A DNA stretch of 48,720 nucleotides from a virus. Lineage: Duplodnaviria; Caudoviricetes. The stretch is taken from IMG/VR virus record IMGVR_UViG_3300032330_000853, positions 1 to 48,720 of that record, one strand, 5' to 3'. The translations under genes and the position numbers were made by a program. The notes beneath the pieces were generated by a model, which saw only the letters and a program-made list of their open reading frames with translations, searched no databases and was not told the DNA's origin. How positions within the stretch are numbered: the first letter of the stretch is position 1; the number at the start of each line of letters is the position of its first letter. Positions 1-48,720 of this stretch are shown here, piece after piece.

Positions 1-1
1 T

Positions 2-451
2 GCAACTTGGACTGCAAACAATTTAGAACTTCCTTTAGCATGTATTCCTGGATTTGCTTCTGATAAAATAAACAATCTTGCACGTATTTATTATAATGAA
101 TGGCCACCAGAAGTTAATGATGTGATTGAAGCAGCACATGGATTTAAAGAATTATATCTTGAAGGTGATTCATATGGTCAAATTACTATAGATTCTTGTG
201 TATATGATCACGGTATTAAACCACCTACCGCTATTTCTTTAGATGTAGAAGGAAGCGAGTGGAGAGTTCTTGGTGGTGCGGAAAAAGTTTTAAAAGAGCA
301 TAAACCTAAAATTTGGTTATCTGGTCATCCTGAGTTTATGATACAACAGTGGAATGAATATTTATATGATTTAAGAAATTTTATTAAAGACATTGGTTAT
401 ACAGAAACATTTATTGATTATCAACATGAGGTCCATTTCTTTTATGAGTAG
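2..451 (+). CDS. FkbM-family SAM-dependent methyltransferase (5'-truncated by window edge)
   Basis: Frame is open from position 2. C-terminal FkbM signature TIDS...ISLDVEGSEWRVLGGA..LKEHKPKI. Confidence 0.85.
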   Translation, partial: ATWTANNLELPLACIPGFASDKINNLARIYYNEWPPEVNDVIEAAHGFKELYLEGDSYGQITIDSCVYDHGIKPPTAISLDVEGSEWRVLGGAEKVLKEHKPKIWLSGHPEFMIQQWNEYLYDLRNFIKDIGYTETFIDYQHEVHFFYE

Positions 452-1064
452 CATTGTCTTTTGCCCACATACAGATGATGCAATCTTTTCTTTAGGTGAT
501 TACATTATTGATAATAATGATAATAAATTTACAATTGCTTCAGCATTTGCGGGCATTCCAACAGATGAAGTAGGGCATAAAAAACATACTATATTAAGAC
601 AAGAGCATGATAAGGCTTGCTCTATGATCAATGCTAATGTTATTAATGGTGAACTATTTGATGATGTTTACGGCAAACAAAATGAAGAAGATTTAAATAA
701 TTGGATAAAAAATATAATTAATGAATATCAAAATGTTTATATTCCATTAGGAATACATCATCCAGACCATGTTTTACTATCTGAAACATTATTTAATTTA
801 ATGAAAGATTTTAATAAAACATATTTTATTTATGCAGAACTTCCTTATAGAGTGTCATATCCAGATTTGTATAAAAATAGATTAGATAAATTTAAATCTA
901 TTCATGATTTAGAAAATATTTCAGTTAATTTTACTAAACATAAAATTGATGCAATTAAAACTTATAACTCACAAATTACTTTGGCTTCAAATCGTTCATA
1001 CATAGATGAAGATCTTATTGGCAAGTTAGTTGTAGAAGAAAAACTTTGGAAGGTTATAAATTGA
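444..1064 (+). CDS. PIG-L/LmbE-family N-acetylhexosamine deacetylase
   Basis: PHTDD metal motif, R.QE..A, HHPDH and YAELPY. ATG at 444 overlaps the upstream stop. Confidence 0.85.
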   Translation: MSSIVFCPHTDDAIFSLGDYIIDNNDNKFTIASAFAGIPTDEVGHKKHTILRQEHDKACSMINANVINGELFDDVYGKQNEEDLNNWIKNIINEYQNVYIPLGIHHPDHVLLSETLFNLMKDFNKTYFIYAELPYRVSYPDLYKNRLDKFKSIHDLENISVNFTKHKIDAIKTYNSQITLASNRSYIDEDLIGKLVVEEKLWKVIN

Positions 1065-1909
1065 TAAAAACATATTTATATTCTTTTGATGAAACTGACT
1101 GTGCTGCTGATAAGTGGGACTATGGTTTACTTAAAGAAATTTTTAATAAATATGAAATAGAACAAACAAAAGTAACCTCTATACCAAAAGTTGATCGTGG
1201 CTTTATTGTAATTCCTGGACCTCAAAATGTTGGTCATGAAGAATATATCAATGATGAAATACAAAACATATCTAGATTGGTTTTGTTTATAACGGGAGAT
1301 GAAGAAGGTATCTTTGATATAAGTAAAATTAATCATCCTAATGCTGAAATATGGATTCAATACCCTCATGAAAAACACAAAGAATATAATAAACTTCCAA
1401 TAGGTGTTCCTCAACATTTAAAACAATTTATTCCAGATTATCCTATTAAACATTATAATTTATATTTTGGTGGACAAATTACTCATTCAAGAAGACAGCA
1501 ATTAGCAAAGGCTATACAAACAATGCCAGATACCCTTTTTAAGCCTACAGCAGGCTTTGCACAGGGTGATGAACCAAAAGACTACTACCGCAACCTTGCT
1601 AGTGCTAAAATTGCTCCAGCACCTTCTGGCGCAGTTGTAATAGACTCTTTTAGATTCTTTGAAGCCATAGAAATGTTATGTCTTCCCATAGGAGATAAAG
1701 TTGATCCAAAAGGTAATGCTATTGATTTTTATAATATTTTGTTTGGAGATAACATGCCAGTAGAATTTGTTTCTACTTGGAATGAATTACGCTTTTTAGT
1801 TCCTGAATTATTAAATCAATATCCTAAAAATATGCATAAAGTGGTATGCTGGTGGATAAAGTATAAACGAGATCTTGGAATAAAAATTATGAGGCAAGTT
1901 AATGAATAA
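1061..1909 (+). CDS. Exostosin-like (GT47-like) glycosyltransferase
   Basis: YFGGQ..HSRR and Y..NLASAKIAPAPSG....SFRFFEAIEMLCLP resemble the GT47 C-terminus. TTG start overlaps the upstream stop. Confidence 0.65.
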   Translation: MIKTYLYSFDETDCAADKWDYGLLKEIFNKYEIEQTKVTSIPKVDRGFIVIPGPQNVGHEEYINDEIQNISRLVLFITGDEEGIFDISKINHPNAEIWIQYPHEKHKEYNKLPIGVPQHLKQFIPDYPIKHYNLYFGGQITHSRRQQLAKAIQTMPDTLFKPTAGFAQGDEPKDYYRNLASAKIAPAPSGAVVIDSFRFFEAIEMLCLPIGDKVDPKGNAIDFYNILFGDNMPVEFVSTWNELRFLVPELLNQYPKNMHKVVCWWIKYKRDLGIKIMRQVNE

Positions 1910-2663
1910 AGATGATGTAACAATTATATTGGCTACATCTGTATTGCCAAGTCATCCAAACACACATATTATTGATGAAACAATCAACTCTATTAGAGTT
2001 CATTTTCCTAAAAATGAAATAATAATGCAAATAGATGGATTACGACAAGAGCAAATGGATCGTGAAAATGATTATAATGAATATAAAAATAGAATTTTAT
2101 GGAAATGTTTACATGAATATGAAAATGTACTTCCAATAATTTTTGATAAACATAGCCATCAAAGTACAATGATGCGTAAAACTATTAATCAAATACAAAC
2201 ATCGCTATTGCTTTATGTTGAAGGAGATACACCATTAACACCAGATGTAGGAATTGATTGGCAAAAGTGTCTTGACTTAATTGAATATGAAAAAGCAAAC
2301 ACCATTCGTTTTCATTTTGAAGCATCAATTCCAGAACCGCATAATCACTTAATGTTTGGACTTGAAGATGGATTTATGAAAACATCCCAATGGAGTCAAA
2401 GACCACATCTTAGCAGGGTTTCATACTATAGAGACGTAATACTTCCTCCCCTTGAAGATAAAGTTTTTATTGAAGACACAACCCATGGAATAATTCAAGA
2501 TGATATTTCACCATATAATATTTTTTTTGAAGAAGGTTGGAACAAACATAAACTTTGGATATATCATCCAGAAGGAAGTATTAAAAGATCTTATCATTTA
2601 GATGGTCGTGAAGGTGGAAGAAAGTTTACATCAGATGATGATGTTTGGTTTAATAAACAATGA
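1902..2663 (+). CDS. GT-A fold glycosyltransferase-like protein
   Basis: VTIILATS, IIMQIDG, LLYVEGD (DxD-like) and C-terminal HLDGR. Coupled with flanking glycosyltransferases. Confidence 0.6.
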   Translation: MNKDDVTIILATSVLPSHPNTHIIDETINSIRVHFPKNEIIMQIDGLRQEQMDRENDYNEYKNRILWKCLHEYENVLPIIFDKHSHQSTMMRKTINQIQTSLLLYVEGDTPLTPDVGIDWQKCLDLIEYEKANTIRFHFEASIPEPHNHLMFGLEDGFMKTSQWSQRPHLSRVSYYRDVILPPLEDKVFIEDTTHGIIQDDISPYNIFFEEGWNKHKLWIYHPEGSIKRSYHLDGREGGRKFTSDDDVWFNKQ

Positions 2664-3697
2664 GAGTTGGTATTATTGCCAGATCAGATAATACTGGACT
2701 TGGAAATCAAACAAGAGAATTAGTTAATATGCTTACTCCAAATAAGGTTATGCTTATTGACTCAACTTCCTTTAACAAAAATAAACAACATCCAGAATGG
2801 TATCAAAAATATGAAACAATTAAAACAAATGGTTTTCCAACTAAAGAAGAAATTGTTTCTTTTCTTGAAAACCTTGATGTTGTTATAAGTTGTGAAACAT
2901 TTTATGATCAAAACTTTGTAAAGTATGCTAAAAGAAGAAACGTTAAAACAATTCTTCAATACAATTATGAACTTTTTGGAAATCTTTCTACGCCAGAACT
3001 CCCAGTAGCAGATTTTTTGTTAGCACCTAGCAGTTGGAATATAAACCATGTTAAAAAACTTTTTGGCAGTAAATCAAATGTTATGTACTTGCCACCACCA
3101 ACTAATCCAAGTACATTTATTAATGCTAAAGAAATAAATATGTCTAAAGATCACAATAGAATATTGCATATTACTGGTAGAAAAGCAGCAAAAGATAGAA
3201 ATGGAACGGATACAGTTCTTGAAATGTTGCGGTATTCAAAGGCTGACTATGAATTAGTTATAAGAAGTCAAAATGAAGTAGAAACTAATATAAAAGACTC
3301 TAGGTTAACAATTGAGATTGGTAATCCAGATAATAGGGAAGATATGTATGCTGGGTTTGACGCTATGATACTTCCTAGACGATATGCTGGTCTTTGTTTA
3401 CCTATGAATGAGTCATTGCTTTCTGGACTCCCAGTTTTTATGACAGACATATCTCCAAACAATGAAATACTTCCAGCAAATTGGTTGGTTAAATCTTCAT
3501 CGCTTGGTACTTTTAGAACAAAAGTTAGAATTGAGTTATTTGAGGCTAACAGAAAAGAGTTAGCGTTATGCGTTGACAATTATATTGGTCTAACAAATAA
3601 ACAGGATGAAAAAGAAAAAGCATTTAATATAGGATTTAACAATTTCTCTAATAGTATCCTTAAAGATAAGTGGTTAGAAGTTATCTCTCAAATTTAG
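2660..3697 (+). CDS. GT4/GT-B glycosyltransferase
   Basis: N-terminal GIIARSDNTGLG and C-terminal Y..FDAMILPRRYAGLCLPMNESLLSGLPVFMTD (Glycos_transf_1 motif). Confidence 0.85.
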   Translation: MRVGIIARSDNTGLGNQTRELVNMLTPNKVMLIDSTSFNKNKQHPEWYQKYETIKTNGFPTKEEIVSFLENLDVVISCETFYDQNFVKYAKRRNVKTILQYNYELFGNLSTPELPVADFLLAPSSWNINHVKKLFGSKSNVMYLPPPTNPSTFINAKEINMSKDHNRILHITGRKAAKDRNGTDTVLEMLRYSKADYELVIRSQNEVETNIKDSRLTIEIGNPDNREDMYAGFDAMILPRRYAGLCLPMNESLLSGLPVFMTDISPNNEILPANWLVKSSSLGTFRTKVRIELFEANRKELALCVDNYIGLTNKQDEKEKAFNIGFNNFSNSILKDKWLEVISQI

Positions 3698-4388
3698 TTT
3701 TTGATTTAAACTGTGGTCTAAGTATATTGGATATTATATATTTAGAAGAACTATCAGAACTTGATAAGTATATTGATTGATCTTGTTTAATATCGTGTGA
3801 CTTTGCTACCAATGCACCATTTAAATAAACTTTAACGTCTTCCATGTATGTTCCACCAATATTAAACATATTTCCATACATAGATCTCCACAAAAAGGTA
3901 TCTCTCTGTATCAATACTTCTTTTAATTTTTCTTTTTCCATTGGCATTGGAACATGTAGTTCATAATCAAGCGGATTATTGAAGCCTAGTTTTATTAGTC
4001 TTTCATATGTCATTCTTAGTTTTTTAGTATATGGAGACCTACCGTTTAATTTTTCATACAGTTCAACCTTTTTAAGTAATGGCAATCCATGAAAAGTATT
4101 TATTTGTGTAATAGGTTTTACTATATAAAAATCATCATTCATTAAAACAAAATTCTCATTTATATCTTTTGACTCTGATATTTCTTTTAAGTTTTCAAAA
4201 GCATTTCTATATTTATGAAAAACTTGGGAAACTTGAATAAAGTTACCTGTATACCAATTTGGTTTTCCACCAACAACCCATATGTTTGAGTCTGGGAAAG
4301 ACGATATAACAGATCTAATTGAATACTTTAACTCTTCATTATCTCCATCTTTACATATGTATACAAAATCAGTCAACTGCTTATCCAA
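3681..4388 (-). CDS. Stealth-like hexose-1-phosphate transferase (short form)
   Basis: DFVY, DNEELKYSIRSV and ENFVLMNDDFY match Stealth CR1/CR2-type motifs. Confidence 0.6.
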   Translation of the reverse strand: MDKQLTDFVYICKDGDNEELKYSIRSVISSFPDSNIWVVGGKPNWYTGNFIQVSQVFHKYRNAFENLKEISESKDINENFVLMNDDFYIVKPITQINTFHGLPLLKKVELYEKLNGRSPYTKKLRMTYERLIKLGFNNPLDYELHVPMPMEKEKLKEVLIQRDTFLWRSMYGNMFNIGGTYMEDVKVYLNGALVAKSHDIKQDQSIYLSSSDSSSKYIISNILRPQFKSKTKFER

Positions 4389-5263
4389 TCAATTAAATTA
4401 ATTTTTGGTTCCCAACCTAAAACAGTTTTTGCTTTTGATATATCTGCAAGAGTTTCCCTTGCCTCACCAACTCTTTCTGGTACATAGATTATATTTTCTG
4501 AAAACATTTTAGCAATTTCATTTACTGAATAATTTTTTCCAGTTCCTATATTAAATATTTGTCCAAAATATTTTGAATCTATATTGCTTGTTGCTGCCAA
4601 AATATTAGCATTTACAACATCAGAAACATGTGTAAAATCTCTTTTTTGTTTTCCATCTCCAACTATTGTAAGAGATTGATTATCTTGTTTTTGTTTACCA
4701 AAAAGCCCTATTAATGGTGCATATTGTCCTTTAAGTGGCTGTCTATCACCATAAACATTAAAATATCTAAGTGATATTGTTTGTAAATTAAATATTTTGT
4801 TATAGTTTAAGCATAATTTTTCACCATTAGTTTTAGATAAAGAATAAACATTTAAACAGTCATCTGTTTGAGTTTCAGTATTGGGAACTTGATTAAGTCC
4901 ATATGCAGATGATGTAGAAGAATAAATAAATCTTTTAATATTTGCCTCTTTAGAACATTGCAAAACAGTAATGGTTCCAAGGCTATTAGTTCTTATTGTT
5001 TCAATAGGGTCTAGCATTGTTGCCTGTATTCTTGCTTTTGCTGCAACATGAAAAACATAGTCAACATTATCATATAAGGGTCTTGTTTTTTCATAGTCAC
5101 AAATATCATATTTATAATTACTTGCTTTATCATTCCAATAAAACTGAGTATTAGAGTTTGATGATTCGTTATCAATAACAATAACATCATAATTCATTTC
5201 TATTAATTTATCAACAATATGCGAACCAATAAAACCTGCTCCTCCAGTAACTAATGCTTTCAT
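4373..5263 (-). CDS. NAD-dependent nucleotide-sugar epimerase/dehydratase (GalE/WbpP-like)
   Basis: TGGAGFIGSH, YSSTSSAYG, YSLSK (YxxxK), LRYFNVYG and RDFTHVSD. Confidence 0.93.
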   Translation of the reverse strand: MKALVTGGAGFIGSHIVDKLIEMNYDVIVIDNESSNSNTQFYWNDKASNYKYDICDYEKTRPLYDNVDYVFHVAAKARIQATMLDPIETIRTNSLGTITVLQCSKEANIKRFIYSSTSSAYGLNQVPNTETQTDDCLNVYSLSKTNGEKLCLNYNKIFNLQTISLRYFNVYGDRQPLKGQYAPLIGLFGKQKQDNQSLTIVGDGKQKRDFTHVSDVVNANILAATSNIDSKYFGQIFNIGTGKNYSVNEIAKMFSENIIYVPERVGEARETLADISKAKTVLGWEPKINLIDWISS

Positions 5264-5991
5264 TTTATTGCCTCCTCAATAGAAAAAAATGGTTTATAGA
5301 AGTCTTTATCTTTAATCATATTACTAGTTTTACTAATATGCTCTTTAAAATACTGATCTCTAATATCAGAACCATATCTAATAATCATATTATCATCTGT
5401 CACTTGTGCATAATATAGTAATTCATCAAAATTTTTTATTTTATATTTATTATTAATACTTACATATTTTAAAACCCTGTGCCAGTATTCTGTATCTGCT
5501 CCACATAATACGTTATCAAGATAACCAAATATACTAAAAGCCTTTTTACTAAAAAATGCATGTGCATGATTATAAATAACATCACCTGGTTTTGAATGCC
5601 ATTCTGGTGCTACATTTCCAATTTTTATTTGTGTATCTTGTAGTGCAAGTAAACTATCATTATCAAAAAAATTCATTATTTTTTCAAATCTTGTTGAGTC
5701 AGAAAAATCATCAGCATCATGTGTTGTGTAAACATCAAAATTTTGTTTTTCCATTAATTGAATTCCAGTATTTTTGCTATAAAAACAACCACCATTTTGA
5801 GTATTATTGATTAGTTTAACTTTATCATTGGCTAAATATTGTTCTATTTTTAACAATGAATTATCTGTTGAACAATCATTAATAATATATAGTTCAAAGT
5901 TTTGAAATGTTTGATTTAGTATACTGTTTATTGCTCTCTCAACCAGTTTTTCTTCATTGTATACTGGCAAGATAACTAATAGTTTTTTCAT
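5260..5991 (-). CDS. GT2 glycosyltransferase
   Basis: LPVYNEE, INDCSTDNS, HDADD and GADTEY. Start moved to ATG 5991 behind a GGAG RBS. Confidence 0.9.
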   Translation of the reverse strand: MKKLLVILPVYNEEKLVERAINSILNQTFQNFELYIINDCSTDNSLLKIEQYLANDKVKLINNTQNGGCFYSKNTGIQLMEKQNFDVYTTHDADDFSDSTRFEKIMNFFDNDSLLALQDTQIKIGNVAPEWHSKPGDVIYNHAHAFFSKKAFSIFGYLDNVLCGADTEYWHRVLKYVSINNKYKIKNFDELLYYAQVTDDNMIIRYGSDIRDQYFKEHISKTSNMIKDKDFYKPFFSIEEAIK

Positions 5992-6007
5992 TAATGTCTC
6001 CAAATTA

Positions 6008-6046
6008 TTAGAAAAGCGGGTATACATTTATTATATACCCGCTTCT
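6008..6046 (-). terminator. Intrinsic terminator hairpin
   Basis: Perfect inverted repeat AAGCGGGTATA (6014-6024) / TATACCCGCTT (6034-6044), followed by a T-run on the minus strand, just after the holin-like gene. Confidence 0.7.
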
Positions 6047-6060
6047 CATTTTAATACAAA

Positions 6061-6342
6061 CTACTTCTTAGCAGCAGCCTTCTTCTTTGCTGGAGCCTTC
6101 TTAGCAGGTACAATCTTGCTAAGTGCATCTGAAACAGCACCAGTATTTGGCAGTACGCCAAACGCCTTGTCATTAGGATTAAGTGCTCTCAATGCAACTG
6201 GTGCTAGAGCAGCAACTAGTGCAGCCCAAAGATCTTTAGGATCTGTTACGCCAGCCATATAAAGTGCAATTACAGCACCAAGAACAGATCGTCCGTATGA
6301 TGCAAGAATTGCTTTGTTTTTATCGTTTAGTATATTATTCAT
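6061..6342 (-). CDS. Putative holin-like membrane protein with Lys/Ala-rich tail
   Basis: Two hydrophobic segments, RALNPNDKAFG motif typical of actinophage holin-like proteins, and a PAKKAPAKKK tail. GGAGG RBS before ATG 6342. Confidence 0.6.
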   Translation of the reverse strand: MNNILNDKNKAILASYGRSVLGAVIALYMAGVTDPKDLWAALVAALAPVALRALNPNDKAFGVLPNTGAVSDALSKIVPAKKAPAKKKAAAKK

Positions 6343-6350
6343 TATTCCTC

Positions 6351-6509
6351 CTAGGATATAACTTTTGTTAGTATAGCGTAGCCAGACCATAGGCCTATTA
6401 TGCCTGCTACCCCAGCAAAAACTGGAGGTGCTGGTACTGGCAATTTGAATGCAGCAAATACAATGCCACATCCAAAACCTGTTAGTATTGAAAGCATTAG
6501 TTCTTTCAT
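6351..6509 (-). CDS. XapX/DUF1427-like small membrane protein (52 aa, missed by ORF track)
   Basis: Manual translation MKELMLSILTGFGCGIVFAAFKLPVPAPPVFAGVAGIIGLWSGYAILTKVIS contains the LPVPAPP..AG..GI.G signature. Confidence 0.8.
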   Translation of the reverse strand: MKELMLSILTGFGCGIVFAAFKLPVPAPPVFAGVAGIIGLWSGYAILTKVIS

Positions 6510-6510
6510 A

Positions 6511-6867
6511 TTATTCTGCAACCTTTTCTGGTAATAACTCTAGTAATTTTTTTGAGTGTTGTTCAAAACCATCTTTGTTTAATTGTTCTGCAACTTGTTT
6601 AATAGTTTTTTGAGAATTTTCTATATATTCAAATGCCCAATCACGAGAGTCAGATAAAAATTTAATAAAGTTTTCTTTATGAATTGAATCTTCATTTTGA
6701 TCAACATTATTAAATTTAATTTTGTTTAGATCTTCAAGCATTGTATATGCCACATATAATTCTGCCAAAGAAAAGTTAACCTTTTTTAATTTTTGCATTG
6801 CTGAAACATATCCTATTGCAAAAGAAACTGTTAGTGTTATAAAAAATATTAAAAGTCCTTTTTCCAT
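6511..6867 (-). CDS. Hypothetical membrane-anchored protein
   Basis: N-terminal TM segment and FIKFLSDSRDWAFEYIE motif. TACAAT -10 lies 6 nt before the ATG. Confidence 0.65.
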   Translation of the reverse strand: MEKGLLIFFITLTVSFAIGYVSAMQKLKKVNFSLAELYVAYTMLEDLNKIKFNNVDQNEDSIHKENFIKFLSDSRDWAFEYIENSQKTIKQVAEQLNKDGFEQHSKKLLELLPEKVAE

Positions 6868-6894
6868 AATTCTATTGTACTACATTCTCAGGCA

Positions 6895-7023
6895 CTATAA
6901 ATCCCAATCGTCATCATTTAGGCTTATGCCATCAAAAGATTTTGATATTGATGCAAACAAAGCAACACCAGATATAATAAAAATGCCAACAATGCTTATT
7001 AAGACAAGTAATCTTTTTTTCAT
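6895..7023 (-). CDS. Small single-TM protein (42 aa, missed by ORF track)
   Basis: MKKRLLVLISIVGIFIISGVALFASISKSFDGISLNDDDWDL. ATGA overlap with the upstream ORF. Confidence 0.55.
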   Translation of the reverse strand: MKKRLLVLISIVGIFIISGVALFASISKSFDGISLNDDDWDL

Positions 7024-7151
7024 ACTGCTACCAAATTTTCACATCTTGTACATGCATTATATTTTTTGCCAGTAAAGGGACAGGATCCAGCATCTATAAA
7101 GTTATGGTTTTTAATTTTACAAATAAATAAATTTAAGATTCTTTTAACCAT
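7020..7151 (-). CDS. Small Cys/His protein (43 aa, missed by ORF track)
   Basis: MVKRILNLFICKIKNHNFIDAGSCPFTGKKYNACTRCENLVAV (C-x4-H...C...CxxC). Overlaps both neighbours in operon fashion. Confidence 0.6.
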   Translation of the reverse strand: MVKRILNLFICKIKNHNFIDAGSCPFTGKKYNACTRCENLVAV

Positions 7152-7389
7152 GCCACTTTTCCTGTATTAAAAGTACGCTTGCACCAAGATCTTCTAAAGT
7201 TTTTTTGACTTCATTAAGATATCCATATACAACTGGCTTTGATTCTTCTGTCATGTTATTGTATTGTTCTTCATCAATAGTTACCTTTAAAAAAAACAGT
7301 TTATCTTCAACTTTAATATGAAATCCACCTGGACATTCAATATTGTTAAATGCATCCCACATTTCTTTTGTATAGTATGCCTTGCTCAT
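7144..7389 (-). CDS. Hypothetical protein (paralog of 7386-7619)
   Basis: Colinear similarity to the adjacent ORF. Confidence 0.7.
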   Translation of the reverse strand: MSKAYYTKEMWDAFNNIECPGGFHIKVEDKLFFLKVTIDEEQYNNMTEESKPVVYGYLNEVKKTLEDLGASVLLIQEKWHG

Positions 7390-7619
7390 TCTGTTACTGC
7401 CTCCCTTGTAACTAATACTATTGCACCATTTTGTTCTAAAGCATTCTTTAGGTTAACAACATATTGAAGTGCTTTAATTTTTTCATCATGAAACATTTTT
7501 ACAAATTGCTTCTCATCTAATTTTATCGTAAGAAAGTGTTCATTGTCAATAATATTAACGCCAAAACCTTTTGGTGGCTGAATGTTGTGCACAACTCTTC
7601 GCATAGATTCTGTATACAT
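7386..7619 (-). CDS. Hypothetical protein (paralog of 7144-7389)
   Basis: MYT..M......I.PP.GF...I.D...FL....DE..F...K..LE..GA.VL pattern shared with the neighbour. Confidence 0.75.
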   Translation of the reverse strand: MYTESMRRVVHNIQPPKGFGVNIIDNEHFLTIKLDEKQFVKMFHDEKIKALQYVVNLKNALEQNGAIVLVTREAVTE

Positions 7620-7822
7620 TATTTACGGCCCCATTGAATTTTATTCCAACTACGTTCATGAAAATAATATAAAATAGTTTTAGTTAATACTTCAAGCCCT
7701 GCAATTGATGCAGCAGTTATTGTTTTATGTGTTATAAAATATGATAAAACAAAAGTATCAATAGTTCCAATTATTCTCCAACTTATTGCTTTAATTGCAG
7801 ATCGTGATTTAGTTGCTCTCAT
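7619..7822 (-). CDS. DUF2061-family membrane protein
   Basis: RSAIKAISWRIIGTIDT...E..TK..LYYFHER.W.KI.WG signature. Confidence 0.85.
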   Translation of the reverse strand: MRATKSRSAIKAISWRIIGTIDTFVLSYFITHKTITAASIAGLEVLTKTILYYFHERSWNKIQWGRK

Positions 7823-8583
7823 ATGCCTAATTCTTTACGTTTTTGTGTAGCAGAAATAGCATGAATGTCTGCTCCCAAATCTACCTGCTCAATTTTGTAT
7901 CCTACATCTCTACCATAAACTATGTTTGTAATGTTTGGTAAACGCAATACCATTGCATCATCCATAAACTCATCTTTAGCAATATATTCCTTTACCTCAT
8001 CAAATGTAAGTGGATCTTTTTCACTTGTATTGTATGTGTTTCGGACTCCAAGCAATACCTGATTAGTTCTCATTCCAGCCTGCAAATACAAAGCATGGTG
8101 TCCTTCATGCCAAGGTTGATATCTTCCAAGCATCAAGGTTGTTGGAGCAGACCAATCGTGTAGGTTATACAATGATATAACTTCTGTTGCTTTTTCATAC
8201 GCATTTAACTCATGATTATTAAAAGCACAAGAATAGTTTTTTGGAACTTGCCACATTCTATTAGTGTCTTCAAAGCGTCCTTCTTCAATTGTGTTCATCC
8301 AGATAAGAATATCTGGCTTACCAAAAGCCTCACGAGTTTGTTCTGTCGGACAAACAAAGTCTACAATAACTGGAGCAACTCCTTGTTTAGCAATAAGTCT
8401 TGCCATCTCTCCCATGCGTCGTGCCTGCTCTATACGATCTTCTGGAGTAAACCCAAGATCAGAATTAACTGTTGCACGTATCTCATCTGCATTAAGATGT
8501 ATAGCGTTAATACGATCTTTAAGTGCTTTTGCTAATTCTGTTTTACCAGATCCAGGTAGACCAATTATTTGTATAATCATCAT
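7819..8583 (-). CDS. cysC: Adenylylsulfate (APS) kinase-like domain fused to an HxGH nucleotidyltransferase domain
   Basis: N-terminal GLPGSGKT, LNADEIR, DLGFTPEDRIEQARR and VDFVCP. C-terminal LGRYQPWHEGH and ISAT..R. Confidence 0.75.
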   Translation of the reverse strand: MMIIQIIGLPGSGKTELAKALKDRINAIHLNADEIRATVNSDLGFTPEDRIEQARRMGEMARLIAKQGVAPVIVDFVCPTEQTREAFGKPDILIWMNTIEEGRFEDTNRMWQVPKNYSCAFNNHELNAYEKATEVISLYNLHDWSAPTTLMLGRYQPWHEGHHALYLQAGMRTNQVLLGVRNTYNTSEKDPLTFDEVKEYIAKDEFMDDAMVLRLPNITNIVYGRDVGYKIEQVDLGADIHAISATQKRKELGI

Positions 8584-8864
8584 TACTCCATTGTCAATGC
8601 TTGCCACGTATTAGACCAGTCTTGTTTTGACTTATGCCTATTAAATTCCCTTGAAATTTCTCCACCTTCTAAGTATACCCCACCCCAAACACCCCACTCT
8701 TTTCCAGATATACCATTTGCAAAACATATTTTTTTAACGGGACATTGCATACAAACTTTATCTACTCCATTACGAAGTTCTAATTTGTCCTCATATTCTT
8801 CAAAATAAAGGTTTGTTTCAAGGCCTAAACAAGATGCCTCGTCTTTCCACAAATGCTGTTTCAA
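8583..8864 (-). CDS. whiB: WhiB-family Fe-S transcription factor
   Basis: Four Cys (ASC...VCMQCPV..IC) plus GVWGG. Confidence 0.92.
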   Translation of the reverse strand: MKQHLWKDEASCLGLETNLYFEEYEDKLELRNGVDKVCMQCPVKKICFANGISGKEWGVWGGVYLEGGEISREFNRHKSKQDWSNTWQALTME

Positions 8865-8866
8865 GA

Positions 8867-9076
8867 TTACTCCCTATACTTATTAGGGATATCCCAACCA
8901 TCACGACCAGGTTTGTAAACTTTGTGGACATACCACTTATCTTTTATTCTAATTCCATTGACTGATGTTTTAGCAACGTCTGATTCTTTTAAATCAATTA
9001 CGTCCCAACCATTCCACAATAGGTTATCATTTTTATTGACAATCTTTTCCATTGTGTTTAAACTTCTAATAAACAT
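8867..9076 (-). CDS. Hypothetical protein
   Basis: ORF with GGAG RBS, tightly packed between neighbours. Confidence 0.65.
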   Translation of the reverse strand: MFIRSLNTMEKIVNKNDNLLWNGWDVIDLKESDVAKTSVNGIRIKDKWYVHKVYKPGRDGWDIPNKYRE

Positions 9077-9084
9077 GTCTCTCC

Positions 9085-9435
9085 TTAGTATCTAAAAAGT
9101 CCAACTTCAATATTCTTTGCTTCAGCAGAATAAACTAATCTAGACTTTGATTCATTTGGTTTGCTTAAAAAAGCAAAATAGTTTACCTGATCCATATTTT
9201 TATCTAGCCATGCTGGAGCAGTATTATAAAACTTAATCTTTTTTCCTCTTGCCTTCATGCCTCTTTCAGATAAATTTGAAAACTCAGAAACAAAATTATT
9301 TATATTTAATGGACCAACAGAATAAATTATAAACTCCTGATCATCTTCCTTCATGGTAGACAAAGCAACGCTCATTGCACGAAGAAAGACATTATAGTCT
9401 TTAAATTCTGTCGTCCCCTGCACTGCTACTATCAT
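9085..9435 (-). CDS. Hypothetical protein, possibly SLOG/YspA-like
   Basis: MIVAVQGT.EF.DY N-terminus resembles YspA-like SLOG proteins. Weak assignment. Confidence 0.45.
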   Translation of the reverse strand: MIVAVQGTTEFKDYNVFLRAMSVALSTMKEDDQEFIIYSVGPLNINNFVSEFSNLSERGMKARGKKIKFYNTAPAWLDKNMDQVNYFAFLSKPNESKSRLVYSAEAKNIEVGLFRY

Positions 9436-9847
9436 TTGGCCCAACCCCTTTATTTAAATCATCTAAGATGTCCATCATCTTTTTTAATTCTTTTTTTGGC
9501 ACAGAGTACATATCTATTGGTTTTATAGTGTTTTCATCTATTCTTCCATTAATAGAATTAGCAGTATAAAACACATTGTCAACTGTCCAATATGCCATTC
9601 CTTCAGTTATTACAACTTTTAACATGTTTTTCTGAACATGTTTTTGTGACTGAGTTATAACTTTTGGTTTATCAAACATTTCTTTTGGAATAACATCTTT
9701 AATAATTTCATATATATTACTTTGTCTATATGTAATTTTTTTTAAAAATATATTTCTATCTTTGCTTGATACTTTAATTATAGACCAAACAACAATGAAT
9801 GTCAAGGCTGCTGGTAAAGTATAAAAAAATATTTTTAAAGAGTCCAC
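9401..9847 (-). CDS. Hypothetical membrane-anchored protein
   Basis: N-terminal TM helix. ORF in operon context. Confidence 0.6.
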   Translation of the reverse strand: MDSLKIFFYTLPAALTFIVVWSIIKVSSKDRNIFLKKITYRQSNIYEIIKDVIPKEMFDKPKVITQSQKHVQKNMLKVVITEGMAYWTVDNVFYTANSINGRIDENTIKPIDMYSVPKKELKKMMDILDDLNKGVGPNDSSSAGDDRI

Positions 9848-9849
9848 TG

Positions 9850-10026
9850 CTACTCTTTTTTGTCAATAACTTTTTTTGTTGCTGGAACTGGAACATCGTT
9901 AGTTACAAGACTAATAGCCTTATTTAACTTTATTTGTGTTTGTAATAAATTAAGTTCAAGATCAGACTTACTCTGTCTATAGAATGTTAATAGTTGTATT
10001 AACTCTTCTTTAGTTAAATCATCCAT
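9850..10026 (-). CDS. Small coiled-coil protein (58 aa, missed by ORF track)
   Basis: MDDLTKEELIQLLTFYRQSKSDLELNLLQTQIKLNK... fills the gap exactly. Confidence 0.65.
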   Translation of the reverse strand: MDDLTKEELIQLLTFYRQSKSDLELNLLQTQIKLNKAISLVTNDVPVPATKKVIDKKE

Positions 10027-10031
10027 TTTAC

Positions 10032-10400
10032 CTACCCCTTTTTGAAACTAAAAGCGCTTCCAATCCACGCTTTTTCTGTTTTTTTCTTCTCACGTTCTAC
10101 TATTGCACGACTCCATGCAAAACCTGCATCTCCGCCCCAGGCTAACCACATAATTTTTCCATTAGATGGATTTTCTGCGTTATCCCAATCTTTACCCTTT
10201 TTATCTACCTCATGACGTGAAAAAAAAGAATACATTCTTTTTACAGTATCAAGAGACATGGATGCACCATTTACAATATCAGTCGCTCTTCCCCATCCAA
10301 CTGGAGTTCCAGCACCTTTTGCTTTGCCATCTTCTTTATATTTTAAAGCACGACGTGCAGCAGCCTTCATGCCATCATTTGGTGTATATGTGTCTGCCAT
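10032..10400 (-). CDS. Conserved phage protein, probably head-associated
   Basis: GT.VGW.RA..I...SLDTVKRMYSFFSRH...W.AWGGDAG..W is a module type I associate with phage head proteins. Ends KAWIGSAFSF. Confidence 0.6.
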   Translation of the reverse strand: MADTYTPNDGMKAAARRALKYKEDGKAKGAGTPVGWGRATDIVNGASMSLDTVKRMYSFFSRHEVDKKGKDWDNAENPSNGKIMWLAWGGDAGFAWSRAIVEREKKKTEKAWIGSAFSFKKG

Positions 10401-10534
10401 TATTTATCCTTCTTTGGATGTTTAACAACATAGTTATCAATAATTGATTTAATTGTTCCATTTTTATTCATACGAACAATCTTACCATTTTTGATTTGTG
10501 TCGCATTAAATGAACCTGCTTTTTTCTTTGGCAT
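10400..10534 (-). CDS. Small basic protein (44 aa, missed by ORF track)
   Basis: MPKKKAGSFNATQIKNGKIVRMNKNGTIKSIIDNYVVKHPKKDK. TAATG coupling on both sides. Confidence 0.6.
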   Translation of the reverse strand: MPKKKAGSFNATQIKNGKIVRMNKNGTIKSIIDNYVVKHPKKDK

Positions 10535-11547
10535 TATTTTTTAAACGGATTAAGGTCAAAAATACTTCCACCCCAACCAGTCATTCCTTTACTAGTCATG
10601 TTATTCCAATTTTCTGGAAGCATATCAGTTGCTCCAAGTTCTCTTGCACGACGAATAATATGTGCTTTAGCCTTTTCATAATCTTTTGCACGACCAACAG
10701 ACTGAATAGCATTCATTAAATCTGCTCTATTTGCAATTGGGAAAGATCCATCTGGCATAGCATTTCCTGATTCTGCCATTCTTTCACGAGACGTTGTTGA
10801 ATAGTCACGCTTTTCTGATTTATATGTGCCACCACGACGTTTATATTCTTGAACAACCCATCCATTTGCAACTGCAGAAGGATAAACATCAAACTTATCT
10901 TTTGCTGCTTGTACAACTGCTGCATATAATCTTGGATTTGAAGGTGTTGATCCACTCTTACGTGGTTTAATTAAATCTTCATATTTAGGCTTTGCTGCTT
11001 TACCAATTTGTGCATCATACATTGCCATCATCATTTCTGAATCCATTTGTGGAATTCCTGAATCAGTTGAACCCATTTCAACAACTAAGTCTACAGATAC
11101 TGATAATGATTCAATTTTAACTACTTCTGACATACGAACATAATAAACATATTCTTCTTCAGACCATGAACCATCTTGTTCTTCATAGCAACGAACAATA
11201 ACTGGCTTATCATCTTCAGCATATTCCATTGAATATTCAGAACCAGGAAGTCCTAGAGTTCCAGGGTTTGTCATTACATATTCAACACGACCAACTTCAA
11301 TTTCATCATCTTCATTAATAAACATAACAAAGTCACCTTCTGTGACCATTGATTTTTCTACTGATGTAATTGACTTACGAGCAGTACTTGCCCATATAGC
11401 ACGAGCCTGTGCTGCTGCTTTAGCCTTTGTTGGATGACATCCATGTACTGTTCCATCTGCACTTACCGTTGGATATCCATCGCATCCGTAAGAGCCTTTT
11501 GCTCCTGCATGGTATCCTCCTGCTGGCTTTCCTTTTCCTGCTGGCAT
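10534..11547 (-). CDS. Modular multi-domain phage protein (four small modules, including DUF5872-like and DUF6582-like)
   Basis: GCH.T...A..Q module, beta-rich GDFV..GRVE module, YPSAVANGWVVQEYKRRGGTY module, and AMPDGSFPIAN..DL.NAI module. Ends GWGGSIFDL. Has its own promoter and GGAGG RBS. Confidence 0.65.
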   Translation of the reverse strand: MPAGKGKPAGGYHAGAKGSYGCDGYPTVSADGTVHGCHPTKAKAAAQARAIWASTARKSITSVEKSMVTEGDFVMFINEDDEIEVGRVEYVMTNPGTLGLPGSEYSMEYAEDDKPVIVRCYEEQDGSWSEEEYVYYVRMSEVVKIESLSVSVDLVVEMGSTDSGIPQMDSEMMMAMYDAQIGKAAKPKYEDLIKPRKSGSTPSNPRLYAAVVQAAKDKFDVYPSAVANGWVVQEYKRRGGTYKSEKRDYSTTSRERMAESGNAMPDGSFPIANRADLMNAIQSVGRAKDYEKAKAHIIRRARELGATDMLPENWNNMTSKGMTGWGGSIFDLNPFKK

Positions 11548-11572
11548 AATAAACCTCCTAGGTTATATACTG

Positions 11573-11581
11573 ATTATATCA
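11573..11581 (-). promoter_or_regulatory. Extended -10 promoter TGATATAAT
   Basis: Exact motif 26 nt upstream of ATG 11547. Repeated at four other gene boundaries. Confidence 0.65.
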
Positions 11582-11941
11582 GTTTTCTTTCTTAAACATA
11601 AGACGTTTAAGTTCCATAACTGACCACTGCTCATCTTTACTTAGTTTTGCCACTTCTGAATCTATAAGAGACTTTTTTGATAAGGTTATTACTGGATCAT
11701 CAGCAAGAAAGTCTATATTTATATACCCTTTTTCCCAAAGAGATAACATTTCTTGATTTATAGTATTTATATGCTCTGTGTATAGATCTGGCATAAGTTC
11801 TTTAATTTTTGGGGTAAAAGAATATAAAAAAGATCCGTTTGATGAATCAACCCCCACTATTTCTAGTCCACCATTAAGGATCAAATAGTCCATAATTTCT
11901 TGATCTTTTGGAATCATATTTTTATCTTCAGGATTAAACAT
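11579..11941 (-). CDS. Hypothetical protein (possible winged helix)
   Basis: ORF in operon with an LWEKGYI motif. Start uncertain. Confidence 0.6.
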   Translation of the reverse strand: MFNPEDKNMIPKDQEIMDYLILNGGLEIVGVDSSNGSFLYSFTPKIKELMPDLYTEHINTINQEMLSLWEKGYINIDFLADDPVITLSKKSLIDSEVAKLSKDEQWSVMELKRLMFKKEN

Positions 11942-12227
11942 TCTTTTTAATATCTTTTTTATTATCAATAAACTCAATTAATTTTTCCTTTGTTTGTAAT
12001 CCAGTTATGCGGTTAATTTCTTCACCGTTTTTTATTAGGATAAATGTTGGAATAGATTTTATTTCAAACTTTTTAGACAAAGCCATTTCAATTTCGGCAT
12101 CTATAATTTGAAAAGTGTTTGGAAACATATCTTTTGACAACTCTTCAACAATTGGCCTTACTTTCTTGCATGGCTGACACCAGTCTGCTGTAAAATAAAA
12201 TACAGAAATTTTATTTTTTTGATTCAT
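11934..12227 (-). CDS. trxA: Thioredoxin
   Basis: FTADWCQPCK active site and SIPTF cis-Pro motif. Confidence 0.9.
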   Translation of the reverse strand: MNQKNKISVFYFTADWCQPCKKVRPIVEELSKDMFPNTFQIIDAEIEMALSKKFEIKSIPTFILIKNGEEINRITGLQTKEKLIEFIDNKKDIKKNV

Positions 12228-12690
12228 TCTCTGCAGTTTCCTTTTCTATAATTGCTTTTTGTTTAAGAGTAGCATAATCATTGTACTCAAAATCTTCATC
12301 ACTTAATGTTTTCATAAATGGACAAAAAATCCTTGCTTCTTTCATACATTTTTTATGAAATGGATGAACATCAGAAAAAACTCTTCCTCCCCTTGATCTA
12401 AGCATTAAAACATCTGCGCTTTTCCATCTAGCACAATTTTCATTATTTTCAATTTTAATTCCACAATATGGACAAAGATCTTGTTTATAAATTTTATCTT
12501 CATTTATTTCATTAAGTTTTAATGCTCTTCCAAATTTAAATGCTGGTTTTGATTGCCAAGGTATAGGAACAATTTTTGCTAATCCATATTTTGTTTTATA
12601 TTCTTTGTTAACAGTTGCATCCGCATATGGTCTTGGCAAGCCCTTTTTATTTGTTATTTCCTTAGACCATTCAGTAGAATTTTTTATCAT
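12211..12690 (-). CDS. Hypothetical Zn-binding protein
   Basis: LCPYCG ... HKKC...A..FCP. Confidence 0.6.
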   Translation of the reverse strand: MIKNSTEWSKEITNKKGLPRPYADATVNKEYKTKYGLAKIVPIPWQSKPAFKFGRALKLNEINEDKIYKQDLCPYCGIKIENNENCARWKSADVLMLRSRGGRVFSDVHPFHKKCMKEARIFCPFMKTLSDEDFEYNDYATLKQKAIIEKETAENESKK

Positions 12691-13358
12691 ATTTTATTGT
12701 ATCCAAATGTTTTAAATTCCCAAAGCCATTCTTTATATATCTGATCTAAATATTTAGATGAAAAAACATCTTCTGGATTTATTGATTTTGGTCTAAATGC
12801 TTTTTCATTTTGGGTAATGCTTATCTTAGGTATATCATGTTTTATAAGTATACTATTAATTTCTGACTCTATTCCATTTTCATATATTAAAAAATTGTCT
12901 ACTTGTATATCGCCATCACCTGATAAATAAATATGTTTATTGCTTGTATGCCAAGGCCAACCAAGTTCATTATTAAAATATTTTTCAACTAAAATACTTT
13001 GCTCTATTTTATCTAAATTATTCCATATATAGTTTTTATTAATAAAATAAAGCCTATGAAAAAAATGAGAAAGAACAGCGTTGTATGGATTTCTAATAAA
13101 AATATATGACTTTATATCAGTTAAATCAACCTTTACATTTATTTCAGAATAAGACATATGATTATAAAAACCATCATAATTTCTTGGCTTATACCCATCA
13201 TAAATTTTTTCTTCTAAAGCCCATGCTGGATCATCTGATGTTCTAGGAGTTACAATTGCATCTTCTGGAACTACCATTGATAAAGGAATCTCTAAAGATG
13301 TTCCACCAACTTTTTTATTTTTTAATAATAAAAAATTGTTGGATTTTGATAAAATCAT
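12687..13358 (-). CDS. Sulfotransferase (Sulfotransfer_2 / carbohydrate sulfotransferase-like)
   Basis: 5'-PSB loop KKVGGTS, 3'-PB motif FIRNPY..VLS, and C-terminal F..FGY. Confidence 0.75.
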   Translation of the reverse strand: MILSKSNNFLLLKNKKVGGTSLEIPLSMVVPEDAIVTPRTSDDPAWALEEKIYDGYKPRNYDGFYNHMSYSEINVKVDLTDIKSYIFIRNPYNAVLSHFFHRLYFINKNYIWNNLDKIEQSILVEKYFNNELGWPWHTSNKHIYLSGDGDIQVDNFLIYENGIESEINSILIKHDIPKISITQNEKAFRPKSINPEDVFSSKYLDQIYKEWLWEFKTFGYNKI

Positions 13359-13766
13359 TTACTTTCCTGATTTTGCTCTTGCTTTTGCAAGGGCTTGAAA
13401 ATCCTTAATTTTTGTTTCCCCAAGATATCCCCAAGCATATCCATCATTAATCATTTTATTATTAACTGATTCTGATTCGCCATTAACATATACCCAGCCA
13501 AGAATGCGACCATACTTTTCTGATGAATCCATTTTTTCTGTGCGAATAACTACAGACTTAGCATCTTTTAAATGCTTTTTAAGATATTCTTTAGCCTCAA
13601 GACCAAGAGCCTTTTCAGCCTTATCTGTTGTACGAGATTCTGGTGTATCAATACCTGCAAGTCTTACACGAGATGCAAATAAAATATCAAACCCTAAATC
13701 AATAACAACGTCAATGGTGTCTCCATCAACAACATTTTTTACTTCTCTAACAAAATACTCATACAT
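13359..13766 (-). CDS. Thermonuclease (SNase-like)
   Basis: VVDGDTIDV, RVRLAGIDTPE and KYGRILG. Confidence 0.92.
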   Translation of the reverse strand: MYEYFVREVKNVVDGDTIDVVIDLGFDILFASRVRLAGIDTPESRTTDKAEKALGLEAKEYLKKHLKDAKSVVIRTEKMDSSEKYGRILGWVYVNGESESVNNKMINDGYAWGYLGETKIKDFQALAKARAKSGK

Positions 13767-14020
13767 TAGTAGTCCTTACCTTTCGCCTTATCCTCAATTA
13801 GTTTATTTCTTTCATCAATAATGCTAATCATAAATGACATCATTTTTTTGTATCCTTCGGCATTATCAATAATTTTATTATAGTGATGACCGCAAAACAT
13901 TAGATCTCCAGAAATCCCAGTTACTTTTACTAGTGCTTCTGCTGCACACGAATCACAGCGATCAATAGCACTTAAAGTCCACTCTTTGCTTACAACTTCT
14001 TCTGCAATCATTGTATTCAT
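13766..14020 (-). CDS. Small Zn-finger protein
   Basis: DRCDSC...L.FCGHH, a motif common in actinobacterial and actinophage small proteins. Confidence 0.7.
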   Translation of the reverse strand: MNTMIAEEVVSKEWTLSAIDRCDSCAAEALVKVTGISGDLMFCGHHYNKIIDNAEGYKKMMSFMISIIDERNKLIEDKAKGKDY

Positions 14021-14029
14021 AGTATACCG

Positions 14030-14203
14030 CTACTTTCTGTTGTCCGTGGAATAAAATCCACTGCCATTAAACAAAACTCCTGGAGATGTCCATTGTCTTT
14101 GCATAGTTTGCTGACAGCATGAAGGCTCTCTGTCTTCACCAAATTCTCTTTTAAATTCAATGCTAGAAGAACACACATTGCATCTATAATCATAAACTGG
14201 CAT
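14030..14203 (-). CDS. FmdB-family zinc-ribbon protein (57 aa, missed by ORF track)
   Basis: MPVYDYRCNVC...PSCC..TM.R......F.GSGFYSTDN. AAGGA RBS. Confidence 0.85.
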   Translation of the reverse strand: MPVYDYRCNVCSSSIEFKREFGEDREPSCCQQTMQRQWTSPGVLFNGSGFYSTDNRK

Positions 14204-14235
14204 TAACCATTCCTTTACTTATGTTCTACTTATTA

Positions 14236-14244
14236 ATTATATCA
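14236..14244 (-). promoter_or_regulatory. Extended -10 promoter TGATATAAT
   Basis: Exact motif upstream of the FmdB-like gene. Confidence 0.6.
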
Positions 14245-14520
14245 CTAGGCTATCTTGTGTGTCAACCTGTGATGAGTTCTAATTCTATGGCAATTTGCAC
14301 ATACAACTTCACATTTTGATATTTCTTTTTTTATTGCTGCCCAAGAAAATCCATCATGAATCATTCTTGAAATATTATATTTTTTATCTTTTAAATGATC
14401 AAAATCTAATATTATATGATTGTTTACTCCACAATCTACACAGCCAGATGCTTCTTTTATTTTTGCAAGTCTATTTTTAAACTCTTGCTTATCATAATGG
14501 TCCAACTGCTTGTTAGTCAT
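14245..14520 (-). CDS. HNH endonuclease-like protein
   Basis: CVDCG...LDFDH...CEVVCANCHRIRT. Confidence 0.8.
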   Translation of the reverse strand: MTNKQLDHYDKQEFKNRLAKIKEASGCVDCGVNNHIILDFDHLKDKKYNISRMIHDGFSWAAIKKEISKCEVVCANCHRIRTHHRLTHKIA

Positions 14521-14528
14521 TGATGATA

Positions 14529-14537
14529 ATTATATCA
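14529..14537 (-). promoter_or_regulatory. Extended -10 promoter TGATATAAT
   Basis: Exact motif 8 nt before ATG 14520, a near-leaderless arrangement. Confidence 0.6.
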
Positions 14538-14539
14538 GC

Positions 14540-14638
14540 ATGTAAAAGCCCTACACAGGTATTCCAAGCACTTTGGCCAGGGAATATATAGAAGGGTAAC
14601 TACTCCATCCCAAGGTCCTGTGTAGGGACTATTTACAT
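14540..14638 (-). ncRNA. Candidate structured RNA (long closing stem with branched interior)
   Basis: CCCTACACAGG (14549-14559) / CCTGTGTAGGG (14617-14627), extendable to about 20 bp with a bulge and a mismatch. Internal TATTCC/GGAATA helix. GC-rich within an AT-rich background. Confidence 0.5.
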
Positions 14639-14642
14639 TATA

Positions 14643-15056
14643 CTACTTGATCTTAATAGACTTAGGTTTCTTTTCTTCTGGAACGACTCTATCAATATTA
14701 ATTGTTAGCATACCGTCCTTAAGTTCAGCACCAGTTACTTCCATATATTCTCCAAGAGCAAATGTGCGGGTAAATTTACGACCAGCAATTCCTTTGTGAA
14801 CAATTTCAGCATCTGTTACTTCTACAAGTTCTCCTTTAATTATAAGAGAACCATTATCAATAGACACATCAATATCTTCTCTGGAAAATCCTGCTACAGC
14901 AAGAGATAATCTATATGTATCTTCATCTAATTTAAGAAGATCGTATGGAGGATATGATTGGTTGTTTGTTTTATATACATTGTTTAACTGTGTTAGGTTT
15001 CTATTAAACCCAATAAAAAAAGGGTCATTAAAAATGGCCCATGGATCGTTCATCAT
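14643..15056 (-). CDS. hsp20: Small heat-shock protein Hsp20 (IbpA-like)
   Basis: YPPYD, LAVAGF, HKGIAGRKFTRTF, A.LKDGML.I and PEEKKPKSIKI. Confidence 0.93.
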   Translation of the reverse strand: MMNDPWAIFNDPFFIGFNRNLTQLNNVYKTNNQSYPPYDLLKLDEDTYRLSLAVAGFSREDIDVSIDNGSLIIKGELVEVTDAEIVHKGIAGRKFTRTFALGEYMEVTGAELKDGMLTINIDRVVPEEKKPKSIKIK

Positions 15057-15111
15057 GTTATTCCCCTTTCAAGCGAATAAGTTAGCGTACCCCCGTAGGC
15101 AGTACATATAT

Positions 15112-15120
15112 ATTATATCA
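15112..15120 (-). promoter_or_regulatory. Extended -10 promoter TGATATAAT for hsp20
   Basis: Exact motif between the tRNA 3' end and the hsp20 leader. Confidence 0.65.
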
Positions 15121-15125
15121 GAATT

Positions 15126-15201
15126 TGGAGCGGAAGACGAGACTTGAACTCGCAACAGTCTGCTTGGAAGGCAGAAACTCTACCAATTGAGTTACTTCCG
15201 C
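15126..15201 (-). tRNA. tRNA-Gly(TCC)
   Basis: GCGGAAG acceptor stem, D loop with TGG, anticodon arm TCTGC-CTTCCAA-GCAGA, GTTCAAG T loop, and encoded CCA. 76 nt. Confidence 0.95.
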
Positions 15202-15207
15202 AATGCT

Positions 15208-15900
15208 TTAAGGTTTTACCCAACCGCCAAGCATTTTAATTAATGAATTAATTTTTGATCTTAAAAGATTCATTTCATTTTGAACAAAAATAATATCTAA
15301 TTCTGAAGCAGTTTTTCTGCCAGAGATAGATATTGATTGAGATGAAAATGTTTTTGCAGTCTTTTTTGTTACAGATAAATTAGTTGGTTTATTATCATCA
15401 TAAGATTCATTTTTTAATTTTATTTCTGAATAAGTTTTTCCAATAGTATCGTTATATGAAAAAGATCTTGAGGTAACTGGAATGCTTACTTCTGAAATAG
15501 TTGTTGTTGTTATTTTAGTTTTATCATCAACTGTTACTTCAATGTCTGAACTATTAATTCTTACATTTTCATGAACTGTAAATACTCCGTTTGACTCAGT
15601 TACCATGATACCAGCGCTCTCGTTTCCAATAAAACTGCCTTGCCCTTGAGCATCATTTGTAATTGGATTAGCAGCAATTTGTGGAACCACTCTTTCTCCA
15701 CCAAAAGTTCCACTACCGCAGACTGCCTGTGTGCAGACGATTACATTTGTCACCGTTCCAGAACTATCAACAACAGCCCACACTCCTGCCCCATCGCTTG
15801 CATTTGCATTTTGAAATGAACCTAATGAAAATAATGATACAAATAAAAATAAAACTAATACATTTGCTTTTACTCTTTTATTTTGAATACTACTTGACAT
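15208..15900 (-). CDS. Secreted or exported hypothetical protein
   Basis: Signal peptide ending ANA-S, IVCTQAVCG motif, Ser/Thr-rich beta region and a C-terminal amphipathic helix. Confidence 0.65.
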   Translation of the reverse strand: MSSSIQNKRVKANVLVLFLFVSLFSLGSFQNANASDGAGVWAVVDSSGTVTNVIVCTQAVCGSGTFGGERVVPQIAANPITNDAQGQGSFIGNESAGIMVTESNGVFTVHENVRINSSDIEVTVDDKTKITTTTISEVSIPVTSRSFSYNDTIGKTYSEIKLKNESYDDNKPTNLSVTKKTAKTFSSQSISISGRKTASELDIIFVQNEMNLLRSKINSLIKMLGGWVKP

Positions 15901-16085
15901 GGATCCCCACCATCTTCCCATTCTTGTTGTTCTTCTTCAGTCATGTACGGATCTCCGTCATGAGTATTGCAGAACGGTTCTGTTATCCATCCCCGTTCAA
16001 TTCCGTTATCAAGCCAGATTTCAAACTCTTTGTCTTCCGACTCTTTGCTCTGAATATCTTTTAATATTTCTTCAAACTCTTCCAT
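15870..16085 (-). CDS. Acidic hypothetical protein
   Basis: GIERGWI..PFCNTHDG.P...EE..EW..GGDPC. Consensus promoter directly upstream. Confidence 0.7.
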   Translation of the reverse strand: MEEFEEILKDIQSKESEDKEFEIWLDNGIERGWITEPFCNTHDGDPYMTEEEQQEWEDGGDPCQVVFKIKE

Positions 16086-16091
16086 ATAAAA

Positions 16092-16120
16092 AGTATACTA
16101 TAAGGATAGTGCCTTGTCAA
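16092..16120 (-). promoter_or_regulatory. Housekeeping-sigma promoter TTGACA-N17-TATACT
   Basis: -35 at 16120-16115, -10 at 16097-16092, and ATG 6 nt later (leaderless). Confidence 0.8.
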
Positions 16121-17110
16121 TTAAACAATTCTTCCAATGCTTGGTCCAGTTCCTTCTTCTTTTATTGCACGAAAACATGAAGTACATATTCCACTATATG
16201 CTTTTTTGATTGCTTCCTGTCTTTCATGACCCTGCCAAATTTCCTTAATAGATTTATCTTTTATATTTATATATACTGTTTCATAATTAAAATCTGCACA
16301 ACATAAATATACATTTCCAGTTGCTGAAATAAATAATGATTCTGGATAGCCCTGAGAACATCCAATAACTTTTCCTTTGTTTTTTTCTTTAATTGCATTT
16401 TGATTTGAAATAATATTAAACTTTTCTAAAACACCTGTTCTATCTCCAAGATTATTTCTTCCAAAAATATTTATTCTTGGTAGTATAACTTTCATTTCTT
16501 TTACTATGTTTGCTAAAGTTCCAGTATTAATATCTGTATCATAAATTGGCGCATTATCAAGTACTTCTATCCAACCATTATTTTTAAACAAAGATCTTTC
16601 ATTAATTCCATTTGCCTGAATACAAAAATCTTCTGGTTTAAAAAGATCAACCAGTTGTTCTTCTGCATATTTAAGATTTTCTATTAATTTAGGAAAAATT
16701 TTGATATTAAATCCAGTGAAATTAGACCATTGTTCTGGATTTAATGAAGGAACATTTATAATTAATTGATTAACAATATCTTTATATTCTTTAATTAAAT
16801 CTATTTTTTCTTTTGTAAGATTGACACCGTTTGTATATATTGCTATATAAATTTTATATTTTCTGTGAAGATCTAACATTTCTTTAAAATATGGATAAAG
16901 CAAAACTTCATTAAAATGAATTGGTGAATTATAAATATCTTTTCTTACCCAAGAACCTCTGCCAGCATCTAGTTGTTTGAATATGTCTTCCATTGTTTCA
17001 ATAGACATATTGGATTTATTTTCTTTTGAATTACCAGCATATGCCACTGGACAAAACCAGCACTTTGCATTACAAATTCCATTTGGATCAATGTTTATAT
17101 GCTGTATCAT
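16121..17110 (-). CDS. Radical SAM protein with SPASM/twitch domain
   Basis: CNAKCWFC (CxxxCxxC), YTNG, and C-terminal C...GNVYLCCAD...CTSC. Confidence 0.9.
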   Translation of the reverse strand: MIQHINIDPNGICNAKCWFCPVAYAGNSKENKSNMSIETMEDIFKQLDAGRGSWVRKDIYNSPIHFNEVLLYPYFKEMLDLHRKYKIYIAIYTNGVNLTKEKIDLIKEYKDIVNQLIINVPSLNPEQWSNFTGFNIKIFPKLIENLKYAEEQLVDLFKPEDFCIQANGINERSLFKNNGWIEVLDNAPIYDTDINTGTLANIVKEMKVILPRINIFGRNNLGDRTGVLEKFNIISNQNAIKEKNKGKVIGCSQGYPESLFISATGNVYLCCADFNYETVYINIKDKSIKEIWQGHERQEAIKKAYSGICTSCFRAIKEEGTGPSIGRIV

Positions 17111-17119
17111 TTTTAATTT

Positions 17120-17644
17120 TTATATACTAACAACATCAACTGGCCCCATACAAGAAGGGCTAAATTTAATAGCAGCATGAACTGCTCCCATTACACGATT
17201 ACGTGGATTTTTTTGTTTGTCTGTAGCAAATAAATATCCATAAGCATATTCTGCCCCAGAACCCATTGTAAGATAGTCAAGGTTGTATTTAGATAAAGAC
17301 ATATCTGCTGAACTATGTTCGTATATTTGTCCTTTTACACATATAATTAATCCAAGATCACCATCTTTTGATGTGTCTACCCAAAAATCATTATAAAATT
17401 CTCTAAGTTCTTTAATAAATTTAGTTTGCATAAACTTATCTATGTCTTTAATATTAGGAACACTTGGTTTAAAATTATACCTAATACGTTCCCCATCCAT
17501 TGCACCTGCATATCCAATTAAATATGGACCAATCTTCCAGACTTTGGGTGCTTCTAGTGCTAAAATAGTTCCATCGTCAGATGCTCCACGATCACCAGCC
17601 ATATAGATTTTATCTTCATGGCGAACTACAGCAATACAAGTCAT
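17120..17644 (-). CDS. Ntn-hydrolase, HslV/proteasome-beta-like protein
   Basis: Starts M-T-C-I (N-terminal Thr), then AGD, K, GYAG and MGSGA..A.G. GAGG RBS before ATG 17644. Confidence 0.8.
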   Translation of the reverse strand: MTCIAVVRHEDKIYMAGDRGASDDGTILALEAPKVWKIGPYLIGYAGAMDGERIRYNFKPSVPNIKDIDKFMQTKFIKELREFYNDFWVDTSKDGDLGLIICVKGQIYEHSSADMSLSKYNLDYLTMGSGAEYAYGYLFATDKQKNPRNRVMGAVHAAIKFSPSCMGPVDVVSI

Positions 17645-17674
17645 TAGATTACCCCTCCACAATGCAGTATATTT

Positions 17675-17703
17675 AGTATACCATCAAAACTTTAAAGGGT
17701 CAA
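17675..17703 (-). promoter_or_regulatory. Promoter TTGACC-N17-TATACT
   Basis: -35 at 17703-17698 and -10 at 17680-17675 with the extended TG. Confidence 0.7.
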
Positions 17704-17708
17704 GTATG

Positions 17709-18284
17709 TTATTTTGTATTTTGACCACAAGTTGGGCATGTTTTTGCCTTACCTGTAGATTTTTTAGCAGTAGAAGTGGGTGCTGCACCAAACTTAGGTC
17801 GTCCAAATCCAACAATAGAAATCTGTTCGCCAGCCTTATTTTTCTTGAATGCACGAAGTTTTTTTGAAACCTGCCCACCATTGCGTTGTGAACCCTTTTT
17901 ATCTGGGCTTGTATTTCCTTCAATGCACCAAACAGTCCCATCTTCATTATCAGCAATAACAATTCCAACGTGACTAATACGATCAACACCATCTGAAGGG
18001 AAATCAAAATAAGCAATATCTCCTGGTTCTGGATCTGCAACATCTCCATCAATCCATGCACCAGCCTTTTTAAATGCTTGTGCTCCACCTGGAGTATAAA
18101 CAGTATTGGGAACCTTTACTCCTGCTTCATTAGCACACCACATAACAAATGATCCACACCAAGGTTGGAAGTTTGCTTTTGTAAATGCACCATACTTTGT
18201 TTCATTATCTTTTGGACCTTCAATAGTTCCAAGTTCTGCTTTTGCAACTTCAATTAAACGTGCTGCTGTGCCTTGTTCTGCCAT
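17709..18284 (-). CDS. Endolysin, CHAP domain
   Basis: PWCGSFV (Cys), SHVGIV (His) and IEGNT. C-terminal CPTC tail. Confidence 0.88.
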   Translation of the reverse strand: MAEQGTAARLIEVAKAELGTIEGPKDNETKYGAFTKANFQPWCGSFVMWCANEAGVKVPNTVYTPGGAQAFKKAGAWIDGDVADPEPGDIAYFDFPSDGVDRISHVGIVIADNEDGTVWCIEGNTSPDKKGSQRNGGQVSKKLRAFKKNKAGEQISIVGFGRPKFGAAPTSTAKKSTGKAKTCPTCGQNTK

Positions 18285-18694
18285 TATTCTTTATCCCAAT
18301 CAGTATCAACTGGTTGTGCTTCTGGCATTTGTCCATCTGGCTTAGCAGCCAAACGTGCTGCGGTTGCATCAATTTCTGCTTCTACCTTCTTGTCTGCTTG
18401 TGTATTCTTAGCATCCATTTCTTTATTTGCTAATTGTGCTGACATAATATCTTTAGCACCAGAATTACCAATTAATAGACCTGCTAATGTTCCTGTAATA
18501 AATGTTGCAACTGATCCAAGCACATTGAAAAACATTTTATCATTTTCTGACTGTGTTCCAATTGGTTGGCTAACAAAAAGTAAACCGTATAAAATTCCTA
18601 CTGCTGTAAGAAATAAAATTGATCCTAGTGTAATACCTAAAATAAATTTTAATCTTGCATCTAAATCTTGTGGAGATAGTTTTTCTTTAGCCAT
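18284..18694 (-). CDS. Two-TM membrane protein, holin candidate
   Basis: Two TM helices. Translationally coupled upstream of the endolysin. Confidence 0.6.
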   Translation of the reverse strand: MAKEKLSPQDLDARLKFILGITLGSILFLTAVGILYGLLFVSQPIGTQSENDKMFFNVLGSVATFITGTLAGLLIGNSGAKDIMSAQLANKEMDAKNTQADKKVEAEIDATAARLAAKPDGQMPEAQPVDTDWDKE

Positions 18695-18911
18695 TGTTTG
18701 TTCCCCCTGTTAAGTTGGCATCTGTTTTTATATTTATTTTAATTGTATCTTTTGTACATGTCCCAGATGCTTCACATATTGGAGGATTGCATTCTGCATT
18801 TTTCCAATTGTCTGGATTCTGACAAGGATATCTATAGAAACCCTGATAACCGCATCCAGACAATGAAAGTATTAATAGTGCTACTAATGTTAGATTACGG
18901 AAGGTTTTCAT
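18687..18911 (-). CDS. Cys-rich lipoprotein
   Basis: Signal peptide with lipobox LSGC, then RYPCQ.P.NW...EC.PPICEASGTC. Confidence 0.75.
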   Translation of the reverse strand: MKTFRNLTLVALLILSLSGCGYQGFYRYPCQNPDNWKNAECNPPICEASGTCTKDTIKINIKTDANLTGGTNNG

Positions 18912-18932
18912 ACCCTCCATTATACTATACTA

Positions 18933-19109
18933 TTACTCTTCGTCTTCACGAATGCCAATGGTCATAAACCATAAAGCGATTGATGCTAAAGTTACATATC
19001 CTACTACTGTCTTTGCACTACCCTCTAGAACTACCCACGCTACAAAGAAGCCTAGAAATGTAAAGTTTTCGCTTAGAATCGCCATGATTCTTTTCTTTAA
19101 CCAGTTCAT
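18933..19109 (-). CDS. Small two-TM protein (58 aa, missed by ORF track)
   Basis: MNWLKKRIMAILSENFTFLGFFVAWVVLEGSAKTVVGYVTLASIALWFMTIGIREDEE. TAATG-coupled to the large surface protein. Confidence 0.75.
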   Translation of the reverse strand: MNWLKKRIMAILSENFTFLGFFVAWVVLEGSAKTVVGYVTLASIALWFMTIGIREDEE

Positions 19110-21487
19110 TATCTTCTCCTTATCATTGCACTACCAACTATGACCTGTCCAACTAGCACTGCTGCTACAAGGACTTCTTTAGCCTTTTGTCTTTCTTGTG
19201 GAGACATATCAGCACCAATACTTGCTAGTGCTAAGAATACCTCACATTTTTGCTCTTCTGTCAAACCTTCAATAGCCTCATCTGGATTAAAACATCCAGC
19301 AATTGCTCCTATCAAAGCAGCAGGAGACTCTAGTGTTGTGAGTGCTGAAGCAACCTCTGCTGTAATAACGACAGGATTTCCATTAATATCTGTTCTAACT
19401 TCAACAGGAATTTCTGGTGGAAGATCACGATATTCAAGTCCTGCTGCTGCAATATCTGAAGCAGTCACTGGTTCTCCATCTGCTGCTGTAATCAATGCAT
19501 CTGCAACTAATGATTTTTCTGCAAGTGTAAATACACCATCTACTGTTAATGCATCAGATAGGTTGTTTACTTCAGAAGATGTTATTTCTCCATCTGCCAT
19601 TAAAGCATCTAATACCGCTTCAGCATCTGCTGCTGTCAAATTTCCATCAGCAACAAGATTTTCTACTACAGCAATAACTTCTTCTACTGTTAGTGGTGCT
19701 TCTTCTGCTGGTGCAGGAGGCTCTTCAACTGGTATTGGTGGCTCTTCTGCTGGAGGCTCAACAGCAGGAGGCTCTTCTGCAGGTGGTTCTACGCTAGGTG
19801 GTTCTTCTATTGAAGGTTCTTCTGCTGGAGGCTCTACTGGTGGTGGTTCTACTGGAGTAGGTGCTGCTGGCATTGAAACAATATAAACTGGTGCTGGTGC
19901 TGGTATTTCAAGGATAAACTGATCATAATTACTTGTTGTGCCACTCCAGTTAGCAACACTAATAGTATAAGTTGTTCCTTGTGTCAAACCAGTAATTTCA
20001 AATGTTCCTGGAGCACCATCTGTATTCAATGTTTGTCCAGCATATGGGTTAGCAGCAGTTTCATCATCTGCAGTTACAGTATAAAACCATGTATTTCCTG
20101 TATATCCTTCAGGCATTGACATTGAAACTGTTGCAGTAGTTCCTTCAAATACTATATTTTGAATAACTGGTGGTGGTGTAGGAATATAGTTATTAATAGC
20201 ATTGGTAAGGTTTGTTGCTCTAGTTGTTAATAATGTTTGAAGATTAGCCTTAGAAACATTGGCTGCATTAATACCGTTTTGAATTGTAGAAATAGAAGGA
20301 ATAGTATTAACTAACTGTTGATTGCTATTATTAACAACAACGATTGCAGATATTCTTTGATTAAGAGTAGCAAGTTGAGCATTGGCTGCATCTACTGTAG
20401 TTTGTACTGCTGAGTTATTATTTATTGTTGTAGGAGCCGTATATGTTCCTTGACCAATTGATCCTTTAAATTCATTTGCCCCAATTGTATCTTGATCTAC
20501 AATTGCAACAATTGTTCCATTTGTGGTTTGACGATAATTCCATCTACTTCCATCTACATATGGACCAATACCAGATACATTTGCAATCCATGCTCCAGTT
20601 GTTGGATTTATATCTGCATTAAATCTTAACTGAGTTAATTGAATTGATGAATCTCTAGTTGGATAAGCACGTACATCCCAAGCAATATCTAATGTGTTTG
20701 CTGTTGTAGAATAAGTAATACCAGAACCATAACTCCATGTTGTCCAGTCCATTCCACCTATAGAAACTGATGGTGCATTTGGAGTGTCATAATATATCCA
20801 TCCTTCATTAGTTCCAAATGTAATTGTTGCATTTGATCCTACATAAATAGAGTTATATATAACCCCACCCATCTGCATATTAAATGGAAGAATCATCTGA
20901 ATACCAGCGTCATCTACACCTTGAAGAACATCTCTAACTGTAGCAATTGTTGCTTGAAGAGCATTAATTGCATCCTGGGCATTTGAAATTGAGGCATTTG
21001 CCTGTGAAAATTCTGTTGCTGCTGTGTTCATAGCAGTAGTAACTGCTGCTCTTGCAGTAGTTGCTTCAGCCAATTCTGATTGAGCAATAACTGTAGATAT
21101 TGCGTCAATTGCTGTCTGTGCATTAGTAACTGTGCCCTTTGCTTCAATAATAATAGGAGAACTTTGATCTACTCCAGTAGCATTGGTTACAACTGTGATT
21201 GCATTATTAACCGCATTGACGCTATTTGTTGCTGTAGAAACCTGTGTCCCTAGGGCTGTAGAGGCTTGCTGAGCCTGCTGTGCTTCTGTTCTGGCAGTTT
21301 GAACTAATGGTGCAACCGCTGCTGAGGCTGCTTCTGACTGCTCAATTTGTGTTGTAGCAGTTCCTAAAGCAATTACTATTGCCTCTTCAAGTGTCTCTCC
21401 GTGTGCAAGATCTGACGGTAAAAAGACTAAACATATTGATAACAGAATCCCCACTAATCCAGTTTTGATTAGTATATTTTTGATTAT
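19109..21487 (-). CDS. Large secreted, C-terminally membrane-anchored protein (coiled coil, NIDO-like beta domain, FN3-like domain, Pro/Glu linker)
   Basis: Signal peptide (AHG-E), Ala/Thr/Gln coiled coil, DDAG..LPF....GSNATITFG, ITGLTQGTTYTISVAN, PPAEEP repeats, and terminal hydrophobic helix plus RRR. Start uncertain (GTG 21454, or ATA/ATC 21487/21484). Confidence 0.75.
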   Translation of the reverse strand: MIKNILIKTGLVGILLSICLVFLPSDLAHGETLEEAIVIALGTATTQIEQSEAASAAVAPLVQTARTEAQQAQQASTALGTQVSTATNSVNAVNNAITVVTNATGVDQSSPIIIEAKGTVTNAQTAIDAISTVIAQSELAEATTARAAVTTAMNTAATEFSQANASISNAQDAINALQATIATVRDVLQGVDDAGIQMILPFNMQMGGVIYNSIYVGSNATITFGTNEGWIYYDTPNAPSVSIGGMDWTTWSYGSGITYSTTANTLDIAWDVRAYPTRDSSIQLTQLRFNADINPTTGAWIANVSGIGPYVDGSRWNYRQTTNGTIVAIVDQDTIGANEFKGSIGQGTYTAPTTINNNSAVQTTVDAANAQLATLNQRISAIVVVNNSNQQLVNTIPSISTIQNGINAANVSKANLQTLLTTRATNLTNAINNYIPTPPPVIQNIVFEGTTATVSMSMPEGYTGNTWFYTVTADDETAANPYAGQTLNTDGAPGTFEITGLTQGTTYTISVANWSGTTSNYDQFILEIPAPAPVYIVSMPAAPTPVEPPPVEPPAEEPSIEEPPSVEPPAEEPPAVEPPAEEPPIPVEEPPAPAEEAPLTVEEVIAVVENLVADGNLTAADAEAVLDALMADGEITSSEVNNLSDALTVDGVFTLAEKSLVADALITAADGEPVTASDIAAAGLEYRDLPPEIPVEVRTDINGNPVVITAEVASALTTLESPAALIGAIAGCFNPDEAIEGLTEEQKCEVFLALASIGADMSPQERQKAKEVLVAAVLVGQVIVGSAMIRRR
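19695..19860 (-). repeat. Coding tandem repeat (PPAEE/PPVE-type units)
   Basis: PVEPPPVEPPAEEPSIEEPPSVEPPAEEPPAVEPPAEEPPIPVEEPPAPAEE. Confidence 0.8.
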
Positions 21488-21525
21488 AGTCTCCTGTTTA
21501 GTCTGTGGTGTAGACTAATAGTCCT

Positions 21526-21534
21526 ATTATATCA
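21526..21534 (-). promoter_or_regulatory. Extended -10 promoter TGATATAAT
   Basis: Exact motif upstream of the large surface protein gene. Confidence 0.65.
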
Positions 21535-21562
21535 TTAATAATAAGATTATTACTAATTTTAT

Positions 21563-21598
21563 AAAATAAAAAAGAGGGCAGAAATTAATCTGCCCCCT
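21563..21598 (-). terminator. Intrinsic terminator
   Basis: GGGCAGA-loop-TCTGCCC stem followed by TCTTTTTTATTTT on the minus strand, directly after the 21613-23223 gene. Confidence 0.8.
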
Positions 21599-21612
21599 AA
21601 TTTATTAAGAAT

Positions 21613-23223
21613 TTACTTCTTTAGAAGTGCCTTCTGTAGTGCAGCAATTTGCTTATTGATTGTTGCAATGAGTGCAATGATTGCTTTGAAAACTTCAGCC
21701 ATAGAAGTTTCTCCATTTGCAACTAAGTATCCAACAGTTTTTGCAGAATCTGTAGAAACGTAGGCTGGAAGATCAACAACAATATTGTATGATCCAGCAA
21801 CATTGCCTACTGTAAACTTGATAACTTTTGAACCATCTGTATCAAAAGTATCAGCAGATGTTGCAGCAGTAATTGCTGTCAACTGACCACCTGAAATAGC
21901 AACTCCTGCACCAAGTGTTGCACCAGCATAAACCTTAGCACCAGAAATATCTGTTGCCTTGATTGTAAGTGTTGCAATTTCACCTGACTTATAAGAAGCC
22001 TTATCAAGTGTTGCTGTGTACTTATTTACACCTTGACCACATGCTGCAACAAAATCATTTGAGTAGATTGTTGTAGCATCTGCAAGTGTGTATTTAATAC
22101 GAACTGTTGATGACCCTGATGTGCTAGCACATGTCCATCCACCTGTTTGAACTGCTGTAGCAGATGATGCACCAGCAACTGAAACTGCAGTAATTTGTGA
22201 AGTGTACTTTGTTGTATCAGCAGTTGGAGTAATTCCAGCCAACTGATTTCCAGCAGCATCCTTGACTACAAAGTCATAGGTACCTGTACGTGCTCCACCA
22301 GCCTGTGCAATATCTGCACCTGAAACTACGATTGAAGCAGCAGCACCAGTGAAGGTGATTGTCTTGCTTACAAATTGTGTTCCGTTATATGAAACTGTTA
22401 GTGTTGTTGAAACAGGCTTATCAGTATTTACTGTACCCTGCTTAACATAAAGAACTCCACTTACACCAGTCTTTGCTGCAAATGAAACCTCTGTTGAAGG
22501 ACTTGAATCCCATGCAACAATTGCTCCATTAGTAGCAGAAGCCTGTAGCACTCCGTTTGAAGACATTGTTGATGCATAACCATCACGAGCAAGTACGTTT
22601 ACATATCCAACACCACCGTTAACAACGGTTGTTGAGTTAGCAACGTCTACGCTTGATGTTAGTGTTCCAAGTGTTGAATTGTCTTGTACACGACCAAGTG
22701 AATCTGCTGCAGAGAAGATGTCTGTCTTTGCAACTGTTCCTGCATAAATTGTCTTAATATCAATTACAGAAACTGCTGCGCCAACCTTTTTCTTCTGAGT
22801 GATTGTGATTGTTCCTGAACCAGTAACGTTAACCAAAACTGGTGAAGGAAGATTTACTGCAGTTGAAGTTTCTGCTGTAAATGTAAATGTCTTACCAAGA
22901 TTAGTAAGTGTTGGCGTTGCCTTGTTGCTTCCCGCTTCTGTAAAAGAACCGAAAATAGCAGGTCCAGCAATTTCCAATGATACGTAGTCATTTGCTGTTG
23001 ATGCAAGAGTATCTGTTGTCTTCAATGCAATAATTGAATTGACTCCAGCCTCTGCCTTAGCAGCATCTGATGCTAAAACTGTTGCACCACGAGCACCATC
23101 AGACAATAAACCAGACAGGGCATACCCGTTAGTTACTGCTGCTGAAGCAGGTGAAATTGCAACAAAAAGTGTGCTTGTTAGGGCTGCAGCCGTAACCAAA
23201 GCGATCTTTTTAAATGAATTCAT
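21613..23223 (-). CDS. Secreted Ala/Thr/Gly/Ser-rich surface (S-layer-like/Ig-like) protein
   Basis: Sec signal MNSFKKIALVTAAA...PASA, Ig-like beta segments (VKDAAGN, LTIKATD.SG), and C-terminal helix IIALIATINKQIAALQKALLKK. AGGAG RBS. Confidence 0.7.
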   Translation of the reverse strand: MNSFKKIALVTAAALTSTLFVAISPASAAVTNGYALSGLLSDGARGATVLASDAAKAEAGVNSIIALKTTDTLASTANDYVSLEIAGPAIFGSFTEAGSNKATPTLTNLGKTFTFTAETSTAVNLPSPVLVNVTGSGTITITQKKKVGAAVSVIDIKTIYAGTVAKTDIFSAADSLGRVQDNSTLGTLTSSVDVANSTTVVNGGVGYVNVLARDGYASTMSSNGVLQASATNGAIVAWDSSPSTEVSFAAKTGVSGVLYVKQGTVNTDKPVSTTLTVSYNGTQFVSKTITFTGAAASIVVSGADIAQAGGARTGTYDFVVKDAAGNQLAGITPTADTTKYTSQITAVSVAGASSATAVQTGGWTCASTSGSSTVRIKYTLADATTIYSNDFVAACGQGVNKYTATLDKASYKSGEIATLTIKATDISGAKVYAGATLGAGVAISGGQLTAITAATSADTFDTDGSKVIKFTVGNVAGSYNIVVDLPAYVSTDSAKTVGYLVANGETSMAEVFKAIIALIATINKQIAALQKALLKK

Positions 23224-23270
23224 TTTTCTCCTTGTTTTTGTTTTATCCCAACCCACTTGAGTAAGGAATC

Positions 23271-25043
23271 TTATATTAGGCCTAAATTGTTTAGAAAATC
23301 CTTAACATCGTTAGGAACTTCCTTGTTATCTAATTCTACCATAGCCCTCTGCTTTTGTGCAAGTCTATCTGATGTCCCCCATGTATGAATATCAATCTCA
23401 ATATTATTATCCTTTGGAGTATGAGAAATAGCACCAAAAACAGCACCACAAACAGCGTCTGCTAGGTCTTTAGATTTTTTTCTAGGGTGATCAACACGAT
23501 TGCCTTTCATTATTTTTAATTCTGACATTTCATCAAGAAGTAAAGGAATCATAGGCATGGCAACACGCTCCTCATAAATCATCATTGCAAGATCTTCATA
23601 GTGTTTTTTAGCAACAGAAACAGTATCAGTTCTTATTCCAACAGCCTTAAGTTCATTTTGAATATCAAATGATTGCCAACGGTCAAAAGAAACAATTCCA
23701 ATATTAAAACCTTGTCTACGTAGATTAACAATCCACTGCTTTACTTCAGATAGATTTACTGGACCTTCTGATTTTGGCTCCCACCAAGCAACTGCATCTA
23801 CTACTACAATTGGTGCTACTTGTTCGTAATCTTTAATTACCTGAATATTTACCCATTTATCTACGTGAGCAATTGCAACTGCACACTTGTCATGTTTTTG
23901 TGCAAGGTCAGCATGTATATAATATGTTTTTTCTGGATCTGGTTTAAAGTTTTCTGAGAATCTTCTAAAACTATCAACAGGGTTTGTCATTGTCATACAT
24001 CTTATTAGTTTATCTTTTTGTTTAAAAAATGCATCTGATGAATATGTTGGTGTACATAAAAAACGCATCATTGCATCTCCCATGTCTGTTAAAAATGCAA
24101 TTTTAAAATCATCAATATTTCTTGTTGGATTAACTTCCCATGTTGGACGTTTAAGTGCTAACACCTTTGGAATTTTATAAGAAAGAATATGATCTTCTTC
24201 CCAAGTAATTTCAAATTCATTATCTGGTCCTTCTGGTAATTCTTCATTAATAATAAATTTATGCCTACGCTCTATAGTTTCTTTATCTGCAATAACAGAA
24301 TCATATCTTTGAGAAATGTAGTCACCCTGATAGCGTGGGAATGAAAGAAGAACTACCTTGCCAAGATCAGGGAAACGAGAATCTACAGTACCACGAAATG
24401 CTTTGTAAATATTTTCTGCAGTTTTTCCTTGCTCATTACCTGTACCAACTTCAGATGCAAAACCAGAAATTTCATCAAGAACAGCCATGAACAAGTTTAA
24501 ACCTTCGTGTGATTCTCTTTCTGAGTGCCCAGAGTAAACAGTAATTCCTTTATCAAATTCAACGGAGTCTGCCTTTGGATTATATTTTCCAGCAAACCAA
24601 GGGGACTTCTCAATCTTAGTTTTAAAACCTTTAAAGAAAACATTTTTAGCCTGTTGTGCGTTAATAGCAACGTTAATAATATCTATAGCATCTCCAGATG
24701 GTTTTCCGTAATACGATGCTGGATCTTTAAGACATAGAAGTTTATATACTACGTATGCACATGCTACTGTTGATACAAAATCTTTTCCACTACCCTTGCC
24801 TAGTTGAAGAATAATTTCATTTTTAGTATATTTTGAAAAATAAGCAGAGCCTTCTACCTCACCCATAATTTCTATTAAATCTTCTTTGCGATAAATCTGA
24901 CTCATTGCTTCAACAATGTCATATTGAATTGATGATAGTTGTGGTTGTCCTAAATAGTCAGGAGACTCAACAAATGTTTTTGCATCAACTGGTTTTTCAA
25001 GAAAGTGATTTTCTTTAAGAACTTCAAAAAAATCATTGAACAT
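23271..25043 (-). CDS. terL: Terminase large subunit
   Basis: Walker A LGKGSGKD, Walker B AVLDE, and RNase H-like nuclease motifs HADLA, SFDRW and KDLADA. Confidence 0.9.
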   Translation of the reverse strand: MFNDFFEVLKENHFLEKPVDAKTFVESPDYLGQPQLSSIQYDIVEAMSQIYRKEDLIEIMGEVEGSAYFSKYTKNEIILQLGKGSGKDFVSTVACAYVVYKLLCLKDPASYYGKPSGDAIDIINVAINAQQAKNVFFKGFKTKIEKSPWFAGKYNPKADSVEFDKGITVYSGHSERESHEGLNLFMAVLDEISGFASEVGTGNEQGKTAENIYKAFRGTVDSRFPDLGKVVLLSFPRYQGDYISQRYDSVIADKETIERRHKFIINEELPEGPDNEFEITWEEDHILSYKIPKVLALKRPTWEVNPTRNIDDFKIAFLTDMGDAMMRFLCTPTYSSDAFFKQKDKLIRCMTMTNPVDSFRRFSENFKPDPEKTYYIHADLAQKHDKCAVAIAHVDKWVNIQVIKDYEQVAPIVVVDAVAWWEPKSEGPVNLSEVKQWIVNLRRQGFNIGIVSFDRWQSFDIQNELKAVGIRTDTVSVAKKHYEDLAMMIYEERVAMPMIPLLLDEMSELKIMKGNRVDHPRKKSKDLADAVCGAVFGAISHTPKDNNIEIDIHTWGTSDRLAQKQRAMVELDNKEVPNDVKDFLNNLGLI

Positions 25044-25569
25044 CGTGGACAACTGTAATCACTTCGCCTTCTTTAGCAATTGCTGAAAGCCTTTGCATGA
25101 TAATATCACGAACTTCTGGATGGGATGATGCAATATCTCTAAGTATTCCAACAAGAACTTCTTGTCTGCGTTCAATCTCAACCATCTCTTCTGCAAGTTC
25201 TTTATTCTCAAGCAGTCCAGCCTTTTGTAACATATCAATTCTTTTAGATTCAATATCCATAACAAGTTTAATTCCAGCAGTTTTGGCACTAAGATTACTT
25301 GTTAGGCTTGATTCGTCAATAACTTCATAGGCTTTTGTAATAAGTTTTGTATAATGCGTATCTGCACCAACAAGTGCTTCTTTTGCACGAGCACGAATAG
25401 CATCATTAGCAGATGCCATAACTTTCCACTCATTAATTAATTGAACAACACGAGTACGTGGAATATCAAGTTCTTTAGATATAACTGTTGGATCATTACC
25501 CTTTAGATACTCAGTTACAACAGTATTAACCTGGTCTAGGTGATCTACTAAATCTTTTTCAGTTGACAT
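25033..25569 (-). CDS. HTH plus coiled-coil protein, probable terminase small subunit
   Basis: N-terminal HTH (PTVISKELDIPRTRV). Overlaps the terL start. Confidence 0.6.
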   Translation of the reverse strand: MSTEKDLVDHLDQVNTVVTEYLKGNDPTVISKELDIPRTRVVQLINEWKVMASANDAIRARAKEALVGADTHYTKLITKAYEVIDESSLTSNLSAKTAGIKLVMDIESKRIDMLQKAGLLENKELAEEMVEIERRQEVLVGILRDIASSHPEVRDIIMQRLSAIAKEGEVITVVHDVQ

Positions 25570-25894
25570 TTTTTTCCTTTGCTATCTTCAATAATACCAG
25601 ATATCCTATTAAATCATCAATGTCATTGTCTCCAACATAGTCAGTGCCCTTCATAAGTCTGCTTAATTTATCATCAATTCTAACTCTAAGTTGTTCTACT
25701 GGGTCTGCTTTGCTAAAAATCCTAACTGGATCAAGTGCTGAATCTCCATAGGCAATATTTTTTTCAATTAACATGCCTGCTATTGAATGACAGGCAGTCC
25801 ATATGTGAGGACCAGAGGGTGCTCCAACCGACCTTAAATATAAGTCTTGACAACTAAAATTTTTTACATCTTCATATACTGAATCAAGTTTCAT
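25559..25894 (-). CDS. Nucleotide-modification-associated helical protein (DUF1599-like)
   Basis: KN.AYGDS...RIDDKLSRL...DDLIGY pattern. Confidence 0.6.
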   Translation of the reverse strand: MKLDSVYEDVKNFSCQDLYLRSVGAPSGPHIWTACHSIAGMLIEKNIAYGDSALDPVRIFSKADPVEQLRVRIDDKLSRLMKGTDYVGDNDIDDLIGYLVLLKIAKEKNVN

Positions 25895-26565
25895 AGATAG
25901 TTCTCCTTATGCCAAGAAATATAGTTTGTATCAAAATTATTAATTCCAGCCCTGTAGTGCTTAGTGTAATCATTGTGTATCTTTGCTGCTTCTTTTTGAG
26001 TATAGATTATAAAATTATCTAAATTATTTTCTTCAATCGTTTTAAAAATTGATTTTGTAAAAGTAACATAGCCTGTTTGATATATAGAATAATCAACAAT
26101 GTTATTATATTTTTTATTTGTTTCTTTATTTAAATAATAAATGTTTTTAATATCTGCTAATATGTTTTTTAAAAATATACTTTGTGGAGATGATGCAAAT
26201 ATCATCTGTGTTAAGCCATGGTTTCCTGGCTCCTTTGATACAGCAAAGTCTAAATCTGAATCAAGCCATGCATCTATTGGTTTTTTGCATACCATATCAA
26301 TGTCTGAATAAAAGCCACCATTAACATACAAACACATATATCTCCATAGTGTTGCTCTTAATACATTAACATTATAAGATTTATATATTTCAAACCATTC
26401 ATCTCCAAAATTATCTAATACAAACTGTTCTCTATCTTTTGAAGAAACATATTTATAGTCCCATGTTTTATTTTCATTTTGCCAAGACAGCGAACATTCA
26501 AGTGTTTTTGGACCAAGATCTTTGTACTCATGTTCATATGTTTGCCAAATAATTTTAGGAATCAT
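25891..26565 (-). CDS. GT32 (OCH1-like, DxD) glycosyltransferase
   Basis: MIPKIIWQT, RY..LY..GG.YSDID. Confidence 0.85.
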   Translation of the reverse strand: MIPKIIWQTYEHEYKDLGPKTLECSLSWQNENKTWDYKYVSSKDREQFVLDNFGDEWFEIYKSYNVNVLRATLWRYMCLYVNGGFYSDIDMVCKKPIDAWLDSDLDFAVSKEPGNHGLTQMIFASSPQSIFLKNILADIKNIYYLNKETNKKYNNIVDYSIYQTGYVTFTKSIFKTIEENNLDNFIIYTQKEAAKIHNDYTKHYRAGINNFDTNYISWHKENYL

Positions 26566-26717
26566 CGTTTAGATTTTCTCAATCCAAATTTTGCAAGGTA
26601 AACATAAACAGTTTCTACTGTGCATCCACACTCCTTTGCAATCTCTTCTGGAGTCTTTTTATCCATAACATAACGCTTACGCATAAAAACTTCTGATGTA
26701 TATAGTTTACTGGCCAT
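26562..26717 (-). CDS. Small HTH DNA-binding protein
   Basis: KTPEEIAKECGCTVETVYVYLAKFGL. Confidence 0.7.
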   Translation of the reverse strand: MASKLYTSEVFMRKRYVMDKKTPEEIAKECGCTVETVYVYLAKFGLRKSKR

Positions 26718-26721
26718 AGGT

Positions 26722-27366
26722 TTATTTGTCAACTTCTGCTTCAGAAATGTCATAGTCATATGCGTTTGAGTCTTCTAAGACCCACTTGTCATAACTTTCA
26801 ACATCCCACTTGTTTGTATTTATGAGTCTTTGTATTACTAGATCTTTCTTAGTTACAAACGATGGTTCTTTGAGTCTAATACGATTATTAGGTTGTACCG
26901 CAAAATTTCCATCATCTCTTTGAATAACATGACCGCATTTATGTTGCCCAGGATTTTCTGAGTAACCATCGTCTAAAATATTGCTTTCTGGATTATGCCA
27001 ATCTAAAGTAAATAAATATTTTCCGTCAATATTTTTTTTAGTTCTATCTATGTAAGACATTCTCATATTACTTAAATTTTCAAATTTGGTAACTGTTATA
27101 TGTGGACTAAAGGAATTCCAAAGTACAAGATTATATATTGGTTCTTCTGGAACCCCTGGCTTTGTGCAAAATGCATTAATTGGCATTCTCCACCAAATGC
27201 CTCCGTCTTCCATTAAGAAATGAAATAGTGGACTTCTGCTTTTAATACTTGACACACCAAAGATTACACATGGAAAATATTTATCGTGACTATCTTCTTG
27301 ATCTCTTAAAAAATTACCACGAACATAACATTCAATTGGTGGTATGTTTGCATTTAACTCTGGCAT
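26722..27366 (-). CDS. Conserved phage hypothetical protein
   Basis: LNANIPP..CYVR..FL...HKCGH....D.GNFA.QPNNR. Function not recognised. Confidence 0.7.
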   Translation of the reverse strand: MPELNANIPPIECYVRGNFLRDQEDSHDKYFPCVIFGVSSIKSRSPLFHFLMEDGGIWWRMPINAFCTKPGVPEEPIYNLVLWNSFSPHITVTKFENLSNMRMSYIDRTKKNIDGKYLFTLDWHNPESNILDDGYSENPGQHKCGHVIQRDDGNFAVQPNNRIRLKEPSFVTKKDLVIQRLINTNKWDVESYDKWVLEDSNAYDYDISEAEVDK

Positions 27367-27539
27367 TATTCAATACTCCTTGTCATTGTTTTAAGTTTAT
27401 CCCAAAAGCCCCCAGGATTTCCTTGATAAACTTGTCCAGTTTCACGATCTATCAATAACCATTTCTCTGGACATAATGTTTTTACAGTTAAAGAAACATC
27501 TTGTTCCTCTTCTTTAAAAACAAAATTATTTCTGCTCAT
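27366..27539 (-). CDS. Hypothetical protein (57 aa, missed by ORF track)
   Basis: MSRNNFVFKEEEQDVSLTVKTLCPEKWLLIDRETGQVYQGNPGGFWDKLKTMTRSIE. TAATG coupling to the next gene. Confidence 0.7.
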   Translation of the reverse strand: MSRNNFVFKEEEQDVSLTVKTLCPEKWLLIDRETGQVYQGNPGGFWDKLKTMTRSIE

Positions 27540-28107
27540 TATTTCCTATTGCCTTATCCCAATTATTAATAGCCCAGTGACCAATACCGCAGGCATCTGC
27601 AATATCGTTATCAGTAATAGACTTATCATAGTTGATTTCAATTAACTTCATTGTTCTTTCTTTCCGAAATTGTCTTTCATATGACTTATACCAGGAGTCT
27701 GATTTGCCAGGATTTTTTGATCTAAGCAATAGTTGCTCATCTTTGCTTAATTTTTTATTTCCTAAATAGTTTTGCCAAGTTATTGGTGCAACTGTTCCTA
27801 TTTGCTTTGTTCCAGTCAATCCTGCTGCACCTAACAATGCACCTTGAACTAGCGCTAAGTCTGCTGCAGTTTTTGGACTGTTCATAAATACTGTATGTTC
27901 TATTACAATGGCTTCAAACCCACCAAAATATTCAAAGAATGATTTTGTTTTTGCACAGGCATCCATAACTTTTTCATAGTTTGTGTTTCCATTAAACTTA
28001 ATCTTGCCAACAATTCCAAGGCTGTCACCAGTAAACAAAGCAAATGCAAGGCTATTAGTACTTGCATCTATTGCACAAATCTTTTCTGGTTTACCAGTTT
28101 TGTTCAT
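27526..28107 (-). CDS. ruvC: RuvC-like Holliday junction resolvase
   Basis: AIDAST, IVIEH and DNDIADACGIG acidic catalytic motifs. Confidence 0.8.
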   Translation of the reverse strand: MNKTGKPEKICAIDASTNSLAFALFTGDSLGIVGKIKFNGNTNYEKVMDACAKTKSFFEYFGGFEAIVIEHTVFMNSPKTAADLALVQGALLGAAGLTGTKQIGTVAPITWQNYLGNKKLSKDEQLLLRSKNPGKSDSWYKSYERQFRKERTMKLIEINYDKSITDNDIADACGIGHWAINNWDKAIGNNEQK

Positions 28108-28384
28108 AGTCAATAATTCCTTTTAATTGTTTAAGCATTTTATCTACTTCTTTTTTATTTACATTACAATTAGAACAAAATCCAGAGTCGTTATATATTG
28201 AAAGTTGTTCTCCACAACCACCAAGACATAATCTTTTTTTACCTATTCTTCTCTGTCTACGAGTAACTTGGTATCTTTCTGCAATCTTTTCTTTTGTGGC
28301 TGAGTCTCTACACTCTTCACCGCAATATATTTGATAACTTACTTTAGGTTCAAAGTGATTATCACATCTTTCACATAGTTTCAC
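28091..28384 (-). CDS. Zn-finger hypothetical protein
   Basis: CERC...YCGEEC...CLGGC...FCSNC. Confidence 0.7.
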   Translation of the reverse strand: MKLCERCDNHFEPKVSYQIYCGEECRDSATKEKIAERYQVTRRQRRIGKKRLCLGGCGEQLSIYNDSGFCSNCNVNKKEVDKMLKQLKGIIDYEQNW

Positions 28385-29186
28385 TTAACCCCTCCAGGGA
28401 TTTAAGTTTTACTACTCCAGTTCCAGCATCTGCACAGGCCTGTTGAATTGGACATGTTTTACAGATTTTAGAATTTGAGCGATAATTTTTTGTAGGTAGT
28501 GTACGATCTATCCAAGCCTTGCGAACATCACGCATCCATTGAAACGTGTTATCAATCCATTGGCGATAGTAATCGTCAACCTCAACTGGAAGAACTAATA
28601 GTTCGTGGTTATTTTTGTTTTCATAAATTAGAACTCCTTTTTTCTTTCCAAGAATCTTCATATAAATAAGCAACTGAATAAGGTGCCCAAGTTTTGGTTT
28701 CATAGAATTTTTGCGATATTCAAATCCTTCATTAAGCATTGTTTTAATTTCACCAACAATGTCTTCGCCTTCCCATTCAATCATGGCATCCCCATAGCCA
28801 AAGATTGGTGGATCATCATATCTAATTTTAAATTCTGTTGTTGGCTGGTTATCATCATCTCTAAATATTTTTGCTACTCCAGCATTCATCATGGCATTTT
28901 GAATTCTTCCATGTGAAAGAGTTCCAGCAGTCATATTTGCTGCACCGTATGCGTCTGCATTATCTTCAAATGTTGCACCATCAAATGCTAGATACCAGTA
29001 TCTTGGGCATTCTCCATGGCTGTATGCAATTGTTGATGGAGCAAAAGTTTTCTTTGTTTGAAATTTTGGTCCACGATTAACAACATATCCAGATTTAATC
29101 TTTTCAATAAGAGCATCTGAATCTAGAATATTGTTCTTGTTTGAAACACTTTTAATCATAACGCTCTGTAGTAAATTTTTTGTCAT
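28371..29186 (-). CDS. Cas4-like PD-(D/E)XK exonuclease
   Basis: CPRYW, G...H, GDA..EIKT, QL.IY, and C-terminal CKTCP....C (Fe-S ligands). Confidence 0.85.
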   Translation of the reverse strand: MTKNLLQSVMIKSVSNKNNILDSDALIEKIKSGYVVNRGPKFQTKKTFAPSTIAYSHGECPRYWYLAFDGATFEDNADAYGAANMTAGTLSHGRIQNAMMNAGVAKIFRDDDNQPTTEFKIRYDDPPIFGYGDAMIEWEGEDIVGEIKTMLNEGFEYRKNSMKPKLGHLIQLLIYMKILGKKKGVLIYENKNNHELLVLPVEVDDYYRQWIDNTFQWMRDVRKAWIDRTLPTKNYRSNSKICKTCPIQQACADAGTGVVKLKSLEGLSETM

Positions 29187-29218
29187 TTTTATCCCTTGTT
29201 TATATTTAAGTATACCAG

Positions 29219-29533
29219 TTAGCGCATTATGTATTTAAGTGCTGATACTAGATCATTGATTGCTTGTGCTGCTGTAAAATATATGTTTTTCTTTGCCCTG
29301 TCAGATTTGTCAACATTGGCCATCCAAGTAGCCTTAAATGACATCTTTGCTGCAATTGCCTGTAGTCTAACAATTTCAAGACTTGCAACCTGAATTGGAA
29401 CATCTGGTTTAATAATTATCTTAGCAATCATAGTTAATGCGGTAGTTAATTCCTCATCTTGCATATAGTCTGCTATTTCACTAAGACCATTAACCATATC
29501 AATAGTTGTTTTTTGTTGACCTAAATCACTCAT
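29219..29533 (-). CDS. Hypothetical helical protein
   Basis: ORF within the recombination operon. Confidence 0.65.
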   Translation of the reverse strand: MSDLGQQKTTIDMVNGLSEIADYMQDEELTTALTMIAKIIIKPDVPIQVASLEIVRLQAIAAKMSFKATWMANVDKSDRAKKNIYFTAAQAINDLVSALKYIMR

Positions 29534-29825
29534 TATTCTCATCCTCCGTTAATTGTTCTAGCATATCCATTTCAATTATAGCAAGCCTTACCTTAGTATT
29601 ACCTTCACCAAGAATTACAATAATCGCTGGAGATTTATCTCTTCCAGCCTTTATTGAATCTGTAACTGCTTTTGCCCATACATCTTTGTTAAGTGTAAAA
29701 GATTTACCAACTTCTTTAAAATCAACAACAAATTGACGCCATGTTGCATCACCCTTCTGTGTATTTCTACCAGAATTCTTATGCTGCTTGGCACCTATTC
29801 TTTTACTTTCGTTCTTTTCGCTCAT
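29526..29825 (-). CDS. Small PD-(D/E)XK nuclease, Hjc-type resolvase-like
   Basis: NSGR..QKGDA....VVDFKE. Confidence 0.65.
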   Translation of the reverse strand: MSEKNESKRIGAKQHKNSGRNTQKGDATWRQFVVDFKEVGKSFTLNKDVWAKAVTDSIKAGRDKSPAIIVILGEGNTKVRLAIIEMDMLEQLTEDENNE

Positions 29826-29991
29826 AATCTTTCTTTGTTAATGGTAATAAACCAACCTTTGAAATATGTTTTTTGCTGCACATCCAAGAAACGTCGCCTG
29901 TTTCTTTCCAAAGCCTTAAAGATGTAACAACCTCATCACAAGTTTTACATGGCCATTTGCCAGGATATACAGAAAATTTTTGATTAGACAT
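29803..29991 (-). CDS. Small Zn-ribbon protein
   Basis: CKTC...WMCSKKH. Confidence 0.6.
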   Translation of the reverse strand: MSNQKFSVYPGKWPCKTCDEVVTSLRLWKETGDVSWMCSKKHISKVGLLPLTKKDYERKERK

Positions 29992-31000
29992 TTAAAACTT
30001 TTGCCTTTAGATCTTCCTGTAATTCTATGTCTTCTCTAACTCTATTAATAAAACCTTCACGACCTTGAATCTTTGTTCCATCTGGCAAAATGTACCATGC
30101 ACCAGTTCTATTAACTAAACCAATAGACTCTGCAGTATCAACAAGATCTCCAATAGAATCAATACCTAGTTCATCTCCTCTAAAATAAAAATCATATTCT
30201 CCAGATTGAAATCCAGGAGATGTTTTAGAAAACTGAAGTTCCCATCTAATCTTACGACCAATCTTTTCTTCAATTAGTTTATCCCCAATTTGTATCTTGC
30301 CTTTAATTGCTTGATTGTCTGATTCAGATGAGAATAGTTTTATAACTGTAGATGAATAAAACTTTGTAGCCTGTCCACCAGTTGGTTGTTGACTTGTATA
30401 CATTGCATTAATATTATTGCGTGATTGTGAAATTAAAACAAACAGTGTTGGCTTTACTTTATTATTAGCATAGTTAATCATTTTCCATGCATTTGAAAAA
30501 TCACGAGACTCTGCACCAATTTGTTTTGTGTTCTCAAGTTGTTTAAGTTCATCAGAATCTTTTTCAAAATATATTGCTGGAAGTAGTGATGTAATTGAGT
30601 CAACTACAACAACATCAACACCAGCATTCATAAGATTAGTTCCAATATCTACCATTTCATTAATAGTTCTACATTGAGAAACAATTAGTTTAGATGTATC
30701 TACGCCAAGATGTTCTGCCCACTTTTTATCATATGACATTTCTGCATCAATCCATGCACAGATCTTTCCTTCCTTCTGTGCTAGACCTATCATTTGAAGG
30801 CATAGGGAGGACTTTGCAGAAGACTTTGAACCCCATATAAGTACTTGTCTGCCATATGGAAGTCCACCATTTAAAGCACGGTTTAAACCAAAACTAGGCA
30901 TTGCTGCATACTGTGTTTCTGGAATTGTGTCTCCAGACATTACTGTTTTTCTTAGTTTAGGATTTAACTGTGCTAGTACATCTTCTATTGTTACTGTCAT
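29984..31000 (-). CDS. recA: RecA/UvsX-like recombinase
   Basis: LNGGLPYGR, P-loop GSKSSAKS, WIDAE, VVDSI, SQ.R, GG.A.KFYSS and GAWY. Confidence 0.9.
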   Translation of the reverse strand: MTVTIEDVLAQLNPKLRKTVMSGDTIPETQYAAMPSFGLNRALNGGLPYGRQVLIWGSKSSAKSSLCLQMIGLAQKEGKICAWIDAEMSYDKKWAEHLGVDTSKLIVSQCRTINEMVDIGTNLMNAGVDVVVVDSITSLLPAIYFEKDSDELKQLENTKQIGAESRDFSNAWKMINYANNKVKPTLFVLISQSRNNINAMYTSQQPTGGQATKFYSSTVIKLFSSESDNQAIKGKIQIGDKLIEEKIGRKIRWELQFSKTSPGFQSGEYDFYFRGDELGIDSIGDLVDTAESIGLVNRTGAWYILPDGTKIQGREGFINRVREDIELQEDLKAKVLNV

Positions 31001-31021
31001 TTTTTTCTCTTTTCTATATTA

Positions 31022-34000
31022 TTAAACATTTAACACATCTTCCATTATTACTGTACCATCTTTTGTTTTGCCAAAACTAAACTTATAGGCATTGCCTTCT
31101 TTAATATGCATATATGCCTTTGGAAATGCTGTAGGAAATACTGTGACTGAATGTAGATCTCTTGTTGTATCTGCTAAAGTTAAAGAGGCCATCTTTTTGC
31201 CAGTCTTTGTTATTCTTGATTTAAATGATACAACAAACATCTCATCTTCTTTATAAGGCAATTGCTTATAGTTTAAAAACTTTACAAGAGCACTGTCAGA
31301 TCCCTTTAATTCATCAACTGGAATTGCAGATAAAATACGATTATCATTTGCAAGAATCAAGCATGTTTTTCCAGTTTCAATTTTTGTTTGTTCTTCATCA
31401 AATATTCCAATGCTACCAGTCTTATCAAGAATTTCAACTCTTGACCATCCCTTGCCACGTTTAATTGACTTGACCATGCCCATCAAAATAAATGATCCTT
31501 TTTCTTCAAAATCTTCAATTGATTGAATAAAAGCATGATAATGAGATGGCACTGTAATATTAAACTCTGGTAGGTTTAAGTACTCATAAATATTTTCTTT
31601 AATTTCATTATCATTACGTGGGTTATCTGGAAATGTTGCTGCCCCAGTTAATCTTAATGCGCTAAGCGCTCTGCTATTAACACCATTACCTTTAGTAAAA
31701 GTAAACTCTTCAAGTTCTTTATAACTATTAAATGGTCTAGCATTAATATATTTTTGTGCAATATTGTCTGAGATAAACTTAATACCAGTTAGTCCAAAGC
31801 GAATTCCCTTACCCTCAATCTTAAAGTCTAAATCAGAATCATTGATGTGTGGAAGTTTAATTGAAATACCCATACGTTTTGCTTCAATAAGATATTCTGT
31901 ACGACCATCTTTGTCTTTCTCATTTTTAAGAAGGGCAAACATAAACTCTAGAGGATAGTAGTATTTGAGCCACGCTGTCCAATACGAGAGAGTAGAGTAA
32001 GCAACGGCATGCGATTTGTTAAACGAATACCCTGCATGTGCTTCAAAATCATGCCACAGATCCAAAGCGGAATTAGGACTAATATACCTAGAGGCACCAC
32101 TAACAAACCTATCACGGAATTCATCAAATTCTTTCGCATCTTTTTTCTTTCCAATGATCTTACGAACCTTGTCTGCTTCAGACATTGACATACCACCAAG
32201 GTATACACATGCTTGCATAACCTGTTCCTGATATAGGATACACCCATATGTATCTGCAGTAAATTCTTTCATGATTTGGTGAATATAGGATACATTCTGT
32301 TTTCCATGTTTGCGAGCAATATAGTCTTTACCAATTGTATTCATTGCACCTGGACGAACAAGAGCATTAGAAGCAGCAAGTTCATTAAGATTTTTAACAC
32401 CCATCTTTACAAGTAAATTTGTATATGGCGTTGCTTCACACTGAAACACACCCTTTGTGTATCCATCAGAAATCATTTCATATACTTTGGGATCTGACAT
32501 ATCTAGTGATAATAAATCAATATCTTTATAATGATTTTGTTTAATCATTTTTACTGCATCTTGAATAACGCTTAGGGTTTTAAGTCCCAAAGCATCAATT
32601 TTAATAAGTCCAATTTTTTCTGCTTCGCTCATATCAATTCCAACAACAGGAATTCTTTCATCTGAGCCTGGAGAAGAACGAGTTTCTAGCGGAGCATATC
32701 TAAATATTGGATCTTTACTTGTTACAACCCCTGCTGCGTGAATTCCAGTACCACGAATTCTTCCACGAAGTTGATCTCCGTAGACAACAACTTCTGGATA
32801 TTTATCTCTAAACCAAACTGTATTTTTAGATGTACAGAATTCATCCCAGGTATCAACAAGTTTTAGAACTTTATTAACATCTGTAAGCGGAATATCCAAT
32901 ACTCGTGCAACATCTCGCACAACACCTTTATCTTTAAATTCAAGGAATGTGGCAATAGATGCTACGTGTCTATATTGCCTTACAAGGTAATCCTTTACAT
33001 CATCACGTCGTGTATCTTGAATATCTGTATCAATATCAGGGAAGTCATTACGATCTGGATTAATAAAACGAAAGAACAGTAATCCGTGCTCAAGTGGATC
33101 AATCTCAGTAATTCCTAATAGATAACAAAGAAGAGAGCCAGCAGAAGAACCTCTTCCTGGACCAACCATGATATCTTCTTTCTTAGCCCAATTAATCATA
33201 TTGCTTACAACAAGAAAGTATGGTGCAAATTTTTTATCTCTAATAATTGATAGTTCTTCATCAAGTCTTTGTTCATATACATCATTACCAAGCCAATTAG
33301 AGTTAAGTCTTTTTTCTTCTAATGCAGCAATTGCTAAGTTTGCCAACTCTTGATCTGGATTTTTATATTGAACTGGAAGTAAATTTAAACCATCTTTAAT
33401 ATCATAGTCTTGTACTGTATCTGCTAATTTTAAAGTATTTTCATAAATGTCAGGCCTGTCAATACCTTGCGCTTCCATTGCTGACTTAATTTCTTCATAT
33501 GAAAGCAAGTGGATGTCAAACTTATTAAAAGTAATTTGACGATCTTCTCCATAAAGATAGTCAAGACGTGCCATCATGTTTTCTTTTTTCTTTGACTTTT
33601 CATATGATGCTTCTTTACTCACCTTTGCATGAGTATTCATAAGCAACTTAAATTCTTGAATTTCTCTCTGAGATGTGTCCGAATGGTGGCAGTCTGGAGT
33701 TACAACAATTTTAATATCAAAACTATCTGCAAGTTCAATTAACTGCTTATTTATATTTGCTTCATTATGTGGCATTACTTCAATATAATAGTCATCACCA
33801 AAACGTTCTTTAAACCATGCTATATATTTTTTAGCAATTGCAAATTCTTCTTCTTCAAGAGCCTTTACCAACACACTGCTTGGACATGCAGATGTAACAA
33901 TAATTCCCTCTTTATATTTTTCTAATATATTAAAATCAAAACGTGGCTTTTTAAAGTATCCGTCTGTCCATGCAAGTTCACTAATCTTATTTAAGTTTTC

Positions 34001-34309
34001 TAAACCTACTTGGTTCTTGGCTAGAAGAACTATATGGTTATAGACAAGATCTTGTTGACCTTCTCTTTCAGACTTATCTCTACGATCAGAGATGTCTGCA
34101 CACATATAGCCTTCTAGACCAAGTATTGGCTTAATACCCTTTTCTTTTGCAGCACGGTACATTTCTCTGTGACCAGATAGTGAACCATGATCTGTAATTG
34201 CAAGAGCAGTCATACCCAACTTGCTAGCACGGTCAACGTACTCTTGTGGAGTCGCTACGCCGTCAAATAGGGAGTAGTGAGTATGAACATGTAAGCCTAC
34301 GTAACTCAT
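31022..34309 (-). CDS. dnaE: DNA polymerase III alpha subunit (family C, DnaE-like)
   Basis: PHP motifs HVHTHYS and TDHG, GPGRGSSAGSL, PDIDTD, HAAG, KID.LGL, YSFNKSH, and OB folds. No intein seen. Confidence 0.96.
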   Translation of the reverse strand: MSYVGLHVHTHYSLFDGVATPQEYVDRASKLGMTALAITDHGSLSGHREMYRAAKEKGIKPILGLEGYMCADISDRRDKSEREGQQDLVYNHIVLLAKNQVGLENLNKISELAWTDGYFKKPRFDFNILEKYKEGIIVTSACPSSVLVKALEEEEFAIAKKYIAWFKERFGDDYYIEVMPHNEANINKQLIELADSFDIKIVVTPDCHHSDTSQREIQEFKLLMNTHAKVSKEASYEKSKKKENMMARLDYLYGEDRQITFNKFDIHLLSYEEIKSAMEAQGIDRPDIYENTLKLADTVQDYDIKDGLNLLPVQYKNPDQELANLAIAALEEKRLNSNWLGNDVYEQRLDEELSIIRDKKFAPYFLVVSNMINWAKKEDIMVGPGRGSSAGSLLCYLLGITEIDPLEHGLLFFRFINPDRNDFPDIDTDIQDTRRDDVKDYLVRQYRHVASIATFLEFKDKGVVRDVARVLDIPLTDVNKVLKLVDTWDEFCTSKNTVWFRDKYPEVVVYGDQLRGRIRGTGIHAAGVVTSKDPIFRYAPLETRSSPGSDERIPVVGIDMSEAEKIGLIKIDALGLKTLSVIQDAVKMIKQNHYKDIDLLSLDMSDPKVYEMISDGYTKGVFQCEATPYTNLLVKMGVKNLNELAASNALVRPGAMNTIGKDYIARKHGKQNVSYIHQIMKEFTADTYGCILYQEQVMQACVYLGGMSMSEADKVRKIIGKKKDAKEFDEFRDRFVSGASRYISPNSALDLWHDFEAHAGYSFNKSHAVAYSTLSYWTAWLKYYYPLEFMFALLKNEKDKDGRTEYLIEAKRMGISIKLPHINDSDLDFKIEGKGIRFGLTGIKFISDNIAQKYINARPFNSYKELEEFTFTKGNGVNSRALSALRLTGAATFPDNPRNDNEIKENIYEYLNLPEFNITVPSHYHAFIQSIEDFEEKGSFILMGMVKSIKRGKGWSRVEILDKTGSIGIFDEEQTKIETGKTCLILANDNRILSAIPVDELKGSDSALVKFLNYKQLPYKEDEMFVVSFKSRITKTGKKMASLTLADTTRDLHSVTVFPTAFPKAYMHIKEGNAYKFSFGKTKDGTVIMEDVLNV

Positions 34310-34310
34310 T

Positions 34311-34967
34311 TTACCAATCTGTGTTGGTTGATGAAGTTACAGATGGAGTGTCAAACCCCAAATAGAATGCCTCTTGTTCAGCATATGGAATCTTTTTTAG
34401 TGCTAGTTCAAGAGGGTATGGATTATGTGCTGACCAGTCAAATGGTTCTTTATCTGGTGCAGATGGAATAAGTGTGTAACTTGTTTCAGTACCCTGACCG
34501 TTACGCTTTAACTTCCATGAAATATTTGAGATGCTACCTGTTTCAAGAGCATACTCACGAATTGTATTAAATGCAGATTGCTTGCTTACACCCATTGACC
34601 AAATAGCCACATACGGTGCTTCAATGCCATCATCTACAAGTACGTTGCAGTAAAAACGAAGACGTGCTCTCCAGCCAGCCTTTGGATCTTTACGATGCAT
34701 TTCTTCTGCCCAGTCACGACCTTCTGACTCCATTGTGTCTACAGCCTTACGCTTATAGTCCTTTGGGTTTGTGTGTTCCTTTACAACAAGTGCTAGGCCA
34801 CGTTCTGGGTTATAGTTTGCAGAGTCCTCATCAAGTTCTTCAATAAAACGGATCTTTGCAGATTGTCCATCAGCAAGTTTTAACCATCTTACCTTTGGTG
34901 AGTTTTCGTCATACTTTGGCTTATCAACTAGGGCATTAATATTCTTGAGTCCCTTTACAATAGTCAT
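34311..34967 (-). CDS. Single-stranded DNA-binding protein (gp32-like)
   Basis: Lies between primase and polymerase. KLADGQS..IRF, KRNG.GT.T.Y and an acidic/aromatic C-terminus. Confidence 0.7.
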   Translation of the reverse strand: MTIVKGLKNINALVDKPKYDENSPKVRWLKLADGQSAKIRFIEELDEDSANYNPERGLALVVKEHTNPKDYKRKAVDTMESEGRDWAEEMHRKDPKAGWRARLRFYCNVLVDDGIEAPYVAIWSMGVSKQSAFNTIREYALETGSISNISWKLKRNGQGTETSYTLIPSAPDKEPFDWSAHNPYPLELALKKIPYAEQEAFYLGFDTPSVTSSTNTDW

Positions 34968-34991
34968 ATTATTTTTCCTTTTCTGTTTTAT

Positions 34992-35915
34992 CTATCTTAA
35001 CATACCAATGATGGAATTGTCAAATTGGAACTCCAACTTTTTAATTGCATCATCATCCATGTCGCCTATATCTTTATATTTTTTGTCTATATATACTGGT
35101 GTAACAATTGGTCCAAGTTTTTCAACTAACTTGTCTTTCATTATCACTCCAGCATCATCGTTATCTGCAATCAGAACAATGTTATTAAAATATTTTTCTA
35201 ATAACTTTATCTGTGCTGCAGAAACGTTTGCCCCTAACGTAGCAACGGCAGGGAACCCTACTTGGTCTAATCTAATTGCATCAAAAGAAGATTCTACTAG
35301 ATACACAGTAGTTGATGTTTTAACTCTATGCAAGTTAAATAGAACTTTTCCTTTTGGCAATCCTGGTGTATTCTTAAACTCTTTTCCTTCAACAGTTCTA
35401 GCAACAAATCCTATACACATACCATCTGGTGAATGAACTGGAATAATAACTGAATCTTGTTTTTCTGAATATCCAAGACTAAACTTATTCATTGAATCTT
35501 TACTTATACTTCTTCCTTCAAAATATCTAAGTGCTCTAGGAGATTCTAGTGCTTGATTGTTTAATCTTTTAATTAATAGTTCATCATATTGAACAAATTC
35601 TGGTTTTTGAAGAAGAGCCTTATTAACAGAATCTTGAATGCTTGTTTCTTGCTCTTTGCCTTTAATATATCTAACTGCTTCAAAATATGTTCTATTAGAT
35701 GTATGCATTATAAATTCAATAAGGCTTTTTGTTGTTTGACATCCAAAACAAAAAAATGTTCCATGATCTTTTGATACTTCTCCAGCAGGAGTTCTATTGT
35801 TGTTGTGGTATGGACAAAAAACAATATAGTCTGTTCCATACTCTGCTTCAATATCAATACCTGCTCCAGTAAGGACACGACGCACTTGCTCTGCTGTATA
35901 CATATCTTTAACCAT
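34992..35915 (-). CDS. dnaG: DNA primase (CHC2 Zn finger plus TOPRIM)
   Basis: CPYH...CFGC, VES.FD and IADNDDAG. Confidence 0.9.
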   Translation of the reverse strand: MVKDMYTAEQVRRVLTGAGIDIEAEYGTDYIVFCPYHNNNRTPAGEVSKDHGTFFCFGCQTTKSLIEFIMHTSNRTYFEAVRYIKGKEQETSIQDSVNKALLQKPEFVQYDELLIKRLNNQALESPRALRYFEGRSISKDSMNKFSLGYSEKQDSVIIPVHSPDGMCIGFVARTVEGKEFKNTPGLPKGKVLFNLHRVKTSTTVYLVESSFDAIRLDQVGFPAVATLGANVSAAQIKLLEKYFNNIVLIADNDDAGVIMKDKLVEKLGPIVTPVYIDKKYKDIGDMDDDAIKKLEFQFDNSIIGMLR

Positions 35916-37134
35916 TTGTGTCCTCATAGTCTTTATAACGATAGTATCCCCTATCAAAGTCTACCTGAACCAAGAAGTCCCCCATAAAACCATTTCTATT
36001 TTTTCTAAATACGCATTCAATAATATCACTATTCGTAGCACGACCAAGGGCCATAACCCAGTCAGCATCATATGCAATCTGTCTTGACCAAGCAGTTTGT
36101 CCAAGAGTTGGTGCAGAGGCCAAGTCTTTTACATCATCTGGTGTTGCAGATGAGATAGCAATAATAGGTACTTCTTCACTAATAGCCATAAGTTTAAGTT
36201 CACGAGAAAGGTTTTTCATCTTTACCGTTTCATTATCAGACTTTTGATTTGGGTTCATAAGTTGCAAATAGTCAACAACAACAAAGTCTGGCTTGTACTG
36301 ATCAATCTTTCCACGAATAACAGATGGAGTTACTTCACCACCGCTATCATTTGAAATAATATGAAACTCTGGCTTACCTTCAAGTTTGTCAGCATGCCAT
36401 TTTTTAAGCATATCAATTTCAATTTCACCATTACTGATTTTACGATGCGACCAAAGTCCTTCTCCCATAATTGCAAATACACGATTACGTACTTCTGTCT
36501 CACTCATTTCAAGAGAAATAATTAATGGAGATTTTCCTTGTTTCCAAGCCTGAACAGCAAAATAAAGTGCAAGCCATGATTTACCAATTCCTGGATAAGC
36601 AAGAAATACTCCAAGTTGTCCAGGCATAATTCCAGAAGGCAAGTAGTTGTCAAATCCTGGTAATCCAGTTTTAATTCCCAATGATCCAAGCGCTTGCATC
36701 TTTTTTACATTTTCAAAATATGCAACTGCAGACTCAAGATCTGTTGCATCAATATCTCTAATTGCAGAAGTATTTTTTTTAAGTTCAGATGTTTTAGTAA
36801 TTAAGTGTTCAAGTGCATTACTTCCATTGCCACTTTGAACCTCACCTGCAGCATTGCGTAATATATCTTTAAGGCTATCATTTAAATATTCTACTTGTAA
36901 TTCTTCAAGATGATGTTTTGTTGCACCAACTTCTTCAACTGGTTCAAAGTCTCTAAACTTTTCTACAACAAGAGATGTTGGTGGAACTGATTGATTATTT
37001 TCTGAATACTGTCTAATAAAATTCCAAACGTCGTTATGTGTTCTTAAAAGATTGTCAACGTTTGCTTGTAGTAATACGTGGATTTGTTTATCATTTAATA
37101 CTGCTGTAATTAACTTTGCTTCTGTATTATTCAC
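35908..37134 (-). CDS. dnaB: Replicative DNA helicase
   Basis: AYPGIGKS, SLEM, VVDYLQLM, IAYDAD and KNRNG. Confidence 0.93.
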   Translation of the reverse strand: MNNTEAKLITAVLNDKQIHVLLQANVDNLLRTHNDVWNFIRQYSENNQSVPPTSLVVEKFRDFEPVEEVGATKHHLEELQVEYLNDSLKDILRNAAGEVQSGNGSNALEHLITKTSELKKNTSAIRDIDATDLESAVAYFENVKKMQALGSLGIKTGLPGFDNYLPSGIMPGQLGVFLAYPGIGKSWLALYFAVQAWKQGKSPLIISLEMSETEVRNRVFAIMGEGLWSHRKISNGEIEIDMLKKWHADKLEGKPEFHIISNDSGGEVTPSVIRGKIDQYKPDFVVVDYLQLMNPNQKSDNETVKMKNLSRELKLMAISEEVPIIAISSATPDDVKDLASAPTLGQTAWSRQIAYDADWVMALGRATNSDIIECVFRKNRNGFMGDFLVQVDFDRGYYRYKDYEDTNG

Positions 37135-37435
37135 TAATCCACTTCCTTGCTAGTTCTCTGCGTTCTTTTCTTTCTTTAATATCTTGCTCTACTTCTAGTT
37201 TACCATTAAGAATTTTTTCTGCATTGTATGCAAAATAATTCCATGAAGGTTCTTGCGCTATTTTAAAGTAATAATCTAATAAATCATAGCATTGTGATAT
37301 GCCGTATGATTCAACTAAGCCGTCAGCAGCCCACTGCTCAACGTTAAGGTTCATACTAGACTTGGCTTCATATCTTTGCAGATGCAACTTATTGTATCTA
37401 CTTAGCAAAGCCATACGGTCTTTGCGTTCAGCCAT
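37127..37435 (-). CDS. Hypothetical protein (possible helicase accessory)
   Basis: Coupled directly upstream of dnaB. Confidence 0.6.
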   Translation of the reverse strand: MAERKDRMALLSRYNKLHLQRYEAKSSMNLNVEQWAADGLVESYGISQCYDLLDYYFKIAQEPSWNYFAYNAEKILNGKLEVEQDIKERKERRELARKWISE

Positions 37436-37436
37436 A

Positions 37437-37649
37437 TTAGTCCTCTATGAGAGATTCTTTTGCGTCTTTTACTTTCTGGATTACTTGATTTTCAACAAAA
37501 GTATAAACACGATCCATTGCTTCTCCAACATTTTCACCTTGTCGCACTTGGTCTACTACACCAAGATCAACTCTTAATGATTGGAAATTTCCTAAATTTA
37601 ATGTGTATCCAAGTGTTGCTGATACCTTTGTGCTGTTATTTTCTTCCAT
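37437..37649 (-). CDS. Conserved hypothetical protein
   Basis: LGYTLNLGNFQSLRVD motif. Confidence 0.7.
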   Translation of the reverse strand: MEENNSTKVSATLGYTLNLGNFQSLRVDLGVVDQVRQGENVGEAMDRVYTFVENQVIQKVKDAKESLIED

Positions 37650-37667
37650 ACCCCACCATTTCTATTG

Positions 37668-38210
37668 TTAAATATTCTCTGCCCACACAGGAATGAATCT
37701 ACCATCTTCTGTCTTCGTATATGTAAGTATACCGTCTCCCATTCGCCGTGTCAATTCTTGGCTTGTAGGAGTCATATTATTTGTTATTAATCCATCTTTT
37801 CTTGGTTGTCCTATATGTATAGTAGCCAGTATAGCACGAATCTCTCTTACTGCGCTTTCTGAATAATAAGATCTTATTCTAAATCCACGCTCACCATTTA
37901 TTTTAGCACCAGTTGGTGGTGGTATCATTCCAGTCTTAATTAATTTAGGCATATATTTTCTATGACGATTAATTAACTTAGCAGTCTCAGCAACTGTATA
38001 TGCTCGTTCTCTATTTTTTCTAAAATCTGCACGAAGGCATGTTTCAAGTCTATCCTTGGTTATATTATAAACAGAAACTAAACCAGTTGATCTTGAACTA
38101 TGATGAAGCCTTACAAGGTCTCCATTAAGAAACCATATTTTTTGATTACCTTTTATCACATCTTCGTTATTGTATGCTTCGCTCTGGATAATTCCTTTGC
38201 TAGTAACCAT
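37668..38210 (-). CDS. MerR-like HTH DNA-binding protein
   Basis: YTVAETAKLINRH...L..GMIPPP....R.YYSE. Confidence 0.65.
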   Translation of the reverse strand: MVTSKGIIQSEAYNNEDVIKGNQKIWFLNGDLVRLHHSSRSTGLVSVYNITKDRLETCLRADFRKNRERAYTVAETAKLINRHRKYMPKLIKTGMIPPPTGAKINGERGFRIRSYYSESAVREIRAILATIHIGQPRKDGLITNNMTPTSQELTRRMGDGILTYTKTEDGRFIPVWAENI

Positions 38211-38347
38211 CTTCCTTCTTCACTTTCTCCTGGAGGGTGAAAAAAATTTCTTGATCCGCATAATATACAATATGTTTCAATATGTTGAACACCACTGTAT
38301 TGCCTATCAATAAATAAACGCCCACTACATTTTTTACAATTAATCAT
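38156..38347 (-). CDS. Small Zn-ribbon protein
   Basis: CKKCSGR...YCILCG. Confidence 0.65.
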   Translation of the reverse strand: MINCKKCSGRLFIDRQYSGVQHIETYCILCGSRNFFHPPGESEEGRWLLAKELSRAKHTITKM

Positions 38348-38351
38348 ATTA

Positions 38352-38795
38352 TTAATTTGGTATGCCAATAATAATTAAATGAACTGCCAAAGAAAGATCT
38401 CCAGATGCACCAAATCTAACAACGCCTTCAATTCTAGATGTTGTTATTGTTTTTAAAATAACGCTAACATTTTGTCCTGCTGGTGTATTTCCAATATTTA
38501 CTGGTGTTGCAGAAACAATTGGCGAATATTTAAAATCACTTGGAAAATCATATGAAAATGTTTTTTCAGATGCTGCTGTGACTGTTGAGTTATTTGCTAC
38601 TTCTACGTAACCACCAACAACTCTTGCCTCCGATGTTTTAATATTTTGTTTGCCAGCAGATACTGTATCAATAGTTGTATAGTTATATGTAGCAGATGAA
38701 ACCTGTGTAGATAAATCATTTACTGCGTCTGCTAACTGATAGATGTATGTAACATCTAGTGGTTGCCCTCTTTCTGGTAGTGGTACTTTTGCCAT
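38352..38795 (-). CDS. Putative minor tail / tail-fibre-associated protein
   Basis: End of the tail operon. Beta-rich F...F...P.V..T pattern. Confidence 0.55.
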   Translation of the reverse strand: MAKVPLPERGQPLDVTYIYQLADAVNDLSTQVSSATYNYTTIDTVSAGKQNIKTSEARVVGGYVEVANNSTVTAASEKTFSYDFPSDFKYSPIVSATPVNIGNTPAGQNVSVILKTITTSRIEGVVRFGASGDLSLAVHLIIIGIPN

Positions 38796-38807
38796 ATTAT
38801 TCTCCTT

Positions 38808-39338
38808 TTATATGCTTTGCTCTTTTTGAAAAAGAGAAAGTCTTGTATCATAAACTTTATTATTTGTTGGTATTTGAATTGCAACTCTGATGTCTGATGG
38901 ATTATCTGCTCTATGCAATAAAGAAAAATTATTTGCTGTAGTAGTTGTATAATATGAATAATTTTCCCATGTTCCGCCAACTTTCCATGCTATCCAAACA
39001 TCAAAAATATTAACGTCAGAAAATATTGCTTCATATTTTGCAACATCTGGATCTGCATCATATTCTGCTGGTGTTGGATATGTCCAAACACAAGTTATTA
39101 ATTTAGGAGCATTACCTAAATCCTTTATTAAAATTCTATCAGTAGTTGTATACGGCATATTAGCAATGCTGGTTGGTGGAACAACAAGCCTTGTAATTGG
39201 AGAATATTGTGATGTGCGGTTTTTATCATCTGATATAACTCTATATCTTACATCATAAAATAATTCAGTGTCATTAAAACTTACATATGGTAAGTCTTTA
39301 TTTTTAATAATAGCCTTTTTAATTCCAGCATCAGCCAT
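38808..39338 (-). CDS. Putative minor tail protein
   Basis: Tail operon position. YRVIS.DKNRTS.YSP resembles an FN3-like strand. Confidence 0.5.
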   Translation of the reverse strand: MADAGIKKAIIKNKDLPYVSFNDTELFYDVRYRVISDDKNRTSQYSPITRLVVPPTSIANMPYTTTDRILIKDLGNAPKLITCVWTYPTPAEYDADPDVAKYEAIFSDVNIFDVWIAWKVGGTWENYSYYTTTTANNFSLLHRADNPSDIRVAIQIPTNNKVYDTRLSLFQKEQSI

Positions 39339-40474
39339 TATGAAGTCGCTCCGCCAGTAACGTCTATACTAAATCTAAACTCAATATAATTGCTTGTATT
39401 TGGTGGTTTAATAACAGTTGCACCATCGGTTGTTTGAATTACTGAATATCCAGTTAACCCATAAAGTGGATTTAATGTTCCAATATTTTCTAATCTTATT
39501 GCATCTAAAGCAACATAATAGTTACCTGTTGGTGATCCAGCATCTACAACACAAGCATATATTTTTACAACTGTAACTGCATTCCATGTAAAGTTTGCCG
39601 ATGTGTATAATTCTTGAAGTTGTTTTTTTATAACATAATGTCTGTTAGTTGCAAAATCAATTCCATCAACACCATCAACTAAGTTAACTTCAAATCTAGC
39701 ATATTCTCCAGAGCCAGAATCTGTTGATGCAAAGTCAACAAGAATTCTAACTGAGTCGGGTTCTGCAACTGAATCACCATTTAAACTTATTAATGAAAAA
39801 GCCATTCTTAGTTCATCTACTGGAGAATTTCTTGAAAAATCAACATTTGGACTTGTAAGATGAATATGATTTGATCCAGATTGAACAACAAGATGTCCAC
39901 CAGATAATGTTAAATTAGAGTCATCTCCTTGCATTAAAATTGTATTATTTAAAAATCTTGCTCTTTCATATCTAGATGCTCTTGGCTCTTTATAAAAAAT
40001 AGGATTATCTATGTTTGTTTGAAATACTGGATCGGCAATAGCAATAACGTTATCATATGCTGGTGCATCTAGTGCTGCAGTATATGCTGGTATTGCACTT
40101 GCAGAAGATGCAGTATGATATTGCCAGTTTTCTGTTGCTGTAAATCCAAATACTGTTTTACTATCTTTTGCTCCAGCAGATGGATTTGAACCTGCAGAAA
40201 ATATTCCAACTTCGCTAATTTCATATCTTTCTTCTGTTGGAAGTTCTGCAGTTAATACTATTTTATCAAGACCATCTTCATTGATAAATCCTCTTGAAGA
40301 TATTGGCACACGTAACATTTCAAAATCTAAGTTAGTTTTATTTGAGTAGTTCCCAGGGGTATCTCCTGAAGATAGTGGAGTACCACCACATCCAATAGCA
40401 ATGTATGATGCATATGCTGGAGCCTGTCCAAGCATATATTTGGCAATAATGCCCTTACCTATATCGGTTATCAT
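39338..40474 (-). CDS. Putative tail/baseplate protein
   Basis: MIT..GK..IAK...YIAIG.G and ISEVGIF resemble baseplate/tail-fibre attachment N-domains. Confidence 0.65.
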   Translation of the reverse strand: MITDIGKGIIAKYMLGQAPAYASYIAIGCGGTPLSSGDTPGNYSNKTNLDFEMLRVPISSRGFINEDGLDKIVLTAELPTEERYEISEVGIFSAGSNPSAGAKDSKTVFGFTATENWQYHTASSASAIPAYTAALDAPAYDNVIAIADPVFQTNIDNPIFYKEPRASRYERARFLNNTILMQGDDSNLTLSGGHLVVQSGSNHIHLTSPNVDFSRNSPVDELRMAFSLISLNGDSVAEPDSVRILVDFASTDSGSGEYARFEVNLVDGVDGIDFATNRHYVIKKQLQELYTSANFTWNAVTVVKIYACVVDAGSPTGNYYVALDAIRLENIGTLNPLYGLTGYSVIQTTDGATVIKPPNTSNYIEFRFSIDVTGGATS

Positions 40475-41205
40475 GAAGTAAATCCCTCTACTGTGTCTTC
40501 ATATATTGTACCATTTGTAACAATTTGAATCTCTACTTGTTCGTCAGCCTCTAGTTTAATTAATTCTATTGTTAGATTGCCGTTGTTTGGATCTATATAA
40601 ATATTGCTTCCATTTAATCCGTTACCCTCGCTTGGAATCTTATCTTCTAGTTTAATTGAAAATCCAGCAAAAAATCTATTTGATGTTTGCTGAAGACTAA
40701 CTATATTATTAGGGTTATATTGCTGTTGAATTGCAGATATATTTTTAATTGGTTGATATGAAATTGGTTGACCATTAATTGTATCAGATCTGGCAATATT
40801 AATTAATTCTTGCCCGCCAATATTTTCAAACAACAGGTCTTCCATAACCTCTATTGGGACAGTTTCATCATTAAACAATACAATGTCTGGTGTTGCTGTT
40901 TTAACTGGAGGTGCGGGTGGTGTATATGTTACAGATGATATTGGAACAACTGGTGTTGCAGTAAGACTTGCACCATTAAAGTTACTTGAAGATTCATATC
41001 CAACACTTTCTTGTGTTGTTGGTGGAATATTTGTTGTAGTACTAGAACCTAAACCTTTTAAAAGATTTTGAGCATAATTTGCAGTTGCAGTATTTAATTT
41101 ATCCATTGCTGCAAAAATTTGTTTTTGTGTTGCTTTAGGATTTGCTAAAACCTTATCAATTGCTGCATTTGCTTTATCTAACGCTAATTCAAATTTATCT
41201 GCCAT
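40471..41205 (-). CDS. Putative minor tail protein
   Basis: Tail operon position. N-terminal helical extension plus Thr/Pro linker before the conserved-looking VK.ATPDI..F domain. Confidence 0.55.
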   Translation of the reverse strand: MADKFELALDKANAAIDKVLANPKATQKQIFAAMDKLNTATANYAQNLLKGLGSSTTTNIPPTTQESVGYESSSNFNGASLTATPVVPISSVTYTPPAPPVKTATPDIVLFNDETVPIEVMEDLLFENIGGQELINIARSDTINGQPISYQPIKNISAIQQQYNPNNIVSLQQTSNRFFAGFSIKLEDKIPSEGNGLNGSNIYIDPNNGNLTIELIKLEADEQVEIQIVTNGTIYEDTVEGFTS

Positions 41206-41206
41206 C

Positions 41207-44200
41207 TTATACCTCAACCAAATATAGAATCATTTCAGGACCTGTTATTGTTCTTGAATATTGAATATTATAAACAACAAATCTTAAACTATCAGATGCA
41301 ACAAGATTAATATTATTTGTATCTTTGTAGTCAATAGTAACAATATCTCCTAATTGTATTGCTGGGTTTGCAAATATTTTAACTCCAATAAGTTGTTTTG
41401 GTTTCATAATTTTATTAACAACCCAACCCATTAATTCATTAGCATCATCCTGTGTTTGTATATATGGTGTATCAAGTGAGAAATCATTATTTCCATATAT
41501 AACTCTACTTAATTTAATTTCATCATATTTTGCTTGTTCAACAAGTGGTGAGTAAATAGTTGAAGAACTATCTAGTTGTTGATTTGCCAAATTACTTCTC
41601 TTTTTAAAATATTCATCAACTGTTAATTCATGTGTGGTATCTTGTGTAAATGTTATACCTTGAATTCTTAAATAATTACCAGTTGTTTCATCTAAATTTA
41701 ATAATGTATCTGTTGCATTAAATATTAAAAACTCTGCGCCATAAGAATCTGCATAAAATCCAGAAGTTACGTATCCTTTTAATCTGTTTAATGTTGGACT
41801 TAGTTTAGAATATAAGGCTGGATATGCACGATCATATTTAATATCAAAATATGCACACTCTCTCATGGTAGTTCCAAATTCTTCAAAATACATACTATAC
41901 TTTGGTGGTTGTTGAGAACTTATACCAGATAAATATGTTGATTTTACTATACCGCTCATTGCATATTTTCTAAATGATTCAGATGCATTAACTTCAGTAG
42001 CACCAAATGCTGAAGATAGTTTTTCACCAACTGTAAAGACTGTGTTTTGTGAATAATTTTCTGATAATGCATAAAAGTTTTCAAACATACATCTTGAAGA
42101 ACCACGAACAAAAAGAGCAGAGTTGTTGTAGATTGGCAGTGGGTCTGTATCATCAACTGTTTTAATTAACTTATTATTTATATAAAGATAAAATCTTCTT
42201 ATATTTCCAATATCTTCATATTCAACAGCAAGGTCATATACTGTTGGAGTTTCTTCTGAAACCATACGATACTGTCCAGTAAATCTTCCATCATCAACAA
42301 CAATCTTTGACAGACCTCCCCAAAGTTTTACTGGGATTGCATCTGTGTTTGATGAATCTTTTTTAATTTTATAAAATACAACGTTATTAATTTCAATTGA
42401 GGATTGACCGTTTGTATTTAAATTTAAATAAGACTCTATATTATTTTCTGTAAGTGCTGCAATTTCAAAATAGTATCCATTGTTTGTTGTTGGATTTAGT
42501 AACATTGCTATGCCACCAGATCCACCACCAATGCTAACATTTTTGTCTGGTGCAGATCCAGTTACTTGATAAAATGTTGTGCTACCAATTGGTGTTTGTG
42601 TTCTATTTTCATTATTTTCAATTTTTCCAACTATACGCATTCTTGTTCCAAAATGCTTATATGCATTATCTAATTCTTTATAAACATATGAAATAAAATT
42701 AATTGGTGTTTCTGTAGTAGCAAATGAAGGACCATTCATAATAAATGCAGATGACTGAACTGTTCCAGTTTGTGTTGACTTTAAATTGTTAACATCTGTC
42801 TCTGTCAAAAATGTAGATGATGAAAAGTTTTTAATAATTCCATTTCTTGATGTCTGTCTTGCTTTTGTATTACTTACTCCTGCTGCACCTGTAGTTGTTG
42901 TTGGTGTTGTAATATCACTTAATAATGTTGTTGTATATAAATACTGCGATTTCATTTCACATCCACGAACATAGTCATTATTAGACCAGTACGATGAAAG
43001 ACCAGCGGAGTGATTTGTTATGGTAGTTCCAAACTGTGCTCGTCCATGTTGATATACATTACCATTTTTTAAGCGGGTAAGTCCATCAACTGTTTCATAG
43101 TATGGCTCTGCATAAATTCTTATTAAACCTGTTGGATATATTTTTCCATTAAATGGTAATGAAGAAAAATAATTCTGATACTCTTGATTGTTAGAAATCC
43201 AAACATTACCAGTTCCAGTAACATTATATTGTGCTGCATCATATTTAACTATTTCTCCATTAGCATATAAAAATCCACTATATCTTGTTAGGCTGTAAAT
43301 ATTTTCACCAATGTCTATAATATTATTTACTAGTTCATTATTAACAACTGTTGGTTCTGAATCTGTTAAGTCTGAATTTAATGGCATTGCACCAAGCACA
43401 TAATTACCCTGCTTAGATACTACCGAGTTAATTGTTTTTAGTTCATCAGTTCCAGCAACTTCCCAAAGTAGTACTGGTTTATATATCCATGTTTTTTCTT
43501 GATCAACCATACTTGATTGTTTTACTGAACCATATGATCTTTGTATATATCTAGTCGTATAGTTAATTCTACCGTTGTTATATACTTTTTTATTTTGTGA
43601 AGTTATTTCAAAAATATTAGGTAATATACCATTAGTTTGATTTTCTATAATTCCATCTTGACTTTGATTATTTGTTCCAGAAAGAACTAGGTCTGTGGCC
43701 CTATCGTTAATAGTTGGAAGAATATAGTTTTTGCTCATAACAATAAAATTATTGTATTCATCAAAAAACATTGCTGTCTGTGTTGATACTGCTAATTGGT
43801 TTAATACTTCTGCAATATTTTGATCTGGCGCAATAAAAAAGTATGGAATGATTGGATCATTTTCTGAGTCAATTCTATTAAATGAGTAGTTGCTAAAACC
43901 AATATAGTCAAGAAGAAGGCTAACTGCATAACTTAAAGAAACTTGAGTTACAAGCATTCGTGGTGCTGGCATAGACTCTAAGAAAAAATAAAAATCTCTT
44001 AACTGAATTTGAAGTGTTGCACCAGTTGAATCTGCTTGTGGAAAACCTTCAGAGTATAAAGTTTTAATAGGAATCCAATAATCATATCCATCAACATTTA
44101 ATATCTTTTCATAAAAATTAAATTTAATATTTTTACGTATATAGTTTGCAACAATGCTATTTGCATTATTGTCGTTAAATGCTTGATCATCATCAAACAG

Positions 44201-45523
44201 AATGATTGAACCAGTTGATGCAAGTAATTGTCCAACTGGCAAAGCAGAGTTTCCTAAATCTGAAAGAATTTTATTAATAGAATATTCAATTGTTTTATCG
44301 GATAAATTAACTATTAGTCTTGGAGACATTTCAATTAAATCAAAAGTACAATCAAATTTATTCATTGTTTCTACAACAATTCTTATTCCTTGAATGTATT
44401 CAAATTCTCTATACTTTATTGTTCCATCTGTTGTGCTGGTATATGAAAGTGGTGATGTAATATCTGTTACAAAACTTGTTTTATTATCAATTTCTTCTGA
44501 CCCAAGATACCATCCATAGTTTGGAATAAAAGTTTCATATTGTCCAGTTGCTGAATCCCAAATATAAAAAACGCCAATATGGTTATCAGTTTCAATAACA
44601 AGATATGCATATCCATTTAAAGAAACATTTGGAAGCATTGTAGATGATGAAAGTGTTTCTGCAAAAACAAAAGAATCTTTATATTTATCTGGAACTATCA
44701 GTCCATATTGTAGTTCAACATATCCATCAGAGTCAACTATTACCGATCCATTTTCACGTAAATCATTTTCTGTAAATGAATAGGCATCTTGCCATTGATT
44801 ATTTTTTAAATATTGTATTTTCCATCTAGATGGTGTTGTTCTATTAGCGTTACCATAGAATGGGTCATTAAAGGCTTCTGAGGCATTTGTGAACGGTCCA
44901 AGGTCAATATCCCCAACGTTTGTTTGCATCTTAACTATAAGCCTGTTTGTTGGCACTTCATCTTTATATACTACAAATGGTACTGCGTCATCAATATAAT
45001 AGTTACCGTTTGAAATATTATTTGATATACCTCGCTCAGTTCCATTTTCAGTTCTATAAGATGTCCAATATTTAAATTGATCATATTTAGATGGCATATA
45101 ATATCTTGGTCTTCTTGCTATGTTTGCCCCAGAATTTGGAAGATAATCTCCAGCAAAGTAAAGTGGTTTGTTGATTCCAGATCTTGGTCTAAATGGCTTA
45201 ATACAATCTTCTAATGAATATATCATTTTCATTTTTTCATTAGTTGAGGTAAAACTTATTGGAGTCCCATTATTTTGATATCCACCATCTACTACAATAT
45301 CTGCATCTGTTGCCCCAGTATAGTAATTCCCAGTGTCTTGATTGTCAAATGATATCGGCAAATTTCTTAATTGTAAATCTGATCCAAGAGGTCTGTATCT
45401 ATAATTACCAAGTTTAGAAATATTGTCTGGCATATTCATATTCCATTCAGCAAGGACTAAAGATTCCGCTTGTATTGTTGCTGATGTTTCTAAATGTGTT
45501 TTTAATGCTTCACTAACAAACAA
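41207..45523 (-). CDS. Large minor tail / baseplate hub protein
   Basis: 1438 aa, second gene after the tape measure. FFDEYNNF and NPAIQLGDIVTI motifs typical of hub proteins. Confidence 0.7.
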   Translation of the reverse strand: MFVSEALKTHLETSATIQAESLVLAEWNMNMPDNISKLGNYRYRPLGSDLQLRNLPISFDNQDTGNYYTGATDADIVVDGGYQNNGTPISFTSTNEKMKMIYSLEDCIKPFRPRSGINKPLYFAGDYLPNSGANIARRPRYYMPSKYDQFKYWTSYRTENGTERGISNNISNGNYYIDDAVPFVVYKDEVPTNRLIVKMQTNVGDIDLGPFTNASEAFNDPFYGNANRTTPSRWKIQYLKNNQWQDAYSFTENDLRENGSVIVDSDGYVELQYGLIVPDKYKDSFVFAETLSSSTMLPNVSLNGYAYLVIETDNHIGVFYIWDSATGQYETFIPNYGWYLGSEEIDNKTSFVTDITSPLSYTSTTDGTIKYREFEYIQGIRIVVETMNKFDCTFDLIEMSPRLIVNLSDKTIEYSINKILSDLGNSALPVGQLLASTGSIILFDDDQAFNDNNANSIVANYIRKNIKFNFYEKILNVDGYDYWIPIKTLYSEGFPQADSTGATLQIQLRDFYFFLESMPAPRMLVTQVSLSYAVSLLLDYIGFSNYSFNRIDSENDPIIPYFFIAPDQNIAEVLNQLAVSTQTAMFFDEYNNFIVMSKNYILPTINDRATDLVLSGTNNQSQDGIIENQTNGILPNIFEITSQNKKVYNNGRINYTTRYIQRSYGSVKQSSMVDQEKTWIYKPVLLWEVAGTDELKTINSVVSKQGNYVLGAMPLNSDLTDSEPTVVNNELVNNIIDIGENIYSLTRYSGFLYANGEIVKYDAAQYNVTGTGNVWISNNQEYQNYFSSLPFNGKIYPTGLIRIYAEPYYETVDGLTRLKNGNVYQHGRAQFGTTITNHSAGLSSYWSNNDYVRGCEMKSQYLYTTTLLSDITTPTTTTGAAGVSNTKARQTSRNGIIKNFSSSTFLTETDVNNLKSTQTGTVQSSAFIMNGPSFATTETPINFISYVYKELDNAYKHFGTRMRIVGKIENNENRTQTPIGSTTFYQVTGSAPDKNVSIGGGSGGIAMLLNPTTNNGYYFEIAALTENNIESYLNLNTNGQSSIEINNVVFYKIKKDSSNTDAIPVKLWGGLSKIVVDDGRFTGQYRMVSEETPTVYDLAVEYEDIGNIRRFYLYINNKLIKTVDDTDPLPIYNNSALFVRGSSRCMFENFYALSENYSQNTVFTVGEKLSSAFGATEVNASESFRKYAMSGIVKSTYLSGISSQQPPKYSMYFEEFGTTMRECAYFDIKYDRAYPALYSKLSPTLNRLKGYVTSGFYADSYGAEFLIFNATDTLLNLDETTGNYLRIQGITFTQDTTHELTVDEYFKKRSNLANQQLDSSSTIYSPLVEQAKYDEIKLSRVIYGNNDFSLDTPYIQTQDDANELMGWVVNKIMKPKQLIGVKIFANPAIQLGDIVTIDYKDTNNINLVASDSLRFVVYNIQYSRTITGPEMILYLVEV

Positions 45524-45524
45524 T

Positions 45525-46157
45525 TTAGACCTCTTCCAGATTTACCGAAATATTCCAAAGGTCATGATTATTCCCACCACGCTTAACAACAGAATAATTA
45601 AAGTCTGCAAAGTAAACTTGAATTATTTGATTATATTGTCCAAGATGATTATATTCATCTACTCCTGAAAAATTATTATGTTTGTCGTATGCAAGATACA
45701 TCCAAAATGGTCCTTGATGATTTTCATACCATTCAAGAATTTCTCCTCCTCCAGCACCACCATCTGATGTGTATTCATTTGTTGTATTAAAGTTTGAAGA
45801 TTTTCCAGTTGTAGTGTTAAAATTTGGATCTCCTGCGTATGACCTTGATGGAACCATATTCCAAGAAACAGTCATATTAAGTTTATCTGCAATATGATAT
45901 GAACGCATACGCCCATTAATTGTTCTTTTTCTTTGTTCAATTCTTTGTTGAGCAAAATTCATTTCTGAACGATTATGATCTGTTAATACTATAAACTGAT
46001 CTAATAAATCTGGATCTGTCTCTTCTGTATCTGCACCAACTTCATAGCCATTTGGAACATATATTCCATTACTTAGTGTTCCAGCATTTTCAGACCAAAG
46101 AATTGCCTGTGGTCTTTGATATCTTTTTCTTCCAGAGATATAAGCGCTTGTAGCCAT
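45525..46157 (-). CDS. Distal-tail-like minor tail protein
   Basis: Directly after the tape measure. RTINGRMR and WNISVNLEEV. Confidence 0.65.
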   Translation of the reverse strand: MATSAYISGRKRYQRPQAILWSENAGTLSNGIYVPNGYEVGADTEETDPDLLDQFIVLTDHNRSEMNFAQQRIEQRKRTINGRMRSYHIADKLNMTVSWNMVPSRSYAGDPNFNTTTGKSSNFNTTNEYTSDGGAGGGEILEWYENHQGPFWMYLAYDKHNNFSGVDEYNHLGQYNQIIQVYFADFNYSVVKRGGNNHDLWNISVNLEEV

Positions 46158-48720
46158 TATGCTCTTTGTCTCCTAATTCTTTGTGCGTCAACTTGTTTAA
46201 TCTGTGTCATAACGGCTCGTGCTATATCATTAGCATTTGAGTTATTTCCATTAATATTAAATCCTAGACTATAATTATACACTGCTGTGGAGTTATCGTT
46301 GACAGATGTTGAAAGATGATTAATTGGTGCTTTTGTAGATGCTCTTGATCCAAGCATTGATGGATATTTTGATTCATTAATAGTTTTAAGCATTGGTCCA
46401 AATGTTTTTGCTGCTGATCTATTAACTATAAACTCACCTGGGCTAAGCATTGCAGGGACTGTATCACTACCCACTGCCCCACCAGAAGCCATATATTTAA
46501 CTTCTCCGCCATACATTTTCTTAGTAGTTGATCCAACTGATTGATTAATGGTTGTAATAGTAATAACTTTGCTTGTTATTTTATTCCATGTATCAAAGAT
46601 TGCTTGTGCTGCTGATTTAGCATCATTAAGGTTTTTCTTTGTAAACTCAATCTGTGCATTTGCAGCCTCAACTTTAATTCTATTTGCTTCCCATCCATCT
46701 GCTGTTTGTCCAAGATATTTAATACTAGCAACAATTTTATCTGTTGTTTCGTTATAATTTCTAAGAATTTCAGAAGTGCTGTCAACAATCTTTTGGTTTG
46801 GAACTAATGATGCTTGCTTAATTCCATAAATCTGTTGTTCAATAGCATAGTTCTTATCTTGAATAATAACAATTTGATCCTGTATTGCTTTTTTCTGTTG
46901 TTCAAGTAAAAATGTTTGTTGACCAATTTGATATGTACGTGCTTCAATTTGATCTTTAGTCATTCCACCAGCAGTTAAACCAGAAAGGGCCTGTTGACGA
47001 GATGTCTCCATTGCTGTTTGCTGTTGCTGTATTCTTGATGCTGCTGCTTGTGCTCTTGCTTCTTGAATTGCAACTGCTGCTGCAGAAATGTCTCCAGTAG
47101 TTAAAGCATCAGCAATTGTAAGTCTTGACTTTTCTTGTGCTGCGACTTCCTGATTAAGTGAAGAAATTTTTTCAAGTGCGGTTATTTGTGCATCATACTG
47201 TTTATTAATTCCGTCTTCTTGATTACGAATAATATCAAGATTGTTGTTTAAAACTGCTGATTCATCTTGAAGTTTTTGAATTGGGCGATCATAATTAAGT
47301 TCAACTTTGCGATTTAATAAATCTATTTCATGACTATTTGCATCAATTAATTCTTGTTTTGCATCAATTTCTTTTTGTGCAGCATCTACTGCTTTTTGAG
47401 CATTATCAATTTTTGCTTGTAGTAAATCTGCTTCAGATTTTCTTTGGCGTCTAATTAATGCTTCTTGTGTATCAAAGAAATTTTTAATAATTGCATATGC
47501 TTTATTGTATTTTTCAATATTTGTAAGACCTGGAGTTCCAGTCCCACCCTGTGTTCCAGCAATAGATTTTGCAATATCTTCTGCCATCTTCATTCTATCT
47601 TTAATCTGTTTTGTTAATTGTGATCTAATTCTTCCCTTTGCAAGTTCGTTTCCTCCAGAGCCATTCTGAATTGCAAGAGTATCTAGCATTGAAGAAGTAA
47701 CTGCTATACCAAGAGTTGCTGCTTTAAGAATCATCATCTGATCTGATACATTTTTAATTCCTGATGCAGATTTAGCAAGTTCTGATGGCAAAGATTTCAT
47801 TAGTTCAGACATTAAGAATAACGCATTAGCCTTTGGCATTTTATTAATACTTGCAGATATGCCATCAAACGCTTGTCCAAATTGTTCTGCGTTAATGATT
47901 CCAGAACGAAGTTGTGTATCAAGCCCCATAAATGTATTTTGCAAAACATTAGATACTGTTGCTAATTTTTTCTTCAAATCTTCAGATGCTGTTCCTATTT
48001 CAAAAACTTGACCAGTTACCCTTGACATAACTTTTTTAGATTTAAATCCTTTAGCAAAAGCAGTTCCATAGTCATTAACCAATACATCAACAGATTTTTG
48101 AAGTCCAGCACGTCCCTCTTTGGTTTTAAGGTCAATACTTTTTATATCAAACTTTACATCTGTTTTCCCTGCTTCTTGTTGTAATGCATATATATAGTTT
48201 GTAATTGCATTTTTTGTTGCACCTTGTCCACTTAATCTTAATGCAAGTGATTTAAATACAATATCTGCTTGTTCACTTGTTGCCTTCTTTAATGCCGATA
48301 CCTGATTCTTAAAATCTTTATCGCTGCCCAATAATTTTTGTAATTCTGCAACTTGCTTACTTTTTTCTGGTGTCAAACCAGATACTGCTGGCTTTGCCAT
48401 TTCAAGATTACTTTTTAATGGTGTAAATCCTAATACTTCACCAAGTTTGTCAAGTTGTCCAGAGGATAGGTTTGCAGCCTTACCAAGACCTTCAATTGCT
48501 TGACGCTCTCTTTCTCTAAGAGCATTAGTTATTTTCATAATTCCATATGTTGCTGCCAAACCACCTGCAACTAATTTAAGTGGGCCAGGAAGTGTCATTA
48601 ATGCTTGTGCAACAAATGCAACACCAGTTGCTTGACCAGCAATATTTCCAGCCTGTCCAGGAAGCATTGATGCAGCCATACCTACACCCATAATTCCCAT
48701 ACTAGCCTTCATTGGATTAA
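46157..48720 (-). CDS. Tail tape measure protein (5'-truncated by window edge)
   Basis: Frame is open to the window end. Long Ala/Gln/Lys coiled coils, a hydrophobic Gly/Ala stretch, and GSDTVPAMLSPGEFIV motif. Confidence 0.85.
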   Translation of the reverse strand, partial: NPMKASMGIMGVGMAASMLPGQAGNIAGQATGVAFVAQALMTLPGPLKLVAGGLAATYGIMKITNALRERERQAIEGLGKAANLSSGQLDKLGEVLGFTPLKSNLEMAKPAVSGLTPEKSKQVAELQKLLGSDKDFKNQVSALKKATSEQADIVFKSLALRLSGQGATKNAITNYIYALQQEAGKTDVKFDIKSIDLKTKEGRAGLQKSVDVLVNDYGTAFAKGFKSKKVMSRVTGQVFEIGTASEDLKKKLATVSNVLQNTFMGLDTQLRSGIINAEQFGQAFDGISASINKMPKANALFLMSELMKSLPSELAKSASGIKNVSDQMMILKAATLGIAVTSSMLDTLAIQNGSGGNELAKGRIRSQLTKQIKDRMKMAEDIAKSIAGTQGGTGTPGLTNIEKYNKAYAIIKNFFDTQEALIRRQRKSEADLLQAKIDNAQKAVDAAQKEIDAKQELIDANSHEIDLLNRKVELNYDRPIQKLQDESAVLNNNLDIIRNQEDGINKQYDAQITALEKISSLNQEVAAQEKSRLTIADALTTGDISAAAVAIQEARAQAAASRIQQQQTAMETSRQQALSGLTAGGMTKDQIEARTYQIGQQTFLLEQQKKAIQDQIVIIQDKNYAIEQQIYGIKQASLVPNQKIVDSTSEILRNYNETTDKIVASIKYLGQTADGWEANRIKVEAANAQIEFTKKNLNDAKSAAQAIFDTWNKITSKVITITTINQSVGSTTKKMYGGEVKYMASGGAVGSDTVPAMLSPGEFIVNRSAAKTFGPMLKTINESKYPSMLGSRASTKAPINHLSTSVNDNSTAVYNYSLGFNINGNNSNANDIARAVMTQIKQVDAQRIRRQRA

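Follow-up and report, generated by a model that had tools for sequence, protein, structure and literature searches.

A 254-residue phage fusion protein as a probable miniature PAPS synthase with a candidate third type of ATP sulfurylase

The phage fusion gene described here probably encodes, at a probability of about 0.7, a miniature bifunctional PAPS synthase that would supply the phage's own sulfotransferase (ST). The analysis shows the two folds, the conservation of active-site residues and the gene contexts; both activities and the coupling to the ST we infer. It lies in the window, by which we mean the whole analysed stretch of 48,720 nucleotides (Table 1). With the same confidence, its nucleotidyltransferase (NT) domain would represent a third ATP sulfurylase family, serving the PAPS supply of thousands of phage records, the completion of sulfate assimilation in one streamlined alphaproteobacterial order and, as the partner of APS reductase, SAR11-like genomes without sat.

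In the proposed route, the 112-residue NMNAT-derived domain would make APS from ATP and sulfate, the lidless kinase domain would convert this APS to PAPS by phosphorylation, and the phage ST would draw on the PAPS so made. A preliminary description from the sequence had already proposed a minimal PAPS synthase linked to an ST. The gene contexts below lend strong and independent support to both parts of this proposal, but the C-terminal domain is not derived from Sat.

Table 1. Features of the fusion region, by position in the window
Feature	Position	Strand	Length	Remarks
PAPS-synthase-like fusion	7819..8583	(-)	254 aa	Kinase (residues ~1-141) plus HxGH nucleotidyltransferase (NT, 143-254); from Pfam, NCBIfam, PHROG, AlphaFold and fold searches
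APS-kinase-like domain	8161..8583	(-)		K14 (P-loop), D33, R36, F45, R50 and FVCP (76-79) retained; RDPKGLY lid deleted
NT domain, candidate new-type ATP sulfurylase	7819..8157	(-)	112 aa	NMNAT-derived; from sequence, fold and gene context
DUF2061 small membrane protein	7619..7822	(-)	67 aa	PF09834, E 2e-21
WhiB transcription factor	8583..8864	(-)		PF02467, E 2e-10; stop overlaps fusion start
Divergent ST-like protein	12687..13358	(-)	223 aa	KKVGGTS and RNPYNAVLS; family members match PF03567/PF00685

The gene joins an APS-kinase-like domain to an HxGH nucleotidyltransferase as first described, and all the motifs then quoted are located: GLPGSGKT at residues 8–15, LNADEIR at 30–36, DLGFTPEDR at 42–50, GRYQPWHEGH at 153–162 and ISATQKR at 243–249. 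The ORF-finder version reaches GTG 8607, while ATG 8583 is preceded by GGAG and gives 254 aa, against 253 aa in the homologs. PHROG 10255 matches the full length (residues 1–253, E 1.6e-64), and the AlphaFold model has a pLDDT of 95.8. Relatives of the fusion make up 6649 of 8000 scored candidates, and an estimated 1900 or so IMG/VR stretches carry it. Conservation is given below for an alignment of 56 diverse fusion sequences, and structural matches to either half come from fold searches with VIA-align.

The kinase half is nearest to APS kinases. PF01583 matches fusion residues 2–86 (E 4e-16, 59.7 bits against a cut-off of 21.1), and the top five fold matches are all APS kinases with Z of 16.6–18.5, led by 4rfv (Z 18.5, rmsd 1.7, 128 aligned). 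Compared with CysC (TIGR00455, PF01583), it retains the P-loop and APS-site residues but has lost the lid and fails the TIGR00455 cut-off (59 versus 138.7 bits). The missing RDPKGLY lid had been pointed out before, and the alignment agrees, as only 5 of the 56 relatives have it. In 31 of the 56 rows, the DGD motif begins with Asn rather than Asp.

The same combination of an APS-kinase fold with an HxxH nucleotidyltransferase is known from bifunctional PAPS synthases and from fusions of Sat with APS kinase (human PAPSS1 1x6v, Aquifex 2gks, Thiobacillus 3cr8), and PAPSS1 also has the kinase first. These three structures match the window's kinase with Z of 16.6–17.3. However, they are 546–630 aa long against 254 aa, the kinase of the window is lidless, and their sulfurylase domains match the NT with Z of only about 6, the latter being a 112-residue NMNAT-derived domain without QxRN.

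Sequence comparison places the origin of the NT in archaeal NMNAT/NadM rather than in Sat. The NMNAT/NadM models match the last 112 residues weakly (E ~1e-5), far under the family cut-off (25 versus 127 bits), and a PDB search with a profile of 43 NT sequences finds MJ0541 (1f9a) at E 2.5e-13 and 2qjt at 2e-12. No Sat is among the best 60 of the 62 matches to that profile at E up to 1, PF01747 (Sat) does not match the domain at E up to 10, and the CysD model (TIGR02039) is absent from the nine NCBIfam matches of the C-terminal domain. The Gln and Arg of the QxRN loop bind sulfate in Sat, according to PMC3779200. This loop is not found in the NT, where GRYQP stands at its position in the 56-sequence alignment.

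With a profile that finds NMNAT/NadM and with QxRN absent, the NT is not a shortened Sat. Sat ancestry is ruled out on sequence, by the missing PF01747 match and the lack of Sat among the listed PDB profile matches. By fold, Sat is not told apart from other HxxH enzymes. In that search, PPAT, NadM and NMNAT are tied at Z 9.2–9.4 and the best Sat is lower (Z 8.1, rmsd 3.0, 108 aligned). The ESM Atlas yields only 'cytidyltransferase-like' clusters.

The NT shares with the archaeal NMNAT/NadM enzymes (MJ0541, 2qjt) the GR(F/Y)QPxHxGH motif, the best sequence matches and Z of 9.2–9.3, but differs in a YGRD loop, standing where we take NMNAT/NadM to have YSGN, in its location in sulfur operons and in a deletion of about 25 residues after the third strand. 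With Sat (PF01747; Thermus 1v47, Allochromatium) it has in common the superfamily fold (1v47, Z 8.1), HxxH, the GRD loop, equated by sequence position, and the final IS(A/G)TxxR; unlike Sat, it has no PUA-like or C-terminal domain and about one third of the length. Its invariant residues are G153, R154, Q156, H159, H162, G224, R225, G228 and R249. H159, H162, G224 and R225 are kept in 56/56 fusions and D226 in 46/56, so that HxxH and an invariant GR(D) loop occur as in Sat.

The same affinities would suit an enzyme with another substrate. The adenylate that the C-terminal domain makes may be that of NMN, a sugar phosphate or a phosphonate; phosphorylated by the kinase, it would give a 3′-phosphoadenosine product other than PAPS. 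The nearest relatives in sequence and fold (NMNAT/NadM, PPAT and cytidylyltransferases), the missing QxRN and kinase lid, and phage Sano, where a NADAR gene separates the fusion from the ST-like gene, all speak for this. We consider it unlikely, since the residues deleted in the NT family correspond to MJ0541 76–109, presumably the stretch that carries the nicotinamide-stacking Trp, and APS is the only metabolite common to the three gene contexts that follow, with no NAD operon among them.

Genomically, the NT takes the ATP sulfurylase slot in three ways: in a cys operon, by co-occurrence with aprA and in fusions with APS kinases. In one alphaproteobacterial order, 10 of 11 genomes carry it, and it comes last in a cysG-cysI-cysH-DUF2061-kinase-NT operon in all nine genomes whose contigs reach that far. 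Across the 11, CysD is never found above its cut-off and Sat occurs once, at a separate locus; these and the other absence counts in cellular genomes are soft because most such genomes are incomplete. The CysH of the operon has the CC and CxxC cysteines, which we take to mark APS-using reductases.

Among the 81 small genomes of one family, the NT is present in 27 of the 28 with aprA and in 10 of the 53 without it (Fisher p 3e-12, the genomes being counted as independent despite their kinship), whereas Sat is found in four of the 81. Of the 27 genomes with both, 11 have the NT on the strand of aprA and within 4 kb upstream of it, and at one locus (L518) the NT has no adjoining kinase and is followed by aprM- and aprB-like ORFs. 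Sat has the same slot before APS reductase genes, as in the sat-aprMBA operon described in PMC3779200. CysD is absent from the one family member searched (G439); a CysD match is also present in three fusion-bearing bacteria. Lastly, there are fusions of the NT with complete APS kinases that score above the TIGR00455 cut-off, and they come in both orders, NT first in P0174 and P0314 and kinase first in P0214, P0226 and P0318.

In the window, 4.1 kb and ten ORFs separate the fusion from the ST-like ORF, which is upstream of it and has the same orientation. The two motifs first reported as PAPS-binding are present in it. Alone, it matches PF03567 at E 0.03 (14.9 bits against a cut-off of 22), and a PDB profile search with its family finds no relative. 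Within the family alignment, 13 of 22 members match PF03567 (best E 9e-7, with matches counted to E 1) and eight of 22 match PF00685, and K16-VGG and R89-x-P91 are conserved. Through these relatives, its product is best read as a divergent ST, and it is likely the consumer of the PAPS.

Among phage locus clusters, 17/32 with the fusion and 3/48 without it have an ST-like gene. After de-duplication at 90% the counts are 5/8 and 0/9 (p 0.009), and at 85% they are 1/2 and 0/3 (p 0.4). An ST-like gene is present in all seven near-complete fusion-positive genomes and not in the sole complete fusion-negative one, and is directly upstream for 23 of 152 distinct fusion proteins, with four profile groups represented. 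Viewed from the ST side, the NT occurs in 31/75 ST-anchored loci, no more than in the background (52/124). The expected co-occurrence is thus seen as an enrichment, but it fades with stricter de-duplication and is absent from the ST side.

These counts rest on our own profiles with Pfam checks, used in place of a direct PF03567 search that found only six in 42 phage records and missed the one in G005, which is clearly related to the ST of the window. Fusion loci supplied the seeds for most ST profiles, and only 8/17 of their whole-genome matches also match a Pfam ST family. Three controls (G011, G013, G014) were left out because they do not span the fusion site. Of 164 clusters of control proteins, 61 selected by eye were checked against Pfam; the one ST match was in the fusion-positive G001.

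It is also conceivable, though improbable, that the NT truly forms or consumes APS but serves the phage as an auxiliary metabolic gene that feeds or drains host sulfur metabolism, the distant ST not being its client. The same module does occur in bacterial assimilatory and APS-reductase operons, PMC10914622 reads phage cysC genes as sulfur auxiliary genes, a perfect sigma-70 motif (9805-9777) stands between the ST-like ORF and the fusion, and the window's ST family is found in only 3/80 fusion loci. Promoter motifs in the region number 34 against 40 in shuffles, the exceptions being two 12-of-12 sites. However, the fusion has an ST of this family directly beside it in L106, the closest relative, in L008 and L048 and in 11/49 ST-anchored clusters, and different ST families occupy the same slot. 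Moreover, a scan of 30 ORFs of the window and inspection of frequent neighbour clusters turned up neither cysH nor sulfite reductase.

A far less probable alternative is that the kinase half alone matters by capturing host-made APS, the NT being a regulatory or decayed ATP/APS-binding appendage. Kinase-only versions do adjoin ST genes in phage RSL1 and in one phage clade, which has the window's ST family and no NT in its incomplete records; phage RsoM2USA has such a kinase without a confirmed ST. Against this, the catalytic histidines and arginines of the NT are invariant in the 56 diverse fusions, and the NT stands alone upstream of APS reductase genes.

The DUF2061 gene, already described as coupled to the fusion, overlaps its stop in ATGA; DUF2061 matches occur in 76/80 fusion loci and in the bacterial cys operon. 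A whiB gene points to an actinobacterial host, according to PMC10202952, and the host here is probably a streamlined freshwater actinobacterium without sulfate activation; such a host would account for the presence of both steps in the phage. As to the acceptor, our guess, at less than even odds, is a molecule on the virion or host surface, either a phage-made glycan or a modified protein. Nothing specific favours the glycan target first suggested: glycosyltransferase blocks are present also in fusion-negative relatives.

To our knowledge, there are two ATP sulfurylase families, Sat and CysDN. Our literature search, which covered few subscription papers, found no description of the NT family as an ATP sulfurylase. 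If the proposed function is true, it would be a third family, concealed by 'cytidyltransferase-like' and 'kinase' labels; the phage 'cysC' and PHROG 10255 'kinase' labels both leave the C-terminal domain unnamed. With 254 aa and an NT one third as large as Sat, such a PAPS synthase would also make a convenient reagent. Genome-based calls of sulfate activation would be wrong for some abundant streamlined bacteria, and many phage 'cysC' auxiliary genes would be complete PAPS synthases for sulfation rather than for cysteine synthesis.

The fusion of a lidless APS-kinase domain to an HxGH nucleotidyltransferase (NT) domain, the DUF2061 membrane gene and the sulfotransferase (ST) gene all lie where the preliminary description placed them. 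The fusion start is overlapped by whiB and its stop by DUF2061. The window is a low-GC tailed-phage fragment of 48.7 kb that equals its entire record, and complete relatives measure 100–118 kb. Among its ORFs are some assigned by eye as virion-like, recA-like, polymerase-like and terminase-like. A radical SAM/SPASM gene at 16121–17110 is present in only 1/80 fusion loci. WhiB is a marker of actinophages according to passages of PMC10202952, and the freshwater Nanopelagicales isolates do not have the full assimilatory sulfate reduction pathway according to passages of PMC12817590. We infer a Nanopelagicales-type host for the window phage.

Features of the window and of related phage loci
Feature	Position	Strand	Remark
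Glycan block	393–6027	switch at ~3690	PIG-L deacetylase, GT47-like, GT1-like, Stealth-like, NAD epimerase, GT2
DUF2061 gene	7619–7822	-	
Fusion	7819–8583	-	N-terminal part APS kinase (PF01583, E 4e-16); C-terminal part weakly NMNAT/NadM
Sigma-70 promoter motif	9805–9777	-	12/12 match; upstream of whiB-fusion-DUF2061 block
Window ST gene	12687–13358	-	
Sigma-70 promoter motif	14265–14236	-	12/12 match; upstream of ST block
DXD glycosyltransferase	25891–26565		window, beyond glycan block
ST-like gp33 (annotated hypothetical), NADAR gp34, fusion gp35	L082:4957–6726		Xylella phage Sano; consecutive
Lone lidless kinase, 139 aa	L566:6754–7170, L586:12579–12995		relatives at L578, L580–L584, L589
Nucleotide-sugar cluster with a lidless kinase fused to a different C-terminal domain	L083:5989–12226		Ralstonia phage RSL1

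The fusion is common among phages as PHROG 10255, with relatives making up 6649 of the 8000 candidates scored, and is accessory in the phage group, being present in 52 of 124 loci found via whiB or a core neighbour. DUF2061 is present in 76/80 fusion loci and is a companion of the module in bacteria as well as phages; we guess that it may help to supply sulfate. On one phage-like contig (L089:4337–8022), the fusion is flanked by two alkanesulfonate-monooxygenase-like and two DUF2061-like genes, a further sulfur link.

The full-length fusion model is confident (pLDDT 95.8), and the best five structural matches of the kinase domain are all APS kinases with Z of 16.6–18.5, gluconate kinase being lower at 15.2. 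Across an alignment of 56 diverse fusions, no row departs from K14 or R36, and D33, F45, R50 and P79 are almost fully conserved. We equate these positions with the lysine of the P-loop and with the Asp, Arg, Phe and Ile-Ser-Pro loop by which fungal APS kinase binds APS. The absence of the RDPKGLY lid, noticed earlier, is borne out as a clean deletion, with the lid kept in 5/56 rows. The DGD motif begins with Asn instead of Asp in 31/56 rows, and its leading Asp is linked to kinase activity via a double mutant in passages of PMC11697783. The kinase domain is therefore an APS-kinase derivative and its predicted activity is likely.

The preliminary description suggested that the C-terminal domain may act as a sulfurylase, Sat being of the same HxxH superfamily, and proposed comparing each domain with Sat, NadR/NMNAT and CysC; in such comparisons the NT domain falls outside Sat. 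The top matches of a profile of 43 NT sequences are archaeal NMNAT and NadM (E 2.5e-13), with ATP sulfurylase absent from its best 60 of 62 PDB matches. In a fold search with the NT model (pLDDT 95.8), PPAT, NadM and NMNAT are tied at Z 9.2–9.4, above Thermus Sat at 8.1 and other Sat enzymes at 5.6–6.0. Relative to MJ0541, about 25 residues are deleted, presumably the nicotinamide site.

In Sat, two loops bind sulfate, QxRN and GRD, according to passages of PMC3779200. Unlike Sat, the NT family has no QxRN loop; of the GRD loop, GR is invariant and D is found in 46/56 rows. Also invariant over the 56 rows are R154, Q156, H159, H162 and R249. The profile and the missing QxRN rule out NT as a Sat member, and a Sat-like function would be argued from gene context.

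A genome scan found two bacterial contigs on which a single run of unfused genes comprises cysG, cysI, cysH, DUF2061, a lidless kinase and NT. NT is present in 10/11 genomes of their order, which are 0.6–1.2 Mb and may be incomplete, and the cysG-to-NT run is found in all nine with contigs extending far enough, the tenth being cut. CysD is above the cut-off in 0/11 genomes and Sat is in 1/11, in a separate gene cluster. ATP sulfurylase is the operon's sole missing step and NT its sole unassigned enzyme, which makes NT a candidate for that slot.

NT also goes with APS reductase. Among 81 genomes of the family of bacterial genome G439, SAR11-like in our reading of their size and GC, NT is in 37, aprA in 28 and Sat in 4, and NT occurs in 27/28 aprA genomes versus 10/53 others (p 3e-12, kinship not corrected). 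In 11 of these 27 it precedes aprA on the same strand by less than 4 kb, the distance being 1.4 kb in eight; at one such locus (L518) the intervening ORFs were interpreted as aprM and aprB, and NT has no kinase gene next to it. That position is occupied by sat in Allochromatium, according to PMC3779200. In the remaining 16, NT is elsewhere, often with a kinase amid unrelated catabolic genes.

Elsewhere NT is fused to full APS kinases above the cut-off in both domain orders, and in one case NT is joined to a DUF2061-like start. In a sample spread evenly over the class it is rare (11/401, including unpublished G291, which was counted only). A Sulfotransfer_3 gene comes directly after or lies within 2.7 kb in 3/7 examined, likewise in G041 at 0.6 kb; G448, G295 and G041 have CysD matches too.

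APS is the sole metabolite common to the three contexts, and HxxH adenylyltransferase chemistry on APS would be APS + PPi -> ATP + sulfate, which points to NT as a putative ATP sulfurylase. NT would form APS, the attached kinase would turn it into PAPS, pulling the unfavourable first step, and the phage ST would spend the PAPS.

The window ORF described earlier as a sulfotransferase matches weakly by itself (E 0.03), and its family does better (13/22 members, best 9e-7). In the co-occurrence test proposed earlier, after merging the phage loci at 97% identity, an ST-like gene is in 17/32 fusion-positive versus 3/48 fusion-negative clusters (p 3e-6). Merging at 90% gives 5/8 versus 0/9 and at 85% gives 1/2 versus 0/3. 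An ST-like gene is present in each of the seven near-complete fusion-positive genomes, by a Pfam ST match in four (in one only at E 0.05) and by our own profiles alone in three; none was found in the complete fusion-negative G012 or the partial, site-spanning G015, G016 and G017.

An ST-like gene is directly upstream of 23/152 distinct fusion proteins, in four profile groups of which two are possibly one family. In a very close relative (L106, fusion 94% identical), the end of a window-ST-family member is 15 bases upstream of the fusion. In each of the 8 distinct Sano-like phages that carry the fusion, an ST-like gene is found no more than ~0.8 kb away, the Pfam match being weak (PF17784, E 4e-4). 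Two phage genomes, G006 and G007 (L326–L337), hold four and five ST-like genes, with a tandem array of three in G006.

From the ST side, by contrast, NT is in only 31/75 ST loci, the same as background; it is in 9/18 whole ST-bearing records and 3/3 near-complete ones. In one phage clade ST is accompanied by the kinase, and NT was not found in the checked records, which are 38–79% complete. The lone kinase of this clade is 1.9 kb from a window-ST-family member, amid oxygenase- and methyltransferase-like genes. The RSL1 kinase fusion is within a nucleotide-sugar cluster holding a clear PF03567 sulfotransferase.

As to the acceptor, glycan-type genes are found also in fusion-negative relatives, and no annotated ones lie in the 12.7-kb stretch surrounding the Sano fusion. 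Frequent accessory neighbours in L001–L080, the fusion loci, are 2OG-Fe(II) oxygenases, Asp/Arg hydroxylases, Trp halogenase, carbamoyltransferase and GlcNAc transferase, a set suited to protein or glycan modification.

Phage cysC genes have been published as sulfur auxiliary genes, 62 being counted in PMC10914622; the terms 'fused', 'DUF2061' and 'sulfotransferase' are absent from the main text of that paper, and its supplements may list these proteins. The only fusion given in passages of PMC4921024 is CysN-CysC, already known. In the literature searched, no paper naming the NT domain as ATP sulfurylase was found. The fusion module is real and widespread and, as a likely PAPS synthase variant, probably hides a new enzyme family.
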